Part shown: piece after piece, positions 1 to 64,000 of the stretch | Layout of the letters: every line of letters begins with the position of its first letter | How positions within the stretch are numbered: the stretch's first letter is position 1 | Source of the DNA: Candidatus Foliamicus sp. | Lineage (GTDB): Bacteria > Pseudomonadota > Gammaproteobacteria > Steroidobacterales > Foliamicaceae | Strand: one strand, 5' to 3' | Assembly (NCBI GenBank): GCA_965221325.1 | Contig: OZ244880.1 | DNA: 64,000 nucleotides | Program-made: the position numbers and the translations under genes | Notes under the pieces: model-generated | Told to the model about the DNA's origin: nothing | Databases searched by the model: none | Seen by the model: the letters and a program-made list of their open reading frames with translations, nothing else

Positions 1-248
1 GTGAAGGAAAGCCGCCGATTGGCCGTGGCGAACATCGCGCATTGGATCAGCGCGTCTTCGTCCTTGAGCGTGAAGTACATGTGGCGGCCCTGGTAGTGGC
101 GGAAATCTGCGATTTCGCCTTCCACCCGCACTGCCGCAAATTCGTCGCGCAGCCGGGCGGCGATGAGCTGCACCAATTGGCCGACTTGCAGTAGCGGCGC
201 GCCTTCGGCTTCTTCGCCCGGCCCGAGGTTTACCGCTTCGCCGCGCAT
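1..248 (-). CDS. xseA: Exodeoxyribonuclease VII large subunit, N-terminal fragment (continues past the window start)
   Basis: My translation of the reverse strand from ATG (complement of 246-248) gives [73 protein letters not shown]. The GEIxxF..H.SGH.YFTLKD pattern is the XseA OB-fold N-terminus. Divergent xseA/guaBA is a classical arrangement. It is not in the ORF track because it has no stop inside the window. Confidence 0.6.
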
Positions 249-285
249 TTGTAAGATGATAGCTTGTTACGCAGTGGGTTCGGCC

Positions 286-1755
286 ATGCGAATCATTCAG
301 GAAGCCCTGACCTTCGACGATGTCCTGTTGGCGCCGGACTATTCGGAGGTGCTGCCCCGCGAGGCAAGCTTGGCCACGATGGCGGCGCGCGGCATAGAAC
401 TCAATATTCCCGTGCTTTCCGCGGCCATGGACACGGTCACCGAGTCGGCCTTGGCCATCGCGCTGGCGCAGGAGGGCGGACTGGGCGTGATTCACAAGAA
501 CATGACCCCTGAACGCCAGGCCTGGCACGTGGCCGCAGTGAAAAAGTACGCATCGGGCGTGGTTTCCGACCCGATTACCGTCAGCCCGGACAAGAGCGTG
601 CGGGAAGTTCTGGAAATCACGCGCGGCAACAATATTTCGGGCCTGCCCGTGGAGGAAAATGGGCGGTTGCTGGGCATCGTCACCAATCGCGACCTGCGTT
701 TCGAGACGCACCTGGAGCGCCCCGTGCGCGAAGTGATGACACCCGAAAAGCGCCTGGTGACAGTAGGCGAGAATCCCGACGAGGAGGAGGTTCTCACGCT
801 GCTCCACAAGCATAGGATCGAAAAAGTCCTGGTGGTGGATGAGAACTTCCAGCTCAAGGGTCTGATAACCGCCAAGGACTTCCAGAAAGCCAGCGACTTT
901 CCGCGCGCCTGCAAGGACCGGCGTGGCGCGCTGCGGGTAGGAGCCGCGGTCGGCGCAGGCGCCGATACGGAACAGCGCGCGGCCTTGCTGAGCGAGGCGG
1001 GCGCAGACGTGCTGGTGGTGGACACCGCGCATGGCCATAGCCGCGGCGTGATCGAGCGGGTCGCGTGGCTGCGCAAGAATTACCCCGACATGCGGTTGAT
1101 TGCCGGTAACGTGGTCAGTGGGGAGGGCGCCGAAGCGTTGATCGAGGCGGGTGTGGATGGTGTAAAGGCCGGTGTTGGTCCTGGCTCTATCTGCACGACC
1201 CGCATTGTGGCCGGCGTGGGCGTGCCGCAAATCACGGCGGTCGCGGAAGTGGCCTCCGCCGCCGCGCGTCACGATGTGCCGGTCATCGCGGATGGCGGTG
1301 TGCGCTACTCGGGCGACATCGCCAAGGCGCTCGCCGCCGGAGCACATTGCGCCATGATCGGCAGCCTGTTTGCCGGAACCGAGGAAGCGCCCGGCGACGT
1401 CGAGCTTTACCAGGGACGCAGCTATAAGTCGTATCGCGGCATGGGCTCGCTCGGCGCCATGTCCCAGCAATACGGGTCTTCCGACCGCTACCAGCAGGAC
1501 TCCACCGAGCAGCTCGAAAAGCTGGTGCCCGAGGGTATAGAAGGACGAGTGCCCTACAAGGGCAGTCTCGTGACCATCGTGCGGCAACTGATCGGAGGAT
1601 TGCAGGCGGCCATGGGTTACACGGGCTGTGCCTCGGTCGAGGAACTGCGCTCGCGAGCCAGATTCGTGCGTATCACCGCGGCGGGCATAAAGGAAAGCCA
1701 TGTGCACGACGTCACGATCACCAAGGAGGCCCCCAACTATCGGGGTCGCGCGTGA
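286..1755 (+). CDS. guaB: Inosine-5'-monophosphate dehydrogenase
   Basis: [24 protein letters not shown]... is a canonical IMPDH N-terminus. The protein also has a CBS pair region and the [11 protein letters not shown] catalytic loop. The ATG at 286 is preferred over the upstream ORF extension starting at 163. Confidence 0.97.
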
Positions 1756-3293
1756 TCCAGGGTCGCATCCTGATCCTTGATTTCGGGTCGCAAACAACGC
1801 AGTTGATCGCCCGCCGCATTCGTGAAGCGGGGGTGTATTCCGAAATCCTGCCCTGGGATATCGGTGCGGGCGCGATCCGCGAGTTCGCGCCCGACGGCGT
1901 GGTGCTGTCGGGCGGGCCGCAATCGGTGACCGGTGGACGCTCGCCGCGGGCGCCGCGCATCGTTTTCGAGCTCGGCAAGCCGGTGCTCGGGATCTGCTAC
2001 GGTATGCAGACCATGGCCCAACAGTTGGGCGGCAGTGTGGAACTGGCCGGCAGCGCCGAGTTCGGCCCCGCCGAAGTGCGGGTGATCGCCGACAACGCAT
2101 TGCTGTCCGGCCTCTCGGCCGGGCCGCTGCCGGTGTGGATGAGCCATGGCGACCGCGTCGCGGCGCTGCCGTCCGGGTTTGCGCGCATCGGGGAGAGTGA
2201 TAACGCTCCGCTGGCGGCGATAGCGGACCAGAACCGCGGGCTGTTCGGCGTGCAGTTTCACCCGGAGGTCACGCACACGCAGCATGGCCTGCAAATGATC
2301 GAGCGCTTCGTGCATGACATCTGCGGCTTGGATAAGGACTGGGAGCCCGGGGCCATTGCGGAGCGCGCGATTGCGAGGATTCGGCGCGATGCGCCGGCCG
2401 GCGAGGTGGTGCTGGCTCTGTCGGGCGGTGTTGATTCGTCGGTGCTGTCGGTTCTGCTGCAGCGGGCGGTGGGTGAGCGGCTCCATTGCGTGATGGTCGA
2501 TCATGGCCTTTTGCGTCTGAACGAGGCTGAGCAGGTTGTCGCGGCGCTGGCTAAAGCGGGCGTGAAGGTGCAGGTCGTGGATGCGCGCGCGCGCATGTTC
2601 GCCGCGCTTTCGGGCCTTGATGATCCGGAGGACAAGCGCAAGGCCATCGGCCACTGCTTCATCGAAGTGTTCGAGGAGGAGGCGGCGCAAATTCCCGGTG
2701 CGGAATGGCTCGCGCAGGGCACGATTTATCCGGATGTGATCGAATCCGCGGCCGCGCACACCGGAAAGGCGCATTTGATCAAGTCGCATCACAATGTGGG
2801 CGGGTTGCCTGAGAAGATGAAACTGAAGCTGCTGGAGCCGTTGCGCCTGCTGTTCAAGGACGAGGTGCGCAAGGTAGGCTTGGAGTTGGGGCTTCCAGCC
2901 GAATTGCTGGGGCGGCATCCGTTCCCCGGGCCGGGCCTGGCCGTCAGGGTGCTCGGCGAGGTTGATGCGGGCAGCGTGGATACGCTGCGCCGCGCCGATC
3001 ACATCTTCATCTCGGAGCTGCGGGCCGCCGGCTGGTATGACCGCGTGGCGCAAGCCTTTGCCGTATTCCTGCCATCGCGCAGCGTGGCCGTGAAGGGCGA
3101 CGGGCGCCGCTACGAACCGGTCATCGCCTTGCGCAGCGTGGCCACCTCCGATTTCATGACCGCCAGCCCCAGCCGCCTGCCCATGGATCTGCTGGAACGG
3201 GTAGCCGGCCGCATTGTCAACGAGGTTCCCGGCATTTCCCGCGTTACCTACGACATCTCGTCCAAGCCGCCCGCCACCATCGAGTGGGAGTGA
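1752..3293 (+). CDS. guaA: GMP synthase (glutamine-hydrolysing)
   Basis: The GATase N-terminus is [20 protein letters not shown]. The ATP-PPase motif is [11 protein letters not shown], and the conserved C-terminus is KPPATIEWE. The GTG start overlaps the guaB stop by 4 nt. Confidence 0.97.
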
Positions 3294-3310
3294 AGGCGCA
3301 GGCGGCGCCT

Positions 3311-3763
3311 ATGAGCCGCGACCGGCGGCACATGCTGCGGGCTCTGGAGCTGGCTCGCGAAGCGGCGCGCTGCGGCGAGGTGCCGGTGGGCGCGGTACTG
3401 GTCCTGGACGGCCGCGTGCTGGGGGAGGGTCGCAATCGTATGACTGCCGCAGCAGATCCCGGCGCGCACGCGGAAATGGAGGCTCTGCGGGCTGCCTGCA
3501 AGGTGCAGGGCAACTACCGTTTACCAGGCGCGGAGCTCTTCGTTACCCTTGAGCCTTGCGCAATGTGTGCAGGCGCGCTGGTGCTGGCCCGCGTTGCGCG
3601 CGTCGTGTATGCCGCCGCCGATCCCAGGTCGGGCGCCGCCGGCAGCGTTCTCAACGTGCTTCAGAACCCCGCTCTGAATCATCGCTGCGACCTGGATTCG
3701 GGGCTGCTGGCCAGCGAATCCGCGGAATTGCTGCGCTCGTTCTTCCGAGCGCGACGCGCCTGA
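3311..3763 (+). CDS. tadA: tRNA adenosine(34) deaminase
   Basis: The CDA zinc motifs HAEMEAL and PCAMCAGAL are present, and the size is about 150 aa. The start is ambiguous between 3284 and 3311. Confidence 0.9.
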   Translation: MSRDRRHMLRALELAREAARCGEVPVGAVLVLDGRVLGEGRNRMTAAADPGAHAEMEALRAACKVQGNYRLPGAELFVTLEPCAMCAGALVLARVARVVYAAADPRSGAAGSVLNVLQNPALNHRCDLDSGLLASESAELLRSFFRARRA

Positions 3764-3823
3764 ACTCCTGGTGTCCCGTAGGCTCGCCATCCCGGGCGCT
3801 TGCGTGGATATGATTGAGATGCC

Positions 3824-4849
3824 GTGATGGTCTGCAATTCGATTCGATCCGCTAGCGTGGATTGCGGCAGTCCTGGTTTCCGGGCCGTCGCTCTCGTTGG
3901 CTGGGCATCCGTCCTCGCGCTTGCCGGAGGCTGCGTGGGCGACCCGTCGCCGTTGCCGCTGGTGGGCACGCTGGAGCGCGAGCGGGTCGAACTCGTGGCC
4001 GAGTTTCAGGAACCCATCGTGCAGGTGGAAGTTGTGGAAGGGCAGCGGGTAGCAGCGGGGGAACTGCTGATGCGGCAGGACGGCGCGCGGCTGGAACAGG
4101 ATCTGAAGGCGGCCGCAGCCGCGGAGCTTGGGGCCCGGCAGCGCCTCGCGGAACTGGTGCGCGGGCCGCGCGAAGAAGCAATCCGCGCGGCGCGGGCCCG
4201 CTTCGAAGGCGCGCGCGAAATCCTCGAAGTAAGCTCTCGGGAACATCTGCGCCTTGAGGGTCTTGCCGCCCAGAACATCGTCAGCCGCAACGATGTGGAT
4301 CGCGCCCTGCGGTCCGTGGAAGTGGCGCGCACCGAGGTGGAGGCGCTGGGCGCGGTTCTGGAAGACCTGCTCGACGGTGCAACTGTGGAACAACTAGGTC
4401 AGGCGGAAGCGGCCGTTTCCGAAGCCGAGGCCCGGCTGGAACGCCTGCGGCTCAGCGCCGCTCGGCTGCAGATTATCGCGCCGAGGTCGGGGAGCATCGA
4501 GGCGCTTCCCTATGAACTGGGAGAACGCCCGCCGCCGGGCGCTGCGCTTGTCGTGATGCTTGCCGCTGATACCCTGCATGCCCGCATCTATGTACCCGAG
4601 CCTTTGCGGGCGCAGGTGCAGCCCGGTTTGGCCGCGGTGCTGACGATAGACGGCGTGGCCGAGACGGTGCCGGGGACGGTGTCCTTTGTGTCTTCGGAGG
4701 CGGCGTTCACGCCGTATTTCTCGCTTACGCAGCGAGACCGCAGCCGGCTTGTTTATCTGGCCAAGGTGCAGGTGGAGGAAGCCGCGCGCCAACATCTGCC
4801 TGCCGGTCTGCCGGTGGAGGTGGACTTTCCCTCGCTTCGTGAACGCTGA
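3824..4849 (+). CDS. HlyD-family membrane fusion/secretion protein (ABC-2 exporter adaptor)
   Basis: The N-terminus has a signal/lipobox-like segment (LALAGGC). There is a long coiled-coil region and a beta-barrel C-terminus typical of YbhG/HlyD adaptors. It is followed by an ABC ATPase and an ABC-2 permease. Confidence 0.85.
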   Translation: MMVCNSIRSASVDCGSPGFRAVALVGWASVLALAGGCVGDPSPLPLVGTLERERVELVAEFQEPIVQVEVVEGQRVAAGELLMRQDGARLEQDLKAAAAAELGARQRLAELVRGPREEAIRAARARFEGAREILEVSSREHLRLEGLAAQNIVSRNDVDRALRSVEVARTEVEALGAVLEDLLDGATVEQLGQAEAAVSEAEARLERLRLSAARLQIIAPRSGSIEALPYELGERPPPGAALVVMLAADTLHARIYVPEPLRAQVQPGLAAVLTIDGVAETVPGTVSFVSSEAAFTPYFSLTQRDRSRLVYLAKVQVEEAARQHLPAGLPVEVDFPSLRER

Positions 4850-5795
4850 CGATTATGCGATTTCCTGCCGCGGTCTGACGCGGCGGTTCGGAGCGGTAAC
4901 GGCAGTGGATAACTTGAGCCTGGACATTCGACGTGGGCGCATATTCGGTTTTCTGGGTCCCAACGGCTCGGGCAAGTCCACCACGATGCGTCTGTTGTGC
5001 GGTCTGCTGGCGCCTTCGGCGGGGCACGCTACGGTGCTCGGCTGTCGGGTCCCTGAGGAAGCCGAAAAGTTGCGGCTGCAGATGGGCTACATGACCCAGA
5101 AGTTTTCTCTCTACGAAGATCTGACCGTATTGGAGAATCTGCGTTTCGTGGCGCGCGTGTTCGATCTCGGAGTGCGCCGCATGAAGAGCCGCATCGCGGA
5201 GAACAGTGCGCTTTACGAACTCGACGGTCTGCATTCGCGCCTGGCCGGCACTCTGAGCGGCGGACAGAAGCAGCGCCTGGCGCTGGCCGCCGTAACCTTG
5301 CATCAGCCGCCGCTGCTTCTGTTGGACGAACCTACGAGCGCGGTGGACCCGCAGAGCCGCAGGGATTTCTGGGATCGGCTGTTCGAGCTGGCCGACCAGG
5401 GCACGACCATCCTGGTATCGACGCACTTCATGGACGAAGCGGAACGCTGTCATCGCCTGACCTTTCTGGAACGTGGCGCCATGGTGCGCGAGGGCCCGCC
5501 GCGCGACCTGATGGACCGTCTGGAAGCGCGAACGATCGAGGTTGCCACCGCTACGCCGCGCCGCGTGCGTGCCTTGCTTGAGCCGCATGACTGGGTGTAC
5601 GCCGTAACGCAACTGGGCAGCCGGCTGCGCGTGATGCTGGCGCCGGAAGTGGCAGCGCCGGCGGAGCGAGTTTCAGCCTTGATCAAGGAGGCAAAGCTGG
5701 AGGCCAGTGTGCGGCAGGCATCAGCCACGCTGGAAGACGTGTTCGTGGCGGCCACCGGCTTCGGGCGGGCCCGTAGTGGCCCAGTTTCGCAGTGA
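4839..5795 (+). CDS. ABC transporter ATP-binding protein (ABC-2 type exporter)
   Basis: It has Walker A GPNGSGKST, the signature LSGGQKQRL and Walker B LLLLDEPT. The in-frame GTG at 4839 overlaps the HlyD stop. The upstream part of the tracked ORF (from 4686) lies inside the HlyD gene. Confidence 0.9.
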   Translation: MNADDYAISCRGLTRRFGAVTAVDNLSLDIRRGRIFGFLGPNGSGKSTTMRLLCGLLAPSAGHATVLGCRVPEEAEKLRLQMGYMTQKFSLYEDLTVLENLRFVARVFDLGVRRMKSRIAENSALYELDGLHSRLAGTLSGGQKQRLALAAVTLHQPPLLLLDEPTSAVDPQSRRDFWDRLFELADQGTTILVSTHFMDEAERCHRLTFLERGAMVREGPPRDLMDRLEARTIEVATATPRRVRALLEPHDWVYAVTQLGSRLRVMLAPEVAAPAERVSALIKEAKLEASVRQASATLEDVFVAATGFGRARSGPVSQ

Positions 5796-6958
5796 CCGCA
5801 ACCCGTCTGCGGCGCTCTGCCGCCATCCTGCTGGCCTGGCTTCCCCGAAGCGTCGCACTGTTGCTCTGGTGGTTTCGGCGCATAAGCGCCATCGTGGACA
5901 AGGAAATGCGTCAGCTTTTTCGTGAACGCCTGACGATGGGCATGGTCGTGGGGCTGCCGCTCGTTCAGATCATCTTGTTCGGTTACGCCATAAACCTGGA
6001 TGTGCGCCACCTGCCCGCCGGGCTGGTGGATCATGCCGACACCTCCATGTCGCGGCAGTTGGTGAGCACACTGCAGGCCACCCAAGTGCTGAATTTCGTG
6101 GAGCGGGCCGCGCAGGCGCCGGAGCTATTGGACGCCATGCGCCGCGGCTCCATACGCGCAATTCTGTACATTCCCGCCGACTTCGAACGCCGCCTCAGCG
6201 ATGGCAACCGCCCTCTGGCTCAGCTCATGGTGGACGCCAGCGAGCCGGCCCGGATCAATGCCGCGGAACGCATTGCCCACTACCAGCCATTGCCTCGCGG
6301 CCAGCCCGGCCAGATGGTCATGTCCCTGGCAGTTCGGAATTATTACAACCCCGAGCGCCGCTCGGCCGTGCAAATCGTGCCGGCACTGGTGGGCGTGATC
6401 CTCAATTTCACGATGATCGTGTTTACCGCGGTCGCCGTGGTCCGGGAACGAGAACGCGGCAATCTCGAATTTCTGATTACCACCCCGGTGCGCAACTACG
6501 AACTCATGCTCGGCAAGATCGCTCCCTACATCCTTATCGGGCTTGCCCAGGTCACGATCGTGTTTTTCGCCGGCTCCTGGCTGTTCCGGGTGCCCGCAGT
6601 GGGTTCAGTACTCGACCTCTATCTGGCCAGCCTGGTGTTCGTCGCCGCCACGCTGGGTATTGGGCTTTCCGTTTCGACCTTCGCCAAGTCGCAATTTCAG
6701 GCGATCCAGTCGGCCATATTCTTCATGTTGCCGATGCTCCTGCTGTCCGGCTTCATGTTCCCTTTCGACGGAATGCCAAAGCTTGCCCAGTGGATCGGCC
6801 TGCTGTTCCCGCTTACGCACTTCGTGGAGGTCGTGCGCGGGATTATCCTGCGCGGCGCCACCATCGGCGACATGGCGGCGCAGATGTATGCGATATCGGG
6901 CTTGTTCGTGGTGTCCATCCTCATTCCAGTGCTGCGCTTCACCAAGCGCTTGGACTAG
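5792..6958 (+). CDS. ABC-2 type transporter permease
   Basis: An N-terminal TM segment and a large periplasmic loop are followed by five C-terminal TM segments (YbhS/YbhR-like architecture). There is a 4-nt overlap with the ATPase stop. Confidence 0.9.
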   Translation: MTATRLRRSAAILLAWLPRSVALLLWWFRRISAIVDKEMRQLFRERLTMGMVVGLPLVQIILFGYAINLDVRHLPAGLVDHADTSMSRQLVSTLQATQVLNFVERAAQAPELLDAMRRGSIRAILYIPADFERRLSDGNRPLAQLMVDASEPARINAAERIAHYQPLPRGQPGQMVMSLAVRNYYNPERRSAVQIVPALVGVILNFTMIVFTAVAVVRERERGNLEFLITTPVRNYELMLGKIAPYILIGLAQVTIVFFAGSWLFRVPAVGSVLDLYLASLVFVAATLGIGLSVSTFAKSQFQAIQSAIFFMLPMLLLSGFMFPFDGMPKLAQWIGLLFPLTHFVEVVRGIILRGATIGDMAAQMYAISGLFVVSILIPVLRFTKRLD

Positions 6959-6994
6959 GACTCGGGCTACGACACGGACCCTAAGCCGGGCACA

Positions 6995-7000
6995 TATAAT
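6995..7000 (+). promoter_or_regulatory. Candidate -10 hexamer for tRNA-Ser
   Basis: A perfect TATAAT lies 8 nt upstream of the predicted mature tRNA 5' end. Only a weak -35 (cgacac, spacing about 19) is present. Confidence 0.4.
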
Positions 7001-7008
7001 CCTCCCCC

Positions 7009-7099
7009 GGAGGGATGCCGGAGAGGCCTAACGGCGCTGATTCGAAATCAGATGGGGGCGATTCGCCCCACGTGGGTTCGAATCCCACTCCCTCCGCCA
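7009..7099 (+). tRNA. tRNA-Ser (anticodon CGA), class II with long variable arm, CCA encoded
   Basis: I folded it by hand. The acceptor GGAGGGA pairs with TCCCTCC, and the anticodon loop is TTCGAAA (anticodon CGA). The variable arm is GGGGCG-att-CGCCCC. The T arm is GTGGG-TTCGAAT-CCCAC, followed by discriminator G and CCA. Confidence 0.9.
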
Positions 7100-7199
7100 G
7101 ACCGCCCGGCTCTTGTAGTAAACACGAATGTCATTCCTCCGCGCTCTATGTCCTTGGCTAGTGGGGTCGGCTCATCGGTAGGTTGGCTGATTCTATGAT

Positions 7200-7661
7200 T
7201 CAGATATTCACGTGTTTAGTGAACAGAGGAAGAGATAGCTTCTCAAGTTCAATCCCCTTCATCAAGAGTATTTTTTTATAGAAATCAAGCAATGTATCGT
7301 GTATCTCCTCAAGATCGTCTAGCATGACTTGGCACCCGTCTGATGAGTTCCTTCGGAAGTTATGGTCCCGATAAAAGGTGTGAAACAACCTATTGCGATT
7401 CTTCACCACTTTCTCAAATTCGCCCTCCACGCCTTTCAAGATCTTGTTGGATTTTGCGGCTTGCTTGAAAAGTTGTCCCAGCGTTCTTCTGTTTATGGCC
7501 CGATAAATCTCTGTCGCACGAAACGGGTCCGGCTTAGAGAGCAAAGCCGCTGCACAAGCCTCTGAAGTAAAGAGAATGGTGCCCAATTCGCACTCAAGCA
7601 ATTGTGCGGCTTCCGCCACCATTCCGAATTTCTGGTATACATCCTCTATATTGGTAGGCAC
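7200..7661 (-). CDS. Hypothetical small protein with a HEPN-like RNxxxH motif
   Basis: The 153-aa ORF is low-GC and looks all-helical. It contains KNRNRLFHTF, which fits the R-N-x-x-x-H (Rx4-6H) motif of HEPN RNase domains. The size is typical of stand-alone HEPN toxins. The functional assignment rests on this motif only. Confidence 0.5.
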   Translation of the reverse strand: MPTNIEDVYQKFGMVAEAAQLLECELGTILFTSEACAAALLSKPDPFRATEIYRAINRRTLGQLFKQAAKSNKILKGVEGEFEKVVKNRNRLFHTFYRDHNFRRNSSDGCQVMLDDLEEIHDTLLDFYKKILLMKGIELEKLSLPLFTKHVNI

Positions 7662-7821
7662 GTTCGAGATTCCCTCGAGTGGTTACGAATTGGTCACGCA
7701 CGCGTGACTGCTCCGGTGCCATGGAGCGGTTGTTGGTCTATCAGTTCGGTCCACATCCAAAGTAGCTCCATCGGGACAGCGATCAATCAAGGCGCTTGAT
7801 ACTACTTGAGCAGTTTTCTGT

Positions 7822-8688
7822 TCAATTTCCTGGCGCATTCATCGTCTGCCGCGTAATCGGCGCTTTGAATGCCTCTAGTGATTCACTATGAAGCCAGCGC
7901 AGCGACGAGCCCGTAGTTGGCCGCAAATATTCGTTCGCTGCATCGGTCATACGCGGAAATGTGTTCTTCAAAGAAGTTAACCATCCGCGAAGGCGAGGTT
8001 CAGCGGAATATCCTTCGGGCAACACGGAAAGCATTGACCGAACCATCAGTTCAGCGTTCTCGCAGGCGGCCTCGTGGTTGACGATCCAGTCGATAATCTC
8101 ATCGTTTCGGCACATTGCTGGCCTACGCTCTGGCGCAAGTGACTTCATGATCCTGTCCCAGTCGGAAGGTTCCACCATGGTTAAATTAGCGGTAAACAAT
8201 GCATCGAGATCATGAATGATGACACCTTGCGCGAGATGCAGGTCATCCGGATCCGTACGTGCTTGTTCCCACATCCTCGCAAGGGCGAAGACTCGATAAT
8301 CGGTTGGTGGATCAGGTGTCTGCCTATGTAGCCAAAGGTCGTCTTCTTGATACGCTTGGCGCCACTGAAAATACTCGTCAAGCGCCTCCTCAGTTCTTTC
8401 GGAAAACGATTGGTTGGAAATTCGCATCCGTAGCGCGTTGCGAATGGCGCGCGGCATCTCTTCGTCAACTTCATCCGTTGAAACAAGCACGACCTCATGG
8501 AGTTCCGCGAGTAGCCCAATGAAACGTCTGGCAGCCCTGCGGGCCAAGAGGCTGCTGTCTACAAGTGCCTGCCGCACGAGTTCCACCTCGCGCTTATCCG
8601 TTGAACAGTTCGGGGTACTCAGCAGAAAGGGCTTGTTCGGTTTGCTCGCGTTCCTTGATCTCCCGATCCAGTTGCTCGGGCCATCCAC
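7822..8688 (-). CDS. Hypothetical protein (288 aa), no recognisable domain
   Basis: It is the longest ORF in the low-GC islet and is co-oriented upstream of the HEPN-like gene. The composition is acidic and Trp-rich, unlike the shadow ORFs. I recognise no motif. Confidence 0.55.
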   Translation of the reverse strand: MDGPSNWIGRSRNASKPNKPFLLSTPNCSTDKREVELVRQALVDSSLLARRAARRFIGLLAELHEVVLVSTDEVDEEMPRAIRNALRMRISNQSFSERTEEALDEYFQWRQAYQEDDLWLHRQTPDPPTDYRVFALARMWEQARTDPDDLHLAQGVIIHDLDALFTANLTMVEPSDWDRIMKSLAPERRPAMCRNDEIIDWIVNHEAACENAELMVRSMLSVLPEGYSAEPRLRGWLTSLKNTFPRMTDAANEYLRPTTGSSLRWLHSESLEAFKAPITRQTMNAPGN

Positions 8689-8938
8689 AATGCGCCAAGG
8701 CCCGTCGGGTTACGACTGGTTCACGGTTGGATGGCGCAATCCACTCGTCTTGGTTGTGCCGCGCACCGGAATGCGGGACGCAGGATCGTGCTTGTGCTCT
8801 CGAATTCACGATTCCATATTATATGCGCTGCACCGTAATCACCTCGCGAGGCTTCGTTCAGGAACGTCGGGCGGAGAGATGCTGATCGTTCCAGGCAAGT
8901 GATGCAATAATGCGCAGGTAGCTACTGCCCGCCCGCGC

Positions 8939-9556
8939 ATGATGAAGCTGTATTCGTTTTCGCCGACGCCCAACAACCGCAAGGTCGAGGCGTTCATCAA
9001 GCATTTCGGGCTCCCGGTGGAGATCCATTCGATGGGGTTCCGCGAGCGGGAGAACAAGACCGAAGCCTATCTGCGCATGAACCCGATGGGGAAGGCTCCG
9101 CTGCTGGTTGACGGCGATTTCCACCTTTGGGAATCGAACGCCATTTTGTGCTACCTGGCCACGCTGCACCCGGAAACGGGCATGCTGCCCCGGGACCCCA
9201 GGAGCCGGGCGGATTGCGACCGCTGGCTTTACTGGCAAGCGTTTCACCTGATCAATACGATTATCGCCATGCGCGCCAAGAGCGCTTCCGCCGACCAGGA
9301 CATCGCCCTCAATATCGGCGTCCTCGACGGGCAGCTTGAAGGCCGGGAGTTCGTGCTCGGGGATTTGTCCATCGTCGATTTCGCTATCGCTCCGTACCTG
9401 CTGGGTCGCCATGGACAGGCTATCGACTATGACCCGTTTCCCAACGTTCGGAGCTGGCTGGAGCGCTGCAGGCAGCTTGACGGCATGGCGGCAACCGTAT
9501 TCAAGCCCCGCGCCAAGCGAGCGCCGGACCGCCAGGCTGCGTCCGATGCTTCCTGA
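8939..9556 (+). CDS. Glutathione S-transferase
   Basis: The thioredoxin-like N-domain reads MKLYSFSPTPNNRKV...NPMGKAPLLVDGDFHLWESNAILCYLA, with a helical C-domain. Total length is 205 aa. Confidence 0.9.
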   Translation: MMKLYSFSPTPNNRKVEAFIKHFGLPVEIHSMGFRERENKTEAYLRMNPMGKAPLLVDGDFHLWESNAILCYLATLHPETGMLPRDPRSRADCDRWLYWQAFHLINTIIAMRAKSASADQDIALNIGVLDGQLEGREFVLGDLSIVDFAIAPYLLGRHGQAIDYDPFPNVRSWLERCRQLDGMAATVFKPRAKRAPDRQAASDAS

Positions 9557-9663
9557 AAGAGCCAGGGCCTGCGGCTGGCGCGGCGCCATGGTTTTCCGGT
9601 AATCTGGCACTCGTAGACGGCGGTCGCGGCGAGAAGCGGGCGCCTTTGCAGGAGAGAGATTTG

Positions 9664-10248
9664 ATGTTGCAACCCCGTCCCATCGCTGTGGCACTGCTGA
9701 TTCTCGTTGCTGTGAGCTTTCGGCTGATTCCTTATGCCCTGAACGCCTTGGGCGTGCCGATTGATCTTGAAAACACGCTCTACCCCTGGAACTTCTCGCC
9801 CATACTGCCGTTGTGTTTATTCGGCGCCGCCTGCTTCGCGAACCGGGCGGTGGCCTACCTGGCGCCACTGGCGATTTACCTGGTCGGCGATCTCGGCATC
9901 TGGCTGCTCTCCGGGCGCCTCGACTGGGCCTTTTATGCCGATCAGCCCGCCACCTACCTTTCGGTGGCCCTCGTGGTTACTTGCGGCTTCATCGTCCGTC
10001 AGCGGCAATCCTGGCAGCGGATTGCCGGCGCGGGGCTGGGTGCAGCGATACTGTTCTTCGCCGTTTCGAATTTCGGAATCTGGGCTCTTGGGGGCGGCGC
10101 GCGCTACGCCATGACTTGGGCGGGGCTGATGGAGTGCTACACCCTGGCCATTCCTTTCTTCCGCAATACGTTGATCAGCATGGGCCTGTTCCTGCCCTTG
10201 TTATTCAGCCCACTGGCTTTGCGCAGACCGGTTCCAGCAGCGGCATAA
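9664..10248 (+). CDS. Polytopic inner-membrane protein of unknown function
   Basis: It has about six hydrophobic segments. The ATG at 9664 is preceded by GGAGAGAG. The tracked ORF begins at a TTG at 9646. Confidence 0.7.
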   Translation: MLQPRPIAVALLILVAVSFRLIPYALNALGVPIDLENTLYPWNFSPILPLCLFGAACFANRAVAYLAPLAIYLVGDLGIWLLSGRLDWAFYADQPATYLSVALVVTCGFIVRQRQSWQRIAGAGLGAAILFFAVSNFGIWALGGGARYAMTWAGLMECYTLAIPFFRNTLISMGLFLPLLFSPLALRRPVPAAA

Positions 10249-10306
10249 GGCCACGGTTGCGCAGAGCAATTTTCCGCGCCAAGTCTTGCCTGGCGCCAGG
10301 TGGAAT

Positions 10307-10456
10307 TCAGCGCCGCCGGCGCGGAATATCCTGCGCTGATACGCGCGCTTCGCGCGCCTGCTTTTTCGCGCGCCGGACACGTATTCGGCGGATCAGTACC
10401 GCGCCCACCGCCACCGCCACAATCAGCAGTGCCAGCGCTTCCTGCAGTCCCGGCAT
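10307..10456 (-). CDS. Small single-TM protein translationally coupled to feoB (49 aa)
   Basis: The minus-strand ATG at 10456-10454 shares one base with the feoB TGA at 10458-10456. The product is MPGLQEALALLIVAVAVGAVLIRRIRVRRAKKQ..., one TM helix followed by a basic tail. Small membrane proteins after feoB are known, but this one is not Cys-rich. Confidence 0.4.
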   Translation of the reverse strand: MPGLQEALALLIVAVAVGAVLIRRIRVRRAKKQAREARVSAQDIPRRRR

Positions 10457-12621
10457 CACCGTGCGAGCTGATAGGTGAGCATGGCGGCCAGCCAGGCGAA
10501 GCCGGTCATGTAGAGCCAGCTTCCGGCGGCCCACCGCCAGCTATTGGTTTCGCGGCCGATCACGGCCACAGTGGACACGCATTGCAGCGCGAAAGCATAG
10601 AACACCAGCATTCCCAGGGCCATGGCCAAGGTGAACACCGGGCGGCCGTCCGGCCAGCGCGCGCTACGCAGCCGGTCCCGCAAACCGGTTCCTTCCGCAA
10701 CCTCCGAACCTAGCGCATAGACGGTCCCCATAACGCCGATCACGACTTCGCGCGCAGGGAATCCCGCGACCACCGCCGCAGATACCCGCCAGTCCCAGCC
10801 CAGTGGCCGAAATGCCGGTTCGATGAATTTGCCTATGCGTCCCAAGAAGCTGTATTCGAGCTGAGCGGCCCGCTCTTCGGCGTTGATCCGCGCCAGCGCC
10901 TCCTGCAATTCTCCTGCATCCTCGACTTGCGCCGCCAGCGCTGCGCGCTCCGCGGCAAATTCCTGCGGAATGACTCCGGAGCGGGGGAAGTAGCCGAGAG
11001 CCCATATCACCATGCAGGCTGCCGCGATAACTGTGCCCGCGCGAACCAGAAATATTCTTGCCCGTCCCAACAGCTTCAAGACCAAAACCCGTGGATTGGG
11101 CCAGCGCAGGGGCGGCATTTCCATCAGGAAAAGGCCACTGCCGCCGCGCAGCGCGGTCGCGCGGGTGAGCGCGGCGCTGAGCGCCCCGCCCGCGATACCT
11201 AGAAGATACAGGCCCAATAGCAGCAGACCGTGCAGGTTGATCCAGCCGTTCAGGTAGGTGGCCGGGGGCACGAAGCCGGAGATCAGGAGCGCATATACGG
11301 GCAGCCGCGCGGCACAGGTCATAAGGGGAATCGCCATGATGGTAGCGAGGCGTGGTTGCCGGTCGCCGATCACGCGCGTGGACATGATGGCGGGTATGGC
11401 GCACGCGAAGCCGGAAAGCAAGGGAATGAAGGACTGTCCGGAGAGGCCGCACAGGCGCAGAAGGCGATCCATGAGGAACGACGCGCGCGCCATGTAGCCG
11501 CAGTCTTCCAGGAATAGAACCAGCGCGAACAGGAAAACTATTTGCGGAAGGAATATGACTACCGCGCCAACGCCGGACCAAAGGCCGTCCACCAGCAAGC
11601 TGCTCAGCGCGCCCGGCGGCAAGACCTGCAAGGCATGGACGCCGACAAACTCGAACAGCGCACTGATGACGTCCATCAGCGGCGCCGCCCAGGCAAACAC
11701 GGCCTGAAAAACAGCGCTCATCACCACCACAAATGTCAGCACTCCCAGCACTGGATGGCTGACCGCGCGCTCCAGCCAGCTTGCGCGCGTGCGGGTTTCC
11801 GCCGGGTGTGCGAGGGTGGCGCGTTCCAGCCATTGATCAATCTGCAGGTATCGGCGCTGCGCTTCGCGGGCCTGCAGGCTTGGTTCTTCGCTGCCGCTGA
11901 GGGCTTGTCGGCGCGCCTTGTCAAGCGCGGTGCGCGCGGCCTCGCCGTCTTGCGCTACGAGCCGGCGTTCAAACTCCCCACCTTGGTCGATTATTGCCCG
12001 TTCCAGTGCGGGAGCAGGCATCCGGCTGCAATCGATTTGCCTGCGCAGGGTTGCTGCTGCCTTGCGGACTTCGGGCATGACCGGTTTCGTTTGCGGTTTC
12101 GGAGCGGGTTGATGCAAGACCCGCTGCAGATCCGCGCGCAACTGGTCCAGTCCCTCTCCGCGAATTGCGGTTAGTGGCGCAACCGGCGCGCCGAGATCGC
12201 GGGCGAGCTGTTGCGTGTCGATTGACGTTCCTGCCCGGTGCGCGATGTCCTGCATGTTCCAGGCCACGACGACAGGCAGTCCGAGTTCGCTGGATTGGGA
12301 GAACAAGTGCAGACTGCGACGCGGATTGGAGGCATCCGCGACCAGGAGGATCGCGTCGGGCCGCCGCAATCCTGGAACCACGCCCATCAGGACATCAAGC
12401 GTGATGCCGGTTTCAGGATCGTCGGCAGCCAACGAATAGGCGCCGGGCAAATCCACTAACTCGGCTTCCCCATTTTCCAGCTTGACCGTCCCGGTAGTCC
12501 GCTCCACCGTTACGCCGGGATAATTGCCGGTTTTCTGGCGCAGCCCGGTGAGATGATTGAAGACCGTGGATTTGCCCGTGTTGGGGCAGCCGAGGACGGC
12601 AACCAGGGGGCGTTCGATCAT
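10456..12621 (-). CDS. feoB: Ferrous iron transport protein B
   Basis: The N-terminal G-domain reads VAVLGCPNTGKSTVFNHLTG...DLPGAYSL. It is followed by a large polytopic permease domain, 721 aa in total. Confidence 0.95.
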   Translation of the reverse strand: MIERPLVAVLGCPNTGKSTVFNHLTGLRQKTGNYPGVTVERTTGTVKLENGEAELVDLPGAYSLAADDPETGITLDVLMGVVPGLRRPDAILLVADASNPRRSLHLFSQSSELGLPVVVAWNMQDIAHRAGTSIDTQQLARDLGAPVAPLTAIRGEGLDQLRADLQRVLHQPAPKPQTKPVMPEVRKAAATLRRQIDCSRMPAPALERAIIDQGGEFERRLVAQDGEAARTALDKARRQALSGSEEPSLQAREAQRRYLQIDQWLERATLAHPAETRTRASWLERAVSHPVLGVLTFVVVMSAVFQAVFAWAAPLMDVISALFEFVGVHALQVLPPGALSSLLVDGLWSGVGAVVIFLPQIVFLFALVLFLEDCGYMARASFLMDRLLRLCGLSGQSFIPLLSGFACAIPAIMSTRVIGDRQPRLATIMAIPLMTCAARLPVYALLISGFVPPATYLNGWINLHGLLLLGLYLLGIAGGALSAALTRATALRGGSGLFLMEMPPLRWPNPRVLVLKLLGRARIFLVRAGTVIAAACMVIWALGYFPRSGVIPQEFAAERAALAAQVEDAGELQEALARINAEERAAQLEYSFLGRIGKFIEPAFRPLGWDWRVSAAVVAGFPAREVVIGVMGTVYALGSEVAEGTGLRDRLRSARWPDGRPVFTLAMALGMLVFYAFALQCVSTVAVIGRETNSWRWAAGSWLYMTGFAWLAAMLTYQLAR

Positions 12622-12629
12622 GTCTTGAC

Positions 12630-12878
12630 TCAGGACGGTTCGGAGGGAGGAGCTACGCGCACTTGTCTTGCTTGTTCACGCCGCAGACACAAAGGGTGAC
12701 CGCCCGCAGCAATTTCCAGCGGGTCGCCGCCCAAGGCGCGGCGCAGAACCCGCACGGCAACGCCTGGAACGAGTCCAAGCGTCAACAGAGCACGCGCTTG
12801 CTGACCATTGCCGAGGATGGAGATGATTCTGGCGCTGCTGCCATCAGGCAGTTCATTGAGCCCTATATCGCTTGTCAA
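12630..12878 (-). CDS. feoA: Ferrous iron transport protein A
   Basis: An 82-aa SH3-like FeoA (LGLVPGVAVRVLRR...GDPLEI) lies directly upstream of feoB. Confidence 0.9.
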   Translation of the reverse strand: MTSDIGLNELPDGSSARIISILGNGQQARALLTLGLVPGVAVRVLRRALGGDPLEIAAGGHPLCLRREQARQVRVAPPSEPS

Positions 12879-12919
12879 TCGGTCTTCCCAGACTATACCT
12901 AGCCATTTGCGAGTCTAAC

Positions 12920-12944
12920 ATGAATGTGAATGACTAACATTCAT
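12920..12944. promoter_or_regulatory. Fur-box-like inverted repeat in the feoA / DUF1820 divergent intergenic region
   Basis: ATGAATGT-n9-ACATTCAT is a perfect 8-bp inverted repeat in AT-rich context. It lies 42-66 nt upstream of the feoA start. feoAB operons are commonly Fur-repressed. Confidence 0.45.
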
Positions 12945-13006
12945 GCCGCTTTCGTGGCAATTCCGACTGTTCGGGGAAAGTCGTTTCGGTATAATTTGAG
13001 CCGATC

Positions 13007-13342
13007 ATGGCGCCCAAACCCCTCTACCGTATAAGCTTTCTGAACCAGGGAAAGGTTTATGAAATGTATGCGCGCAGCGTGTCGCAGGGAGGCATGTTCG
13101 GGTTTGTCGAAGTGGAAGGTCTTGAATTCGGCAAACGCACGTCGCTAGTTGTCGATCCCGGCGAGGAGCGCATCAAGACGGAGTTTTCCGGTGTGCGCCG
13201 CACCTACATTCCCATGCACTGCGTACTCCGCATCGACGAAGTGGAAAAACGCGGCGTGAGCAAGATATCCGCCGCTGACGAAAGTAACGTGACGCAACTT
13301 CCCACGCCCGTTTATGCGCCCGGAGGCGCCGGTTCCGATTAA
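13007..13342 (+). CDS. DUF1820-family protein
   Basis: [36 protein letters not shown] matches my recollection of the conserved small protein found next to purL in gammaproteobacteria. Confidence 0.75.
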
Positions 13343-13380
13343 GGCCTGCTGCGCCGCCGGCGCGGGCTAAGGGCAAGGGA

Positions 13381-16300
13381 ATGCTGGCGCTTTCCGGTTC
13401 CGGCGCCCTTTCCTCGTTTCGACGCAAGCAGCTCCTTAGCCGTCTTCGGGCTCACGACCCGAACGTGAGGAACGTGGCCGCACACTTCCTGCACCTTGTT
13501 CAAGTGGCTCCCAGGAACAACGAGGCCGGCTTGCGCCGGCTGAGGGAACTGCTTGCGTACGGGCCGGATTGGCCGCAGCCCGCCTCCGATCCCGGGCAAC
13601 CGGAGGAAATATTGCTCGCGCTGCCGCGCCGCGGCAGCATTTCGCCTTGGTCCAGCAAGGCTACGGAAATCGCCCGCTTGTGCGGTTTCGAGCACGTGGA
13701 GCGCATAGAACGTGCGGTGCGCTACCGGATCAGCGCGCCCGCACCGCTGCCAACTCCGGCGAAGTCGGAGCTGTTCGATCGCATGACGCAGGAGTTGTTG
13801 CCCGAAGGGGAATTGCCGGAGGCGCTGTTCGCCGGCGGCGCGGCCCAGCCCTTGCAGTACGTGCCGCTGCTCAAGCGCGGCCGAGCAGCCCTGGAAGAAG
13901 CCAACAAGCGCATGGCGCTGGCCTTGTCCGCGGAGGAAATCGGCTACCTGGAACGCGGTTTCGGCAAGCTGGGGCGCGATCCCACGGACGCGGAACTAAT
14001 GATGTTCGCGCAGGTCAATTCCGAGCACTGCCGGCACAAGATTTTCAATGCCCGCTGGTTTGACGGCACCCGGCAGCTTCCGCACTCGCTGTTCGACCTG
14101 ATCCGCCAGACCTCCGCGCATAGTCCCGAGGGTCTGCTTTCGGCCTATTCCGACAACGCTGCCGTAATCGCCGGTGGCGCGGGGCAGCGACTGCTTACGC
14201 CGGGGGGGCGCCGCGAATACGTATCTGTCAATGAGCCGGTACATACCTGCATCAAGGTGGAAACGCACAATCATCCCACGGCCATTTCTCCGTTCCCGGG
14301 GGCCGCAACCGGCGCCGGCGGCGAAATTCGCGATGGCGCCGCCACCGGGAGAGGCGCCAGGCCGAAGATCGGAATGACCGGGTTCACGGTGTCCGATCTT
14401 CGCCTGCCTGGATTCTTCCAGCCCTGGGAGAATCGGCTTCCCCGGCCGCGCCGACTGGCTTCCCCGCTGCGGATCATGCTTGAGGCGCCAATTGGGGCGG
14501 CGTCCTTCAACAACGAGTTCGGGCGCCCCGCCGTGCTCGGCTATTTCCGCAGTTTCGAGCAGGTCGGGAAAGACCATTGGGGATATCACAAACCGATCAT
14601 GATCGCCGGCGGCGTCAGTGCGGTACGGGAGGCCGATGTGCTCAAGCAGCAAGCGCCAGCGGGGGCGCTCGTGGTGGCGCTCGGTGGCCCGGCCATGCGC
14701 ATCGGCGTTGGCGGAGGCTCGGCATCCTCGCGCGGCAGTGGCGCGGATCACGAGAAACTCGACTACGCCTCCGTGCAGCGCGGTAACGCGGAAATGCAGC
14801 GCCGCGCTCAGGAAGTGATCGACCGCTGCTGCGAACTCGGCCTGGCCGAAGGCGGCCGCAATCCGCTCTACGGAATCCATGACGTGGGCGCCGGCGGGTT
14901 GGCCAACGCAATCCCCGAACTTCTGCACGACAGCGGGCGCGGCGCGGACTTGTCGTACGCCGCCATTCCTTCTGCCGACCCGGGAATGTCGCCGCTCGAA
15001 ACCTGGTGCAATGAATCCCAGGAACGCTACATGCTGGCGCTGGATGGCGAAAGGCTGCACGAATTCGAGGCCCTCTGTGCGCGTGAACGCTGCCCCTGGG
15101 CCGTGCTGGGGCGCATGGACGACGAGGGCCGAATTCGCTTGTCGGCCCTGGACGGACCGCCCCCGGTGGACATGCCGCTGGAGTTTCTGTTCGGCGGTGC
15201 GGACAGCCTATCCCTGCAACTGGATTCCGCAGACGCGCGTCGCGCGGAGTTGGATATGCGCGGCATCGATGTGAATGAAGCGATACACCGCGTCCTGGCC
15301 ATGCCGGCGGTGGCCGACAAGTCGTTTCTGATTCATATCGGCGACCGTACCGTAGGAGGTCTGGTGGCCCGCGATCAACTGGTGGGCCCCTGGCAGGTGC
15401 CGGTGAGCGATGTGGCGGTATCGGCGCGCGACTTCTTCGGCCATGCGGGCGAAGCCATGGCGGTAGGAGAACGCACACCCGTGGCAGCGCTGGATCCCGC
15501 GGCGGCCAGCCGACTTGCGCTGGCCGAAGCACTCACCAATATCGCCGCCGCCGACATCGGCGGCGCCGGTGATGCGCGAGTCTCCGCCAACTGGATGGCG
15601 GCCCCCGCTGCCTCGAGTGAGGCTGCCGGACTGCGCCGTGCCGTCGAAGCATTGTCGTCCTGCTGCCGGGAGCTGCGCGTCGCCGCACCGGTCGGCAAGG
15701 ATTCCTTGTCCATGCAGACTTCCTGGCAAGACGACGACGGCCGGGAAAACACGGTTACCGCTCCGGTTTCGCTGGTCGTGACCGCGTTTGCGCCGGTCAA
15801 GGACATTCGGCGCACGCTGACGCCGCAGCTTGCGGATCGATCCGGCACGCGCCTGCTGTTGTTTGACCTGTCGCTGGGGCGCGACCGGCTCGGCGGAAGT
15901 TGTCTTGCGCAGGCCTTCGGGCGGGCCGGAGGCGCGCCCGCGGATCTCGACCACGCGCCCTTGCTGGCGGCCTTGGTCGAGACTGTGAGGCTCCTCGCCC
16001 GCGAAGGCGTTGCACTGGCCTGGCACGATCGTTCGGACGGCGGCTTGCTGGTGGCCTTGTGCGAAATGGCGTTCGCCAGCCGGCTCGGTTGGCGCATCGC
16101 GTTGCCGGGGGTGGCCGGCGAACAACTGCTGGCGCGTTTGTTTGCGGAGGAACCGGGCGGAATCATGCAGGTGGCGGACGACCAAATTGAGCGGGTGAAG
16201 GCGGTTTGCCGGGAGAAAGGTCTGACCGACTGCCTGACCGACTTGGGTGAGGTCATCGCTTCCTCGCCAGGCTCGGTCCGCCCGCGACAACTATTCGTGC

Positions 16301-17280
16301 GCTCGCCAGACGGCGAACTGGTTTTCGAACGCGTGGATTTGCATCGCCGGTGGTCGGAGCTCAGTTTCCGGATGCAGGCGCTGCGCGACAACCCAGACAC
16401 GGCCGAAGAGCAATACCGCGGCTTGCTGGACGAAACCGACGCCGGACTGACGGTCGTCTCGCGGCATTCGCCCGCAAAGGCGCGCAAGGCACCCCCTACG
16501 GGCGCCAAGCCGCGAGTGGCGATCTTGCGCGAACAGGGAATCAACGGCCAGGCGGAGATGGCCGCGGCGTTTACTCTGGCAGGGTTCACGGCCGTGGATG
16601 TTCACATGTCGGACATCCTCAGCGGCAACGAGGACTTGCGCGATTTTCAGGGATTGGCGGCCTGCGGAGGCTTTTCCTACGGAGACGTGCTCGGCGCCGG
16701 CGGCGGATGGGCGCGCTGCATACTCATGAACGAGCGCGCCAGGGAAGTATTCGCGCGCTATTTCGAAGACGCGGATCGCTTTACGTTGGGCGTTTGTAAC
16801 GGCTGCCAGATGCTGAGCCTGATTGCGGAACTGATTCCCGGCTGCGAGCATTGGCCGCGATTCACGCGCAATCGCTCGGAGCAGTTCGAGGCGCGCCTGA
16901 GCATGGTGCGCATCGAAACCAGTCCCTCGCTGCTCCTGAGCGGCATGGCCGATTCCCTGTTGCTGATCGCTACCTCGCATGGCGAAGGCCGCGCGGAGTT
17001 TCGCTCCGCCGAGCAGGCTACGCGATGCGAACAAGCGCGGCTGGCGGCCTGCCGCTTTGTGGACGGCAATGGTGAACCGACGGAGGTCTATCCTTCCAAC
17101 CCCAACGGCTCGCCTGGCGGTCTTGCGGGCCTTACCTCGCGCGATGGCCGCGTCACCGCACTGATGCCGCATCCCGAGCGCTTGTTCCGCACCGTGCAGC
17201 ACTCCTGGAGCCCGCCGGGATGGGGTGAGCATGGCCCCTGGATGCAGATGTTTGACAACGCCCGTTCCATACTTGACTGA
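13381..17280 (+). CDS. purL: Phosphoribosylformylglycinamidine synthase (large single-chain form)
   Basis: The protein is 1299 aa. It has the N-terminal domain, duplicated AIR-synthase-like domains ([19 protein letters not shown]) and a C-terminal GATase with GVCNGCQML. Confidence 0.97.
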
Positions 17281-17372
17281 GGACTGGATCGGCTATGCCG
17301 CACACCCGCCGAGACGCCCCGCCAAGCGCCAATATCGGTACACTGCATGGGTTGACTTGATTGGTGGAGAAT

Positions 17373-18626
17373 ATGGCTACCGATTACCCCGCCATCGCCG
17401 AATTCGATCCGCAACTGGCGGCGGCTTTGCGCGCTGAGCTACGCCGCCAGGAGGATGTTGTCGAGCTTATTGCCTCGGAAAACTATGCCAGCCGCCGGGT
17501 CTTGGAAGCCCAGGGATCGGTGCTTACCAACAAGTACGCGGAAGGCTATCCGGGGCGGCGCTACTACGGCGGCTGCGAGCATGTGGACGTGGCCGAATCG
17601 CTGGCCATTGAACGCGCCGCGCGGCTATTCGGCGCCGACTACGTGAATGTGCAGCCGCACTCCGGCACGCAGGCCAACACCGCCGCCTACCTGGCTCTGC
17701 TAAAGCCGGGCGACGCTATCCTCGGTATGGACCTCAGCCATGGTGGCCACCTCACGCATGGCTCTCCGGTCAACATTTCCGGGAAACTGTTCAAGGCGTC
17801 GAGTTACGGGCTGGATCCGAGCACCGAGTTGATCGATTACAACCAGTTGCGTGAGCAAGCGCTGAAGCACCGGCCGCGGATGATCGTGGGCGGTTTCTCG
17901 GCCTACTCGCGGGTAGCGGACTGGGGTATTTTCCGGGAAGTGGCCGACGAGGTGGATGCTTACCTGATGGTGGACATGGCGCATGTGGCTGGACTCGTCG
18001 CCGCCGGCGAATACCCCAACCCCACGCCGCTGGCGGATGTGGTAACCACCACCACGCACAAGACTCTCCGGGGGCCGCGCGGCGGCCTGATTCTGGCGCG
18101 AGACAACCCGGAGGTGGCCAAGCGCCTGCGCTCTCTGGTGTTTCCGGGCACCCAGGGCGGACCGCTGATGCACGTGATCGCCGCCAAGGCGGTGGCGCTG
18201 GAGGAAGCCTTGCAGCCCGAGTTTCGCGAATACCAGCGGCAGGTGAAGCGCAACGCGGCAGCGCTTGCCGAGGGTCTGCGGAAACGAAGTTTGCGGATCG
18301 TTTCCGGCAAAACCGAGAACCACCTGTTTCTGGTGGACCTCGGCCAATCGGGCATTACCGGCGCAGAAGCGGAAGCGGCGCTCGAGCAGGCCAACATCAC
18401 CGTCAACAAGAACGCAGTGCCCAATGACCCTCGGCCACCGATGGTGACCAGCGGCTTGCGCCTGGGAACGCCGGCCTGCACAACCCGCGGGTTTCGCGAG
18501 CCGGAAATGGCGATGCTGGTCGATGCTATTGCGGATGTGGTTTCCCAACCTGGCGAGCAGAAATTGCTGGAAAGTGTTCGCCGCCGGGTTCTGGACACCT
18601 GCCGCCGCTTCCCGGTCTACGCCTGA
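17373..18626 (+). CDS. glyA: Serine hydroxymethyltransferase
   Basis: It contains [38 protein letters not shown] and the PLP-lysine motif [14 protein letters not shown]. Confidence 0.97.
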
Positions 18627-18687
18627 AGCGCGTTGCCGGGTTTTTCTGGTGGCCGCAGCGGACGGCAAGGGCGCTGACCGGCGCTGG

Positions 18688-19776
18688 ATGAAACAGGCGC
18701 TTGAGCTGGCCCGCCGGGGGCTCTACAGCACCGATCCGAATCCGCGCGTGGGCTGCGTATTGGTGAAGAACGGCGAATGCGTGGGCAGCGGCTGGCATCA
18801 GCGCGCCGGCCAAGCGCATGCCGAGATCAATGCCTTGCAAGACGCGGGCGGCGCAGCGCGCGGCGCCGACTGCTATGTGACCTTGGAACCCTGTTCGCAT
18901 CAGGGCCGCACGGGGCCCTGCGCTGATGCGCTGGTGACCGCAGGCGTCGTGAGAGTGGTGTTCGCAGGTCGCGACCCGAATCCGGCGGTGAGCGGCGGCG
19001 GCGCCCGGCGTTTGCGCGAGGCGGGGATTGAGGTCGAGGCTGGCATTCTTGAGAGCGAGGCGCGCGAATTGAATCCCGGCTACTTCTCGCGTTGGGAGCG
19101 GGGCCGCCCCTGGGTGCGCGTGAAGCTGGCCGCCAGCCTGGATGGTCGCACCGCGCTGGCGAATCGCGAGAGCCAATGGATTACCTCTCCCGAGGCGCGG
19201 AGCGATGGGCACGGCTGGCGGGCGCGTAGTTCCGTGATACTGACCGGCAGCGGAACGCTGCTCGCCGATGACCCGCGCCTGGATGCCCGCCGCGACGACT
19301 TGGGCGAGATCAAGGCCCCGGCCCGCGTGGTGCTGGATTCCAGTCTGCGCACGCCGGCGACAGCACGTTTGTTTGCAGAGCCCGGGGCCGTTTACCTGCT
19401 TCACTGCGAGGGCAGCGAGACGTCTGGCCAGGACCGCATCGGGGCCCTGCGCGCGGCCGGCGCCGACGTTATGCAACTGCCGGCCGGTGCAGACGGACGC
19501 GTGTCGCTGCCCGCCGCTCTGGGATTGCTGGCCGAGTTGGAATATAACGAGGTGCAGGTAGAGGCGGGTGCGGTGCTGAGCGGCGCGCTTTTGCGCGAGG
19601 ATCTGATCGACGAAGTGATTCTGTACACGGCGCCGGTGCTGCTGGGCAGCGGGGCGCGTGGTTTGTTCGAACTTCCGGTCCTCAAGAACATGCCTGAAAG
19701 GCCTGCGTTTCGCATTAGTGAAGTGGCGCGGATAGGGCCGGATCTGCGTCTGGTTCTGACTCCGCCCGGGCGCTGA
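18688..19776 (+). CDS. ribD: Bifunctional riboflavin biosynthesis protein RibD (deaminase/reductase)
   Basis: The deaminase motifs HAEINAL and PCSHQGRTGPC are present, with a C-terminal reductase domain. The start could also be the GTG at 18648. The tracked ORF start (18523) lies inside glyA. Confidence 0.92.
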   Translation: MKQALELARRGLYSTDPNPRVGCVLVKNGECVGSGWHQRAGQAHAEINALQDAGGAARGADCYVTLEPCSHQGRTGPCADALVTAGVVRVVFAGRDPNPAVSGGGARRLREAGIEVEAGILESEARELNPGYFSRWERGRPWVRVKLAASLDGRTALANRESQWITSPEARSDGHGWRARSSVILTGSGTLLADDPRLDARRDDLGEIKAPARVVLDSSLRTPATARLFAEPGAVYLLHCEGSETSGQDRIGALRAAGADVMQLPAGADGRVSLPAALGLLAELEYNEVQVEAGAVLSGALLREDLIDEVILYTAPVLLGSGARGLFELPVLKNMPERPAFRISEVARIGPDLRLVLTPPGR

Positions 19777-19777
19777 C

Positions 19778-20371
19778 GTGTTCACGGGCATCATCCGCGG
19801 CGTCGGCGCGTTAAGCCGGGTGCAGGATTTCGAAGGAGGCGACCGGCGCATGCATATCGAGACTTCCGGCATTGCTACGTCGCTGCTGGATATAGGGGCC
19901 AGTCTATGCGTGAGCGGCGTTTGCCTGACCATCGTTGCGCGCGAAGGCGGAAACGTGGCGGTGGATGTGTCAGCGCGCACGCTGGCCGACACCACGCTGC
20001 GGGACTGGAGTTCAGGGCACGCCGTGAATCTGGAGCCTGCGCTGACTGCAGGCGCCGCACTAGGCGGGCATTTCGTGATGGGCCATGTGGATGGCGTGGC
20101 CGAGGTGACGCGCCGCCGAGAGCATGGCCGGTCGGTGATTCTGGAGTTGAACGCCCCGCAGCATCTCATGCGTTTCATCGCAGCCAAGGGCTCGGTGGCG
20201 CTCGACGGAGTCAGCCTCACTTCCAACGATGCAGAAGCGGACCGGTTCTCGGTGAACGTGGTGCCGCACACGCTCAAGGAAACGACATTGTCCGATTGTC
20301 GAGCGGGAAGCCGGCTTAACCTGGAAGTCGATATCATTGCCCGCTACGCCGCGCGCCTGCTGGACGGGTAG
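19778..20371 (+). CDS. ribE: Riboflavin synthase alpha chain
   Basis: It begins MFTGIIRGVG and has two lumazine-binding repeats (GASLCVSGVCLT and GSVALDGVSLT). Confidence 0.93.
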   Translation: MFTGIIRGVGALSRVQDFEGGDRRMHIETSGIATSLLDIGASLCVSGVCLTIVAREGGNVAVDVSARTLADTTLRDWSSGHAVNLEPALTAGAALGGHFVMGHVDGVAEVTRRREHGRSVILELNAPQHLMRFIAAKGSVALDGVSLTSNDAEADRFSVNVVPHTLKETTLSDCRAGSRLNLEVDIIARYAARLLDG

Positions 20372-20381
20372 GGGATACATC

Positions 20382-21488
20382 ATGTTTTCTAGCACCGAGG
20401 AAATCATTGCGGAAATCGCGGCCGGGCGCATGGTGATCATCGTCGATGACGAGCGCCGCGAGAACGAGGGCGACCTGGTCATGGCGGCCTGTCAGGTTAC
20501 GCCCGAAGACATCAACTACATGACACTGCACGGCCGCGGTCTCATTTGCCTGACGCTGACTCCGGAACACTGTCGCCAGCTACGTTTGCCGCTGATGGTG
20601 GCGGATACCAACGTACAGAGGGGCACCAACTTCACGCTGTCCATAGAGGCCGCCGAAGGCGTCACTACCGGAATTTCCGCCCACGACCGCGCCCGCACCA
20701 TCCGCGTAGCCGCGGAACCGGGCGCCCGCGCCGAAGATCTGCGTCAGCCGGGCCACGTGTTTCCGGTCATGGCGCAGCCCGGCGGAGTCCTGAACCGGGC
20801 GGGACACACCGAAGCAGGCTGCGATCTTGCGCGGCTGGCCGGTTTGCCGCCTTCGGCAGCGATCGTGGAGATACTCAACGAGGACGGGAGCATGGCGCGG
20901 CGGCCGCAATTGGAAAAATTCGCGGCCGAGAGAGACCTGAAGATCGGCAGCATTGCCGACCTGATTCGCTACCGTCTGGCCAAGGACAAGTTCGTGGAGC
21001 GGCTGAAAGAGCGCAGGGCGCACACCCGCTTCGGGCCCTGCCGGTTGGTTTCCTACGAAGATCAGGTGGCTCGCAGCGTGCACCTGGCGTTCGTGCATGG
21101 CGATCTGCAGCAGGCGGACGCTCCCTTGGTGCGGGTTCACGCGCGCAACACGCTGCGCGACTCGGCGGGCGTTCAGGCCGATCTGGGCTGGCCTTTCGAC
21201 GCCGCGCTGAAAGAAGTATTTGCCGCCGATGCGGGCGTGGCGGTGCTGCTCTGCTATGACGAGTCGCCGCGTAGCATGATGGCGGCGATTGACGCGCTCA
21301 ACGGCAAACCGAAGAAAGCCGAAGAGGCGACGGAAGCGGCCACCGACTTGCGCACCATCGGAGTGGGAGCGCAGATCCTGCGCGATCTGGGCGTTACACG
21401 GATGCGGGTTCTGGGCGCCCGCCGCAACATTCATGCGCTTTCGGGCTTTGGCCTGGAAGTGGTTGATTTCGTGGACTCCGGAGACTAA
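20382..21488 (+). CDS. ribB: 3,4-dihydroxy-2-butanone-4-phosphate synthase with a GTP-cyclohydrolase-II-like C-terminal domain
   Basis: The DHBPS motif DDERRENEGDLVMAA is present. The C-terminal domain reads VRVHARNTLRDSAG where active GCH-II enzymes have a Cys-containing HSECLTGD-type zinc site. It is therefore probably catalytically degenerate. Confidence 0.9.
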   Translation: MFSSTEEIIAEIAAGRMVIIVDDERRENEGDLVMAACQVTPEDINYMTLHGRGLICLTLTPEHCRQLRLPLMVADTNVQRGTNFTLSIEAAEGVTTGISAHDRARTIRVAAEPGARAEDLRQPGHVFPVMAQPGGVLNRAGHTEAGCDLARLAGLPPSAAIVEILNEDGSMARRPQLEKFAAERDLKIGSIADLIRYRLAKDKFVERLKERRAHTRFGPCRLVSYEDQVARSVHLAFVHGDLQQADAPLVRVHARNTLRDSAGVQADLGWPFDAALKEVFAADAGVAVLLCYDESPRSMMAAIDALNGKPKKAEEATEAATDLRTIGVGAQILRDLGVTRMRVLGARRNIHALSGFGLEVVDFVDSGD

Positions 21489-21492
21489 GCGC

Positions 21493-21939
21493 ATGGTGCT
21501 CGAAACGGCAAGCCTGAAAGTGCTGCTGGTGGCGGCGGACTATTACGACGAGCTGACTGCGCGGCTTGAGCAAGGCGCCCGCGAGGCGTTTATGGCTGGC
21601 GGAATTTCGGAACGCCGCATCGTGATGCGGCGGGTACCGGGTTGCTGGGAGCTGCCGCTGGCAACGCAACGACTGATTCGGCGGCACTCGCCGGACGCCG
21701 CTGTTGCCTTGGGCGTGTTGATCCGCGGAGAGACTGACCACTACGCGCATATCGCCCGCGAGTGCTGCGCTGGCCTGATGCGTGTTGGGCTGGAGGAAGG
21801 CATCGCGATTGGTCTGGGGGTCCTGACTTGCGACAGCTTTTCGCAGGCCGAAGCGCGTTGCAGCCTGTCGTCCGGCAAGCAAAACAAGGGTGCGGAGGCC
21901 GCGCGGGCCGTCCTGCGCATGCTTTCAGCCGATTCCTGA
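21493..21939 (+). CDS. ribH: 6,7-dimethyl-8-ribityllumazine synthase
   Basis: It has the right size (148 aa) and position in the rib operon. It contains VPGCWELPLA and VIRGETDHYAHI motifs. The ATG at 21493 follows the ribB stop. Confidence 0.92.
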   Translation: MVLETASLKVLLVAADYYDELTARLEQGAREAFMAGGISERRIVMRRVPGCWELPLATQRLIRRHSPDAAVALGVLIRGETDHYAHIARECCAGLMRVGLEEGIAIGLGVLTCDSFSQAEARCSLSSGKQNKGAEAARAVLRMLSADS

Positions 21940-21942
21940 GCG

Positions 21943-22383
21943 GTGCGCTGGAACCGCCGCCGCCGGGCCCGCCGGCTACTGGTGCAGGCTTTGTACCAGC
22001 GGCAGTTGACCGGGGACGCGGCGGCGGAGATCGAAGAACAATTCACGCGGCGCAAGGGATATGCGCAGGCGGACGGCGATTACTTTGTCAACGTTCTGCG
22101 CGACGTCTGCCGGCGCACTGAAGAATTGGACCGCGGAATAGCGGCGGCCAGCGACATTTCCCCGGAGCGAATCGACCCCGTAGAGCGGGCCATCCTCTGG
22201 AGCGCCATCGCCGAGATGGAAACGCAGGGAGTCGGAGATGCGGTCACGATCAACGAAGCGATCGACCTGGCCCGCGAGTTTGGCGCGGAGCACAGCTACC
22301 GTTTCGTGAATGCGGTCCTGGACCGCTGGGCCAAAGCGCAACGGGGGGGCCGTGATACGCGGGACTCGGGCAATGGTGGATGA
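21943..22383 (+). CDS. nusB: Transcription antitermination factor NusB
   Basis: It contains RRRARRLLVQALYQ and the C-terminal FVNAVLD motif. The order ribH-nusB-thiL-pgpA is conserved. Confidence 0.93.
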   Translation: MRWNRRRRARRLLVQALYQRQLTGDAAAEIEEQFTRRKGYAQADGDYFVNVLRDVCRRTEELDRGIAAASDISPERIDPVERAILWSAIAEMETQGVGDAVTINEAIDLAREFGAEHSYRFVNAVLDRWAKAQRGGRDTRDSGNGG

Positions 22384-23365
22384 GCAATCGACGGAAGACC
22401 GGTTGATAGCGTCATTGTTTGCGCGTCATGCGGCCGATGGCGCAACCGTTCTCACCGGTCCCGGTGACGATGCGGCCGTTGTGCGCTGCCCGCCGGGCGA
22501 GGCGCTTGCGATCACCACCGACACGCTCAACGAAGGCGTTCACTTTCCGGCGGGCGCTCCGGCGCGTTCGATCGGCCACCGGGCGCTGGCAGTAAGCCTG
22601 AGCGACCTTGCAGCCATGGGAGCTCGCCCGCTTTGGGCGGTGGTCACCCTGTCGGTGCCGAGAGTGGACGAAAGTTGGTTGGAAGCGTTTGCCGATGGCC
22701 TGTTCGCGTTAGCTGAGCAATCGCGCATTCGCGTGGTGGGCGGGGATTTTGCGCGTGGGCCGCTCAACGTGACGGTAACGGCGCACGGCGCCGCCAAGCT
22801 GAAGCACATCCATCGCCGCATGGGAGCGCATCCCGGCGATGGCATCTGGGTTTCAGGTTACCTCGGCGATGCGGCAGCCGGCCTGGAGCTGCTGCAGGAG
22901 CGCCTGAAGTCGGTTGCGCCCGTGCCAAGCGGGAACGCCGTTGCCGCAGAGGAAGCCTTGATTGAGCGTTTCTGCTACCCGCGTCCGCGCCTGAAGCTGG
23001 GCGCGGAACTTGCCGGTATCGCCAGCGCCTGCATGGACATCTCCGATGGTCTCGCGGTGGATCTGCCGCGTCTGCTGCGCGCCAACCGGCTGGCCGGACG
23101 CCTGTGTGTGGAAAAATTGCCGATTTCCCGTGAGTTGAAGGGGTTCGCCGACGCTGCCGAGGCCAGGCGCCTGAGCATGAGCGGGGGCGATGACTACGAG
23201 CTCTGCTTTACCGCGGCGCGCGCCGACGCTCAGCGGCTCAAGAAGCTATCCGCGCGGCATTGCTTGACCCGGGTGGGTGAGGTGCGGGCGGGGGAGGGGC
23301 TTGAAATCACCTTTCGCGGTCATCCCTGGAGTGCTTCGAAAGGGGGCTATGCGCATTTTCCATGA
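22373..23365 (+). CDS. thiL: Thiamine-monophosphate kinase
   Basis: It has the AIR-synthase-like fold motifs GPGDDAAV, TTDTLNEGVHF and DISDGL. The ATG at 22373 overlaps the nusB stop region. Confidence 0.9.
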   Translation: MVDEQSTEDRLIASLFARHAADGATVLTGPGDDAAVVRCPPGEALAITTDTLNEGVHFPAGAPARSIGHRALAVSLSDLAAMGARPLWAVVTLSVPRVDESWLEAFADGLFALAEQSRIRVVGGDFARGPLNVTVTAHGAAKLKHIHRRMGAHPGDGIWVSGYLGDAAAGLELLQERLKSVAPVPSGNAVAAEEALIERFCYPRPRLKLGAELAGIASACMDISDGLAVDLPRLLRANRLAGRLCVEKLPISRELKGFADAAEARRLSMSGGDDYELCFTAARADAQRLKKLSARHCLTRVGEVRAGEGLEITFRGHPWSASKGGYAHFP

Positions 23366-23823
23366 GCAGCCGGGCGCTTCGTTGGACTGCTTCCGGCCTG
23401 GGCTTGGGCTATCTGCCCGTGGCGCCCGGCACCTGGGGCAGTTTGGGAGGGATTGCACTGTGGTGGTTCACGCTTCCCTTGGGCATCTGGATTCAGGTAA
23501 TGCTGTTGGCGCTCGTTGTGGGTCCGGCGGCTTGGGTATGCGGCGCCTGCGCGCAACAGTCCGGCCGGTCCGATCCTTCCTTCATTGTGCTCGACGAGAT
23601 ATTGGGCATGTACCTGGCCTTGCTGTTCCTTGCGCCATCCTGGATAGGGGCAGGCGCGGCCTTCGCCGTGTTTCGAGTGCTGGATATCCTCAAACCCTGG
23701 CCTGTCAGCCAAATGGAAACACGTTTTCGCGCAGGCCCCGCAATTTTGCTGGATGACTTGGTTGCGGGTGCGTTAGCAGGCAGTATAGTTCTATTTATTC
23801 AGTATATAACAAGAAATATATAA
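23362..23823 (+). CDS. pgpA: Phosphatidylglycerophosphatase A
   Basis: It contains GLGYLPVAPGTWGSL, DEILGM, FRVLDILKPWP and LDDLVAG, which together are the PgpA signature. Confidence 0.9.
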   Translation: MSSRALRWTASGLGLGYLPVAPGTWGSLGGIALWWFTLPLGIWIQVMLLALVVGPAAWVCGACAQQSGRSDPSFIVLDEILGMYLALLFLAPSWIGAGAAFAVFRVLDILKPWPVSQMETRFRAGPAILLDDLVAGALAGSIVLFIQYITRNI

Positions 23824-23825
23824 AT

Positions 23826-25043
23826 ATGATGTCAGGTATTAGACTAGGACCGGTTATCGCCATTGTCACGGCAATCCACGCATTGAGCCCACTGGCCCTG
23901 CAGATCTTCGTGCCCGCGCTGCCGGCCATACGGACAAGTTTCTCCGCGCACGTGGCCGACACGCAGTGGGTCATTTCCGGTTTCTCGGTGGCGCTCGCCG
24001 TGTCGATGCTGGTCTATGGACCCATCTCTGATCGCTATGGCCGGCGCCGGGTAGTGCTGGTGGGACTCGCGCTGTTCTGCTTGGGGTCCGCTGTTTGCTA
24101 TTGGGCGGATTCGCTGTCCGTCCTGATCCTCGGACGAGTCGTTCAAGCCATTGGCGTAGCGGCTGGCTCGACTATGGCGCGCGCGGTGGCTGCAGACGTG
24201 ACGCCACCAGAGAAGTTGGCGCGAACGGTAAGTTTCATGACGATGGCGCTGGTGGTGGGCCCCATGCTGGCCCCTGTTATCGCCGGCTATCTGGTGTCGG
24301 CGGCAAGCTGGCGGGGTATTCCGCTGCTGTTGGGGATCTGTTCCGCGCTGCTGTTGCTCATGGCGGTGAAGTGGATGCCGGAAACGCACGGCGCCGCCGC
24401 CCGCAGCAAGCCTGAGCCAACCCATGCCGCGGGAGTGTCAAGCCGGCGTTCCCCGTTTATGGGTGCCTGGTTCCTGGGACACATGGCGCTGCTGACCGCC
24501 ATACAAGTGGGTGTTTACGGGTTTCTTTCGGCGTCGCCGTACCTGGTGATCGATCTGCTCGGCTATGCGCCCTATCAATTCGGCTACGTATTCATATATC
24601 TGACCTGCGGGTATCTGCTCGGCAATGCCTTTTCGGGTTGGGAGCGCCTGAAGGGGCCGGCTTTGCTTGCCTGCGCGGTTGGCTGCTACGCCGTCGGCGG
24701 GGCCGTGATGCTCGGCTTGGCATTGGGCGGCGTGGTCAATCTCTACTCGATAGTCGCCCCCGCCATGCTGCTGACCTTCGCCAACGGTATTTCGCAGCCG
24801 CAGTGCATGGCGGCGGCGATTTCCGCCGCGCCGGAGCGCCGCGGAGCGGCATCCAGCGTGGTGGGGTTCTCGCAGATCATGGCCGGCGGCGTGGGATTCC
24901 AGGTTATGGGATGGCTGCCTGGGGATTCGCCAATACCCATGACCGCATTGATCTGTGTCTGCGCGTTGATCAGCGCGGGCGGCGTTGTGGCGATTTACCT
25001 GAAACCCAGCCCCGCGGCTGCTGCCGCGATGTCGTCGGATTGA
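23826..25043 (+). CDS. MFS transporter (Bcr/CflA-like drug resistance subfamily)
   Basis: It has 12 predicted TM segments and the GPISDRYGRRRV motif between TM2 and TM3. Confidence 0.85.
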   Translation: MMSGIRLGPVIAIVTAIHALSPLALQIFVPALPAIRTSFSAHVADTQWVISGFSVALAVSMLVYGPISDRYGRRRVVLVGLALFCLGSAVCYWADSLSVLILGRVVQAIGVAAGSTMARAVAADVTPPEKLARTVSFMTMALVVGPMLAPVIAGYLVSAASWRGIPLLLGICSALLLLMAVKWMPETHGAAARSKPEPTHAAGVSSRRSPFMGAWFLGHMALLTAIQVGVYGFLSASPYLVIDLLGYAPYQFGYVFIYLTCGYLLGNAFSGWERLKGPALLACAVGCYAVGGAVMLGLALGGVVNLYSIVAPAMLLTFANGISQPQCMAAAISAAPERRGAASSVVGFSQIMAGGVGFQVMGWLPGDSPIPMTALICVCALISAGGVVAIYLKPSPAAAAAMSSD

Positions 25044-25049
25044 TTTGCT

Positions 25050-27008
25050 TCATGCGAGTTCCTCCTCCAGGTGGGCGAAGAAATCGAGACTCTCGGGATT
25101 GGCCAGTGCGTCGCGGTTCGCGGCGGAACGCCCATGAATCAGCTCTCGCACAGCCAGTTCGCTGATTTTGCCGCTCAACGTGCGCGGCAAGTCGGGAGCG
25201 ACGATGATTTTCGCCGGAACATGCCGGGGGCTGGCCTGCCGGCGTAGCGCGCTTCGCACTTTATCTTTCAGCGTATCAATCGATTCCGCGTCGTTCTTGA
25301 GACGCAGGAACAGGATGACGCGCGTATCGCCCTGGTGTTGCTGCGCTACGGCCAGCGCCTCCTCAACCTCTTCCAGCGCTTCCACCACCCGGTAGATTTC
25401 TGCTGTACCGATGCGAATCCCGCGTGGGTTCAGCACGGTGTCGGAGCGGCCGTGAATGATGAGGCCGCCCCGCGAAGTGATTTCAGCAAGATCCCCGTGT
25501 GTCCAGACGTCCGGGAAATGCGCGAAATAAGCGTCATGGTATTTCTCGCCACGCGGGTCGTTCAGGAAACCCAGCGGCATCGACGGGAAAGGCCGTGTGC
25601 AGACCAGTTCGCCGGCGCGTTCTCGCAGCGGGCGGCCATCGCTGTCGAAAACTTCCACCGCCATGCCCAGCGCGCGGCATTGCATTTCACCTCGGTACAC
25701 CCCGAGCATGGGATTTCCGGTGGCGAAGCAGCCCAGCAGGTCCGTGCCTCCGGCAATGGAAGCCAGCATGATGTCCTGGGCAATTTCGCGGTATGCATAG
25801 TCGTAGCTTTGCGGCGCAAGCGGGGAGCCGGTCGAGAGCACGGTATGCAGCGCGGACAGATCACACTCCGCGCCGGGCCGCTGACCGGCAATTTCCAAAG
25901 CCTTGAGGTAGGCGGCGCTGGTGCCGAAAATCGTGATGCGCTCCTCTTCGGCCATCTTCCACAAGGCGGACGGCGAAGGAGACAGTGGCGAACCTTCGTA
26001 AAGCACCAGCGTGGCGCCGGCGGCAAGACCGCTCACCAGCCAATTCCACATCATCCAGCCGCAGGTCGTCAGGTAGTAGATCGTGTCTTCGGCGGTCAAC
26101 CCGATATGCAGACGGTGTTCCTTGGCATGCTGCAGCAGTACGCCCCCGGCGCGGTGCATGATGCACTTGGGCGCGCCCGTGGTGCCGGACGAAAACACCG
26201 CGTAGAGGGGATGATCGAAGCTCAGCGGTTCGAAATGCAGCGGTCCGGGAGTGCCGAACTCGTGGAACGGCGCAATATTCGCATCCGAGGTCGTAGAGCG
26301 ACCGGTGCCGAGGGTCGGCACCAGCACCGTGGCGAGCAACTCCGGCAACCCATTGCGGATTTCCTCCAGTTCACGCCGGCGGTCCTGCGGACGCCCCCGG
26401 AAATAGTAGCCATCGGCAGCCAGCAATACCTTGGGGCGCAGCGCACCGAAGCGTTCCAGAACCGCCTCCACACCGAAGTCCTGCGAGCAGGAAGCGAATA
26501 CCGCGCCGATGCTGGCTGCAGCCAGCATTAACACTACGGTTTCCGGCATGTTCGGCATCCAGGCCACCACGCTATCGCCCTTTTGCACCCCAAGCTCGGA
26601 CAGACCGCGGGCAATGCGCGCGACTTCCTCGCGAAGCTGTCCGTAGCGCAGCTCCTTGCGTTCCCCCCGTTCCCCGCGATATATGATCGCGACGTGCGAG
26701 TCGCTCTGCCAGAGCAGGTTTTCGGCGAAATTCAGGCGCGCGCCGGCGAACCACACGGCGTCCTGCAGTCGCTCTCCCTCGGCGAATGTGGCGGTTGGCG
26801 GCGCGCTTGCCCTGATTTCGCAAAAGTGCCAAAGCCGGCCCCAGAAATCCTCGGGCTCCTGAATCGACCAGCGATGCAGGGCAGGGTAGTCCGAAAATCC
26901 CGCTTCCCGCATGAAACGCCACATGGCACTGCCCCGCGCCCGTTCGGGCGCGGGTTGCCATAAGCACGCGTTCAAGAAAGTCGAAGAGGTGTTGTTGTTC
27001 TGTCGCAT
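25050..27008 (-). CDS. Acetoacetyl-CoA synthetase (acetoacetate-CoA ligase)
   Basis: The AMP-binding motif FSSGTTGAPKCIMH is present, with an N-terminal LWQP...MWRFM...WSIQEPEDFW region typical of AACS. The start is taken at MRQNNN (27008). The tracked ORF extension to 27101 overlaps the neighbouring gene. Confidence 0.88.
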   Translation of the reverse strand: MRQNNNTSSTFLNACLWQPAPERARGSAMWRFMREAGFSDYPALHRWSIQEPEDFWGRLWHFCEIRASAPPTATFAEGERLQDAVWFAGARLNFAENLLWQSDSHVAIIYRGERGERKELRYGQLREEVARIARGLSELGVQKGDSVVAWMPNMPETVVLMLAAASIGAVFASCSQDFGVEAVLERFGALRPKVLLAADGYYFRGRPQDRRRELEEIRNGLPELLATVLVPTLGTGRSTTSDANIAPFHEFGTPGPLHFEPLSFDHPLYAVFSSGTTGAPKCIMHRAGGVLLQHAKEHRLHIGLTAEDTIYYLTTCGWMMWNWLVSGLAAGATLVLYEGSPLSPSPSALWKMAEEERITIFGTSAAYLKALEIAGQRPGAECDLSALHTVLSTGSPLAPQSYDYAYREIAQDIMLASIAGGTDLLGCFATGNPMLGVYRGEMQCRALGMAVEVFDSDGRPLRERAGELVCTRPFPSMPLGFLNDPRGEKYHDAYFAHFPDVWTHGDLAEITSRGGLIIHGRSDTVLNPRGIRIGTAEIYRVVEALEEVEEALAVAQQHQGDTRVILFLRLKNDAESIDTLKDKVRSALRRQASPRHVPAKIIVAPDLPRTLSGKISELAVRELIHGRSAANRDALANPESLDFFAHLEEELA

Positions 27009-27060
27009 GGCTCGAATCTGCCAAAATCCGGAGCCTTCGGGAAACCCTGTCTGGCTTAGA

Positions 27061-27882
27061 TCAACTTGGACGTATGCACCGCAACTCGACCACGTAGTCA
27101 CTCGATGGAGAAGGTGGGTTTATGTGGTCGGAATACGGGTCGTCGTCTGGATTAGCCGCATATGCCTCTACGGCACTGATATCCAGGATGCTCGCAACAA
27201 GCTCATTGGTGCCGCCGATGTATGTTGATTGAAGGCTGATTTCGGTTGCGATGCACCAGCTCCTATCTTCCGGCCAAATGAGGTTGGCCGATTGATGCAC
27301 GTCGGCATCGAAAAATGAACATTTCATCGCGCCTAATGGCCCTTGAAACAGGTGCCATGCTCTATGTCCGTGTATTCCGAAAGCTTGCGGTTCCTCAAGG
27401 CCTGGTTTGTAATCCCAGCCGAAACCTTCCCAGACACCAAACCAGCATGTGCTGGAATGTTGTGTGAAATGTTCAAGTTTCTCCAGGAGGCTATGTGCTA
27501 CCACTGGAGTTAACGTGCCCTCTTGCGGCACGTCAATGACTTTGTAGCCACCTCTTGCCAGCAACTCGACCACATCCCAATCCATTATTGGGAGCATTGA
27601 GACATTGGGCCACTGCATCATCCGATGAGCAGTTCGTCCCCTCCGGGTTGCCACTTCCGCCCAGGCGAGCGGCTCTTTGGTGAGCTGGCCATCTTGAAAT
27701 GTCCATAACCACGCCGGGTGCAATATCCTGGCGTAGGCTTGGAAGCCGCTGGGGACAATCGAACATACGCCCTTGCCAACTAGGCCATCAATGACCCACT
27801 GCGCCGACTCTATCTCCCTTGCAGCTTGGACACCGTCCATGTTGCCCTTGCCAAAGCGAGCGGCATCAGTCCGAATCAACAA
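27061..27882 (-). CDS. Hypothetical protein (273 aa), compositionally atypical orphan
   Basis: It is a clear ORF in a local dip to about 50% GC. It is Trp-rich (WFGVWEGFGWDY, IWPEDRSWCIATE). I can assign no domain. Confidence 0.55.
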   Translation of the reverse strand: MLIRTDAARFGKGNMDGVQAAREIESAQWVIDGLVGKGVCSIVPSGFQAYARILHPAWLWTFQDGQLTKEPLAWAEVATRRGRTAHRMMQWPNVSMLPIMDWDVVELLARGGYKVIDVPQEGTLTPVVAHSLLEKLEHFTQHSSTCWFGVWEGFGWDYKPGLEEPQAFGIHGHRAWHLFQGPLGAMKCSFFDADVHQSANLIWPEDRSWCIATEISLQSTYIGGTNELVASILDISAVEAYAANPDDDPYSDHINPPSPSSDYVVELRCIRPS

Positions 27883-27912
27883 ACTTCAACTGAAAACAAT
27901 ATTCTTGCCGCG

Positions 27913-30426
27913 TCAGAAGCTCCAGTCGATCTGAACGCCTACGGTGCGCAAGTCCTGCGGCGCCAGCATCAGGCCGTGGATGTTGAAATTGAAACCGGTG
28001 AAGCGCGTGAAGTTGGTGTTGCGGACAGCGCCCACCCAGGTGTCCTGCTCCAGGGCGTTGTTCACGTACAGTTCGACCCGCAGGTTGTCGCGCTCTACAC
28101 CGGCGCGCAGGTTGGCCAGCCAATAGCCGTCCAGCCTCGCCAGGTTGCCGCCGTTGCCGGCCCAGGTCTTGCCGTAGTGCATGAAGTCACCGCGCGCGAA
28201 GAAGTCCCAGTCGGCCGTTAGCGTGTCGGTGTAGCCTAGCGCCAGATTGCCCATCAGTTCGGGATAGCGTCCCGATTGGTTGCCGGCCAAATTGCGGCTT
28301 CCGGTGATGTCCTGGACGAAAGTGGCGGCGAATGTCGTGTATTCGTTGTCCTGCCAGGCGACATTGGCAGCCACGAACCAGTTGTCGCTCAATGTCCAGG
28401 AGCTTTCCAGTTCGATTCCCCAGAGGTTCGAATCACCCGGGAAATTGAATTCCAGCGTGCGGGGCTGTTGCTGCGGTCCGGCTATGCCGTCGCGCAGGGT
28501 GGGGTCCGGGTCGTCCTGGTAATAGACCACGAAGTTGTTGAACAATTGGGCGACCCACTCGTAGTAGTAAGCGGCTGCGTTGATCTGGCCGCGTCCACCG
28601 AGCAGCGACAGCTTCACGCCCAGTTCCAGCGCATCGAGTTCCTGCGTGGGGGTGGACTCACCGGCCTCGGGCGCCTTGCGCCGTATCTGGTCGTATTCCG
28701 ACTCCGTGCTCGGGAGCCCCGTGTCTCGGTCGATATAGGGCTCGATGAAAGCGTCGCGGGAGGCGTTGATGAGGTTGGTGTTGAGTACGCCGGGAAGTAC
28801 GCCGCGGGAGAAGCTGGCATAGACGTTTACGTCATCGCTGGGCTGCCAGCGCAGAATCACGCGCGGAACGAGCTCGTTGTAATCGGCTCCCAGGCCGCCA
28901 GTAATGCGCTGATCGGCCATGTATCGGGCTTCGAGGTCGAGCACGAATTGCTCTCCCATTGGCACACTGGCAGCGGCAAACACGCCACGGGTCTTTGCGG
29001 TCTCGCCCTGTGTTGGGGGCAAGGTAACGAACAGTGGGCCGAAGCAGCCTGCCGCTTCAGGGAAGAAACATGCTACAACCACGTCGCCGCCCACCCCCGA
29101 TAGCGCGATTTCCTGCTTGAAGTAGCTGGCGCCCACCAGCCAATTGATGCGGCTGTCGGGTGACGAACTCAGGCGCAATTCGGCGCCCCGGTCCTCGTTG
29201 CGCTGCGGGTCGGATGTCCAGAAAGCTTCGAAATCGGTCATATCGAAGTCGCGAATCCAATTCACGCCGTGGTCGTTATAGGAAGCCTTGAAGGAAAGCC
29301 CCATGCCGTTCCAGAGACCGTAGTCCAGTTCGATGCTGGAGCGAAATATCTCGCGGCTCATGCCCATGGTGCGGCGCTCCGGCACGCCGTCCAGCGTGGT
29401 GTTGTTGACCAGGTTTTCGACCAGCCAGTTCGAGCAATCCTCGGGGCAGCGCGTGGGGTGCGTTATGCGCGTGAAAATGGCCGGATAGAGCGATGTATTC
29501 ACCGAGATATCCGGTGCGCCGGGCTCGCCGGGAAGCGGGACTCTTCCACAAATGTACTGCAGCGGTGACAACGTAGCGATGTTGCCGTCGTTGTCCGGGC
29601 GCCTGATTGTGGTGCCGGTGCAGGTGTCGTAGTCCGAGCCGGGCAGGTAGGCCACGGCCGGCGGGCCATCGTCGTCTTCGTGGTGGAACAGACGCAGGCG
29701 GGCGCTGAAGTTGTCGCTGGGCGCCGCAAACAGCGTAAGGCTGGCTGATTGCGAGGTTTCTTCGCCCAATTCTCCGCCATCGTTGGCGATATACATGGCG
29801 CCCTTGTTGTAGTGGCTCAAGCCAAGCTGCCAGCCGAGTCGATCTTCCACCAGCGGACCGCCCATGCTGACGCCGACATTGGTCTGGTCGAACCAGCCCG
29901 CCGAGGCTCGCACCTTGCCGCCGAACTCCGTGAGGCTCGGATTGCGGGTCACGTAGTTGATCGCGCCCGAGAACGTGTTGCGCCCGAAGAACGCGGACTG
30001 CGGGCCCTTGATCACCTCCACCCGCTCCACGTCGAGCATGGGAATGGACTGCGAGCCGCCGGTCACGTAAACGCCATCGACGAACAAACCGGCCAACTGT
30101 TGGTGCGGCGAGCCGCGCGGCGGGGACATGCCGCGGAAGCGGATCACCGTGTTCTGCCGTCCGGGCCGGTTGCTGGCTATGTTGTCCTGGAACGACAAGC
30201 CCGTGGTCTGCATGGATATGTCGCCCAGGGTTTCCAGTCCCGCCCGGCTCAAGTCGTCGGCCGTGAACACCGTGATCGAAAGTGGTGCTTCGAGTAGCGA
30301 TTCGTCGCGCTTGCGCGCTGTAACGATGATTTCCTCAAGTTCCTGCGCGGCTGCGCCGAGCGGAACGCAGAGCGCGATGGCGGGCAAGAGAGCGCCAAGC
30401 TGGCGCCAACGAAGCTCAAGTTTCAT
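27913..30426 (-). CDS. TonB-dependent outer-membrane receptor
   Basis: It has a signal peptide, the TonB box/plug region (EEIIVTARKR...), beta-barrel repeats and a C-terminal aromatic residue (...IDWSF). Confidence 0.93.
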   Translation of the reverse strand: MKLELRWRQLGALLPAIALCVPLGAAAQELEEIIVTARKRDESLLEAPLSITVFTADDLSRAGLETLGDISMQTTGLSFQDNIASNRPGRQNTVIRFRGMSPPRGSPHQQLAGLFVDGVYVTGGSQSIPMLDVERVEVIKGPQSAFFGRNTFSGAINYVTRNPSLTEFGGKVRASAGWFDQTNVGVSMGGPLVEDRLGWQLGLSHYNKGAMYIANDGGELGEETSQSASLTLFAAPSDNFSARLRLFHHEDDDGPPAVAYLPGSDYDTCTGTTIRRPDNDGNIATLSPLQYICGRVPLPGEPGAPDISVNTSLYPAIFTRITHPTRCPEDCSNWLVENLVNNTTLDGVPERRTMGMSREIFRSSIELDYGLWNGMGLSFKASYNDHGVNWIRDFDMTDFEAFWTSDPQRNEDRGAELRLSSSPDSRINWLVGASYFKQEIALSGVGGDVVVACFFPEAAGCFGPLFVTLPPTQGETAKTRGVFAAASVPMGEQFVLDLEARYMADQRITGGLGADYNELVPRVILRWQPSDDVNVYASFSRGVLPGVLNTNLINASRDAFIEPYIDRDTGLPSTESEYDQIRRKAPEAGESTPTQELDALELGVKLSLLGGRGQINAAAYYYEWVAQLFNNFVVYYQDDPDPTLRDGIAGPQQQPRTLEFNFPGDSNLWGIELESSWTLSDNWFVAANVAWQDNEYTTFAATFVQDITGSRNLAGNQSGRYPELMGNLALGYTDTLTADWDFFARGDFMHYGKTWAGNGGNLARLDGYWLANLRAGVERDNLRVELYVNNALEQDTWVGAVRNTNFTRFTGFNFNIHGLMLAPQDLRTVGVQIDWSF

Positions 30427-30581
30427 TCAGTGTCCCCTTCAGATGCACAGCGTCAGAAACAGCGCGCGATATTAGCACGTGCCCGCCGGGCCCAATTCCG
30501 GCCGGGCCTCTTCACGCTACGGCTACTCTGTGCGCCTGCGATTGCATTTCAGGTGGCCGCGCCGTGTACACTGCCGGCGCG

Positions 30582-32228
30582 ATGAGCAAGCGCGAGAGCA
30601 TGGACTTCGACGCCGTCGTGGTGGGCGGCGGCCCCTGCGGACTGGCCGCTGCAATTCGAATGGCCCAGCTCGCGCAGGCGAACGGGCGGGAACTTAACAT
30701 CTGCCTGCTCGAAAAAGGCGCGGAGATAGGCGCGCATATCGTTTCGGGCGCGGTACTGGAGCCGCGCGCACTTGATGAGCTATTGCCTGACTGGCGGTCC
30801 CGGTGTGCGCAGCCGGTCACGCCGGTCACCAGCGACGATTTTCACTTTCTGCTCTCGCCGCGCCGCTCGGTGCGCCTGCCTAATTTCTTCATTCCGCAGC
30901 CGATGCGCAATCACGGCAACTTTGTGGTCAGCCTGGGCGCTTTGTGCCGCTCGCTTGGAGAACAGGCCGAGAGCCTGGGCGTGAATGTGTTTCCGGGTTA
31001 TGCGGCTGCCGAGGTCCTCTACGAAGACGGCCGCGTGGCAGGCGTTGCCACCGGTGAAATGGGACGCTCGCGCGATGGGGCGGAAAAAGCGGGTTACGAC
31101 GCGGGCATCGAGTTGCGGGCCCAGTACACGATCTTCGCCGAAGGTTGCCGCGGCAGCCTGGGTAAGGAGCTCATGGATCGCTATGCGTTGAGGAAGGATT
31201 CTGATCCCCAGCATTACGGGATAGGAATCAAGGAGATATGGCGTATACCTGAAGAGCGATATAAGCCAGGGGCCGTGATGCATACGCTCGGCTGGCCGCT
31301 GTCTCATGGAACCGAAGGCGGGGGTTTTCTTTACCATGCGCATGATGGGCTGGTCTATCTCGGGCTTATCGTGGCCCTGAACTACAGCAACCCGTATCTC
31401 GACCCTTTTGCCGAATTTCAGCGCTGGAAACATCATCCGCGCATACGCGAGGTCATTGAGGGCGGGGAACGCACTTCCTGGGGCGCGCGCGCGGTCAACA
31501 AGGGGGGGCTGCAGTCACTGCCCGAGCTGGCGTTTCCCGGCGGCCTGCTGGCCGGTTGCGAGGCCGGCTTCCTCAACGGGGTCAAGATCAAGGGAAATCA
31601 CACGGCCATGAAGACCGGCATGCTGGCGGCGGAGGCGGTATTCGAGGGTTTGTCTGGCGGCCAGCAGTCCGAGGTATTGCGGGACTACGAACGCTCCGTG
31701 CGGGGATCATGGGTACACGAGGAGTTGTGGCGGGCGCGCAACTTTGGTCCGGCGCAACACAAGTTCGGGCTGCTTGGGGGCTCGGCGTTTACCTGGCTGG
31801 ATCAGAACCTGTTTCGCGGGCGGCTGCCGTTTACCTTGCACAACCGCCTGCCGGATCATGCATCGTTGCGCCCGGCAGCGCGTTCGCGCCGCATCGAATA
31901 CCCCAAGCCCGACGGCAAGCTCAGCTTTGATCGCCTTTCGTCCGTCTATCTCTCGGCCACCAACCACGAAGAAGACCAACCCTGTCATCTCACGCTCGCG
32001 GATCCGGCGATTCCGATTCGGGACAATCTGCCCCGTTTCGACGAGCCCGCGCAGCGCTACTGTCCGGCTGCGGTCTATGAAGTGGCCCACGAAGGGGACG
32101 AACCACGTTTCGTGATCAACGCGCCCAACTGCATTCACTGCAAGACCTGCGACATCAAGGATCCCGCGCAGAACATCAACTGGATCACGCCGGAGGGCGG
32201 CGGCGGCCCCAATTACGCGGGTATGTAA
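30582..32228 (+). CDS. Electron transfer flavoprotein-ubiquinone oxidoreductase
   Basis: The FAD motif is DAVVVGGGPCGLAAA. The C-terminal 4Fe-4S region is NCIHCKTCDIKDP...PEGGGGPNY. Confidence 0.93.
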   Translation: MSKRESMDFDAVVVGGGPCGLAAAIRMAQLAQANGRELNICLLEKGAEIGAHIVSGAVLEPRALDELLPDWRSRCAQPVTPVTSDDFHFLLSPRRSVRLPNFFIPQPMRNHGNFVVSLGALCRSLGEQAESLGVNVFPGYAAAEVLYEDGRVAGVATGEMGRSRDGAEKAGYDAGIELRAQYTIFAEGCRGSLGKELMDRYALRKDSDPQHYGIGIKEIWRIPEERYKPGAVMHTLGWPLSHGTEGGGFLYHAHDGLVYLGLIVALNYSNPYLDPFAEFQRWKHHPRIREVIEGGERTSWGARAVNKGGLQSLPELAFPGGLLAGCEAGFLNGVKIKGNHTAMKTGMLAAEAVFEGLSGGQQSEVLRDYERSVRGSWVHEELWRARNFGPAQHKFGLLGGSAFTWLDQNLFRGRLPFTLHNRLPDHASLRPAARSRRIEYPKPDGKLSFDRLSSVYLSATNHEEDQPCHLTLADPAIPIRDNLPRFDEPAQRYCPAAVYEVAHEGDEPRFVINAPNCIHCKTCDIKDPAQNINWITPEGGGGPNYAGM

Positions 32229-32283
32229 TTCAACTGTTTTCCCGGCTTCCGGCCCGGTTGCAAATCCACCGGAGGCACAGGCC

Positions 32284-33459
32284 TCAAGCCACCTCTACCG
32301 CAACGGCTACTGCCTCGCCGCCGCCGATGCAGAGGGCGGCCACGCCGCGGCCGCCGCCGCGCGCCCGCAGCGCATGAATCAGCGTCACAAGAATCCGGGC
32401 GCCGCTTGCGCCGATGGGGTGGCCAAGCGCGCAAGCCCCGCCGCGCGGGTTGACCCTGTCCGGCGCGAGCCCAAGGTCGCGCATTGCCGCCATCGTGACG
32501 CAGGCAAAGGCTTCGTTGATCTCGAACAGGTCAACTTGGCCGGCCTTCCAGCCGGCTTTCTCCAGGCACTTGGCAATCGCCGGCCCGGGCGCCGTGGTAA
32601 ACCACTCGGGCGCCTGGGCGTGAGAGGCATGGACTACCACGCGCGCCAATTGTTCTATGCCGAGTTCTGCGGCGCGCCCTGCACTCATCAGCAGCAGAGC
32701 CGCGCCGCCGTCGGAGATCGACGAGCTGGAGGCCGCGGTAACCGTGCCATCCTTTGCGAAAGCGGGACGCATGGCCGGAATCCGCTCCAGGTCGCAGCGC
32801 GCCGGCTCTTCATCTTCGCGAACTTCCACCGTCCTGCCGCGGCGCGCGAACGTAACAGGCGTGATCTCGCTGGCGAAAGCGGATGCCGAACTTCGCGCCC
32901 GCTGCACCGATTCGATCGCGAATGCGTCCTGCTCTTCGCGCGTGAAACCATAGCGCCGCGCAGTCTGTTCGGCGAAGTGGCCCATCATCTCGCCGTCATA
33001 CGGATTTTGCAGGCCATCGAGAAACATATGATCCCGCAGTTGCTTGTGGCCCATGCGCAGTCCTCCCCGCGCCTTCTCGACCAGGTACGGCGCATTGGAC
33101 ATCGATTCCATGCCTCCGGCCACAACCGCCATGCCGGGATCGGCCAAGATTCGGTCGTGCGCCAGCATCACCGAGTAAAGGCCCGAGCCGCAGACCTTGC
33201 TGATGGTTGCACAGGGCGTGCCGGGGAGCAGGCCGGCTGCCAGCGCTGCCTGGCGCGCCGGGGCCTGTCCGAGGCCAGCCGGCAGCACACAGCCCATGAG
33301 TACCTCGCTGATTTCTTCCGGGGGGTGCTGGGCGTCGTTCAGGCAGGCTTGAATCGCGGCGCTGCCCAATTCAGTGGCCGCGGCAGGTGTTAAAGAGCCC
33401 AGCATGGCTCCGATCGGTGTGCGCCTGGCGGCGGCGACGATGATCTGCGTATCGGACAT
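32284..33459 (-). CDS. Acetyl-CoA C-acetyltransferase (thiolase II)
   Basis: It has the active-site Cys context ISKVCGSG and the C-terminal motifs NPRGGACALGHPIGASG and LCIGGGEAVA. Confidence 0.93.
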   Translation of the reverse strand: MSDTQIIVAAARRTPIGAMLGSLTPAAATELGSAAIQACLNDAQHPPEEISEVLMGCVLPAGLGQAPARQAALAAGLLPGTPCATISKVCGSGLYSVMLAHDRILADPGMAVVAGGMESMSNAPYLVEKARGGLRMGHKQLRDHMFLDGLQNPYDGEMMGHFAEQTARRYGFTREEQDAFAIESVQRARSSASAFASEITPVTFARRGRTVEVREDEEPARCDLERIPAMRPAFAKDGTVTAASSSSISDGGAALLLMSAGRAAELGIEQLARVVVHASHAQAPEWFTTAPGPAIAKCLEKAGWKAGQVDLFEINEAFACVTMAAMRDLGLAPDRVNPRGGACALGHPIGASGARILVTLIHALRARGGGRGVAALCIGGGEAVAVAVEVA

Positions 33460-33540
33460 AGGTTTGCGTAGCGTATTGGTGCACAAGTGGCGTTGCCTTT
33501 ATGTTATTTTGGCGCCTGGCAAAAAGGTAGGCAGGGGACC

Positions 33541-34335
33541 ATGAAGCGACTCGGTATCAGGACTTTAAGAGCACCTTCAATCGCTTTGCTGGCATTGGGG
33601 TTTGCGCTATGGGCGCCAGCCCCGGCCGCGGATCAGCGCGTCAGCGAAATGCTGGCGCTGCAACAGGACGCTACGGCCGCCGATCGGCGGGCGCAGAGCG
33701 AAATAAACGATCTTGCGGACGAAACCCAGGAGGCGATAGGCGAATATCGGGTGCGCTTGCAGGAACTCGACCGCGTGCGGCGCTACAACGATAATCTGCA
33801 GCGCACCGTCGATGATCAGGAGCGCGAAAAGACATCGCTGACGCGCCAGATCGACGAATTCGGCAGTCTGGAGCAGGGCATCGTGCCGCTGCTGATGGAC
33901 ATGATCAACGACCTGGAACGGTTTATCGAGCTCGATATGCCCTTTCAGATCGAGCCGCGGCGCAGCCGTGTCACCTTACTGCGCGACCTGATGGACCGGG
34001 CCGATATCAGCATCGCGGAAAAGTACCGCAACGTTATGGGCGTTTTCCAGGAAGAAGCTTCCATTGGACGCAACATCGAAGCATATTCCGGTGAATTGGA
34101 AATCGGCGGAGTTAAGCGGCAAGTCGATTTCCTGCGCGTCGGCCGCGTGCTGCTGGCCTATCAGACGCCCGACCGCGAGGAGATGGGCTACTGGGACACA
34201 CAGCAGCGGCAGTGGCGCGAGCTCGATAGCGGCTACCGCGGGCCTTTGACGCTCGGTATACGGGTGGCCCGAAGACTGGCGCCGCCGGACATTCTTACGC
34301 TACCGATCGCTGCCCCGCGTGGAGAGAGCACATGA
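33541..34335 (+). CDS. DUF3450-domain periplasmic protein (TtpB-like, first gene of the TonB2-type cluster)
   Basis: It has a signal peptide and a coiled coil. Its position before a large MotA/TolQ/ExbB protein matches Vibrio-type TonB2 loci. Confidence 0.8.
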   Translation: MKRLGIRTLRAPSIALLALGFALWAPAPAADQRVSEMLALQQDATAADRRAQSEINDLADETQEAIGEYRVRLQELDRVRRYNDNLQRTVDDQEREKTSLTRQIDEFGSLEQGIVPLLMDMINDLERFIELDMPFQIEPRRSRVTLLRDLMDRADISIAEKYRNVMGVFQEEASIGRNIEAYSGELEIGGVKRQVDFLRVGRVLLAYQTPDREEMGYWDTQQRQWRELDSGYRGPLTLGIRVARRLAPPDILTLPIAAPRGEST

Positions 34336-35714
34336 GCCGGCTGGCCCCGCTGGCGGCACTTGCGGCGCTGACCCTAAGTTCGGCGCTGGCCCAGGAAGAT
34401 CCGCAGCCTGCCGCATCCGAGCAGCCGGCGAGCACGGTGCTCGAGCTTCTTGAGCTGGTGCGCGTGGAAGCACGCGAAGGCTCGCGCATGAACCGGGAGC
34501 GCGTGGAGCAATTTCGGCGGGCGCGAAACGAGCGCCAGCGCATGCTCGAAGAGGTTTCTCGGGACCTGGCGGCCGAGAATCGCCGTGGCGAGACACTCAA
34601 CCAGCGCTTCGAGCGCAATGAAACCAGTCTGGCGGACCTGGAGGAAAGGCTGCGAATCCGGATCGGCAACTTCGGCGAGTTGTTCGGCGTGGTGCGTGAT
34701 GTGGCCGGAAATACCTTCGGCGAAGTAGTGACTTCCCTGGCCTCGGCCCAGTACCCCGACCGTACCGAAAGGATTGACGACATGATGCAGACCGACGAGT
34801 TGCCGAGCCTGGAAGATCTGCGCGGGCTGCAACTGCTGCTGCTGGAGGAGATGGCCGAATCCGGACAGGTGGTGCGCTTCAATGCCGAGATCACCGATCC
34901 CTCGGGGCAGACATCGGTAGGAGAAGTCATTCGCGTAGGCGCCTTCAATCTGGTGCACGACGGGAAGTTTCTGACCCGCGATCTTGCCAGCGGAACCTTG
35001 CGGATCCTTCCGCGCCAGCCGGCCGGGCGTTTTCTCGCCATGGCCGAGGACCTGGACGCGGCCACGTCAGGTGTGGTGGACATGGCGGTCGACCCTTCCC
35101 GCGGCCAGCTCCTCAGCTTGCTGATCCAGGCGCCGGGACTCGGCGAGCGGATTCAGCAGGGCGGTTATGTCGGCTACACGATTATCGGCATGGGCGTGAT
35201 CGGGCTGCTGATCGCGGTGTGGCGGCTGGTCTTTCTGCAGGGGGCGGGGCGCCGCATACGGGCGCAACTGCAGAATTCGCGCGCCAATGGGGACAATGCG
35301 CTCGGCCGCATCATGGCGGTCTATGAGCAGCACCAGACAGGCAACCTGGAGGCGCTGGCGCTCAAGCTGGACGAGGCGATCATGCGCGAATCGCCGATTC
35401 TCGAGCGCTACCAGAACATATTGAAGGTGTTTGCAGCGGTGGCCCCGCTGCTCGGACTGCTGGGCACGGTGGTAGGCATGATCATTACCTTCCAGCAGCT
35501 CACACTGTTCGGCACCGGCGACCCCAAGCTGATGGCCGGCGGAATCTCTCAGGCACTGATCACCACGGTGCTGGGATTGATAGTGGCGATACCGCTGGTG
35601 CTCCTGCATAGCGTGGTGTCCAGCTCCAGTCAGGGCTTGGTCGAGATTCTCGAAGAGCAGAGCGCCGGTCTGATCGCGCGCCGGGCCGAAGAAGAGACAG
35701 TCGCGCCAGCGTAG
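34332..35714 (+). CDS. MotA/TolQ/ExbB proton-channel family protein with a long periplasmic N-domain (TtpC-like)
   Basis: It is 460 aa. The C-terminal three-TM channel motif is APLLGLLGTVVGMIITFQ...GISQALITTVLGL. Confidence 0.85.
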   Translation: MSRLAPLAALAALTLSSALAQEDPQPAASEQPASTVLELLELVRVEAREGSRMNRERVEQFRRARNERQRMLEEVSRDLAAENRRGETLNQRFERNETSLADLEERLRIRIGNFGELFGVVRDVAGNTFGEVVTSLASAQYPDRTERIDDMMQTDELPSLEDLRGLQLLLLEEMAESGQVVRFNAEITDPSGQTSVGEVIRVGAFNLVHDGKFLTRDLASGTLRILPRQPAGRFLAMAEDLDAATSGVVDMAVDPSRGQLLSLLIQAPGLGERIQQGGYVGYTIIGMGVIGLLIAVWRLVFLQGAGRRIRAQLQNSRANGDNALGRIMAVYEQHQTGNLEALALKLDEAIMRESPILERYQNILKVFAAVAPLLGLLGTVVGMIITFQQLTLFGTGDPKLMAGGISQALITTVLGLIVAIPLVLLHSVVSSSSQGLVEILEEQSAGLIARRAEEETVAPA

Positions 35715-35751
35715 GCGGCTGCCTGGGCATTTACTGGCCGCTTACGCCGCT

Positions 35752-36300
35752 ATGTTCCTGACGGAAGCCTGGGTTTTGATCCGCAGCTTTTTCGAGCTGG
35801 GCGGCCCGGTGCTCTACGGCATCCTGGCCACGACCATCGTGATGTGGACCCTGATCGTGGAACGGCTCTGGTATTTTTTCGGAATCCTGCCAGGCGAGAT
35901 GCATAAGGCGCGCGAGGTTTGGGAAAGCGGCCGGCGCGACGGCTCCTGGCTTTCCATCAAGCTGCGCCGTCTCATCCTCTCGGAAGTAGGCGTGAGCGCG
36001 CGCCGCAATCTGGCGCTGATCCAGACCCTCATTCAGGCACTGCCGCTGCTGGGGTTGCTGGGTACCGTGTGGGGCATGGTGCAGGTTTTCGAGATCATGA
36101 CAGTGTTCGGCACCGGCAATGCACGCCTGATGGCCGGCGGCGTATCGCAAGCGACGATCCCCACCATGTCGGGACTTGTGGCGGCGCTCTCCGGGCTGTA
36201 TCTGTCGGCGTGGCTCAAGCAGCGCGCCAAGACCAAGATGGACGAGCTCGAAGATGCACTGCAAATGCGCTTTGAGCAAGCGCCGCAAGCAGGCCAATGA
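35752..36300 (+). CDS. exbB: Biopolymer transport protein ExbB
   Basis: It is 182 aa with the channel motif LPLLGLLGTVWGMVQVF...GGVSQATIPTMSGL. Confidence 0.9.
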   Translation: MFLTEAWVLIRSFFELGGPVLYGILATTIVMWTLIVERLWYFFGILPGEMHKAREVWESGRRDGSWLSIKLRRLILSEVGVSARRNLALIQTLIQALPLLGLLGTVWGMVQVFEIMTVFGTGNARLMAGGVSQATIPTMSGLVAALSGLYLSAWLKQRAKTKMDELEDALQMRFEQAPQAGQ

Positions 36301-36710
36301 TCGAACGCAAGCGCCGCAAGCGGTCCGCAGAGGAGGCCGCAATCAACATCACGCCGATGCTGGACATCGTGTTCATCATGCTGATCTTCTTTATCGTAAC
36401 TACCTCCTTCGTCAAGGAGTTGGGCGTCGATCTCGACCGCCCTTCCAACGCGCCGGTGAAGGAGCAGAAACGCTCCGAGGTGATCCCGGTGCGTCTTGAT
36501 GCCGACGGCCAGATATTCGTCGAGGACCGGCTGGTGGTGAGCATGGGAGCGGTGCGCGCCAACATCGTGTCCGCGCTGGCTGCCAAGCCCAACGCCACCG
36601 TGGTGGTGATTGCCGACCGAAACGCGGATTCCGGCTTGCTCGTCTTGGTTGTGGATCAGGCCAGGGTAGCCGGCGCCGAAAAAGTTTCGCTCGCGGCTGC
36701 GGCGCGCTAG
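36297..36710 (+). CDS. exbD: Biopolymer transport protein ExbD (paralog 1)
   Basis: The N-terminus with its TM segment reads INITPMLDIVFIMLIFFIVTTSF, followed by a periplasmic domain. Total length is 137 aa. Confidence 0.9.
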   Translation: MIERKRRKRSAEEAAINITPMLDIVFIMLIFFIVTTSFVKELGVDLDRPSNAPVKEQKRSEVIPVRLDADGQIFVEDRLVVSMGAVRANIVSALAAKPNATVVVIADRNADSGLLVLVVDQARVAGAEKVSLAAAAR

Positions 36711-36722
36711 GGTACTGGGGAA

Positions 36723-37136
36723 ATGCCGCAAATTCGCAGACGCAAGCAGGAAGACGAAGGCGAGATCAACATCACGCCGATGCTCGACATCGTCTTCATC
36801 ATGTTGATATTCTTCATCGTAACCACTTCCTTCGTGAAGGAGCCCGGCATCAATCCGTTGCGCCCGTACGCCGATACCGCCGCCACCAAGGAGCGGGGTA
36901 ATATCATGATTGCGGTATCGAATTCCGACCAAATCTGGATGAACAAGAACCGGGTGGAATTGCAGGGCGTTCGCCCGCTCGTCGAGGCGGCGCGCGCCGA
37001 GAACCCCGAGAGCAGCGTCATTATCGTGGCCGACGTGAGAGCGTCCACAGGCACCGTGATTGACTTGATGGATCAGGTCCGGGCCGCGGGCATAACCAGC
37101 ATTGCGCTGGCGGCAGAAGGCGGGCAGGGGCTGTGA
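36723..37136 (+). CDS. exbD: Biopolymer transport protein ExbD (paralog 2)
   Basis: It has the same 26-aa N-terminal/TM segment as paralog 1 and a diverged periplasmic domain. Total length is 137 aa. Confidence 0.9.
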   Translation: MPQIRRRKQEDEGEINITPMLDIVFIMLIFFIVTTSFVKEPGINPLRPYADTAATKERGNIMIAVSNSDQIWMNKNRVELQGVRPLVEAARAENPESSVIIVADVRASTGTVIDLMDQVRAAGITSIALAAEGGQGL

Positions 37137-37777
37137 GGCCCATGAATTCGCCGCTGCGCATGGCGCTGTCGACCGGCGCGGGCGTGCTGGTCGCGCTGCT
37201 CCTGTTCCTGTTCATGAACCTGCTGATAAGCGGGGGCAGGGGCCAGCAAGGCACCGCCAGCGCCGGGCAGATCGTGGACCTGATACGGATTCAGGAAGAA
37301 GAGGTGGTGCAAACCAAGCGGCGCGTCCGCCCCAAGAAACCGCCGCCGCCCAAAGATCCGCCGCCGCCGCCCAAGCTGACCGTGTCCGAAGAGCCCAAGC
37401 CGCAGCAGAACCGGATGCGTATCGACCTGCCGGATATCGACATCTCGGGAGCCGCAGGGGGCGGCCCTTTCATCGGCAAATGGGAGCCTGGCGACCCAGC
37501 GGCCGAAGGGGAAGCCATTCCTATCGTGCGCATCGACCCGCAGTATCCGCGCGAAGCGCTCATGGACGGCACGGAGGGCTACGTCCGATTTCGGGTGCTT
37601 ATCGGAGTCGACGGCAGCGTAATCGATACTGAAGTCGTTGAAGCCGCTCCGGGACGCGTGTTCGTACGCAACGCCACGCGCGCGGTGCGCCGCTGGAAAT
37701 TCAAGCCGCGCGTGGTTAACGGCACTGCAGTGGAGCGCTGGGCCGCCACTACGATTGTTTTCGATCTGGAGGACTGA
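37133..37777 (+). CDS. tonB: Energy transducer TonB
   Basis: It has an N-terminal TM segment, a Pro-rich spacer (KKPPPPKDPPPPPK) and the C-terminal TonB domain (PQYPREALMDGTEGYV...). The start is either the GTG at 37133 or the ATG at 37142. Confidence 0.87.
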   Translation: MRPMNSPLRMALSTGAGVLVALLLFLFMNLLISGGRGQQGTASAGQIVDLIRIQEEEVVQTKRRVRPKKPPPPKDPPPPPKLTVSEEPKPQQNRMRIDLPDIDISGAAGGGPFIGKWEPGDPAAEGEAIPIVRIDPQYPREALMDGTEGYVRFRVLIGVDGSVIDTEVVEAAPGRVFVRNATRAVRRWKFKPRVVNGTAVERWAATTIVFDLED

Positions 37778-39055
37778 ATGGCGCGCCGGCTGACCGCCTT
37801 GCTTGCGGCGGCGCTGTTGGCGCCGGCGGCCGGTGCGCAAGCCGAGGACACTACGCTTCCGGCATGGCACCCGTTACGCCTGGACCGGGTGGCCGAAGAG
37901 CGGGAAGAGCCGGCCACATCAATGAGCGAGAGCTTCTACCGGCGCCTTTCGCGCGCTCACGAGGCGCTCAACGAGGACCAGCTCGCCGAGGCGCTGGAGT
38001 TGCTGGACCGAATCCGCGCCGACCGCCTCAGCGACTACGAGGGCGCCCAGCTCTTCCAGACGTATGGCTTTATCTACTCACAGTTGGGCCGCGAAGACGA
38101 AGCCTTCGAAGCCTTCGGCAAGTGCCTGGAGCTGGACGCGCTGCCCACGCCCGTGCAGCAGGGAATCGTGTATTCCATGGCCGGCTACTACGCGAGCCAG
38201 GATCGCTTCGAACAATCCAACGAGACGCTGATGCGCTGGTTCCGCTTTCAGGCCGACCCGATTCCGGACGCCTATATTCTGATGGGCGCCAATTTCGCGC
38301 AGCGCGAAATGATGCGCGAGGCGCTGCCATACGTGGTGCGGGCCAATCAGCTTTCGGCGGAACCCAACGAAAACTGGCGCAATCTGCAGCTCGCCATCCA
38401 CGTGGAATTGGGGCAGTTTCCCGAAGCCATTGCTTTGCTCACGGAGAATATCGGCATCTGGCCCGAAACGCTGCGCTACTACGTCGTGCTGTCCAGCCTC
38501 TACATGCAGACCGAGAACGACGAAGGCGCGCTGGCAGCGCTTACCATCCCCTGGTTTCGTGGCTTGCTGGTGGACGAGACCGATATTCTCAACCTGGTTC
38601 GGCTGAACTTGTTTCTCGAGAACCCCGCCCGCGCCGGGATGATCCTGGACGAGGCGATGCAGCGCGGCTATGTCGAAGAAAATCCCGATAATCTGCGTGT
38701 TCTCATGAATTCCTGGACCATGGCCCGCGAAATGGAACACGCGGTGGAGGCCATCAACAAGCTGGCGCAGCAGTCCGAAGACGGCGAGTACTATCACCGC
38801 AAGGCGATGCTGCTCAACGAAAGTGGCGATTGGGAGGGCGTCGCGGAATCCTGCCGCCTGGCGCTGGAAAAAGGCGGTCTGGAGCGGCCCGGCGATGTCT
38901 GGGTGCTGCTAGGCGTGGCGTTGGCTGAACTGGGCCGCTTCAGCGAAGCAATAGACGCGTTCGAGAGCGCCAAGCGTAACGGCAACGACAACGTTCGCCG
39001 CAACGCCAATGCCTGGATCGGCTACGTCAGGGATCGCAGCGGCGAAACAGGCTGA
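37778..39055 (+). CDS. TPR-repeat periplasmic protein (TtpD-like, last gene of the TonB2-type cluster)
   Basis: It has a signal peptide and multiple TPR-like helical repeats. It sits immediately after tonB. Confidence 0.78.
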   Translation: MARRLTALLAAALLAPAAGAQAEDTTLPAWHPLRLDRVAEEREEPATSMSESFYRRLSRAHEALNEDQLAEALELLDRIRADRLSDYEGAQLFQTYGFIYSQLGREDEAFEAFGKCLELDALPTPVQQGIVYSMAGYYASQDRFEQSNETLMRWFRFQADPIPDAYILMGANFAQREMMREALPYVVRANQLSAEPNENWRNLQLAIHVELGQFPEAIALLTENIGIWPETLRYYVVLSSLYMQTENDEGALAALTIPWFRGLLVDETDILNLVRLNLFLENPARAGMILDEAMQRGYVEENPDNLRVLMNSWTMAREMEHAVEAINKLAQQSEDGEYYHRKAMLLNESGDWEGVAESCRLALEKGGLERPGDVWVLLGVALAELGRFSEAIDAFESAKRNGNDNVRRNANAWIGYVRDRSGETG

Positions 39056-39099
39056 GCCGCATATGGCGCCGGTTCGCGCCGCGCGCATTCCGATTGGCT

Positions 39100-39813
39100 T
39101 TATTGCTCGCCGAGCGCTTTTGCCAGAGCCGCCCGGCACGCTTCCGACAGCAGTTGCGCCTGCCGTGCGCGGCTCACGCCGCTTTCGGCGGTCAGCGGGG
39201 GCAGAAAGCGCACCTGTATGCGCGAGGGTGTGAACAGCCAGGAGCCGGATGGCAGCAGGCGCCGGCAGCCGCTGATGGCCATCGGCGTCACGGGGAGCTT
39301 GCCTGCCACCGCCGCGGCGAAGGCGCCGGAGCGAAAAGGCAGCAAGCCCGGCTGGGGCCTGAACGTGCCTTCCGGGAAGATAGCCAGCGATTGCCCGGTG
39401 CGGGCGGTCTTGAGTATCGCTCTTATGTCGGCAATCCGCGCGGCGCCTTGCTCGCGATCCACGAATACGGAGCCGATGCGGCTGAGCACCACGCCCGCCA
39501 GCGGCGCATGGCGCATTTCGCGCTTGATGACCAGCCGGAAGTGGATCGGGAGTACGGCGCAGAGCAGTACGCCGTCGGCGAAACTGGCATGATTGGCGGC
39601 CACCACGCAAGGTTCTTTCGGCAAGTGCTGAAGCCCGGTTACCTCCGGCCGTGCGCCGCCAAGCCGGAAGATGAGCCGCGACGCCGCCCGGGCGCAGCGC
39701 CGGCAGCGCTGCTCGCCGGGAAGCACCAGTATCGCGAGCGCAGCGCTCAGCGCAATGCAGCAGAATACGGTCCAGCCCCAAAGCGTATAGAGCGCTGTTT
39801 GCAGGCGTGTCAT
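39100..39813 (-). CDS. 1-acyl-sn-glycerol-3-phosphate acyltransferase family protein
   Basis: It has the acyltransferase motifs NHASFADG and FPEGT, plus an N-terminal TM segment. Confidence 0.85.
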   Translation of the reverse strand: MTRLQTALYTLWGWTVFCCIALSAALAILVLPGEQRCRRCARAASRLIFRLGGARPEVTGLQHLPKEPCVVAANHASFADGVLLCAVLPIHFRLVIKREMRHAPLAGVVLSRIGSVFVDREQGAARIADIRAILKTARTGQSLAIFPEGTFRPQPGLLPFRSGAFAAAVAGKLPVTPMAISGCRRLLPSGSWLFTPSRIQVRFLPPLTAESGVSRARQAQLLSEACRAALAKALGEQ

Positions 39814-39827
39814 GGCGCGGAAATTCT

Positions 39828-40718
39828 ATGGCCAACTCGGCATTGATTGATCAATTCATGGACGCCGTCTGGCTGGAGCGAGGGCTGTCCCGGAATACGC
39901 TGAGCGCCTATGGCTCCGACCTTGGGTTACTCGAGAAATGGCTGAGCAAACGGGGTAAGCGCCTGGACCAAGCGCGCCGCACCGACCTGCTGGATTTCGT
40001 GAGCGAGCGGGCGGCGGGCGGCATCCACGCGCGCACGATCTCCCGGCACCTGTCTGCCGCGCGGCGCTTCTATGGCTACCTGCTGCGGGAGGGTCTGATC
40101 GACCAGGATCCGTCGGCGCGTATACCGAGCCCGCGGCTCGGCCGGCCGCTGCCGCATAGCCTGGCCGAAAGCGAAGTGGAAGCGTTATTGGATGCGCCGT
40201 CGCTGGACGATCCGCTGGGCGCGCGCGACCGCTGCATGATGGAAGTGCTCTACGCCACCGGCTTGCGGGTCAGCGAACTGATCAGCCTGAACCTGACACA
40301 AATCAACCTGTCCAACGGCGTGTTGCGGGTGCGCGGCAAAGGCGCAAAGGAGCGGCTTGTGCCGTTGGGCGAAGAGGCGGCGCACTGGGTGCGTGACTAC
40401 TTGAGCGGCGCGCGGGCGGAAATACTGGGCGCGCGCAACAGCGAGGCCCTATTCCCGACCCGCAGGGGCAAGCCCATGACGCGCCAGGCGTTCTGGCAGC
40501 GCCTGCGCAAGTACGGCGCGGTAGCAGGAATACGCGAGCCTCTTTCTCCGCACCGCCTGCGCCACGCTTTCGCCACTCATCTGCTCGATCATGGCGCGGA
40601 CTTGCGCGCCGTGCAGATGCTGCTGGGACACAGCAGCCTTTCGACCACGCAGATCTACACCCAGGTTGCGCGCAAGAGGCTGCGCGACCTGCACCGCCGG
40701 CACCATCCGCGCGCCTGA
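39828..40718 (+). CDS. xerD: Site-specific tyrosine recombinase XerD
   Basis: It begins IDQFMDAVWLERGLSRNTLSAYGSDL. It carries the catalytic residues R...HRLRHAFATHLL...LLGHSSLSTTQIYTQV. Confidence 0.9.
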   Translation: MANSALIDQFMDAVWLERGLSRNTLSAYGSDLGLLEKWLSKRGKRLDQARRTDLLDFVSERAAGGIHARTISRHLSAARRFYGYLLREGLIDQDPSARIPSPRLGRPLPHSLAESEVEALLDAPSLDDPLGARDRCMMEVLYATGLRVSELISLNLTQINLSNGVLRVRGKGAKERLVPLGEEAAHWVRDYLSGARAEILGARNSEALFPTRRGKPMTRQAFWQRLRKYGAVAGIREPLSPHRLRHAFATHLLDHGADLRAVQMLLGHSSLSTTQIYTQVARKRLRDLHRRHHPRA

Positions 40719-40748
40719 TGCGCACATTGCGCCAAGCCGCAGGGGACC

Positions 40749-41729
40749 TTAATCGACGCTGAGGATCAGCTTGCCCTGAGTAAGGTTGGCTTCCATCATG
40801 GTATGCGCCTCATGTGCTTTCTCCAGCGGAAAGCAGCGTTGGATGACCGGACGCAGGCTGCCGTCTTCGAGCAGTGGCCACAGGTTGGCCTGCACGGCCC
40901 GCGCAATATCCGCCTTGTCTTCGATGCTGCGCGGGCGCAGCGTGGAACCCGTGATCGACAGCCGCGCCATCATGATTCGGCGCAGGTCCAGTTCAGTCTT
41001 GGGGCCGCCCAAAGCTGCGATCAGCACCAGCCGCCCGCCCGGGCTCAGGCAACGCAGGTTATCGCGCAGGTAGGGCCCTCCGACCATGCAGAGGATCACG
41101 TCCGCGCCTTTGCCGTCGCAAGCCTCCATGAACGCCTCCGGCCAGTTTTCGGTCCGTCGGCATGCGCCGCTCCAGGCTCCGAGCTGGCGGCAGAAGCGCA
41201 CTTTCTCCTCACTGCCGGCAGTTACGAATACACGTGTTCCCAAAGCTCGGCCGATCTGAATGGCTGCGCATCCGATTCCGCTCGCGCCGCCGTGGACGAG
41301 CAGCGTGTTGCCCGCTGCAAGCCGGCCCGAATCGATCAGGTTGGTCCATACGGTGAACCACGTTTCCGGTATGGCTGCGGCTTCCGTCAGCGACACGGAA
41401 TCGGGTACCGGCAGACAATGCGCCGCGTAGGCAAGGCAATATTCCGCATAACCCCCGCCGGCCACCAGTGCGCACACCCGCTGGCCGGCGGCAAGGCCAT
41501 CCACATCCGAACCCACGGATTCGATAATTCCCGACACCTCCAGGCCCGGCCAGTCGGGCGCTCCAGGTGGAGGCGGGTAATGCCCTTGCCGCTGCATGCA
41601 ATCCGGGCGGTTGACGCCGGCGGCTTTAACTCGGATCAGTACTTGGCCGGAAGAGGGAACCGGCTTGGGGCGCTCTTCGATGCGCAGGACTTCCGGACCC
41701 CCGGGTTCGGAAATCGCTACCACGCGCAT
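40749..41729 (-). CDS. NAD(P)H:quinone oxidoreductase (MDR/zeta-crystallin, PIG3-like)
   Basis: It begins MRVVAISEPGGPEVLRIEERPKP and contains AAGVNRPD and the NADPH motif VHGGASGIG. The start is taken at 41729, since the tracked ORF extension is Arg-rich junk. Confidence 0.88.
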   Translation of the reverse strand: MRVVAISEPGGPEVLRIEERPKPVPSSGQVLIRVKAAGVNRPDCMQRQGHYPPPPGAPDWPGLEVSGIIESVGSDVDGLAAGQRVCALVAGGGYAEYCLAYAAHCLPVPDSVSLTEAAAIPETWFTVWTNLIDSGRLAAGNTLLVHGGASGIGCAAIQIGRALGTRVFVTAGSEEKVRFCRQLGAWSGACRRTENWPEAFMEACDGKGADVILCMVGGPYLRDNLRCLSPGGRLVLIAALGGPKTELDLRRIMMARLSITGSTLRPRSIEDKADIARAVQANLWPLLEDGSLRPVIQRCFPLEKAHEAHTMMEANLTQGKLILSVD

Positions 41730-41836
41730 GGGATTGGGAAGGTCATCGTAAAGAAGCCATGATCGGCTCGGCTGACGCCGGGAGTATAGTCCGTTCCCGC
41801 GTTCAGCGAGGATCCCTAGTGCGATAGGATACGAAC

Positions 41837-42898
41837 ATGCCGGATACCAAGAACAGCGAGCCGAATCTCGCCGCCTTGCAGGGCGGAATGCGCGATGCCT
41901 TCGAGCGCCCATTGCGCGACCTGCGCGTGTCCGTCATGGACCGATGCAACTTTCGCTGCCCCTACTGCATGCCGGAAGACATCTACGACCGCAAGTTTCG
42001 TTTCATCTCCAGTGAGCAGCGGCTGTCATTTGCCGAAATCCTGCGGCTTGCGAACCTGTTCGCCGGCTTGGGCGTGAGCAAGCTGCGCATTACCGGGGGC
42101 GAGCCGCTGTTGCGGGCTGGGCTGGCGGACCTGGTTGGTGATCTTTCTCGCCTGAAGGGCATAGACGACATCGCGCTCACTACCAATGGCGTGCTCCTGG
42201 CGCAACAGGCGGCCCAGCTCGCCGCGGCAGGACTGGATCGTGTAACCGTGAGCCTGGATGCCGTTGATGAAGAGCTGTTTCGGCGCATGAGCGGCGGCCG
42301 GGGACGCTTGCAGTCGGTGCTCGACGGCATAGCCGAAGCGCGCGCTGCCGGGCTGGAGCCGATCAAGATCAATGCAGTGATTCAACGCGGCGTGAACGAT
42401 GACCATGTTCTCGATCTGGTAGAACATTTTCGCGGCAGCGGAATGATCCTGCGGCTGATCGAATACATGGATGTGGGCACGATAAACAACTGGAACGCTT
42501 CGCAGACCGTGCCGGCAGCGGAACTGCTCAAGCGCATTCAGAGCACTTGGCCGCTGCGCGCGCTGGACGCCAATTACCCCGGCGAGGTCGCCCGGCGCTA
42601 TGCATTCGCCGACGGGCAGGGCGAGTTGGGATTCATCACCTCGGTTACGCAACCCTTCTGCGGCACCTGCAACCGGGCCCGGCTGTCATCGGACGGCCGC
42701 TTGTTTACCTGCCTGTTTGCGACCGAAGGACTCGACCTGCGCGGTCCGCTGCGCGCTGGGGCCAGTGACGCCACGCTGCTGCAGTTGATACGCGAGCGTT
42801 GGACCGCGCGGCGAGACCGCTACAGCGAGCTGCGTGCTTCGCTGCCGCCACGGAAGACGGTCGGCGGCAAGGTGGAGATGTACTACATCGGCGGATAA
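41837..42898 (+). CDS. moaA: GTP 3',8-cyclase (molybdenum cofactor biosynthesis protein A)
   Basis: It has the radical-SAM motif CNFRCPYCMP, the C-terminal cluster CGTCNRARLS and a terminal GG. Confidence 0.95.
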   Translation: MPDTKNSEPNLAALQGGMRDAFERPLRDLRVSVMDRCNFRCPYCMPEDIYDRKFRFISSEQRLSFAEILRLANLFAGLGVSKLRITGGEPLLRAGLADLVGDLSRLKGIDDIALTTNGVLLAQQAAQLAAAGLDRVTVSLDAVDEELFRRMSGGRGRLQSVLDGIAEARAAGLEPIKINAVIQRGVNDDHVLDLVEHFRGSGMILRLIEYMDVGTINNWNASQTVPAAELLKRIQSTWPLRALDANYPGEVARRYAFADGQGELGFITSVTQPFCGTCNRARLSSDGRLFTCLFATEGLDLRGPLRAGASDATLLQLIRERWTARRDRYSELRASLPPRKTVGGKVEMYYIGG

Positions 42899-43003
42899 GC
42901 ACGGCGAATCGCCTTTGCGCGGCGCCAAGTTTGGCTTCGCAGGACAACGGAAGCCGACTTATGTATGATGCTAAGTCAAGTTTGCCCGTTGGGGGAGGGG
43001 TAA

Positions 43004-43708
43004 ATGGCGTTTGCAAGGGAGGTCGTTGCCGTAGCAGTTGTTACTGTGCTTGTGACCATGCCGCTTGCCGCCGACGGGCAGGAGACCGTCCCACTTTCCG
43101 CCAACGTCACGCTCACAAGCGACTATGTTTTTCGCGGTTACACGCAAACCTCGGAGGACCTCGCTGTGCAAGGCGGCTTGGACTGGGAAGGCGAAAGCGG
43201 CTGGAGCATCGGTGTCTGGGGGTCGAATCTGGATTTCGGTCCCGGCGATGACGCCTCGCTGGAACTGGACATCTACGGCGGTTATTCCTGGCAGGTGAAC
43301 AATACGAGCTATGGCGCGGGATTGATCTATTACGCCTATCCGGGAGCCGGTAGCGAATCGGACTACGGTTTCATTGAAGCCTACGCCAGCCTGGGACATG
43401 ACTTCGAGGCCGCGTCACTGTCCGCTGCCTTGCATTTCACTCCCGATAACTTTGGCGGCACCGGCAATGGCTGGTATGTCACGGGCGGATTGGCGCGGGC
43501 GTTGTCGGATGCATGGAGTGTGGATGCCAACGTAGGCTTTTCGCAGGTCACGCCCGAGTTCGGGGAGGATTACCTGGACTGGAACCTCGGATTGAGCTAC
43601 AGCTTTTCCGCGCTGGCGCTGGACCTGCGCTACCACGATACCGACGCGCCGGCCTGCACGGATGCTTGCGACTCCCGCATCGTGCTGAGCGTGTCGGCCG
43701 GATTTTGA
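43004..43708 (+). CDS. TorF-family (TIGR02001-like) putative outer-membrane porin
   Basis: It has a signal peptide and the motif LTSDYVFRGYTQT with an alternating beta-strand pattern. Its position upstream of amt is a recurrent arrangement. Confidence 0.72.
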   Translation: MAFAREVVAVAVVTVLVTMPLAADGQETVPLSANVTLTSDYVFRGYTQTSEDLAVQGGLDWEGESGWSIGVWGSNLDFGPGDDASLELDIYGGYSWQVNNTSYGAGLIYYAYPGAGSESDYGFIEAYASLGHDFEAASLSAALHFTPDNFGGTGNGWYVTGGLARALSDAWSVDANVGFSQVTPEFGEDYLDWNLGLSYSFSALALDLRYHDTDAPACTDACDSRIVLSVSAGF

Positions 43709-43804
43709 GAATTGCGGCCACGGAGTGCCTTAATGGCAGCCGAGCCGGCGCGCAAGCATGCCTGAAATGAGCGCGGCAAGCGCATTTCCTGGGAGAACGA
43801 TTCC

Positions 43805-45193
43805 ATGACGACACGCAAGAGTTCCTGGCGCCAGGCCTGGATGTGGCTGGGTGTGGCCGGGCTGGCCGGCATGGTATTTCTGGCCCCGGTGGCCCGGGCC
43901 GCCACAGATGCACAACTTGACTTTGTGCTGAACACCTTCGCTTTTCTGGTCTGGGGAGCGTTGATCATGTGGATGTGCGCCGGGTTCACGATGCTGGAAT
44001 CGGGATCGGTGCGCACCAAGAATGCATCCGTGATCTGCATGAAGAATATCGGCCTCTACTCGATTGCCGGGATCACCTTCTACCTCGTGGGCTACAACCT
44101 GATGTACGTGGATGTCGGCAGTTTTGTGGGCACATTCACGTTCGGCTACGGCCCTTCGGATGCAGAGCGCGCCTTGCTGGAGGCAGTGGGTTCGGACGCG
44201 GGCGAGGCGGCCATTGCGGCCGCCGCCGAGGCTGTTGCGGGGAATGGCTATTCGGTGATGTCGGATTGGTTCTTCCAGATGGTGTTCGTGGCCACCACGG
44301 CCTCCATCGTTTCCGGCGCGCTGGCGGAAAGGGTCAAGCTTTGGTCTTTTTTCCTGTTCACGGCCTTACTGACTGCGGTCATCTACCCGATCGTCGGGGC
44401 TTGGACCTGGGGCGGCGGCTGGCTCAGCGAACTGGGCTTCAGCGACTTTGCGGGTTCCACGATCGTCCATTCCACCGGTGGTTGGGCGGCGCTGGCCGGC
44501 GCCTTGGTTGTCGGTCCGCGGCTGGGCAAGTTTCGCGCCGACGGCAGCACCAAGATCACCCCGCCGTCCAACGTGCCGGTTGTGACGCTGGGCGTGTTCA
44601 TTCTTTGGCTGGGGTGGTTCGGATTCAACGGCGGTTCGCAACTGGCCTTGGGAGGCGTCGAGAACGCTGTGGGAATGAGTGTAGTACTCGTGAACACCAA
44701 CCTGGCCGCCGCCGGCGGCGTATTGGCGGCACTGACCGTATCTCGCCCGCTGTTCAAGCGGGTGGATCTGATGGCCGTGCTGAACGGCGCGATTGCCGGG
44801 CTCGTTTCGATTACGGCCGGGCCCGATGTCCTGCCGCACTGGGTGGCGCTGCTTATCGGCGCCGTGGGTGGCGCGCTTTGCGCCACCGGCATGAAATTGT
44901 TCGAATACTTGCACATTGATGACGTGGTGGGCGCGGTGCCGGCGCACTTGGTGGCAGGCGTATGGGGAACGCTGGCGGTCTGCATTGCTGGCGGCTACAG
45001 CTTCGGAGTACAATTGCTCGGTGTTGCTGCCGTTGGCGCGTTCGTGTTCGGTTTTTCGTGGCTGGCATGGACGGCGATTGCGAAAGTGATCGGGGCTCGG
45101 GTGTCGCAAACGGTGGAGGAACTGGGACAGGATACTGCCGAGTTGGGCATTGAGGCCTATCCCGAGTTCGTGCTGATGCCGGACAACGATTAG
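43805..45193 (+). CDS. amt: Ammonium transporter
   Basis: It has about 11 TM segments and the Amt signatures DFAGSTIVHSTGGWAAL and VGAVPAHLVAGVWGTL. Confidence 0.93.
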   Translation: MTTRKSSWRQAWMWLGVAGLAGMVFLAPVARAATDAQLDFVLNTFAFLVWGALIMWMCAGFTMLESGSVRTKNASVICMKNIGLYSIAGITFYLVGYNLMYVDVGSFVGTFTFGYGPSDAERALLEAVGSDAGEAAIAAAAEAVAGNGYSVMSDWFFQMVFVATTASIVSGALAERVKLWSFFLFTALLTAVIYPIVGAWTWGGGWLSELGFSDFAGSTIVHSTGGWAALAGALVVGPRLGKFRADGSTKITPPSNVPVVTLGVFILWLGWFGFNGGSQLALGGVENAVGMSVVLVNTNLAAAGGVLAALTVSRPLFKRVDLMAVLNGAIAGLVSITAGPDVLPHWVALLIGAVGGALCATGMKLFEYLHIDDVVGAVPAHLVAGVWGTLAVCIAGGYSFGVQLLGVAAVGAFVFGFSWLAWTAIAKVIGARVSQTVEELGQDTAELGIEAYPEFVLMPDND

Positions 45194-45264
45194 CGGCACG
45201 GCGGATATGCAGTGGGCATCCGCGAGTCGGATGTCTGCACGGGCTGGTTTTTGGAGCAAGAAGA

Positions 45265-45600
45265 ATGGATATCCCGATTGAGCGCAACAACGGTACGCTG
45301 ATAGCCGCACCTTCGGGGCGCATCGACGGTTTCAACGCGCAGGATTTTCATCAGACGCTTACCGGTGCAATCAGCGGCGACGATTCTGCGGTCATCGTGG
45401 ATTTGAGCGGCTTGAACTACATTAGCAGCGCGGGCTTGAGGGCCGTCCTCATGATTGCCAAGGCGCTTTGGCAGCGCGACGCCAAGTTCATGCTGTGCGC
45501 TTTATCGAGTTCAATCGGCGAAGTGTTCAAGATGAGCGGTTTCGACAAGATCATCGAAATCCATGCCAGCAAGGAGGATGCGCTGGCTACATTGAGCTAG
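45265..45600 (+). CDS. STAS-domain anti-sigma-factor antagonist (RsbV/SpoIIAA-like)
   Basis: It is 111 aa and contains LNYISSAGLRAVL, which holds the conserved phosphorylatable Ser context. Confidence 0.85.
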   Translation: MDIPIERNNGTLIAAPSGRIDGFNAQDFHQTLTGAISGDDSAVIVDLSGLNYISSAGLRAVLMIAKALWQRDAKFMLCALSSSIGEVFKMSGFDKIIEIHASKEDALATLS

Positions 45601-45623
45601 GGGCCGCTCCGGTCGCGGCGCGG

Positions 45624-47807
45624 TCAGGCGCCGGCTTCGACTTCCAGCGACAACGGAAGCCGCACGGTTATTTCTGTCGTCTGCCCGGCTTCTGTGTCCA
45701 CGGCAATTTCGCCGCCGTGCTGGCGTACGATGTCGTTGGATAGCGCCAAGCCCAAGCCAGTGCCCTGATCTGTCGGCTTGGTGGTGAAGAACGGATTGAA
45801 TATCTTGCCCAGGATGTCGTCCGGAATGCCTCCGCCATTGTCGCGTATCGCGATCTCGACAGCCTCCGGAGTCCGGCGGGTTTTCAGCCAAAGACACGGC
45901 TCGTAGGCCGAATCGTTGCCGTCGGCGTTTTCCCGCTGCCTGCGGTCGTGGGTCGCATGACAGGCATTGGTCACGATATTGAGGAATACCCGGCCCAACT
46001 CCTGCGAAACGACATTCATTTCCTTGACATCGCTGCTCAAGTCCTCCTTGATGCTCAGGTTGAATTTCTGGTCGGCAGCGCGCGCGCTGTGGTAGGCAAG
46101 CCGCGCGTGCTCCTCCAATAGGGAATTGATGTCCGTGGGCTGCGCTTCGCCTGTTCCTCTGCCCATCTTGAGCATGTCGCGCACGATGCGATTGGCGCGC
46201 TGCCCGTGGTGTTGAATGCGCTCCAGATTGGAATTGACGTCGCCGCAGATTTCTTCGAGCAAGCCGCGGTCGTCCGCGCTTAGTTGACCATCACCCTCCT
46301 TGATCACCTCGCGCAATTCGTCCAGCAGTTCGACGGACACTTCCGAGAAATTCTTGACGAAATTGAGTGGATTCTGAATTTCATGCGCCACGCCTGCGGT
46401 CAATTCGCCCAATTCGGCGAGTTTCTCCCGCATCACGATCTGGTTCTGGGCGCGCTTGAGGTCCTCCAGCACCTGCTCCAGCTCGACGTTCTTGTCGCGT
46501 AGCTCCTGCGCCATGCGTTCCATCAGGTCGAGCCGCTGCGCTTTCAGCGACGCTTCGCGGAACACTTCAAGCGCGGCGGCCATGTCCGCGACTTCGTCCC
46601 GTCCGCTCACGTCCACTTTGGTCTTGAGATCGCCCGCCGCCATGCGCCGCATGCGCCGCGAGAGCGCCTCCAGGCGACGCAGGAGCCCCCCCACGAATAG
46701 CGAACCCATCAGCAAGGCTGCCGCGATGGCGGCGGCCGTAACGCTCAGCAGCAGGGTGCGTCCGGTATCGATGGTTTCGTTGGCGATGGCCGCCGAGGCC
46801 CGGGCGCTATCGCGCGCCCCATCCACCATACCTTCCGCCGCTGCGCTCAGTTCGATTTCCAGGCTGCGGTTGTCGGCCAGCAAGCGTCGTTCCTGCGCGG
46901 CGAGTTCAAGTTCCTGCCGCCGCAGGGCAAAGGCGGCTTCTGCGCCGCTGCCCAGACGCAGCAATTGCGCTAACGCGGCCGTCAGCGCTTCTTCCTCGGG
47001 CGGGTCACGCAGGCTAGCCAAGTTGCGGGCGATGGCTTCGGAAGCCGACTCGAAACTCTCCAGCAGCGGCTCAAGACGCTGCGGGTCCGTCACGCTGAAG
47101 GCCCTGTCCAGCAGTTGCACCGCGTTTTCGACGTTGACATCGAGATCGGCCAGCCGGCGGTAGCGGACCATTTCGAGCTCGGACATATGCCGTTCGCGCG
47201 CCGCGGGCTCCGAATCAAGGTCGCGGTATCCGGTGATCGTGAAGAAGTACTGATCGTCGATAGCCGGTCCCAATATGCGCCGCAGACTTTCATGCACCAC
47301 CGGCACTTCGTCCTGCAGCTCTCGTGTACGGCGCGCAATCAGGAATCTTTCCTCGACCGAGCGGTCAAGCTGTTCGATATTGGCCAGCAGCGCGGCTGCC
47401 CCGCTGCGCATTCTTCGAATGCTTTGGTCATCGGCGGCCTGCCGCTCAAGATCGTCGATCAGAGACTCGAAAACACGCCGATCACCGGTCACGGACTCCC
47501 GCACTTCCTCCAGTTCCGGCAAGGTTCCCGCTGCCGCCAATCTGGGCGCAGCCGCAACCAGAGTGCCGCTTTGCTCGGCGACGGCAAAAGCTCCCGTGAT
47601 CTGCGGCAGACTGTGTTCCACAACCAAGCGTTGCGTGTCCGCCACGGTATTGAAGGCAAACCAACTGTTGATACTGGCAGCCACGAACAGCAGCAATGCC
47701 ACGCCAATGCCCAGGTACATGCGAACCGAAATCTTGTGGCGTTTTTCGAGCACTCCAAGCAAGCGCTTGCGAGGCCCGCCACCGGCTGCGCCGCGGTCGG
47801 CGTTCAC
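45624..47807 (-). CDS. Sensor histidine kinase (periplasmic sensor region, HAMP, HisKA, HATPase)
   Basis: Two TM segments flank a domain of about 300 aa. A HAMP domain follows, then the H-box AGVAHEIQNPLNF, the N/G boxes and DNGGGIP...GTGLGL. Confidence 0.88.
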   Translation of the reverse strand: MNADRGAAGGGPRKRLLGVLEKRHKISVRMYLGIGVALLLFVAASINSWFAFNTVADTQRLVVEHSLPQITGAFAVAEQSGTLVAAAPRLAAAGTLPELEEVRESVTGDRRVFESLIDDLERQAADDQSIRRMRSGAAALLANIEQLDRSVEERFLIARRTRELQDEVPVVHESLRRILGPAIDDQYFFTITGYRDLDSEPAARERHMSELEMVRYRRLADLDVNVENAVQLLDRAFSVTDPQRLEPLLESFESASEAIARNLASLRDPPEEEALTAALAQLLRLGSGAEAAFALRRQELELAAQERRLLADNRSLEIELSAAAEGMVDGARDSARASAAIANETIDTGRTLLLSVTAAAIAAALLMGSLFVGGLLRRLEALSRRMRRMAAGDLKTKVDVSGRDEVADMAAALEVFREASLKAQRLDLMERMAQELRDKNVELEQVLEDLKRAQNQIVMREKLAELGELTAGVAHEIQNPLNFVKNFSEVSVELLDELREVIKEGDGQLSADDRGLLEEICGDVNSNLERIQHHGQRANRIVRDMLKMGRGTGEAQPTDINSLLEEHARLAYHSARAADQKFNLSIKEDLSSDVKEMNVVSQELGRVFLNIVTNACHATHDRRQRENADGNDSAYEPCLWLKTRRTPEAVEIAIRDNGGGIPDDILGKIFNPFFTTKPTDQGTGLGLALSNDIVRQHGGEIAVDTEAGQTTEITVRLPLSLEVEAGA

Positions 47808-48982
47808 AGCTCGGATTCCGCGCCCGCAACCGGCAGATATTCGCCATCCGGGCCGACCGAAGTCAGGTACACCGCGTCTGATCCCTGGTAGTCGTCGGGG
47901 CCGAACTCCAGCACAAAACCGCCCATGTCGATGCGACCCGCCCCGCGCAGCGTCGGCAGCACCTGGTCCCTGCGTGGCTCCGGACCGGAAAGTTCCATGG
48001 CCACCGCCGCCATGCGTCCCGCCAGATAGCCTTCCAGCGAGACTAAACCGGGCTCCACTTCCGGCGCAAACTCCCGCAGCGCGGCGTGGTACTGATCCAC
48101 TACGGGCAGTGCCTTGCCCAGCAGCGGCGGCACCACGTTCGTCATCAGCAGTCCTGCTTCATTCAGGCTCTCCTCGCTGAGATTGCGAAGTAGCGCGCTA
48201 CCGCCGGCGAAAGACGTGGTCAGCCGCACCAGCTTGAGCCCCAGCTTGGTGGTCCAATTCACGAAGGTTGCCACCGGCGCCGGCGCGCCGACAATGATCA
48301 CGGCTTGCGGATTGCCTTCGATCACGTCCAGCAGGGTTGTCTTTACGGCAGTCGTATTGCGCGGATACACCGCCGTGGCGACCGGCTCCAGGCCGCGGCG
48401 TTCGAGGGCCAACTGGGCGCCGCGAAAGCCGGCGCGCCCGAAGGAGTCATCCTGGTAGGCGACGGCAACCCGGGTGAGTCCCTGGCCGCTCAGAAACGCC
48501 AGCATGGCTTCGGTCTCCTGGTAGTAGGAGGCGCGCAGGTTGATCACGTTCTGCCACTGACCGTCGCGCAGAAAGGGCGCCCCGGTGAACGGAGCGATGT
48601 AGGGCACCCCGGCGGCTGCAGCCACCGGAACCGAGGATCGGGCGGTAGGCGTTCCTACTGCCCCGATCAGCGCAAAGACCTGGTGCTCGTTGATGAGTGC
48701 GCGCGTATTCTCGATTGCGGCCTCGGGTTCATAGCCATCGTCCAGCGAGATCAGTTCCAGCCGCCTGCCATGTACTCCGCCACTACGGTTAGCTTCGGCG
48801 AATGCCGCCTCGATTCCGGTGCGCATGGCCTGACCCAAGCCCATTGCCGGTCCGCTTAGCGCTGCCGACTGGCCGAACAGGATACGCCCGGACTCCGCCT
48901 GCGGCTGTGCCAAGGCGGCTGCGGAAACTGTCAGGCCAAAGACGACGAGCGCCGAAAGCCGCCACCTGAGGCGCGCAATCAC
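47804..48982 (-). CDS. Periplasmic substrate-binding protein, type-1 PBP (Leu/Ile/Val-binding-like)
   Basis: It has the signal peptide LSALVVFGLTVSAAALA and the LivJ-like N-terminus GQSAALSGPAMGLGQAMRTGIEAAF. The GTG at 48982 overlaps the upstream stop (GTGA), and its own stop overlaps the HK start. Confidence 0.8.
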   Translation of the reverse strand: MIARLRWRLSALVVFGLTVSAAALAQPQAESGRILFGQSAALSGPAMGLGQAMRTGIEAAFAEANRSGGVHGRRLELISLDDGYEPEAAIENTRALINEHQVFALIGAVGTPTARSSVPVAAAAGVPYIAPFTGAPFLRDGQWQNVINLRASYYQETEAMLAFLSGQGLTRVAVAYQDDSFGRAGFRGAQLALERRGLEPVATAVYPRNTTAVKTTLLDVIEGNPQAVIIVGAPAPVATFVNWTTKLGLKLVRLTTSFAGGSALLRNLSEESLNEAGLLMTNVVPPLLGKALPVVDQYHAALREFAPEVEPGLVSLEGYLAGRMAAVAMELSGPEPRRDQVLPTLRGAGRIDMGGFVLEFGPDDYQGSDAVYLTSVGPDGEYLPVAGAESEL

Positions 48983-49401
48983 GCCGTATGCCGCATCTTG
49001 AGCGTAAGGCGGTTGCGGCACCCCTCGCGGCAGTAACTGACCTCGTCCATGATTTCCTTCACCAGGTGTATGCCCAGCCCGCCGATCTTGCGCTCCTCAA
49101 TGCCTGCCGAGGTATCGGGAGCAGGCGGGTCCACCAGCGGGTCGAAGGCTTCGGCTTCGTCGATTATTTCGATCGTCAGTTCAGCGTCGCCATGGTGAAA
49201 ACGGATTTCGATCTCCCTGGCTTCGTCGCCCTCGTAGCCGTAATCGATGATATTCAGGCCCAGTTCCTCGACCGCCAGCTTGACTTTGAACAGCATTTCT
49301 TCGGCCCAGCCCTGCTGCTGAGCCATGGCGTCGATCTCCTGCTCGGCGCGCTGCAGCTCCTCGCGGCTGGCGCCGATCCGGAGCACACGTGTGGCTGTCA
49401 C
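48979..49401 (-). CDS. Anti-sigma regulatory factor / serine-protein kinase (RsbW/SpoIIAB-like HATPase)
   Basis: It is 140 aa with the N-box-like VEELGLNIIDYG and the G-box GGLGIHLV. Confidence 0.8.
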   Translation of the reverse strand: MTATRVLRIGASREELQRAEQEIDAMAQQQGWAEEMLFKVKLAVEELGLNIIDYGYEGDEAREIEIRFHHGDAELTIEIIDEAEAFDPLVDPPAPDTSAGIEERKIGGLGIHLVKEIMDEVSYCREGCRNRLTLKMRHTA

Positions 49402-50574
49402 GGTTTGGACTCCGTGCGCCGTAGAACGAGGCAGGTAATGTCGTCGGATTGCGAGCGGTCGCCGGCAAACCCCCGCACCGATGCGAAAACCGCGTCATTG
49501 GCTGCCCGCGCACTCTCGGGCGGTGAGCCGGCAAACACTGCCTGCAGGCGCTCCATGCCGTACTCTTCGCTGTCTGCATTCTCCGCCTCGGAAACGCCGT
49601 CGGTATAGAGAAACAGGGCCTCGCCCGGCTTCAGCGTAATCTGCCCGGAACCGAAATCGAAATTAGGCACGACGCCCAGCGCCACGCCCTCGGTGAGCGG
49701 CAGCAGCGATGAGCTGCCGTCCGGATGCACGATCAGCGGCGGGTTGTGGCCGCCATTGGCGTAGTGCACCCGCCCCGTGGCGGGGTCATAGACCGCATAG
49801 AAGAGAGTAACGAACATGTTGGCTTCGTTGCCGTCGTTCAACTGCTCGTTGACCACGGCCACTACCGTTGCCGGATCCTCGCAGCCCAGTGCGGCGCCCT
49901 TGAGCAAGGTTCGGCTGGACATCATGAACAGGGCAGCGGGAATCCCCTTGTCCGATACGTCCGCAATGGCGATGCCGATGCGCCCGTCTTCCAGGCGGAT
50001 AATGTCGAAGAAGTCGCCTCCGACGTTCCGGGCCGGCTCCATGCTGCCGAACAGTTCGTAGTGCTCGTTCTCCGGGAAGCGCTTCGGCAGGATCGATTGC
50101 TGCATGCTGTTGGCCACGTCGAGCTCGCTTTGCAGGCTCATCAACTGGCTGCGCGACGCCTCCGCCTCGCGCCACATTTCCAGTTGCTGCAAGCCCCGCT
50201 CCACCGTGACTCGCAGGTCGTCGAAATCAATCGGCTTGGTAACGAAATCGAAAGCCCCGCGGTTCATGGCGGCGCGAATGTTCTTTATGTCTCCGTACGC
50301 CGATATGACCACGGAGCGCAGGTCGGTATCCACGTCGGGCAGTTTTTCCAGCAGGGTAAGCCCGTCCATGCGTGGCATGTTGATATCGGAAAGCACGAGG
50401 TCGATATCGTCGTGCTGCTCGATGACCTCCAACGCCTCGACGCCGTCGTGGGCAAATACGAAAGAGTACTTGCCGGAGCGGATCTCGCGGCGCATGCGCT
50501 GCCGGACCAGTTGCTCCAGGTCCTGCTCGTCATCCACCATCAGGATCTTGTGTTGCGCTTCCATCCCTTGCCCG
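49398..50574 (-). CDS. Response regulator with PP2C/SpoIIE phosphatase output (RsbU-like)
   Basis: The receiver domain reads KILMVDDEQD...LVLSDINMPRMDG. The PP2C motifs are VGGDFFDI, IADVSDKGIPAALFM and DDITCLV. The start is taken at MEAQHK (50574). Confidence 0.88.
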
Positions 50575-50635
50575 CCGCAGGTTGAATCAATGCGACATTG
50601 TAATAGGGCGCGGGTCGGCACCGCGCCGTGGCCGC

Positions 50636-51643
50636 TCAGGCTTCCAACATCCTCTGCACCGCGAGGCGCGCCCGGGCTGAAGTTTCCGCCGGTATGCGCA
50701 CTTCGGGTTGCAAGGTTTCCAGGGCACGCAATATCTTGGGCAGGGTAATGCGCTTCATGTGCGGACACAGGTTGCAGGGACGCACGAACTCCACATCCGG
50801 GTGCTCCACCGCCACGTTGTCGCTCATCGAACACTCGGTAACCATCACCACGCGGCGAGGCTTGCGTTTGCCCACGTAGCGGATCATGGCCGAAGTCGAA
50901 CCCACGAAATCCGCTTCCGCCAACACATCGGGTGGGCACTCGGGGTGGGCTATTACCTGAATTCCCTGGTGCGCATTGCGGTAACTGCGGATTTCCTCGG
51001 CCGTGAAGCGCTCATGCACTTCGCAACTGCCTTCCCAGAGGATGATCTCCACATCGGTCTTGCCGGCCACGTAACGGCCCAGGTAGCCGTCGGGCAGAAA
51101 GATGACGCGGTCCACGCCCAGCGACTCGACGATCCGCACTGCGTTGGCCGAAGTGCAGCATATGTCCGACTCCGCCTTCACTTCCGCGGAAGTATTGACG
51201 TACGTCACCACTGGAACGCCCGGATATTTCTGCTTCAGCAGGCGCACATCTTCGCCCGTGATCGCAGCGGCAAGCGAACAGCCCGCTTCGAGATCGGGAA
51301 TGAGAACAGTCTTTTCGGGGGCCAGTATCTTTGCCGTCTCGGCCATGAAGTGCACACCGCACATCAGAATCACGCCGGCTTCGGCTTCGGCGCCGAGCCG
51401 GGCCAGTTCCAGCGAGTCGCCGGAATGGTCGGCAACGCCGTGAAAGATTTCCGGGGTCTGGTAGTTGTGCACGAGGATGACGGCGTCGCGCTCGCGTTTC
51501 AGCGCATTGATCCGGGCTATGTAGGGTGCATGCGCCGGCCATTCCACCTCGGGGATAACGTCGGACAACCGCTCCCAGACGGCCGCGGTGGCGCGTTGCA
51601 CTTCGGCATTGAAATCGAGATTGCCGCTGGACTGAGTCTGCAT
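50636..51643 (-). CDS. nadA: Quinolinate synthase
   Basis: It is 335 aa and contains ILVHNYQ, the CGVHFMAETAKIL-like region and a C-terminal CPHMK Fe-S ligand context. Confidence 0.95.
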   Translation of the reverse strand: MQTQSSGNLDFNAEVQRATAAVWERLSDVIPEVEWPAHAPYIARINALKRERDAVILVHNYQTPEIFHGVADHSGDSLELARLGAEAEAGVILMCGVHFMAETAKILAPEKTVLIPDLEAGCSLAAAITGEDVRLLKQKYPGVPVVTYVNTSAEVKAESDICCTSANAVRIVESLGVDRVIFLPDGYLGRYVAGKTDVEIILWEGSCEVHERFTAEEIRSYRNAHQGIQVIAHPECPPDVLAEADFVGSTSAMIRYVGKRKPRRVVMVTECSMSDNVAVEHPDVEFVRPCNLCPHMKRITLPKILRALETLQPEVRIPAETSARARLAVQRMLEA

Positions 51644-51703
51644 TGGATGGCTCCGCTGGCGCAGTTGTAATGCTACAAGTGAGCATAAGGAATGTCAATC
51701 GCC

Positions 51704-52924
51704 TGTACCGGTTCACGACATATGGGACTGAGCGTGTTCGGCCGTCCTGTATTTTCGAAGGTATTGCATTGGTGTGAGCAAGTCCAGGGCGTAGTGAGGT
51801 CGGACATGGTTGTAGAAGTGCTGGTATTGTGCCAAGGCGGGTGCGGCGTCCTTGACGGTGAGTTGTCCGCTGTAGAGGTTCCAGAACTCGGTTTTTGAGC
51901 TGTCGTTGGCGCGTTCGACGACGCCGTTGAGCTGGGGGCTTTTGGGTGGCAGTACGGCGAGGGGGATTTGGAGCGTCTGGCAGGCGTCTTCGAACTCGGC
52001 GCGGAACTCGGCGCCGCCATCGACTTGCAGGGATTGCAGCGGACAGGGCAGTTCGGTTCGGACTGCTTGCAAGAAGCGCCGGGCGTTGTTGGCGGTAGCC
52101 CGGGAATACACGCGCACGACCAGTTGTTTGCTGACCGGGCAGACGGCCTTGAACTCTTTGAGCGTATCGCCGTCGCGCGACACACTCATGTGATCGATCT
52201 GCACCCACTCGCCGGGCTGAGCGGCCTTCACGCCGGGACGCCAGCGCTGGGCGTGTCCGTTGGCGAAGTTGCGCCTTCGCTTGGCCGTCACCCGCCCGCG
52301 GCAGAACGCGCACGGCGTGATCCGGCGCAGGCATACGCCCTTGACGAGGATCCGTCCAATGGTCGATTCCGACAGGAGGATTCCTTCGCGATCCAGCATC
52401 ACCTTAAGGCGCCGCTTGCCCATGAACGGATAGTGCTTGCGCATCCGCCATACGGCCCATTCCTGGGCCCGCGTCCAGCGCGCGGGATGGGTGCGTCTCG
52501 GGCGGCGGCTTTTGGCTGCCAGCCCCTTCACGCCTTGAGAACGGTAGCGCGCCTGCCAGCGGTAATAGGTGGATCGGGACCAGCCGACCGCGCGCAGAGC
52601 CGCGGCCTCGCCGCACCCCTCTGCGCGTAACTCCCGATAGGTCTCGATCTTGCGTAAGCGCTCAAATGCATCGCCCGGCGTGGTATCGTCCATGCGCACA
52701 CGTTTCATCCCCAGGGACTTGATTTGCATGGTTCGGCTCCTTTTTGTTTGTTCGAAAAACAAAGGCTAACCGAACCCGCGCCCCGGCGAGCGCCGGGGCG
52801 CACCTCTTTTCCTTGCGTCGCTACGCTCCCTGCGGAAAAGAGCTGCGCCGTTCCCGCCCCATCAGAGCAGAAACCACCCCGCCATCACTTCGGCACCAGT
52901 CCCACATGTGTCTGAACCCGGACA
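51704..52924 (-). mobile_element. IS481-family insertion sequence, copy 1 (1221 bp)
   Basis: The boundaries are defined by where the two copies stop matching. The termini are TGT...ACA, with imperfect inverted repeats of about 27 bp (TGTACCGGTTCA...GGGACTG versus TGTCCGGGTTCA...GGGACTG). It carries a single DDE transposase ORF. Confidence 0.9.
51713..52762 (-). CDS. IS481-family DDE transposase
   Basis: The 349-aa protein has an N-terminal HTH (GWSRSTYYRWQARY) and an rve-type integrase core (WVQIDHM...QVDGGAEF...N.VVERAN). Confidence 0.9.
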   Translation of the reverse strand: MFFEQTKRSRTMQIKSLGMKRVRMDDTTPGDAFERLRKIETYRELRAEGCGEAAALRAVGWSRSTYYRWQARYRSQGVKGLAAKSRRPRRTHPARWTRAQEWAVWRMRKHYPFMGKRRLKVMLDREGILLSESTIGRILVKGVCLRRITPCAFCRGRVTAKRRRNFANGHAQRWRPGVKAAQPGEWVQIDHMSVSRDGDTLKEFKAVCPVSKQLVVRVYSRATANNARRFLQAVRTELPCPLQSLQVDGGAEFRAEFEDACQTLQIPLAVLPPKSPQLNGVVERANDSSKTEFWNLYSGQLTVKDAAPALAQYQHFYNHVRPHYALDLLTPMQYLRKYRTAEHAQSHMS

Positions 52925-52996
52925 TGACATTCGGTGTCAACCGCCTTGGCAGGCAATTGAGTGCCGGCTGGGGAGGCGCGGAAAAGCGCTCCGACT

Positions 52997-54037
52997 ATGA
53001 CTGATGAGACTGAAGCAGCACTGGCCGAACGCCGTATCCTGTCCATAGACGGGGGCGGAATCCTCGGTACGTTCCCAGCCGCCTTTCTGGCAGGTCTTGA
53101 GGGGCACTTGAAAGGCCAGCCGATAGGGTCGTACTTTGACCTGATAGCGGGCACTTCCACTGGCGGCATCATCGCCATTGGGCTGGCAATGGGTCTGCGC
53201 GCCTCGGACCTTCTCGAACTCTACGAAAAGCGCGGCCCCTGCATTTTCGGGCAGGGGCGCGGACAGGCCACAGACTTTATCATGGACAAGCTGCGATTCG
53301 GTCGCCAGCTCGTCATGAACAAACACGATTCCGGGCCTCTGAGACGTGCTCTGGAGGAAACACTCGGCGACAAGCGGATTGGCAATGCGAACACCCGCCT
53401 CCTAATCCCTGCGTGGAACCCAGTGGCGCGGTCTGTATACATCTACAAAACTGCGCATCATGACCGTCTTCGTAACGACTACAAGTCCCTTGCTGTAGAT
53501 GCGGCTCTGGCCACAGCCGCAGCGCCAACCTACTTCCCGCGGCACATCACGCAAAACGCAGTCGGGCTGACGGACGGCGGAACGTGGGCGAACAACCCCA
53601 CGGCCTTGGCTGTTGTTGAGGCGATCACGATGCTGGGATGGTCCGGCGAATCCCTTCGCGTCCTCAGTCTCGGGAGTCTGGAGGAGACTTACAAAATCAG
53701 GAAGTGGGCCGGCATCGGACCGCTCGGTTCCAAAGTCATCAAGCTGTTTATGGACGGTCAGTCGCACAGCGCGATGGGAATCGCAAAGCTGCTCACCGGG
53801 CACGAGCATGAACGGGCGGCCATTTATCGCATCAACCACACAGTCCCCCATGGCGCATACAAAATGGATGACACGCGTGTCGTTCAGGAACTCAAGGGGC
53901 TGGGATATCACTTCGCACGCGATCGGAAACCGGTTCTCGATCCCGTGTTCTTCAGCCAGCCGGCAGAGGCATTCGTGCCCGCTCATGAGTTGGATCAGGA
54001 ACCGGAGAAGGCATCATCTGAGAGGTGTTCCGCATGA
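52997..54037 (+). CDS. Patatin-like phospholipase (CapV-like CBASS effector candidate)
   Basis: It has the oxyanion hole SIDGGGILG, the nucleophile elbow GTSTGG and the catalytic Asp in LTDGGTWANNP. The stop overlaps the next gene's ATG (ATGA at 54034-54037). Confidence 0.88.
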   Translation: MTDETEAALAERRILSIDGGGILGTFPAAFLAGLEGHLKGQPIGSYFDLIAGTSTGGIIAIGLAMGLRASDLLELYEKRGPCIFGQGRGQATDFIMDKLRFGRQLVMNKHDSGPLRRALEETLGDKRIGNANTRLLIPAWNPVARSVYIYKTAHHDRLRNDYKSLAVDAALATAAAPTYFPRHITQNAVGLTDGGTWANNPTALAVVEAITMLGWSGESLRVLSLGSLEETYKIRKWAGIGPLGSKVIKLFMDGQSHSAMGIAKLLTGHEHERAAIYRINHTVPHGAYKMDDTRVVQELKGLGYHFARDRKPVLDPVFFSQPAEAFVPAHELDQEPEKASSERCSA

Positions 54038-54980
54038 CTATGGATGTCAGAAAGTATTGTGAGTTTTTGGAACAGGTCGCGCGCGAGATTGATATTCCGC
54101 CAGGCAAATATCGGGACGCCGTGGACAGGTATGAGGCAGTGGGGCGTTGGCTTGAAGACGCGGAGTATCCCGATTGCCGCGTCGAGCCCAGCATATACGT
54201 GCAGGGATCGTTTCGGCTGGGAACTGTAACGCGCCCCCTCCGAGGCGGGATCGAAGCGAGCTACGATATTGACCTAGTCTGTGAGTTGGCAATCCAAAAG
54301 AAACGGACAACACCAGGGTCCGTCAAAGCGATGGTCGGTGACCGTCTCCAGGGGCACGGGACGTACCGACAGCTTCTTGATGCTGAGGGCCGCCGGTGCT
54401 GGACACTGGAGTACGCCGAGCAGGATGGCGTGGGCTTCCATCTGGATGTCCTGCCTGCTGTCCCGGATGCGCTAGGGTTTCCGGACACTGCGATCGCGAT
54501 AACCAATAAGGCGGACAACTGCTACTCTTGGTCAGCCAGCAATCCCCGAGGCTACGGGGATTGGTTTGACAGCAAGAACGCAACCGCCTTCCAGCGCGTT
54601 GCCTTCGAACAGAAGCAAAGTATGCAGCGCCGGGAATCGCTGGTTTTTGACAGCATCGAAGAGGTTCCCGACCAGCTAGTCCGCACGCCGCTTCAATGTT
54701 CGATTCAGCTTATGAAGCGGCATCGTGATCTGCGCTTCGATCACTATGACCGCATCGACTACGCGCCGATCTCGATTATCGTCACTACGCTTGCAGCGCA
54801 CCTTTACCGCAACGAGCCGGATGTTTACTCGGCCCTGGCAGGAATTGTCGGCCGGCTGAATGCGCATGCGGCTCTCATTGAGGGCGGGGCCGTCGACCCA
54901 ACAGTGGCGGCGATAGGGCTCATCCAGCGTCGCGCAGACGGCACGTAGTATATCGGGAATCCTGTTAACCCGGAAGAGAA

Positions 54981-56201
54981 TGTACCGGTTCACGACATAT
55001 GGGACTGAGCGTGTTCGGCTGTCCTGTATTTTCGAAGGTATTGCATTGGTGTGAGCAAGTCCAGGGCGTAGTGAGGTCGGACATGGTTGTAGAAGTGCTG
55101 GTATTGTGCCAAGGCGGGTGCGGCGTCCTTGACGGTGAGTTGTCCGCTGTAGAGGTTCCAGAACTCGGTTTTTGAGCTGTCGTTGGCGCGTTCGACGACG
55201 CCGTTGAGCTGGGGGCTTTTGGGTGGCAGTACGGCGAGGGGGATTTGGAGCGTCTGGCAGGCGTCTTCGAACTCGGCGCGGAACTCGGCGCCGCCATCGA
55301 CTTGCAGGGATTGCAGCGGACAGGGCAGTTCGTTTCGGACTGCTTGCAAGAAGCGCCGGGCGTTGTTGGCGGTAGCCCGGGAATACACGCGCACGACCAG
55401 TTGTTTGCTGACCGGGCAGACGGCCTTGAACTCTTTGAGCGTATCGCCGTCGCGCGACACACTCATGTGATCGATCTGCACCCACTCGCCGGGCTGAGCG
55501 GCCTTCACGCCGGGACGCCAGCGCTGGGCGTGTCCGTTGGCGAAGTTGCGCCTTCGCTTGGCCGTCACCCGCCCGCGGCAGAACGCGCACGGCGTGATCC
55601 GGCGCAGGCATACGCCCTTGACGAGGATCCGTCCAATGGTCGATTCCGACAGGAGGATTCCTTCGCGATCCAGCATCACCTTAAGGCGCCGCTTGCCCAT
55701 GAACGGATAGTGCTTGCGCATCCGCCATACGGCCCATTCCTGGGCCCGCGTCCAGCGCGCGGGATGGGTGCGTCTCGGGCGGCGGCTTTTGGCTGCCAGC
55801 CCCTTCACGCCTTGAGAACGGTAGCGCGCCTGCCAGCGGTAATAGGTGGATCGGGACCAGCCGACCGCGCGCAGAGCCGCGGCCTCGCCGCACCCCTCTG
55901 CGCGTAACTCCCGATAGGTCTCGATCTTGCGTAAGCGCTCAAATGCATCGCCCGGCGTGGTATCGTCCATGCGCACACGTTTCATCCCCAGGGACTTGAT
56001 TTGCATGGTTCGGCTCCTTTTTGTTTGTTCGAAAAACAAAGGCTAACCGAACCCGCGCCCCGGCGAGCGCCGGGGCGCACCTCTTTTCCTTGCGTCGCTA
56101 CGCTCCCTGCGGAAAAGAGCTGCGCCGTTCCCGCCCCATCAGAGCAGAAACCACCCCTCCATCACTTCGGCACCAGTCCCACATGTGTCTGAACCCGGAC
56201 A
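54981..56201 (-). mobile_element. IS481-family insertion sequence, copy 2 (1221 bp), flanked by a 4-bp AGAA duplication
   Basis: It differs from copy 1 at only three positions that I could find (55020, 55333, 56158). AGAA occurs at 54977-54980 and again at 56202-56205. Confidence 0.9.
54990..56039 (-). CDS. IS481-family DDE transposase (copy 2)
   Basis: It is 349 aa and differs from copy 1 by one residue (VRNELP versus VRTELP). Confidence 0.9.
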   Translation of the reverse strand: MFFEQTKRSRTMQIKSLGMKRVRMDDTTPGDAFERLRKIETYRELRAEGCGEAAALRAVGWSRSTYYRWQARYRSQGVKGLAAKSRRPRRTHPARWTRAQEWAVWRMRKHYPFMGKRRLKVMLDREGILLSESTIGRILVKGVCLRRITPCAFCRGRVTAKRRRNFANGHAQRWRPGVKAAQPGEWVQIDHMSVSRDGDTLKEFKAVCPVSKQLVVRVYSRATANNARRFLQAVRNELPCPLQSLQVDGGAEFRAEFEDACQTLQIPLAVLPPKSPQLNGVVERANDSSKTEFWNLYSGQLTVKDAAPALAQYQHFYNHVRPHYALDLLTPMQYLRKYRTAEHAQSHMS

Positions 56202-56442
56202 AGAACTTCGCCGACCGCTGGCACGAGGATAATCACGCACGCGCACACGCTTTCTTTGCCTGGGCGGATGCTCTTCAGAAAGACCTTCTCAACATCCTAG
56301 CCGAGACGAATCCGCGTCTGATCAAGGAAGGCCTAGGCCGCGCATTGGGTACGGCGGCGGCAGCCAAGCACTTCAATGTTCTTGGTCTGGCGAAGCCGGT
56401 GGAAACACCGCCGCACATTCACATCACCAGCCCTCCCAAGCC

Positions 56443-57189
56443 GTGGAAAGGGGATTGACTGAGAACATTCAAAATCAAATCGGTGAGCTTACGGCGATCC
56501 ATAGGGGGCTAAGCAAGGCAGCCGGGCGGAACGGTGAAACAGCACTATCGGGCGCGTTGCCGTTCGCAGCGTCTGCTGATGGACTGGAAACTATCACGGA
56601 CTCCTTTGATGTAGAGCTGGCGATTCCCAACGACTTACCCGACACGCTGCCGTGCGTTAGGGAAACGGGTGGCCGCATCGGAACCGATTACGAACATCGA
56701 AATCCGGACGGAACGCTTTGTCTGGCTGTCCCTGTCGCGCAGCGCTGCGTCTTCCTCGAGGAGCCATCGCTACTCGGGTTCGTCAACCGGCTAGTGATCC
56801 CATACCTTTATGACTTCTGCTTCTTCGAGAAATATGGTCATCATCCCTTCGGCGAAGCCGCGCACGGCGATGAAGGGATATTGAGTCACTACCTGGATGC
56901 GCTAGATCTAGACGGCGATCTCGACGCACTCAGGGTGATCTGTTTTCTCTTTGAACACGGTTATCGTGGTCATCACGACTGCCCATGCGGGAGCGGACGA
57001 AGAGTGAGAGCGTGCCACGGGCCGGCGTTATTGACGCTACACAAAGCCCACAATGAACAGTCCCTCCGCACGGATTTCATGGCCATCTTGAAAGCGTGCG
57101 TCGCCAATTCTGAGAACGGTCGACTTTCTCTTCCCACGCCGTTGCATCGTCAAATACGACGTCTTCTGAAGAAGTTCCGAGACTATTGA
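56443..57189 (+). CDS. E2-like (UBC-fold candidate) protein with a C-terminal SEC-C-type Cys/His knuckle; third gene of the CBASS-like module
   Basis: EHRNPDGTLCLAV resembles the HxN...C active-site stretch of E2 enzymes. HHDCPCGSGRRVRACHG resembles the SEC-C metal-binding motif. The start overlaps the end of the nucleotidyltransferase frame. The assignment rests on motifs only. Confidence 0.5.
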   Translation: MERGLTENIQNQIGELTAIHRGLSKAAGRNGETALSGALPFAASADGLETITDSFDVELAIPNDLPDTLPCVRETGGRIGTDYEHRNPDGTLCLAVPVAQRCVFLEEPSLLGFVNRLVIPYLYDFCFFEKYGHHPFGEAAHGDEGILSHYLDALDLDGDLDALRVICFLFEHGYRGHHDCPCGSGRRVRACHGPALLTLHKAHNEQSLRTDFMAILKACVANSENGRLSLPTPLHRQIRRLLKKFRDY

Positions 57190-57313
57190 TACATGCAGAA
57201 GCTGTAGCTCACTTGGGTTTGTTGCGGGTTAGTTTGGCAACCCACAAATCCAAGGCTGGCGAGCAAAAGGCAGAGTAGCTTTGCCGCGTGGCAACGCGTG
57301 CGCACGGACTTTT

Positions 57314-58015
57314 TCACACCTTCCTAACCGTCCACAACACCTTGCCCACGATGTGCGCCTCATCAGCCAGACAGGTGTAGTCCGCGTAGTCGGGGTTGGC
57401 CGACTTCAGCCGCAGCCGGGGCCGACCGTCCGGGTCGCGCAAGGGCTCCACGCGCTTGACCACAAGCCCGCCGCCGTCCCACAGCACGAATAACTCTCCG
57501 GTGGCGGGCACACGGCGGGACGTATCCACCAGGAGCCGGTCACCCTCGGACAACTCAGGCTCCATCGACTCGCCGCGAACGCGCAGCGCCCGGACGGCGC
57601 CGGGGACCGCGCCGCCCTCGTAGCGGATCATTCCCTCGGGCAGGAACCAACGGGCCTTCTCCTCGACGAACTCCTGCGCGAGAGCGCCGGGACCGGCCGA
57701 AACCTCGACCTCCACCTCCGAGATCGCGGCGAGGGGCACAGGAGATTGCTTCGTCACTGACGGTGTGGGTCGCTCCTTCGCCTTCGGTTTGCCCCGCGGC
57801 GGCCGCTCGGCGTGGCGCAGCGCTGCGACATCGCATTCAAGCACCCCGGCGAGCTTCTCCGAATCCACGTGGGACAGCACCTTGGGGCTGCCGCGCTCCA
57901 GGAACCCGTGCATGTAGCTGACGTTGCGGCCGATGGCGAGCGAGACCTGGCGCATGGTGAGGCCGCGCTCCCAGAGCAGGTCCTGGATCTTCCGTCGTAC
58001 CGGGTCGTTGTTCAT
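57314..58015 (-). CDS. LexA/CI-type repressor (XRE HTH + S24 peptidase)
   Basis: The N-terminal HTH reads LTMRQVSLAIGRNVSYMHGFL. The C-terminal S24 domain has VRGESMEP (Ser nucleophile) and VVKRV (Lys). Confidence 0.85.
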   Translation of the reverse strand: MNNDPVRRKIQDLLWERGLTMRQVSLAIGRNVSYMHGFLERGSPKVLSHVDSEKLAGVLECDVAALRHAERPPRGKPKAKERPTPSVTKQSPVPLAAISEVEVEVSAGPGALAQEFVEEKARWFLPEGMIRYEGGAVPGAVRALRVRGESMEPELSEGDRLLVDTSRRVPATGELFVLWDGGGLVVKRVEPLRDPDGRPRLRLKSANPDYADYTCLADEAHIVGKVLWTVRKV

Positions 58016-58106
58016 CGCAGCCCCTCGCAGGCATGACGCAAAGCATAGCGTAATCGCTACAAGACGCTATTGTCAACGACACTACGCGTTCGTAATGTGG
58101 CCCGCC

Positions 58107-58460
58107 ATGGACGCACTCTCCACACGCCTCGGCCATGCGATACGGGCCCACCTCGACCGCACCGGGACCTCCCCGGCGCGGCTCGGGGCCGACGCGCTGG
58201 GCGATCCGTCCTTCGTGCTGCGGCTCAACCGCGGCGGAGCGCCAGGACGGCAAGCGCCGGACGTAACAACCGGGGAAAATCGGACGCTGAAAGGCGCTGA
58301 TATGGCCGCGCCAGCGGACACCGCCGCACACCCTAAAAAAAGGGGGGGAGCTGCTGCCCGGCCCGCTGGACCTGGCGCATTCGCCGCCGATGGCACCGGC
58401 GAAATTCCGCCGGCGGTGTGGTGCCGGAGCGGGGGCCATCCTGTGCACACGCAATTGTGA
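58107..58460 (+). CDS. Hypothetical HTH-like protein divergent from the repressor (Cro-like position)
   Basis: It begins MDALSTRLGHAIRAHLDRTGTSPARLGADALGDPSFVLRLNRGG, which resembles a short HTH N-terminus. The call rests mainly on the divergent arrangement with the CI-like gene. The C-terminal half is low-complexity. Confidence 0.35.
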   Translation: MDALSTRLGHAIRAHLDRTGTSPARLGADALGDPSFVLRLNRGGAPGRQAPDVTTGENRTLKGADMAAPADTAAHPKKRGGAAARPAGPGAFAADGTGEIPPAVWCRSGGHPVHTQL

Positions 58461-58478
58461 CAATGCGAGAATCGCGCC

Positions 58479-58835
58479 ATGAGAGGCCCGCCCTGGACGC
58501 CTGCCGAGGATGACGCCGTGCGCGCTGCCGCGGGCTGGCGTGAATGGCGGTCGGTCGCGGAGTGCCTAGGCCGGACTCATGCGGCGGTCCGCAAGCGGGC
58601 GGAGCGCCTGGGCGTCACAACGGCCCGCGCTCCGCGCCCGCCGGAACCGAAAGCCGCCCGGCTGTGCCGGCGCTGTGGCGAGCCGGCGAAGCCGCCGCGG
58701 TTGCACTATTGCTCGGACTATTGCGCGGCGCTGGCGCAAGGGCATTGCCCCGCCTGCGGGCGCAAGCTGGCCGGCGGCGAATGCCCCGACACCTTTTGCC
58801 GGTCGCGGGCCGATCCGGCCCTGCCTGGCGGATAG
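58479..58835 (+). CDS. Myb/SANT-like HTH protein with a Cys-rich tail
   Basis: PWTPAEDDAVRAAAG...WRSVAECLGRTHAAVRKRAERLG fits a SANT/Myb repeat. The tail contains CRRC...CSDYC...CPAC...C. Confidence 0.45.
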   Translation: MRGPPWTPAEDDAVRAAAGWREWRSVAECLGRTHAAVRKRAERLGVTTARAPRPPEPKAARLCRRCGEPAKPPRLHYCSDYCAALAQGHCPACGRKLAGGECPDTFCRSRADPALPGG

Positions 58836-59292
58836 GTCCGCTGCCGAAGGTGCGGGAAATTCCCGCAATTCCGGGCGGATTCCCGGATGCTGGACCCTTC
58901 GGAGGTGTCGAAACTCCCGCCTACGGGCGATAGAGCGGCCTATTCTCCGGGCCGCTGCCGTCCTGGACGTCCAGTAACCGATTGCACGTCCTGGGGCCTT
59001 GCTCGCGCCTACGGGCGATTTTGCCGCCTGTGACAGCCCGCATGGGCGGTGAATTTCCGAGGTCCTGGACGCTGTGGCGAAAATTCCATCAGGTATATTC
59101 GGGCTTGCCGCTTATTTCGCGGGCGAAACCCATGCCGGGTTTTCCCGCCAAATAGAACAGCCCGGCATACAAGCAGCGGTTAGCTCCCGCCGCTTGGAGT
59201 GAATAGGTGGGGTTTCCTTCCCTGCGAAGTAAGCTGCAATGGCCCGGCACCTTGCGGGCCGCAGATACACGCCATGCTTGGAGGGGATCGAA

Positions 59293-60972
59293 ATGAAAAA
59301 GAAGTTTGCCTGGATTGCTATTCCTCTAGTTGCGGTACTGTGCATCGGTACTTACGTTTTCTTGTCGGACAGACCGCAAAAACCTGATACTCTCGCCGAA
59401 TCCGAATCAGCGCCGGACGCTTCCGGCAGCTTTCCTGACTCCCAATCGCCAATCGTCGCGGAAAACATGACCGGCGTTGCAACGGGCGCGCCGAATGAGC
59501 GGCCTCCCGAAAGGAAAACCAACACCATAGGCGACCTAACGAACTTCACTTTGACTCACGGCGACATTGGTTACGTTGATGTCAATTCGATCATGCAAGG
59601 CCGCGATCCGTACAGCATCGTGGACCTGTTGCAGTCCCATCACGAACTGACCGGCGCGGACGATTCGCTTGAAATCGCGATCGAAAGCATCTCGGAGAAT
59701 GAAATCTGGGGCCAGGAAGTGTTCTTCCGCCAACTCATCGACGGGCAGCCCACAAACGAAGTTGGAAAATTATTCTTCTCACCGGACGGCACTGTTACCC
59801 GTGTTTATTCCGACCTGCTCAACACCGAATCACTCAACACGAGCGATATCGTGATCCTTGCGCCGGAAGCCGAAGCGATGGCGGCGAATGTAGCGGCCCG
59901 TTACGCCGAAAATATTGAGGTTCATCTTGATTGGAGCGACGTGCCTTTAACCTTCACGACGCATTCTGCCGAAATGCGTTACGAACTGGATTCCGATTCG
60001 AACCTTGTGCGGCTTTGGCACGTAGAAGTGACCATTGACGGTCCAGTCATGGATGGGGTTCGAGTATCCGTTTCTCCTGAGACCGGCGAAGTGGTCCGAG
60101 TGGATAGCGCGTTGGTTTACTTCCAAGCCACTGCCGACCATTCGATCCATGTAGTCGATGCTGACAGGCCGGCCCCTGGTAAATCAGGTGCCCGGACAGT
60201 CGTATGGAAGGACGGCGAATGCATGATTAAATCGTTGTGCAATGACCCGAAGTACACCGCTCCACTGGAAACCGTCAGAGACGTCATAGCCGACGTTCAA
60301 TCAGTCAGCAAGCGGTATATCACAAACCCAATTACCATTATGGTGAATTACCCGAAAAAACTCCTGAACGCTGAAGGAGCTTGGGACGAAAGCAGCGGCA
60401 CGATATATATACGCGTCGACGTTACCGACCTTGAGGGGATAGCCGCGCATGAGGCCTATCATGCAGCGTCGCAGTCTCAGGACGGACCGGTGGAGCACGG
60501 CTTGGTGTACGCCATGACGGCTTTAAGGGGCTGGGACAGTTGGCACAATAAAGGCACTTCTGTCACAAGGACACGTCGCACTTATACAAGTGACGGACCG
60601 CATACTACCAACATGATGTATCGGGTTGCCCAGGAACTCGGCGACTATGACGCGGCGTTTCAGTTCGTCTTGGAGGTTGACAAGCTAGGCCCCTCTAGCA
60701 TTTACGGGCTTGTAACAGCAATGAAATCGGTATCCATCGACCTTAAGATTCCGATTTCCGTTCATAAAGTCTTGCTGGCGGTGGGTGAAATCGACCAGGC
60801 CACCTACGAGAACATGCTATTGGACTCGATCTCGCCGTATGGCATTGGTAGCCCGGACTGGGTGGACTACATGCGCCAACAGTTCGAAGACCAGGGATGG
60901 GACGAAGCCGAAGCGTGGGAACGGGTAATCCGATGGATTGAACGTTTCCTACGCAATAAGGGGTCCGGTTGA
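59293..60972 (+). CDS. Secreted/membrane-anchored zinc metalloprotease candidate (PepSY-like propeptide + HExxH)
   Basis: The ATG at 59293 is preceded by GGAGGGGA. The N-terminal anchor is MKKKFAWIAIPLVAVLCIGTYVF. A PepSY-like segment reads RLWHVEVTIDG...VSVSPETGEVVRVDS. The HExxH site is AAHEAYHAA. The gene is low-GC. Confidence 0.6.
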   Translation: MKKKFAWIAIPLVAVLCIGTYVFLSDRPQKPDTLAESESAPDASGSFPDSQSPIVAENMTGVATGAPNERPPERKTNTIGDLTNFTLTHGDIGYVDVNSIMQGRDPYSIVDLLQSHHELTGADDSLEIAIESISENEIWGQEVFFRQLIDGQPTNEVGKLFFSPDGTVTRVYSDLLNTESLNTSDIVILAPEAEAMAANVAARYAENIEVHLDWSDVPLTFTTHSAEMRYELDSDSNLVRLWHVEVTIDGPVMDGVRVSVSPETGEVVRVDSALVYFQATADHSIHVVDADRPAPGKSGARTVVWKDGECMIKSLCNDPKYTAPLETVRDVIADVQSVSKRYITNPITIMVNYPKKLLNAEGAWDESSGTIYIRVDVTDLEGIAAHEAYHAASQSQDGPVEHGLVYAMTALRGWDSWHNKGTSVTRTRRTYTSDGPHTTNMMYRVAQELGDYDAAFQFVLEVDKLGPSSIYGLVTAMKSVSIDLKIPISVHKVLLAVGEIDQATYENMLLDSISPYGIGSPDWVDYMRQQFEDQGWDEAEAWERVIRWIERFLRNKGSG

Positions 60973-61208
60973 ATAACGGCCTTGTCTTTGGCGAGGGTCG
61001 CGGTCGCGTTTCCGGGCGCGTCGCGCGCCATGCGGAGCGGATCGCCCGCACGCATGGCGCGCACTTCCGCTGCCGTTCTATTCCTGGCGAGGGCTGGCGT
61101 TACTGGTTCACGCACCCGGACGGCGGGCGGGCGGCCAACCGCATGACGGAGCAGGCCATCCGTTCGGGCCTGGCGGCGGAGGGCCTGGACATTCGCCGCC
61201 TGGCGTAG
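60969..61208 (+). CDS. Hypothetical small protein (79 aa)
   Basis: The ORF fills the gap between the protease and the integrase and has a non-ATG start. I recognise no motif. Confidence 0.25.
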   Translation: MNNGLVFGEGRGRVSGRVARHAERIARTHGAHFRCRSIPGEGWRYWFTHPDGGRAANRMTEQAIRSGLAAEGLDIRRLA

Positions 61209-61211
61209 CGG

Positions 61212-62165
61212 CTAGAGATATTTCGCGACCGCGCCGCGTTCGGCGGTAGCGCCGGCGCTGTAGTGGGCGACCATCCGGGCGGTTTTCCAGCCGCCCGCCA
61301 GCATCGTTTCGGTGGTGGACGCGCCGCGGCGTGTGAGTTCGGAGGCGAGGCCGATCCGGGCGGAGTGGGCCGTGATCCGCCCGGCGATCCCGGCGGCCTT
61401 CGCCAGCGCCTTTACGCGGTTGGCGATCTGATCCGGGCCGATGCCGAGCAAGGGCGATTCGCTGCCCTGGGCGTCGGCGGCCAGTTCGAGCAAGGCTGCG
61501 GCTGCGCTGTTCTTCACAAGGCGCATATCGGCGGCGCTGCCGTCCGGGTTCGTCTTGGAGCGCCGCACGGCCACAACGGCGCAGCCTGGGGCGTCCTGGG
61601 CAGTCTGCACGTCCGCCGCGGTGACGGCGGCGGCTTCGGAGCGGCGCATCCCGGCGTAGAACAGCAAGCCGAGCATGGCCGCGTCCCGGCGGCTTCGGGT
61701 TTCCTGGCGGGCGGGGCTTTCGGTTCCGCGTCCATACGGGGCGGCCTGGCGGGCCGCGTTCAGCATTGCGCCGACATCTTCGAGCGTGAGGGCGGCGGAC
61801 TGGCCGCGCCCGCGGTCCTGGCGCTGGCGGCGGATGCGTTCGAGCGCGGCCTGGGTCTGCGGGCCTTTCGAGTTCGGCTGCCCATTGACGCGGGCGCGGT
61901 AGGCGATGGCGGCGGCGGCCTGGGCGATGCTGGCCGGCGCTTTGCCGGCGGCTTCGAGGGCGCGGAGGTAGGCGGCGAGTTCGCCATCCGCCGCGGCCTG
62001 GGCGGGTTCCTGGCCGCGCCAGGTATCGAACCGTGCGGCCCATGCGGCGTACGCCTTGATCGTGTTGGCGGCCCGCGATCCCGCGAGGTCCTGGCGGTAT
62101 TCGGCGCTGGCCGTCGCGGGTGCGGTTTCCTGGGCGGTTGTGAGGGCGGTTGCTAGCGGTGTCAT
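61212..62165 (-). CDS. Tyrosine-type site-specific recombinase/integrase
   Basis: The N-terminal SAM-like domain contains NTIKAYAAWAARF. The catalytic residues are in YAGMRRSE (Arg), AHSARIG (HxxR) and GGWKTARMVAHY (Trp/His and the Tyr nucleophile). Confidence 0.88.
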   Translation of the reverse strand: MTPLATALTTAQETAPATASAEYRQDLAGSRAANTIKAYAAWAARFDTWRGQEPAQAAADGELAAYLRALEAAGKAPASIAQAAAAIAYRARVNGQPNSKGPQTQAALERIRRQRQDRGRGQSAALTLEDVGAMLNAARQAAPYGRGTESPARQETRSRRDAAMLGLLFYAGMRRSEAAAVTAADVQTAQDAPGCAVVAVRRSKTNPDGSAADMRLVKNSAAAALLELAADAQGSESPLLGIGPDQIANRVKALAKAAGIAGRITAHSARIGLASELTRRGASTTETMLAGGWKTARMVAHYSAGATAERGAVAKYL

Positions 62166-62367
62166 GGCGGGTTCCCGTGGATCGTTTAGATTTCGTATAG
62201 CTGGAATTATAGGGAATTATAATAGGGCCTTTCAAGGGGCATCATTGGCACTGTTGGCAACAAATAGAAATGTCCGGGTTGCTGTTGGCCCTTTTTGCCG
62301 GCTGGTGGCGAAGGATGAGACGGACTTACTGATTGCAGGAGACACGGCGGACGCGATTTGAAGAGGC

Positions 62368-62573
62368 CTATGGCGGGTAATACAGGTGCCCGTTGGACAG
62401 CTTCGACAGGCGCGCGAAGCGCGCGTTGCCGAACACCTCCCACTCGCGGCGCAGCAAACAACGCTTGGCCGCCCCGGACATCTGGCCCAGGTCCGCGTCC
62501 ACCTCCGCCAGAAGACGCACGGCATAAGGCGCTGAAGGCGCGTGCGGATTTCAGCTAACGCCATGTAAGCCAA
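62368..62573 (-). pseudogene. Possible frameshifted N-terminal remnant of a transposase/integrase-type gene
   Basis: On the minus strand, MAYMALAEIRTRLQRLMP is followed in another frame by VRLLAEVDADLGQMSGAAKRCLLRREWEVFGNARFARLSKLSNGHLYYPP-stop. The ...ARL..LS.GHLY... stretch resembles HTH N-termini of DDE transposases that I recall. The fragment is short and broken. Confidence 0.3.
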
Positions 62574-62698
62574 GCAGGAGATAGTGGTACTTCAACGAGT
62601 ATCAGCCGTTGGTTTTACTTCTTGCGGGCGGCGGGTACCGCACCAAGTGGCGCCGACCCGACGAGGGCCCGCGCCCGGTCGGGCAGCGTCAATAGGCT

Positions 62699-64000
62699 CT
62701 AGTTCAATCCCCGCCTTTCTAGAAAAGGCTCCACGTTCGGGTCCCTTCCGGCAAACTCCCTGAACAGACTCAACGCTTCGGCGCTGCCGCCCTTGGACAA
62801 CAGCGCGTCCCTGAAGCGCTGGCCGTTCTCGCGCGTCATGCCGCCGTTCTCCCTGAACCACTCCACGGTGTCGGCATCCAGCACTTCGCTCCAGATATAG
62901 GAATAGTAGCCTGCCGAATATCCCCCCATGATGTGGGAGAAGTAGGTCAGACGGTATCGAGGGGGCACGGTGCTCAGGTCGGCGCCAGCCGAGGCCAACG
63001 CGCTGGCTTCGAACGGCATCAAATCCTCCGCGGAAGGCACTTGGTCGGCAGTGAGTTGGTGCAGCGCCTGGTCGGTGATAGATGCGGCCAAGTATTCCGT
63101 GGTCGCATAACCCTGGTTGAATTGTTCCGCCGCTAGTACACGGTCGAGCAGGTCCTGCGGGATCGGCTCGCCGGTCTCGTGGTGGCGCGCGTAGTTTGCC
63201 AGAACTTCGGGCCATGTGGCCCACATTTCGTAGACCTGGGAGGGATACTCAACAAAATCGCGCGGAACTCTGGTACCGGCGAATGACGGATAGTTCACGT
63301 TCGAGAAAATTCCGTGCAGCGCATGCCCGAATTCATGGAAGGCGGTGATGACTTCGTCGAACGTCAGCAACGTTGGTTCGCCCTCGGGGGGCTCGGGGAC
63401 ATTGAGGTGGTTCGCCACAATCGGGCGCGTGCCTTGCAGGTGCGATTGGCTGACGTAGGCATTCATCCATGCGCCGCCGCGTTTGGACTTGCGCGCGTAC
63501 GGATCGAATATGAACAGGCCCAACGTGGAACCGTCGTAATCGAAAACTTCAAATACCCGTACGTCTTCCTGGTACACCGGCAGGTCGAAGCGTTCCTCGA
63601 ATGTGATGCCGAATATCCGGTTGGCCGCAAAGAAGGCTCCGTTCTCCAGCACACTGTTCAATTCCAAAAAAGGCTTGAGTTGCGACGCATCGAAATCAAA
63701 CCGCTCGCTCCTGACCTTCTCGGCATAGAAGTCCCAATCCCAGGCGGCCAACTCGAAGTTGCCGCCTTCCGCATCGATCATGGCCTGCAGATCGCCCGCC
63801 TCGCGCTCCGCGTTGGCAACGGCCGCTGGAGTAAGCGAAGCCAGTCGTTCGTTGACCGCCGCGACGGTCTTCGCGGTCTGATTGTCGAGCATGTAATCCG
63901 CATGGGTTTTGTAGCCGAGCAGCGCCGCCCGCTGCGCGCGCAGCGCGGCGAGGCGACTGACGATTTCACGATTGTCGAATTCGCCGCCGCGGTTGCCGCG
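62699..64000 (-). CDS. dcp: Peptidyl-dipeptidase Dcp / oligopeptidase A family (M3), C-terminal about 430 aa; the N-terminus lies beyond the window end
   Basis: It has the zinc site FHEFGHALHG and the conserved M3 C-terminus (YSYIWSEVLDAD, FLERRGL). The frame stays open past the first Met of the tracked ORF up to position 64000. Confidence 0.9.
   Translation of the reverse strand, partial: RGNRGGEFDNREIVSRLAALRAQRAALLGYKTHADYMLDNQTAKTVAAVNERLASLTPAAVANAEREAGDLQAMIDAEGGNFELAAWDWDFYAEKVRSERFDFDASQLKPFLELNSVLENGAFFAANRIFGITFEERFDLPVYQEDVRVFEVFDYDGSTLGLFIFDPYARKSKRGGAWMNAYVSQSHLQGTRPIVANHLNVPEPPEGEPTLLTFDEVITAFHEFGHALHGIFSNVNYPSFAGTRVPRDFVEYPSQVYEMWATWPEVLANYARHHETGEPIPQDLLDRVLAAEQFNQGYATTEYLAASITDQALHQLTADQVPSAEDLMPFEASALASAGADLSTVPPRYRLTYFSHIMGGYSAGYYSYIWSEVLDADTVEWFRENGGMTRENGQRFRDALLSKGGSAEALSLFREFAGRDPNVEPFLERRGLN

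Follow-up and report, generated by a model that had tools for sequence, protein, structure and literature searches.

HepT, of the HepT/MntA (HEPN-MNT, type VII toxin–antitoxin) systems, carries the motif RX4HXY. PIN nucleases share an acidic signature consisting of an Asp after strand 1, a Glu, an Asp in a "D..D..hlA" helix, and a last Asp in "TxD", and type II toxin–antitoxin pairs of the PIN_3/RHH_6 kind are reportedly found in Tn3 transposons. The HEPN motif has been defined as Rx4-6H with a polar residue (N, D, or H) directly after the R, and the solo HEPN proteins of abortive infection include the AbiU2, AbiV, AbiJ, AbiD/F, and Ymh families (Anantharaman et al. 2013, PMC3710099). The cos-proximal interval between gpA and gpQ is a published defence hotspot of P2-like phages, and its cargo in P2 is old and tin (Rousset et al. 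2022, PMC9122126).

The locus described here lies in a window of 64,000 nucleotides from Candidatus Foliamicus sp. (contig OZ244880.1 of assembly GCA_965221325.1). An intact tRNA-Ser(CGA) gene (7009..7099, plus strand, called by ARAGORN) with its CCA end forms the left boundary of a variable region. Directly after the CCA end the GC content drops, as an earlier note on this DNA had observed, to 0.485 in 7100-7782 and 0.538 in 7783-8843 compared with 0.626 for the whole window. The two minus-strand ORFs on which that note was based are present as called, at 7200..7661 (153 aa, ORF A) and 7822..8688 (288 aa), with a gap of 160 bp between them. The stretch is not the single two-gene islet that had been described: it consists of two segments that differ in GC content and in history, and a third conserved gene, the 71-aa ORF C, had been missed. 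Cassette 1 (7104..7782, 679 bp, GC 0.485) carries ORF A and is absent by blastn from L008, a related contig. Cassette 2 (7783..8843, 1061 bp, GC 0.538) carries a probable promoter, ORF C, and the larger gene, ORF B, and is found as one DNA unit in other contexts. Both cassettes are unannotated members of familiar kinds. Overall, the explanation that we favour, and consider probable, is that of independent cassettes, with ORF C/B as a VapBC-like module and ORF A as a stand-alone HEPN-type RNase. The independence, the gene models, the conservation patterns, and the genomic contexts are established below.

The 153-aa family and its RNxLxH motif

ORF A (7200..7661, minus strand, GTG start) encodes an alpha-helical protein of the unannotated family phrog_12893 (E = 3.5e-21). 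At least 130 homologs were found, nearly all of about 153 aa, and members occur in P2-like prophages of Escherichia coli and Salmonella as well as in chromosomal islets of Acidobacteriota, Planctomycetota, and many Proteobacteria. Named relatives, both of the phrog_12893 family, are gp38 of phage PsP3 and E. coli WP_001576649. The family is widespread and unannotated, and scans of ORF A against Pfam, NCBIfam, and PADLOC assigned it to no family.

The RNxxxH motif that had been pointed out within KNRNRLFHTF is present as R89-N-R-L-F-H94, encoded at 7380..7397 on the minus strand. R89, N90, L92, and H94 do not vary among 52 homologs, three distant paralogs (hhalign probability of 97.7%), or the phage and plasmid relatives, and the motif is followed by an additional invariant "HNFRRNS" loop. 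The AF2 model of ORF A is all helical (pLDDT 91), with helices at residues 5-37, 46-57, 61-76 (an insert), 79-99, and, after a loop at 100-106, 107-134; the motif (89-94) occupies the C-terminal half of helix 79-99. R89-N90-x-L92-x-H94 conforms to Rx4-6H, and the order H1, H2, insert, H3 with the motif near its end, loop, H4 fits the published description at the level of secondary-structure order (PMC3710099). The earlier interpretation of the motif as HEPN-type is upheld in that it is invariant across the family and positioned as in HEPN domains, and ORF A is regarded as a candidate HEPN-type RNase that would act as a stand-alone protein.

Searches of the profiles with the consensus sequence and nine members of the family returned nothing, and no curated HEPN family was matched above noise by ORF A, the consensus, nine diverse members, or the 52 family members. 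One of the 52 matches HEPN_MAE_28990 (E = 0.0045), and one paralog weakly matches HEPN_Apea (E = 0.008) and a HepT-like Pfam family (E = 0.07). Comparison of the family by hhalign with its Ymh, Cthe2314-like, DUF4145, and RiboL-PSP-like neighbours gave probabilities <1% (based on small alignments for Ymh and RiboL-PSP-like), with the motif aligned in two cases. PDB chains searched by sequence with four queries from the family (hmmsearch or phmmer) yielded nothing relevant. A Foldseek search of the model against PDB and BFVD found nothing at E ≤ 0.001, and the top 50 included no HEPN entry, a negative that does not exclude a HEPN fold because the method is weak on small helical bundles.

With no significant profile or structural tie to HEPN, ORF A might instead not be a nuclease at all, carrying RNxLxH within another helical fold and serving as a regulator, an anti-defence protein, or another accessory protein of phage hotspots. 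This alternative is in keeping with the lack of a partner gene that could restrain a toxin, with the presence of non-defence cargo in phage hotspots, and with the listing of the E. coli relative merely as "hypothetical" (Rousset et al. 2022, PMC9122126). We consider it somewhat unlikely, given that R, N, and H are invariant across subfamilies with little else in common, that the helix order and the motif position fit HEPN, that the paralog displays the weak HEPN_Apea and HepT-like matches, and that ORF A relatives cluster with bona fide HEPN genes. Proteins with RNxx[AILVF]H make up 12 of 145 neighbours of ORF A relatives, against about 0.7 expected by a rough estimate that was not computed, and include members of Ymh (2.4e-43) and HEPN_Cthe2314 (4.9e-14).

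As a candidate HEPN-type RNase, ORF A resembles the solo HEPN abortive-infection proteins in being all helical with an invariant R-N-x-x-x-H that closes the penultimate core helix, and in being a single gene without an antitoxin that is scattered over phyla in mobile or defence contexts beside other HEPN genes. In contrast to them, it consists of a 153-aa domain alone, lacking an N-terminal sensor domain but carrying the extra invariant loop, and none of these families gives a significant profile match. The protein is also of minimal HEPN size like HepT, its RNxLxHxFY resembles the HepT motif, and the paralog has its weak HepT-like match; in RX4HXY, however, the Tyr is closer to the His by one residue. 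Unlike in HepT/MntA, no MNT nucleotidyltransferase gene was found in the window or recurring at 80 ORF A loci: the islet encodes no GSx10DxD protein, and the 75 upstream neighbours of ORF A relatives include no recurrent gene of the NTP_transf_2 type.

A conserved partner of any other kind was likewise not found when the ORFs within 3 kb were clustered at the 80 loci, which returned only antisense artefacts and a few tandem paralogs, and no Pfam family recurs among the 75 upstream neighbours, which represent 54 different families. A small upstream ORF (7683..7838) was rejected as a partner because it spans the junction of the two cassettes and because the sequence on either side of ORF A is not conserved in the L009 copy, which is 79% identical. 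Adjacency to a tRNA gene was rejected as a trait of the family, with a tRNA within 6 kb at 7 of 60 loci, which is roughly chance by estimate rather than by computation. A toxic RNase without a visible inhibitor, as ORF A might be, still calls for an explanation.

In phage PsP3 and in 9 of 11 viral contigs the relatives of ORF A are located between gpA and the portal gene gpQ, within the P2 defence hotspot introduced above. They are usually the gene that adjoins the portal gene, and the companion genes vary, as is the case for hotspot cargo. The same placement was found in the single E. coli prophage examined; the gene is carried by 31 of 5426 complete genomes. The location of the relatives in P2-like phages makes the Abi-like or defence role that had been suggested for the 153-aa gene plausible. 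Two differences from the described hotspot cargo are that ORF A in the window is chromosomal, at a tRNA flank and outside any prophage, and that its relative has no assigned function in the published table (PMC9122126).

The ORF C/B module

The 288-aa length first assigned to the larger protein is over-extended: its relatives are all 251-256 aa long, and L002 has stop codons just a few codons before the conserved start. The correct initiation codon, the GTG at 8577 rather than 8688, makes ORF B (7822..8577, minus strand) a gene for 251 aa; the full set of homologs spans 251-270 aa. The description of the protein as acidic and Trp-rich with no GSx10DxD holds (pI of about 5.1-5.3, 2.8% Trp, motif absent). 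The protein belongs to a very rare family, for which 30 representatives were found among 1.84 billion.

The earlier note could place the larger protein in no recognisable family. It is assignable: it has a probable N-terminal PIN_3-like domain and a small upstream partner of its own. Pfam PIN_3 (PF13470) is matched by 9 of 23 members of the ORF B family, with best E-values of 1.1e-5 and 1.7e-5; the best scores (26.7 and 26.1 bits) lie just under the cut-off of 27 and cover profile positions 6-113 and 17-115 of 115. ORF B of the window itself has no Pfam match, and the domain was delimited from the alignment and from the matches of the relatives. It corresponds to residues 1-141 approximately (8155..8577, minus strand) and includes "ALVDSSLLA", E25, E40, and "TDPDDLHLAQ...LDALFTANLTM...DW". 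E25, E40, D109, and D112 are at least 90% conserved in the family alignment, and D6 is found in nearly all members whose sequence reaches the N-terminus, although its position falls outside the invariant and ≥90% columns. The last acidic position of the PIN signature is an Asn (T-x-N130) in this family, with a conserved D-W a few residues later. An AF2 model of ORF B based on eight sequences was of too low confidence to be used (pLDDT 42). The N-terminal half of ORF B is a predicted, divergent PIN_3-like nuclease domain, and it is followed by a C-terminal domain that is probably helical; the protein is a candidate toxin.

ORF C (8594..8809, minus strand, 71 aa) is located 16 nt upstream of ORF B and is a candidate antitoxin. 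Its C-terminal 44 aa are nearly identical in L001, L002, L004, and L008 despite a DNA identity of 68-85%, whereas conservation is poor in its N-terminal half. Even relatives that are only 24-31% identical to ORF B always keep a small upstream gene: the distant modules L099, L102, and L103 retain a gene of 63-72 aa with the motif P-V-T-R...(G/D)(W/F)...EE, which overlaps the larger gene in L099 and L103 and is separated from it by 21 nt in L102. The pair has different flanks in L099 and L100. ORF C matches nothing in Pfam, NCBIfam, or PHROG and contains no recognisable DNA-binding domain (RHH, AbrB, HTH, or Phd). A TATAAT box (8818..8823, minus strand) lies 8 nt upstream of the ORF C GTG and is the probable promoter of an ORF C/B operon, which would give a leaderless or near-leaderless mRNA. 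Of the five full modules aligned, four share GCATATAAT in this region and L002 carries GCGTATAAT.

The layout is that of a type II toxin–antitoxin system: the genes are co-directional, the small one precedes the larger, and the two stay together in the relatives and move jointly. Like VapBC/PIN_3 systems, ORF C/B combines a small upstream gene with a gene for a predicted PIN-type nuclease (16 nt apart or overlapping), is inherited and moved as a pair, and has its own probable promoter and conserved acidic residues. In contrast to these systems, ORF B is 251-270 aa long with an extra C-terminal domain, PIN_3 scores just below the cut-off, and an Asn in place of the last acidic residue, and ORF C belongs to no annotated family and lacks an RHH, AbrB, Phd, or HTH domain. 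From these features we infer a VapBC-like toxin–antitoxin module.

The same features could be read in another way, namely that ORF C/B is a two-gene anti-phage system in which the C-terminal domain of ORF B senses infection and ORF C is a regulator or chaperone. ORF B is almost twice as long as VapC because of its conserved extra domain of about 110 aa, ORF C has no DNA-binding domain, and some relatives are found near NACHT/STAND-like ATPases, a YoeB/Phd pair, or IS elements. However, PADLOC gives no match, several copies lie among housekeeping genes such as carA/carB or methyltransferases, only a single marginal match was obtained in viral contigs, and placing a small gene ahead of a nuclease gene is classic for type II systems. 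We therefore judge an anti-phage system unlikely and retain the toxin–antitoxin reading.

Two independent cassettes at a variable tRNA flank

The same tRNA-Ser is flanked by different cargo in related contigs: ORF A and ORF C/B in the window, ORF C/B only in L008, and IS elements with an ORF A relative in L012. These comparisons bear out the earlier view of the stretch as horizontally acquired, integrase-less cargo at a variable tRNA flank. As in tRNA-linked genomic or defence islands, low-GC foreign cargo starts at the 3' end of the tRNA gene and its content varies between related genomes; unlike such islands, this one measures only 1.75 kb and has neither an integrase nor an att direct repeat. 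No integrase ORF is present in 7100-9640, no repeat of the tRNA 3' end was found around the islet, a search there for att-type repeats and terminal inverted repeats gave short chance matches only, and 7100-8940 contains no IS remnant.

The two cassettes are separated by L008, in which 5736-6796 corresponds by blastn to window 8843..7783 and the sequence from 6818 onwards to window 7103 downward. ORF C/B in this contig is found directly at the same tRNA-Ser and an ABC transporter, and window 7104-7782 is missing. The cassette junction (7782/7783) falls inside the spacer between ORF A and ORF B. Cassette 2 is 85% identical in DNA sequence to L008 5736-6796 and 81% identical to L001 5748-6763, with unrelated flanks. 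ORF C/B relatives are found without ORF A between carB and carA (L002), beside IS genes (L001 and L004), and elsewhere, and relatives of the larger gene occur in at least five other contexts, all without the 153-aa gene. No ORF A relative adjoins any of the ORF B relatives examined. Conversely, the ORF A loci, 80 in genomes and 11 in viral contigs, include none with an ORF B relative (best blastp E-value 0.08), and the ORF A relative of L012, which is near the same tRNA-Ser amid IS elements, has no ORF B within the 9 kb examined. Because ORF A and ORF C/B occur apart in L008, in other contexts, and in 80 genomes, they represent two unrelated cassettes that were acquired independently and lie side by side by chance in a variable tRNA flank.

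The islet could also be the decayed remnant of one integrative element at tRNA-Ser that brought both cassettes together and later lost its integrase and att repeat. The position directly at the tRNA 3' end, the low GC content, and the IS-rich cargo at the same tRNA in relatives (L012) would suit such an origin. The absence of an integrase, of a tRNA 3'-end repeat, and of any IS remnant in 7100-8940, together with the different GC contents of the cassettes and their separate occurrence at the same site in relatives, makes it distinctly improbable.

The two perfect hairpins that had been noticed in the spacer exist, GTCACG-cacg-CGTGAC at 7693..7708 and ATCAAG-gcg-CTTGAT at 7786..7800, but they do not exceed chance: 10% of 160-bp windows of this sequence contain at least two perfect 6-bp hairpins. 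They belong to different cassettes, and neither is followed by a T-run. The first belongs to cassette 1 and precedes the start of ORF A by 32 nt. The second, 22 nt past the ORF B stop, is a weak candidate for a 3' stem, is degenerate in L008 (one mismatch), and was not called as a terminator. A consensus scan of the spacer for promoters and terminators gave nothing convincing.

That the HEPN toxin candidate ORF A and the larger upstream protein form one two-gene toxin/sensor or Abi-like system, as the earlier note had proposed, is extremely improbable and is refuted by that note's own test, co-occurrence of the two genes in other genomes: read-through is possible because the genes are co-oriented, 160 bp apart, and have no terminator called between them, and 1 of 75 upstream neighbours of ORF A relatives also has a PIN_3 domain, but L008 retains ORF C/B at the same tRNA without ORF A, the 80 genome loci and 11 viral contigs show the converse, no ORF A relative stands next to an ORF B relative, and the cassette junction runs through the spacer.

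Proposed workings and meaning

In the two-cassette reading, cassette 2 would be a self-contained operon in which the TATAAT promoter is followed by ORF C and, after 16 nt, by ORF B. The N-terminal ~140 residues of ORF B would form a divergent PIN_3-type nuclease with the acidic residues D6, E40, and D109/D112, continued by ~110 further residues that are probably helical. ORF B may act as a Mg-dependent RNase and as the toxin of a VapBC-type type II system, ORF C may bind and neutralise it through the conserved C-terminal segment, and the pair, being addictive, would spread as a unit. Cassette 1 would contribute the single gene ORF A, with no partner and with RNxLxH at the end of the penultimate helix. 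Its product may be a stand-alone HEPN-type RNase that by itself brings about abortive infection or exclusion; it would probably form a homodimer, joining two motifs, and be kept in check until infection. The nuclease activities, the toxin–antitoxin behaviour, and the defence role are predictions made from sequence.

A bolder version is that the ORF A family constitutes an unnamed, partner-less HEPN-type anti-phage or exclusion factor and that ORF C/B founds a new PIN_3-like toxin–antitoxin subfamily, marked by a novel antitoxin and an additional domain in the toxin; we offer this tentatively, as somewhat short of an even prospect.

Neither the ORF A family nor the ORF C/B pair changes current concepts. 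The lesson of the locus is that two genes adjacent at a tRNA flank need not be a system, and one related contig was enough to split them. The PIN-like pair would add a rare toxin–antitoxin subfamily whose small partner is of a new kind. Of the two, the 153-aa family is the more useful to follow, being small, widespread, and recurrently found at the portal gene in the P2 defence hotspot; should ORF A prove active, the HEPN effectors would gain a minimal stand-alone member, and one would have to ask how an RNase without a partner stays silent.

Two independent cassettes beside tRNA-Ser

The tRNA-Ser(cga) gene (7009-7099, plus strand), identified by ARAGORN as the only tRNA in the window, carries a CCA end and is directly followed by a sharp drop in GC content from ~0.63 to 0.42-0.54, as the earlier note had described (0.485 in 7100-7782 and 0.538 in 7783-8843, compared with 0.626 in the whole window). 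The genes flanking the islet are ordinary: an ABC-2 transporter gene borders it on the left, and GST, DUF6580, and FeoB follow on the right. No integrase was seen at the islet beside tRNA-Ser, in agreement with its description as integrase-less, and a search around it for a second copy of the tRNA 3' end was negative. Two minus-strand ORFs (7200-7661, 153 aa, and 7822-8688, 288 aa) separated by a 160-bp gap are present as described. The two perfect 6-bp hairpins noticed in this spacer (7693-7708 and 7786-7800) exist, but their number is not beyond chance: such hairpins occur 0.5 times per 160 bp in the window, and 10% of the 160-bp windows contain at least two. No T-run follows either of them. 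The window contains another, smaller GC dip (0.52) at 12750-13200, which looks ordinary; it coincides with the spacer between two divergent genes upstream of purL, one feoA-like (12630-12878, minus strand) and the other encoding 111 aa (13007-13342).

The gene of the 153-aa protein (ORF A) and the larger gene (ORF B) had been proposed to form a two-gene toxin/sensor or Abi-like pair. Positions 5736-6796 of a related contig (L008) match window 8843..7783 at 85% identity (blastn), and 21 bp past this match a second one begins at window 7103 and runs downward through the same tRNA-Ser and ABC transporter. In L008 the tRNA is therefore directly adjoined by ORF B and its small upstream gene ORF C (together cassette 2, 7783-8843), and the 679-bp stretch with ORF A (cassette 1, 7104-7782) is missing. 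Other relatives of ORF B are located between carB and carA (L002), beside transposase genes (L001 and L004), or, as a truncated copy, between giant adhesin-like genes (L005-L007), and no ORF A relative was found near any of them. For ORF A, in turn, 130 or more close homologs were found, almost all about 153 aa long. In GTDB genomes its relatives occupy 80 loci spread over many phyla, and the nearest relative (72% identity) belongs to Candidatus Foliamicus, a gammaproteobacterium. Clustering of all ORFs within 3 kb of the ORF A relatives revealed no recurring neighbour family, the 75 upstream neighbours are spread over 54 Pfam families that include many housekeeping ones, and the DNA similarity to a 79%-identical copy (L009) ends 12-15 nt past the coding sequence; therefore, no partner gene was found for ORF A. 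L012 has an ORF A relative surrounded by IS elements at a distance of ~3.6 kb from this tRNA-Ser, and the 9 kb of sequence covered there contain no ORF B. Homologs of the two genes thus did not co-occur at any of the loci examined outside the islet, the outcome that the earlier note had named as refuting the pair. With ORF A missing from L008 as well, the proposed two-gene system does not exist and the islet consists of two independent cassettes.

In the Candidatus Foliamicus loci L011/L038 and L012, the interval from tRNA-Ser to DUF6580 is full of IS elements (rve, DDE_Tnp_1_4, and Transposase_mut), and this relative has an ORF A copy with a C-terminal truncation (133 aa). The site has apparently long served as a hotspot for insertions.

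The ORF C/B module

All relatives of ORF B are 251-256 aa long and stop codons are located a few codons upstream of the conserved start in L002. The real start in the window is therefore assigned to the GTG at 8577 (7822-8577, 251 aa), and the 288-aa model is overturned. DNA conservation with the relatives extends about 165-265 bp upstream of this start because another gene lies there, the minus-strand ORF C (8594-8809), which encodes 71 aa. A conserved TATAAT box (8818-8823, minus strand) precedes the ORF C start by 8 nt, and the gene ends 16 nt before ORF B. Its last 44 residues (REPVVTRRALAxCGWPEQLDREIKEREQTEQxLSAEYPELF) are near-identical in five loci where the DNA is merely 68-85% identical. 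The sequence GC(A/G)CATATAAT is found upstream of tRNA-Ser (6990-7000) and, inverted, upstream of ORF C (8818-8828); both copies resemble a -10 box and the resemblance is probably coincidental.

The ORF B protein is acidic (pI about 5.1-5.3), contains 2.8% Trp, and lacks GSx10DxD, all as first described. The earlier note recognised no family for it, but its relatives point to a PIN_3-like assignment. The family is rare (30 representatives among 1.84 billion cluster representatives), and an alignment of 23 members displays a PIN-like signature in the N-terminal ~140 residues, consisting of 'ALVDssLL' with D6, the residues E25 and E40, and 'TDPxDxHLAxxxxxxxLDALxTxNxxM...DW' with D109 and D112. 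Nine of the 23 members match Pfam PIN_3 (PF13470) almost end to end, with best scores of 26.7 and 26.1 bits (E=1.1e-5 and 1.7e-5) against a curated cut-off of 27; ORF B of the window itself has no match in Pfam. The last acidic position of the usual PIN signature is found in 'TxD' and is Asn in the ORF B family. The remaining ~110 helical residues match nothing, and an AF2 model based on only eight sequences was unusable (pLDDT 42).

A gene of 63-72 aa lies directly upstream, overlapping or 21 nt apart, in all three relatives checked (24-31% identical to ORF B). These small proteins and ORF C share the motif P-V-T-R-x-x-L/M, followed by G/D-W/F and an acidic helix, and the same pair is present with different flanks in L099 and L100. 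Judged by sequence, this layout is that of a type II toxin-antitoxin architecture of the VapBC kind, from which it differs by the longer putative toxin and by the small partner, in which profile scans recognised no DNA-binding domain. Compared with PIN_3 modules, it falls just below the threshold and has a variant last catalytic position, an extra domain, and an unclassified partner. In L002 (5300-7000) a lone ORF C/B module splits carB and carA, which are normally contiguous, a clean case of a toxin-antitoxin-like pair within a housekeeping gene pair.

Alongside the corrected gene models, conserved residues, and contexts documented for both cassettes, a mode of working can be proposed for each. 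Cassette 2 would be most like VapBC and PIN_3 modules: ORF B would act as a Mg-dependent PIN RNase, perhaps modulated by its extra domain, ORF C would neutralise it by binding with its conserved C-terminal segment, and the pair would represent a selfish toxin-antitoxin unit.

ORF A as a probable HEPN protein

The KNRNRLFHTF segment reported for the 153-aa protein is present (R89 to H94, encoded at 7380-7397). The family alignment shows R89, N90, L92, and H94 to be invariant, together with Y9, G13, the A18-A19-Q20-L21 run, E23, G27, and a loop after the motif (H100-N101...R104-N105). In a confident AF2 model (pLDDT 91; helices 5-37, 46-57, 61-76, 79-99, and 107-134) the RNxLxH motif lies in the C-terminal half of the penultimate helix. 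A loop connects this helix to the last one, and additional helical material separates core helices 2 and 3. In the description of the HEPN domain by Anantharaman et al. (PMC3710099), helix 3 ends with the motif, the Arg is followed by a polar residue, and helices 2 and 3 are separated by an insert; the modelled motif position and helix order of ORF A agree with this. Matches to curated HEPN profiles were isolated and weak: one of 52 members matched HEPN_MAE_28990 (E=0.0045) and one paralog matched HEPN_Apea (E=0.008) and HepT-like (E=0.07). Comparison of the family with HEPN neighbours by hhalign was insignificant, a Foldseek search of the model against PDB and BFVD gave no significant match, and hmmsearch against PDB sequences found nothing. 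The motif and the fitting helix order favour the original HEPN assignment; formal homology could not be shown, and HEPN membership of ORF A is probable but not established.

Distant paralogs lie directly beside some ORF A relatives (L043:5390-5899, L051:5531-5998, and L068:6456-7328) as tandem diverged pairs. The one paralog tested aligns to the ORF A family with an hhalign probability of 97.7%. In the paralogs, conservation is confined to the VY..G, TLG, RNxLxH, and G positions, and the phage and plasmid relatives of ORF A retain the same residues. Furthermore, 12 of 145 immediate neighbours of ORF A relatives contain RNxx[AILVF]H, compared with a chance expectation of ~0.7 that is a rough frequency estimate and not a computed value. 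Several of these 12 are bona fide or borderline HEPN proteins, with matches to Ymh (E=2.4e-43), HEPN_Cthe2314 (E=4.9e-14), RiboL-PSP-HEPN (E=0.001), and DUF4145 (E=0.06).

In its working, cassette 1 would be most like solo HEPN Abi proteins, with membership in any curated HEPN family not demonstrable; unlike HepT, ORF A lacks an MNT partner. ORF A may work alone as a HEPN-type RNase whose dimerisation creates a composite active site, and it would serve as a single-gene abortive-infection or exclusion factor.

Phage and plasmid contexts of ORF A

A tRNA is present within 6 kb at 7 of 60 ORF A loci, roughly the chance level by an estimate that was not computed, and the family as a whole is not tied to tRNA genes. 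Plasmid copies occur in Pantoea and Sinorhizobium. At L009:4509-4841 a 110-aa Sel1-repeat protein precedes the closest full-length ORF A relative (75% identity), which lies between two integrase genes; Sel1 partners are recorded for the AbiU2 family (PMC3710099).

ORF A matches phrog_12893 (function not assigned, E=3.5e-21), and tblastn identified a relative in PsP3, a P2-like Salmonella phage, where gp38 closes the right genome end after gene A, tumA, tumB, and gp37. Of 5426 complete E. coli genomes, 31 carry a gp38 relative (79% DNA identity), which in E. coli SaT040 is flanked by gpA, the replication endonuclease gene, and by the portal gene. The same layout is found in nine of 11 IMG/VR viral contigs with an ORF A relative. 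The relative adjoins the portal gene in eight of them (one has an intervening gene), and the genes between it and gpA vary. The SaT040 prophage (L106:2099-5420) carries its ORF A relative after three uncharacterised genes (380 aa, 158 aa, and a DUF2971 protein), and companions differ or are absent in other P2-hotspot prophages (L116 and L117). The gpA-gpQ interval is defined as the defence hotspot of P2-like phages, occupied by old and tin in P2, and the E. coli relative WP_001576649 is listed only as 'hypothetical' in the supplementary table of that study (Rousset et al., PMC9122126).

Both cassettes are unannotated and neither is categorically new. The ORF A family, a single-gene occupant of the P2 hotspot with a putative defence role and a copy in E. 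coli, offers the most useful lead.

Follow-up and report, generated by a model that had tools for sequence, protein, structure and literature searches.

Gene content of the locus

The analysed stretch of DNA (hereafter the window) is 64,000 nucleotides long and comes from contig OZ244880.1 of Candidatus Foliamicus sp. On its plus strand lies a three-gene module consisting of a patatin-like phospholipase gene (capV), a CD-NTase gene (cdnG) and an E2-like gene. An insertion sequence (IS) flanks the module on one side and an S24 repressor gene on the other, and another copy of this IS interrupts the cyclase gene. PADLOC matched the capV product as a phospholipase effector (E-value 6e-95), the cyclase repaired in silico as PDLC00780 (3e-112 over residues 6-376) and the third protein as E2 PDLC00871 (5e-73, full length). 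With such E-values, the three-gene module is not a matter of chance. All sequence features given in the preliminary description were found again.

The capV gene (52997-54037) is an intact ORF that encodes 346 aa. Its product matched Pfam Patatin (1.6e-26), NCBIfam CBASS_lipase (227 bits, cut-off 200) and the CapV chains of the PDB (about 1e-29 to 4e-30), and the full catalytic set reported for it in the preliminary description is present (IDGGGILG, GTSTGG and TDGG). The alignment with relatives indicated that ATG 52997 is the conserved start, and GTG 52961 is merely the first possible one. In addition, the TGA stop codon of capV (54035-54037) and the ATG of the cyclase gene (54034) overlap. 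The ATGA coupling described earlier is thus real, and it places the effector next to the cyclase in the same operon with a 4-nt overlap.

The cyclase gene is found in two parts. The 5′ part (54034-54980, plus strand) contains codons 1-315 and two bases of codon 316, together with the catalytic GS, DxD and D motifs; the stretches GSFRLGT, YDIDLV and FHLDVLP were all found as described. The 3′ part (56206-56458, plus strand) encodes residues 316-399. When the IS and one AGAA copy are removed, 54034-54980 joined to 56206-56458 gives 399 codons with the TAG at 54946-54948 as the single stop, so that the frame is restored exactly, as the preliminary description had proposed. With this stop also removed, the repaired protein of 399 aa aligned end to end with homologues of about 400 aa (up to 82% identical). 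Furthermore, the alignment with 13 of them had no gaps across the joint, where ENFADRWHEDN is invariant.

This repaired protein scored 27.0 bits on Pfam DncV-like_NTFase (PF21654; gathering score 24.9), and its nearest solved structures were VcCdnG (9WOO, 4e-49, in three stretches spanning residues 9-396) and SmCdnG (8HSB, 6e-31). PADLOC, Pfam and PDB therefore agree in placing the repaired nucleotidyltransferase among the CD-NTases and not among the generic MNT/KNTase families, and the CBASS identity first suggested for the locus was upheld. The clade was assigned from the nearest solved structures and not from a phylogeny, and by this measure the enzyme appears to be clade-G-like rather than DncV (clade A). 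The system is an E2-CBASS. The likeness to the capV-dncV operon suggested earlier thus stands for the gene order, with patatin first and cyclase second, but not for the type of cyclase. Cyclases of this family are 399-400 aa long, which fits the long, predominantly clade G cyclases of E2-CBASS. Covalent attachment of the cyclase C-terminus to E2 is a further trait of E2-CBASS; the cyclases of the present family lack a conserved C-terminal glycine and end in KPW plus three residues. An E2-binding motif lies at the C-terminus of the SmCdnG-type cyclase (PMC12948482), and residues 316-399 would correspond to this E2-recruiting region by alignment to SmCdnG.

The third gene (56455-57189, plus strand) is an intact ORF for an E2-like protein of 244 aa (Cap2-type, E2-only). 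It overlaps the cyclase stop and carries the E2-like stretch EHRNPDGTLCL, as noted before. The start typical of the family is TTG 56455 (TTGA overlap), not GTG 56443, and a TTGA or GTGA overlap is common to the relatives. The N-terminal half of the protein is UBC-like, with H81 and C89 invariant and N83 nearly so. Meanwhile, the C-terminal half is helical and contains an invariant zinc-knuckle-like motif (CPCG...CH). No match was found in the PDB at the sequence level, and Pfam gave a weak SEC-C-like motif but otherwise no additional domain. The AlphaFold model (pLDDT 87) had UFC1, TSG101-UEV and Ubc13 as its top PDB folds in Foldseek, at a probability of about 0.99 with modest E-values (about 7e-3) and target TM-scores of 0.41-0.52, which answers the earlier question of a UBC fold in the affirmative. 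Neither an E1 domain nor a JAB peptidase is present in the operon, and the relatives share these three core genes. The earlier view of a short type II operon with an E2-only accessory gene was therefore correct.

Lesions within the cyclase gene

Two coding lesions were found in the cyclase. The first is a premature TAG at 54946-54948 (plus strand, codon 305) in place of TGG, since the residue is Trp in 13 of 13 homologues in the alignment and Trp305 is near-invariant. After it, the same frame continues as YIGNPVNPEEN to 54980, and the window's own called cyclase product (P0005) is 304 aa. The second lesion is a 1221-bp IS481-like element (copy B, 54981-56201, minus strand) inside codon 316, flanked by an AGAA duplication (54977-54980 and 56202-56205). 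The ENFA stretch at the insertion site is invariant in the same alignment. A distance of 33 nt separates the TAG from the insertion point, and both lie shortly before the C-terminal, E2-recruiting region. A C-terminal cyclase fragment fused to the IS is also possible (ORF 56021-56458).

Since the genome was assembled from a metagenome and contains the IS in several copies, one could suppose that the cyclase is in reality intact, with a consensus error behind the TAG or a mis-join of repeats behind the IS in the cyclase. However, the insertion has a clean 4-bp duplication with which the frame is restored exactly, a result that no mis-join would give. In addition, TGG to TAG is a substitution, not an indel of the type typical of long-read consensus errors, and a 440-kb ENA contig has the identical structure (100% over 20 kb), although it may derive from the same reads. 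We regard an assembly artefact as extremely improbable.

Loss of the promoter and regulators upstream of capV

Both lesions described earlier for the cyclase are in the assembled sequence, but a third, IS-associated lesion upstream had been overlooked. It has removed the regulator pair capH-capP and the promoter. Here, a second IS481-like element of 1221 bp (copy A, 51704-52924, minus strand; transposase 51713-52729/52762, minus strand) ends 72 nt upstream of capV. The interval of the preliminary description began at 52925, exactly where copy A ends. The 72 nt (52925-52996, plus strand) are a residual 5′ leader of the CBASS operon, and the alignment with the relatives L002-L008 begins exactly at the IS end. 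Upstream of this point, the relatives have the promoter, an operator-like palindrome, capH and capP, all of which are missing in the window.

On the other side of copy A, the remaining nadA upstream region (51644-51703, minus strand) is the last native chromosomal sequence, with a TTGACA/TAGCAT promoter-like site at 51698-51670. The nadA-nrtR-lhr synteny shared with L096 and L097, two related genomes, breaks off exactly at 51703, at the far end of copy A. Copy A therefore links the promoter region of nadA straight to the CBASS leader. Furthermore, its flanks (CGCC and TGAC) do not match, whereas the five other IS copies show duplications of 4-5 bp; it is the sole one of six copies without a target duplication. 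By these features, copy A is a rearrangement junction.

The tblastn search found no capH or capP in the window, and accordingly there is no divergent pair on a shared promoter region. In contrast, the divergent capP-capH pair was present in every relative whose cyclase reached 80% identity or more, and in 21 of 38 loci with a cyclase at least 54% identical, although some of these loci are duplicates of one another. The pair occurs in L002-L008, L010 and 13 further relatives (PADLOC capP 1e-52, PADLOC capH 3e-11, PDB 7T5T 4.5e-10), and the system of the relatives is a five-gene unit including divergent capH-capP. Taken with codon 305 being TAG and codon 316 holding an IS, the missing promoter region means that the window has no intact, expressible cyclase gene. 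We conclude that capV-cdnG-E2 very probably constitutes an anti-phage CBASS operon of the type II-short (E2-only) kind, which does not function in the source genome.

The insertion sequence

The IS resembles the IS481 family in its length (1221 bp) and its single DDE (rve) transposase with an N-terminal HTH and a leucine-zipper region (Pfam rve_3, HTH_32 and LZ_Tnp_IS481). It also shares the imperfect terminal inverted repeats (about 27 bp, starting with TGT) and the short target duplications of 4-5 bp. However, the best NCBIfam match of the transposase, IS481, reached 176 bits, below the cut-off of 224. Copies A and B are 99.75% identical. Three more copies in the assembly have exactly the sequence of copy B, and copy A has diverged most. 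At least five other sites of the source assembly are occupied by the IS, which had no DNA match among PLSDB plasmids.

Outward promoters are possible in IS481-type elements. Thus, capV and the E2-like gene might be transcribed from an outward promoter of the IS. A module that still works could be built on this, in which CapV, and possibly the E2-like protein, would be expressed from an IS-borne or hybrid promoter and activated by the cyclic nucleotide of another CD-NTase encoded elsewhere in the genome, and would still serve in defence or membrane lysis. The identical IS ends adjoining both capV and the 3′ cdn-E2 part would suit such an arrangement, and so would the intact capV and E2 ORFs, which keep all catalytic and invariant residues. 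However, recent decay explains this intactness equally well. In addition, no sigma-70-like site was found between copy A and capV, the IS contains a strong terminator-like hairpin some 120 nt short of its end, and the window holds no second CD-NTase. We consider a rewired effector very unlikely.

Probable decay history of the operon

Published work on CapH/CapP, CdnG, SmE2 and CapV suggests how the intact relatives would work. The divergent capH-capP pair would hold the operon repressed until DNA damage. [quoted passage not shown] The nucleotide would activate the patatin phospholipase CapV, so that the membrane is destroyed and the infection aborted.

For the source genome, the simplest interpretation is that the operon was silenced and has since decayed neutrally. 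IS-mediated recombination would first have taken out the regulators and the promoter and silenced the operon, and two neutral changes, the nonsense mutation and a very recent insertion of the IS, would have been added later, in a genome where the IS is actively transposing. Three nucleotide differences between IS copies are the basis for this order. The capV and E2 genes would look intact owing to the recency of the decay and not to continued use. Private changes at otherwise invariant sites numbered none in capV, one in cdn and three in E2, which is within the range of the intact relatives. The capV sequence thus shows no sign of relaxed constraint, and this would also fit continued purifying selection.

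Selection against autoimmunity is possible as well. If the CapH repressor was disturbed or lost, the operon would have been derepressed and CapV would have become toxic through ectopic cyclase activity, and knock-outs would then have been favoured. A second hit would have followed as the first was leaky, either by read-through of the TAG or through a truncated, still active cyclase free of E2 regulation. Loss of capH leads to high expression, and ectopic CD-NTase activation and death follow in the model of its authors (bioRxiv 10.1101/2022.04.27.489752). The two neighbouring coding lesions, both in the signal generator and just before its E2-recruiting region, and the lack of decay in capV are in line with this. 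However, the shared promoter region was lost in the rearrangement as well, and therefore the operon as now arranged is not expected to show derepressed transcription. Moreover, the chance that the cyclase receives both of two random lesions is about 0.16, so the pattern does not need selection. The IS transposes genome-wide, and in the five relatives with independently degraded copies, capV was usually struck too. Selected inactivation is therefore unlikely. A fuller version would make the three lesions an ordered, selected collapse, in which an IS-disturbed CapH/CapP promoter made the E2-CBASS autotoxic, two successive hits clustered shortly before the E2-recruiting C-terminus of the cyclase since the enzyme, once truncated, was still partly active and no longer regulated, and CapV, E2 and the IS-fused fragment were perhaps kept for another role; this we find quite unlikely. 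The locus is a degraded member of a known CBASS family, and what happened there is, under the simplest reading, ordinary gene decay without a new mechanism.

Comparison with known CBASS systems

The Serratia marcescens SmCdnG-SmE2 system (PDB 8HSB/8YJY; PMC12948482) likewise has an E2-only accessory gene without E1 or JAB, a long cyclase (about 400 aa; the nearest solved relatives of ours are clade G), overlapping and translationally coupled cyclase and E2 genes, and an HxN...C active-site stretch in the E2. However, the E2 of the present family is 244 aa with an extra helical half carrying the CPCG...CH motif, whereas SmE2 is about 18 kDa. The present cyclases also differ in having no conserved C-terminal glycine, the effector here is CapV, and the present copy is a pseudogene. 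VcCdnG, the best solved-structure match, is a clade G enzyme making 3′2′-cGAMP; its partner is Cap5, a SAVED-HNH effector, and not CapV as here (PMC12804361).

The type II operon of Vibrio cholerae (capV-dncV-cap2-cap3) has the same order of patatin effector and cyclase and the same logic of a cGAMP-activated phospholipase, the product of the present cyclase being predicted. However, DncV belongs to clade A and is accompanied by an E1-E2 fusion (Cap2) and a JAB peptidase (Cap3), whereas the accessory here is E2-only. The present cyclase scored just 35 bits on the NCBIfam cGAS/DncV-type model (cut-off 150). Meanwhile, the closest relatives resemble the CapH/CapP-regulated CBASS, a pair described for hundreds of CBASS systems, with a divergent HTH repressor and M78 peptidase on a shared promoter region (Lau et al., bioRxiv 10.1101/2022.04.27.489752). 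The window differs from these in having an IS in place of the pair and its promoter.

The family is characterised by a patatin effector, a clade-G-like cyclase of about 400 aa and an E2 of 244 aa whose C-terminal domain is zinc-knuckle-like, and it usually has capH/capP as well. It occurs widely, both among uncultured Proteobacteria and in other phyla, and it decays repeatedly. The present locus is one well-documented natural example of the loss of an abortive-infection defence system, in which the regulators and promoter were lost by IS recombination, and a nonsense mutation and an IS insertion in the signal generator followed. The family is also a reasonable candidate for the biochemistry of long-form E2 regulators.

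Results

Three overlapping genes were found on the + strand. The capV patatin ORF runs from a conserved ATG at 52997 to a TGA at 54035-54037, and its translation contains IDGGGILG, GTSTGG and TDGG, which are the patatin catalytic motifs reported in the preliminary description. Direct reading and translation showed that this stop codon overlaps the ATG (54034) of the nucleotidyltransferase ORF on the + strand, in which GSFRLGT, YDIDLV and FHLDVLP were also recovered as reported. The cyclase frame meets a premature TAG at 54946-54948 (+), goes on in the same frame as YIGNPVNPEEN to 54980, and is then cut by a 1221-bp insertion sequence (IS copy B, 54981-56201) flanked by AGAA at 54977-54980 and 56202-56205. 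After in silico removal of this IS and one AGAA copy, 54034-54980 and 56206-56458 joined into 399 codons with a single stop, so the TAG, the IS and the restored frame were all reproduced. The third ORF (56455-57189, +) was correctly described as overlapping the cyclase and carrying an HxN..C stretch (EHRNPDGTLCL), and its start was refined to TTG 56455. The overlap with the cyclase stop reads TTGA, and the closest relatives use TTGA or GTGA. Exact look-up of the GTG-start product (248 aa) returned no record, because the gene call starts at TTG.

The identity of the three proteins was examined by family searches. The PADLOC phospholipase effector model matched capV over its full length (6e-95), the NCBIfam CBASS_lipase equivalog scored 227 bits against a cut-off of 200, and solved CapV chains in the PDB matched at ~1e-29 to 4e-30. 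The repaired cyclase matched the PADLOC oligonucleotide cyclase model (3e-112, residues 6-376); it was above the gathering score of Pfam DncV-like_NTFase and slightly under the cut-off of SMODS. Its nearest solved relative was VcCdnG (9WOO, 4e-49), with three matching stretches reaching almost to the C-terminus, followed by SmCdnG (8HSB, 6e-31). VcCdnG is a clade G enzyme whose product is 3'2'-cGAMP (PMC12804361), and SmCdnG is the clade G model enzyme of E2-CBASS (PMC12948482). The proposed CD-NTase identity therefore agrees with these searches.

For the third protein, the PADLOC E2 model gave 5e-73 (residues 6-242 of the 248-aa GTG-start translation; the profile has 241 positions). A sequence search of this protein against the PDB returned no match; thus, its fold was tested by structure prediction and Foldseek. 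The AlphaFold model, built from 32 homologues, had a mean pLDDT of 87, and its top matches were the UBC-fold proteins UFC1, the UEV domains of TSG101 and Vps23, Ubc13 and Ubc9 (probability ~0.99, E-values ~7e-3, ~135 aligned columns over the N-terminal half), in line with the E2-like assignment made earlier. Within the family, H81 and C89 are invariant, N83 is nearly invariant, and a C-terminal CPCG...CH motif is invariant. This SEC-C-like motif lies in a helical C-terminal half (residues ~140-244), outside the UBC-fold alignment. Taken together, the family searches, the nearest solved cyclases and the predicted E2 fold indicate that the locus is a type II-short, E2-only CBASS. The preliminary description was right in calling it CBASS, but its comparison with a DncV-type (clade A) operon did not hold, since the nearest solved cyclases belong to clade G.

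The repaired cyclase has thousands of database homologues. Among the best 120, almost every one has a length of 393-401 aa and covers 99-100% of the query, the closest being 82% identical; the best match among GTDB species representatives is 81% identical. In an alignment with 13 homologues, the TAG codon corresponds to Trp in all 13, and one G-to-A change in TGG would explain it. In addition, the alignment is gap-free at the IS joint, which lies within an invariant ENFA, so removing the IS and one AGAA copy gives the ancestral sequence exactly. Thus, both lesions appear to be genuine and independent mutations of a formerly normal gene, as had been claimed. Reading of TAG as a recoded sense codon was rejected, because Trp is conserved at this position in all homologues; about one-third of the long ORFs in the window also end in TAG, by a rough count, spurious frames included. 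A truncated 304-aa cyclase (P0005) is the product that gene callers record for this genome. It is present on two contigs, one of 2.45 Mb and one of 440 kb from ENA, and the 440-kb contig matches 20 kb of the window at 100% identity. This agreement confirms the lesions only in part, because the two assemblies may share reads. The uninterrupted cyclase across the IS joint had no exact match in JGI metagenome contigs. We also observed an ORF (56021-56458, +) that starts within IS copy B, crosses the IS end and takes in the final 84 cyclase codons, the region recruiting E2 in SmCdnG; the ENA annotation gives a 91-aa product here.

A second IS copy (copy A, 51704-52924) has the same orientation as copy B and three mismatches to it, and a gap of 72 nt separates its end from the downstream capV ATG. 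Its junction is a third lesion, absent from the preliminary description. In seven intact relatives (L002-L008), retrieved by exact-protein look-up, a divergent pair upstream of capV encodes a 127-aa HTH protein and a Peptidase_M78 protein of 294-298 aa (truncated in some short contigs). This pair matched PADLOC capH (3e-11) and capP (1e-52), and the CapP structure 7T5T matched the M78 protein at 4.5e-10; we therefore identify the two as CapH and CapP. CapH represses the shared promoter, CapP cleaves CapH upon DNA damage, and loss of capH leads to high expression (Lau et al., bioRxiv 10.1101/2022.04.27.489752). Among 80 loci from species-representative genomes plus earlier loci, every relative whose cyclase is 80% identical or more had the pair. 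At a cyclase identity of 54% or more, it was present in 21 of 38 loci, with one locus counted several times.

Neither capH nor capP was found anywhere in the 64-kb window. DNA homology to the leader of the relatives starts precisely at the IS end, and ~165 nt of upstream intergenic sequence with a TTGACA box and a GTGTTGTC...GACAACA palindrome are missing. A consensus scan, which is weak evidence, found no outward or hybrid promoter and no sigma-70-like site between the IS end and capV. Furthermore, both IS copies carry a strong terminator-like hairpin (52778-52801 and 56055-56078, +) with a perfect 10-bp GC stem and a T-rich tail, ~120 nt before the IS end facing capV or the 3' cyclase fragment and upstream of the transposase start, which is on the other strand. 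This hairpin would stop read-through into flanking genes. The lack of a sigma-70-like site and the strong hairpin suggest that transcription of the operon has probably been poor ever since the upstream event.

Exact look-ups of the transposase placed the IS at four or more further sites, three in the same assembly (L091, L092 and L093 on ENA ERZ26695514 contigs 3, 13 and 7) and one in a second assembly (L094, ERZ26695579 ctg118641). These four copies have perfect 5-bp target duplications (AGCGG, TGCGC, GGGCG and CGGGC), that of copy B is 4 bp, and copy A is the sole copy without one. The IS left end had no match in JGI metagenome contigs, and the IS DNA had none among PLSDB plasmids (distant mode). 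In L093, two giant fn3/He_PIG/cadherin ORFs of 3847 and 4442 aa flank the IS and may represent a single adhesin gene that it interrupted.

We rejected a composite transposon of the form IS-capV-cdn'-IS, as the sequences at its outer ends, CGCC and AGAA, differ. On its other side, copy A borders the native nadA promoter region. Two related genomes of 2.4-2.5 Mb (L096 and L097; NadA 91-92% identical) have nadA divergent from nrtR, followed by lhr; their synteny with the window breaks off precisely at 51703, and the window has neither nrtR nor lhr. Given the missing target duplication, the nadA flank and the synteny break, copy A appears to be a rearrangement junction and not a simple insertion. 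The best explanation of the joint is a recombination of two IS copies with each other, which would have linked nadA to the CBASS leader and either deleted or moved the sequence between. Compared with L096/L097 (9500-10000), nadA keeps ~60 nt of upstream sequence (51644-51703) including -35/-10-like boxes. NrtR is an NAD regulator, and its control of nadA may be lost in this genome.

The source organism is an uncultured gammaproteobacterium with ~63% GC. To the right of the CBASS remnant, the genes at 57314-62165 resemble the remainder of an integrative element: an S24/LexA-like repressor (57314-58015, -), a small Myb-like protein (58479-58835, +), a 577-aa protein with a HEAYH metalloprotease-like motif and a low GC of ~54% (59239-60972, +), and a tyrosine integrase (61212-62165, -). 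In a search for attachment repeats, the nadA side shared only 9-mers with the integrase and repressor regions, which is the chance level. Elsewhere, a tRNA-Ser (CGA) gene (7009-7099) is followed by a stretch of 50-55% GC against ~63% for the window (7009-9900), which may be another integrated element; its three ORFs (152, 287 and 335 aa) had no Pfam or PADLOC match. When the island ORFs and these low-GC ORFs were scanned with Pfam and PADLOC, nothing related to defence was found.

Discussion

The operon matches the published E2-CBASS class, which is known from 616 genomes; ~74% of the cyclases in this class belong to clade G, and a C-terminal motif of the cyclase recruits the E2 (PMC12948482). 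Compared with the Serratia model, the present family has a CapV effector, is under CapH/CapP control, and has a longer E2 (244 aa vs ~18 kDa) with an additional C-terminal zinc-knuckle-like domain. In contrast to SmCdnG, its cyclases lack the conserved C-terminal glycine that SmCdnG uses for conjugation. PADLOC profiles already cover all of these features; thus, the locus is a degraded member of a known E2-CBASS class.

Regarding the order of events, three other copies have exactly the sequence of copy B, and copy A has diverged furthest (three differences, two of them private). The upstream event thus probably came first, and copy B probably entered the cyclase very recently. The three identical copies also suggest a recent transposition burst of the IS. 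As a measure of constraint, we took the positions that do not vary in any other family member and counted the private substitutions there. There were none in capV, one in the cyclase (G43A) and three in the E2 (F61L, E95A and G120D), all within the range of intact relatives, which indicates that the decay is young. The chance that two random lesions both fall in the cyclase is 0.16 (2976 coding bases). Furthermore, five species-representative genomes have independently degraded copies (L012, L022, L026, L033 and L047, each with the cyclase at ~6001-7200), with internal capV deletions, frameshifts and cyclase stops; capV is usually damaged too. The L033 genome is close to that of the window (NadA 90% identical), yet its cyclase is only 54% identical, and it was therefore acquired separately.

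The preliminary description had proposed selection against a costly or autoimmune system. Such selection may have acted, since the CapH literature makes it plausible, but it is not required. The ages of the IS copies, the expression signals, the constraint, the chance of 0.16 and the decayed relatives together favour neutral decay, in which a silenced CBASS operon would erode in an IS-active genome.
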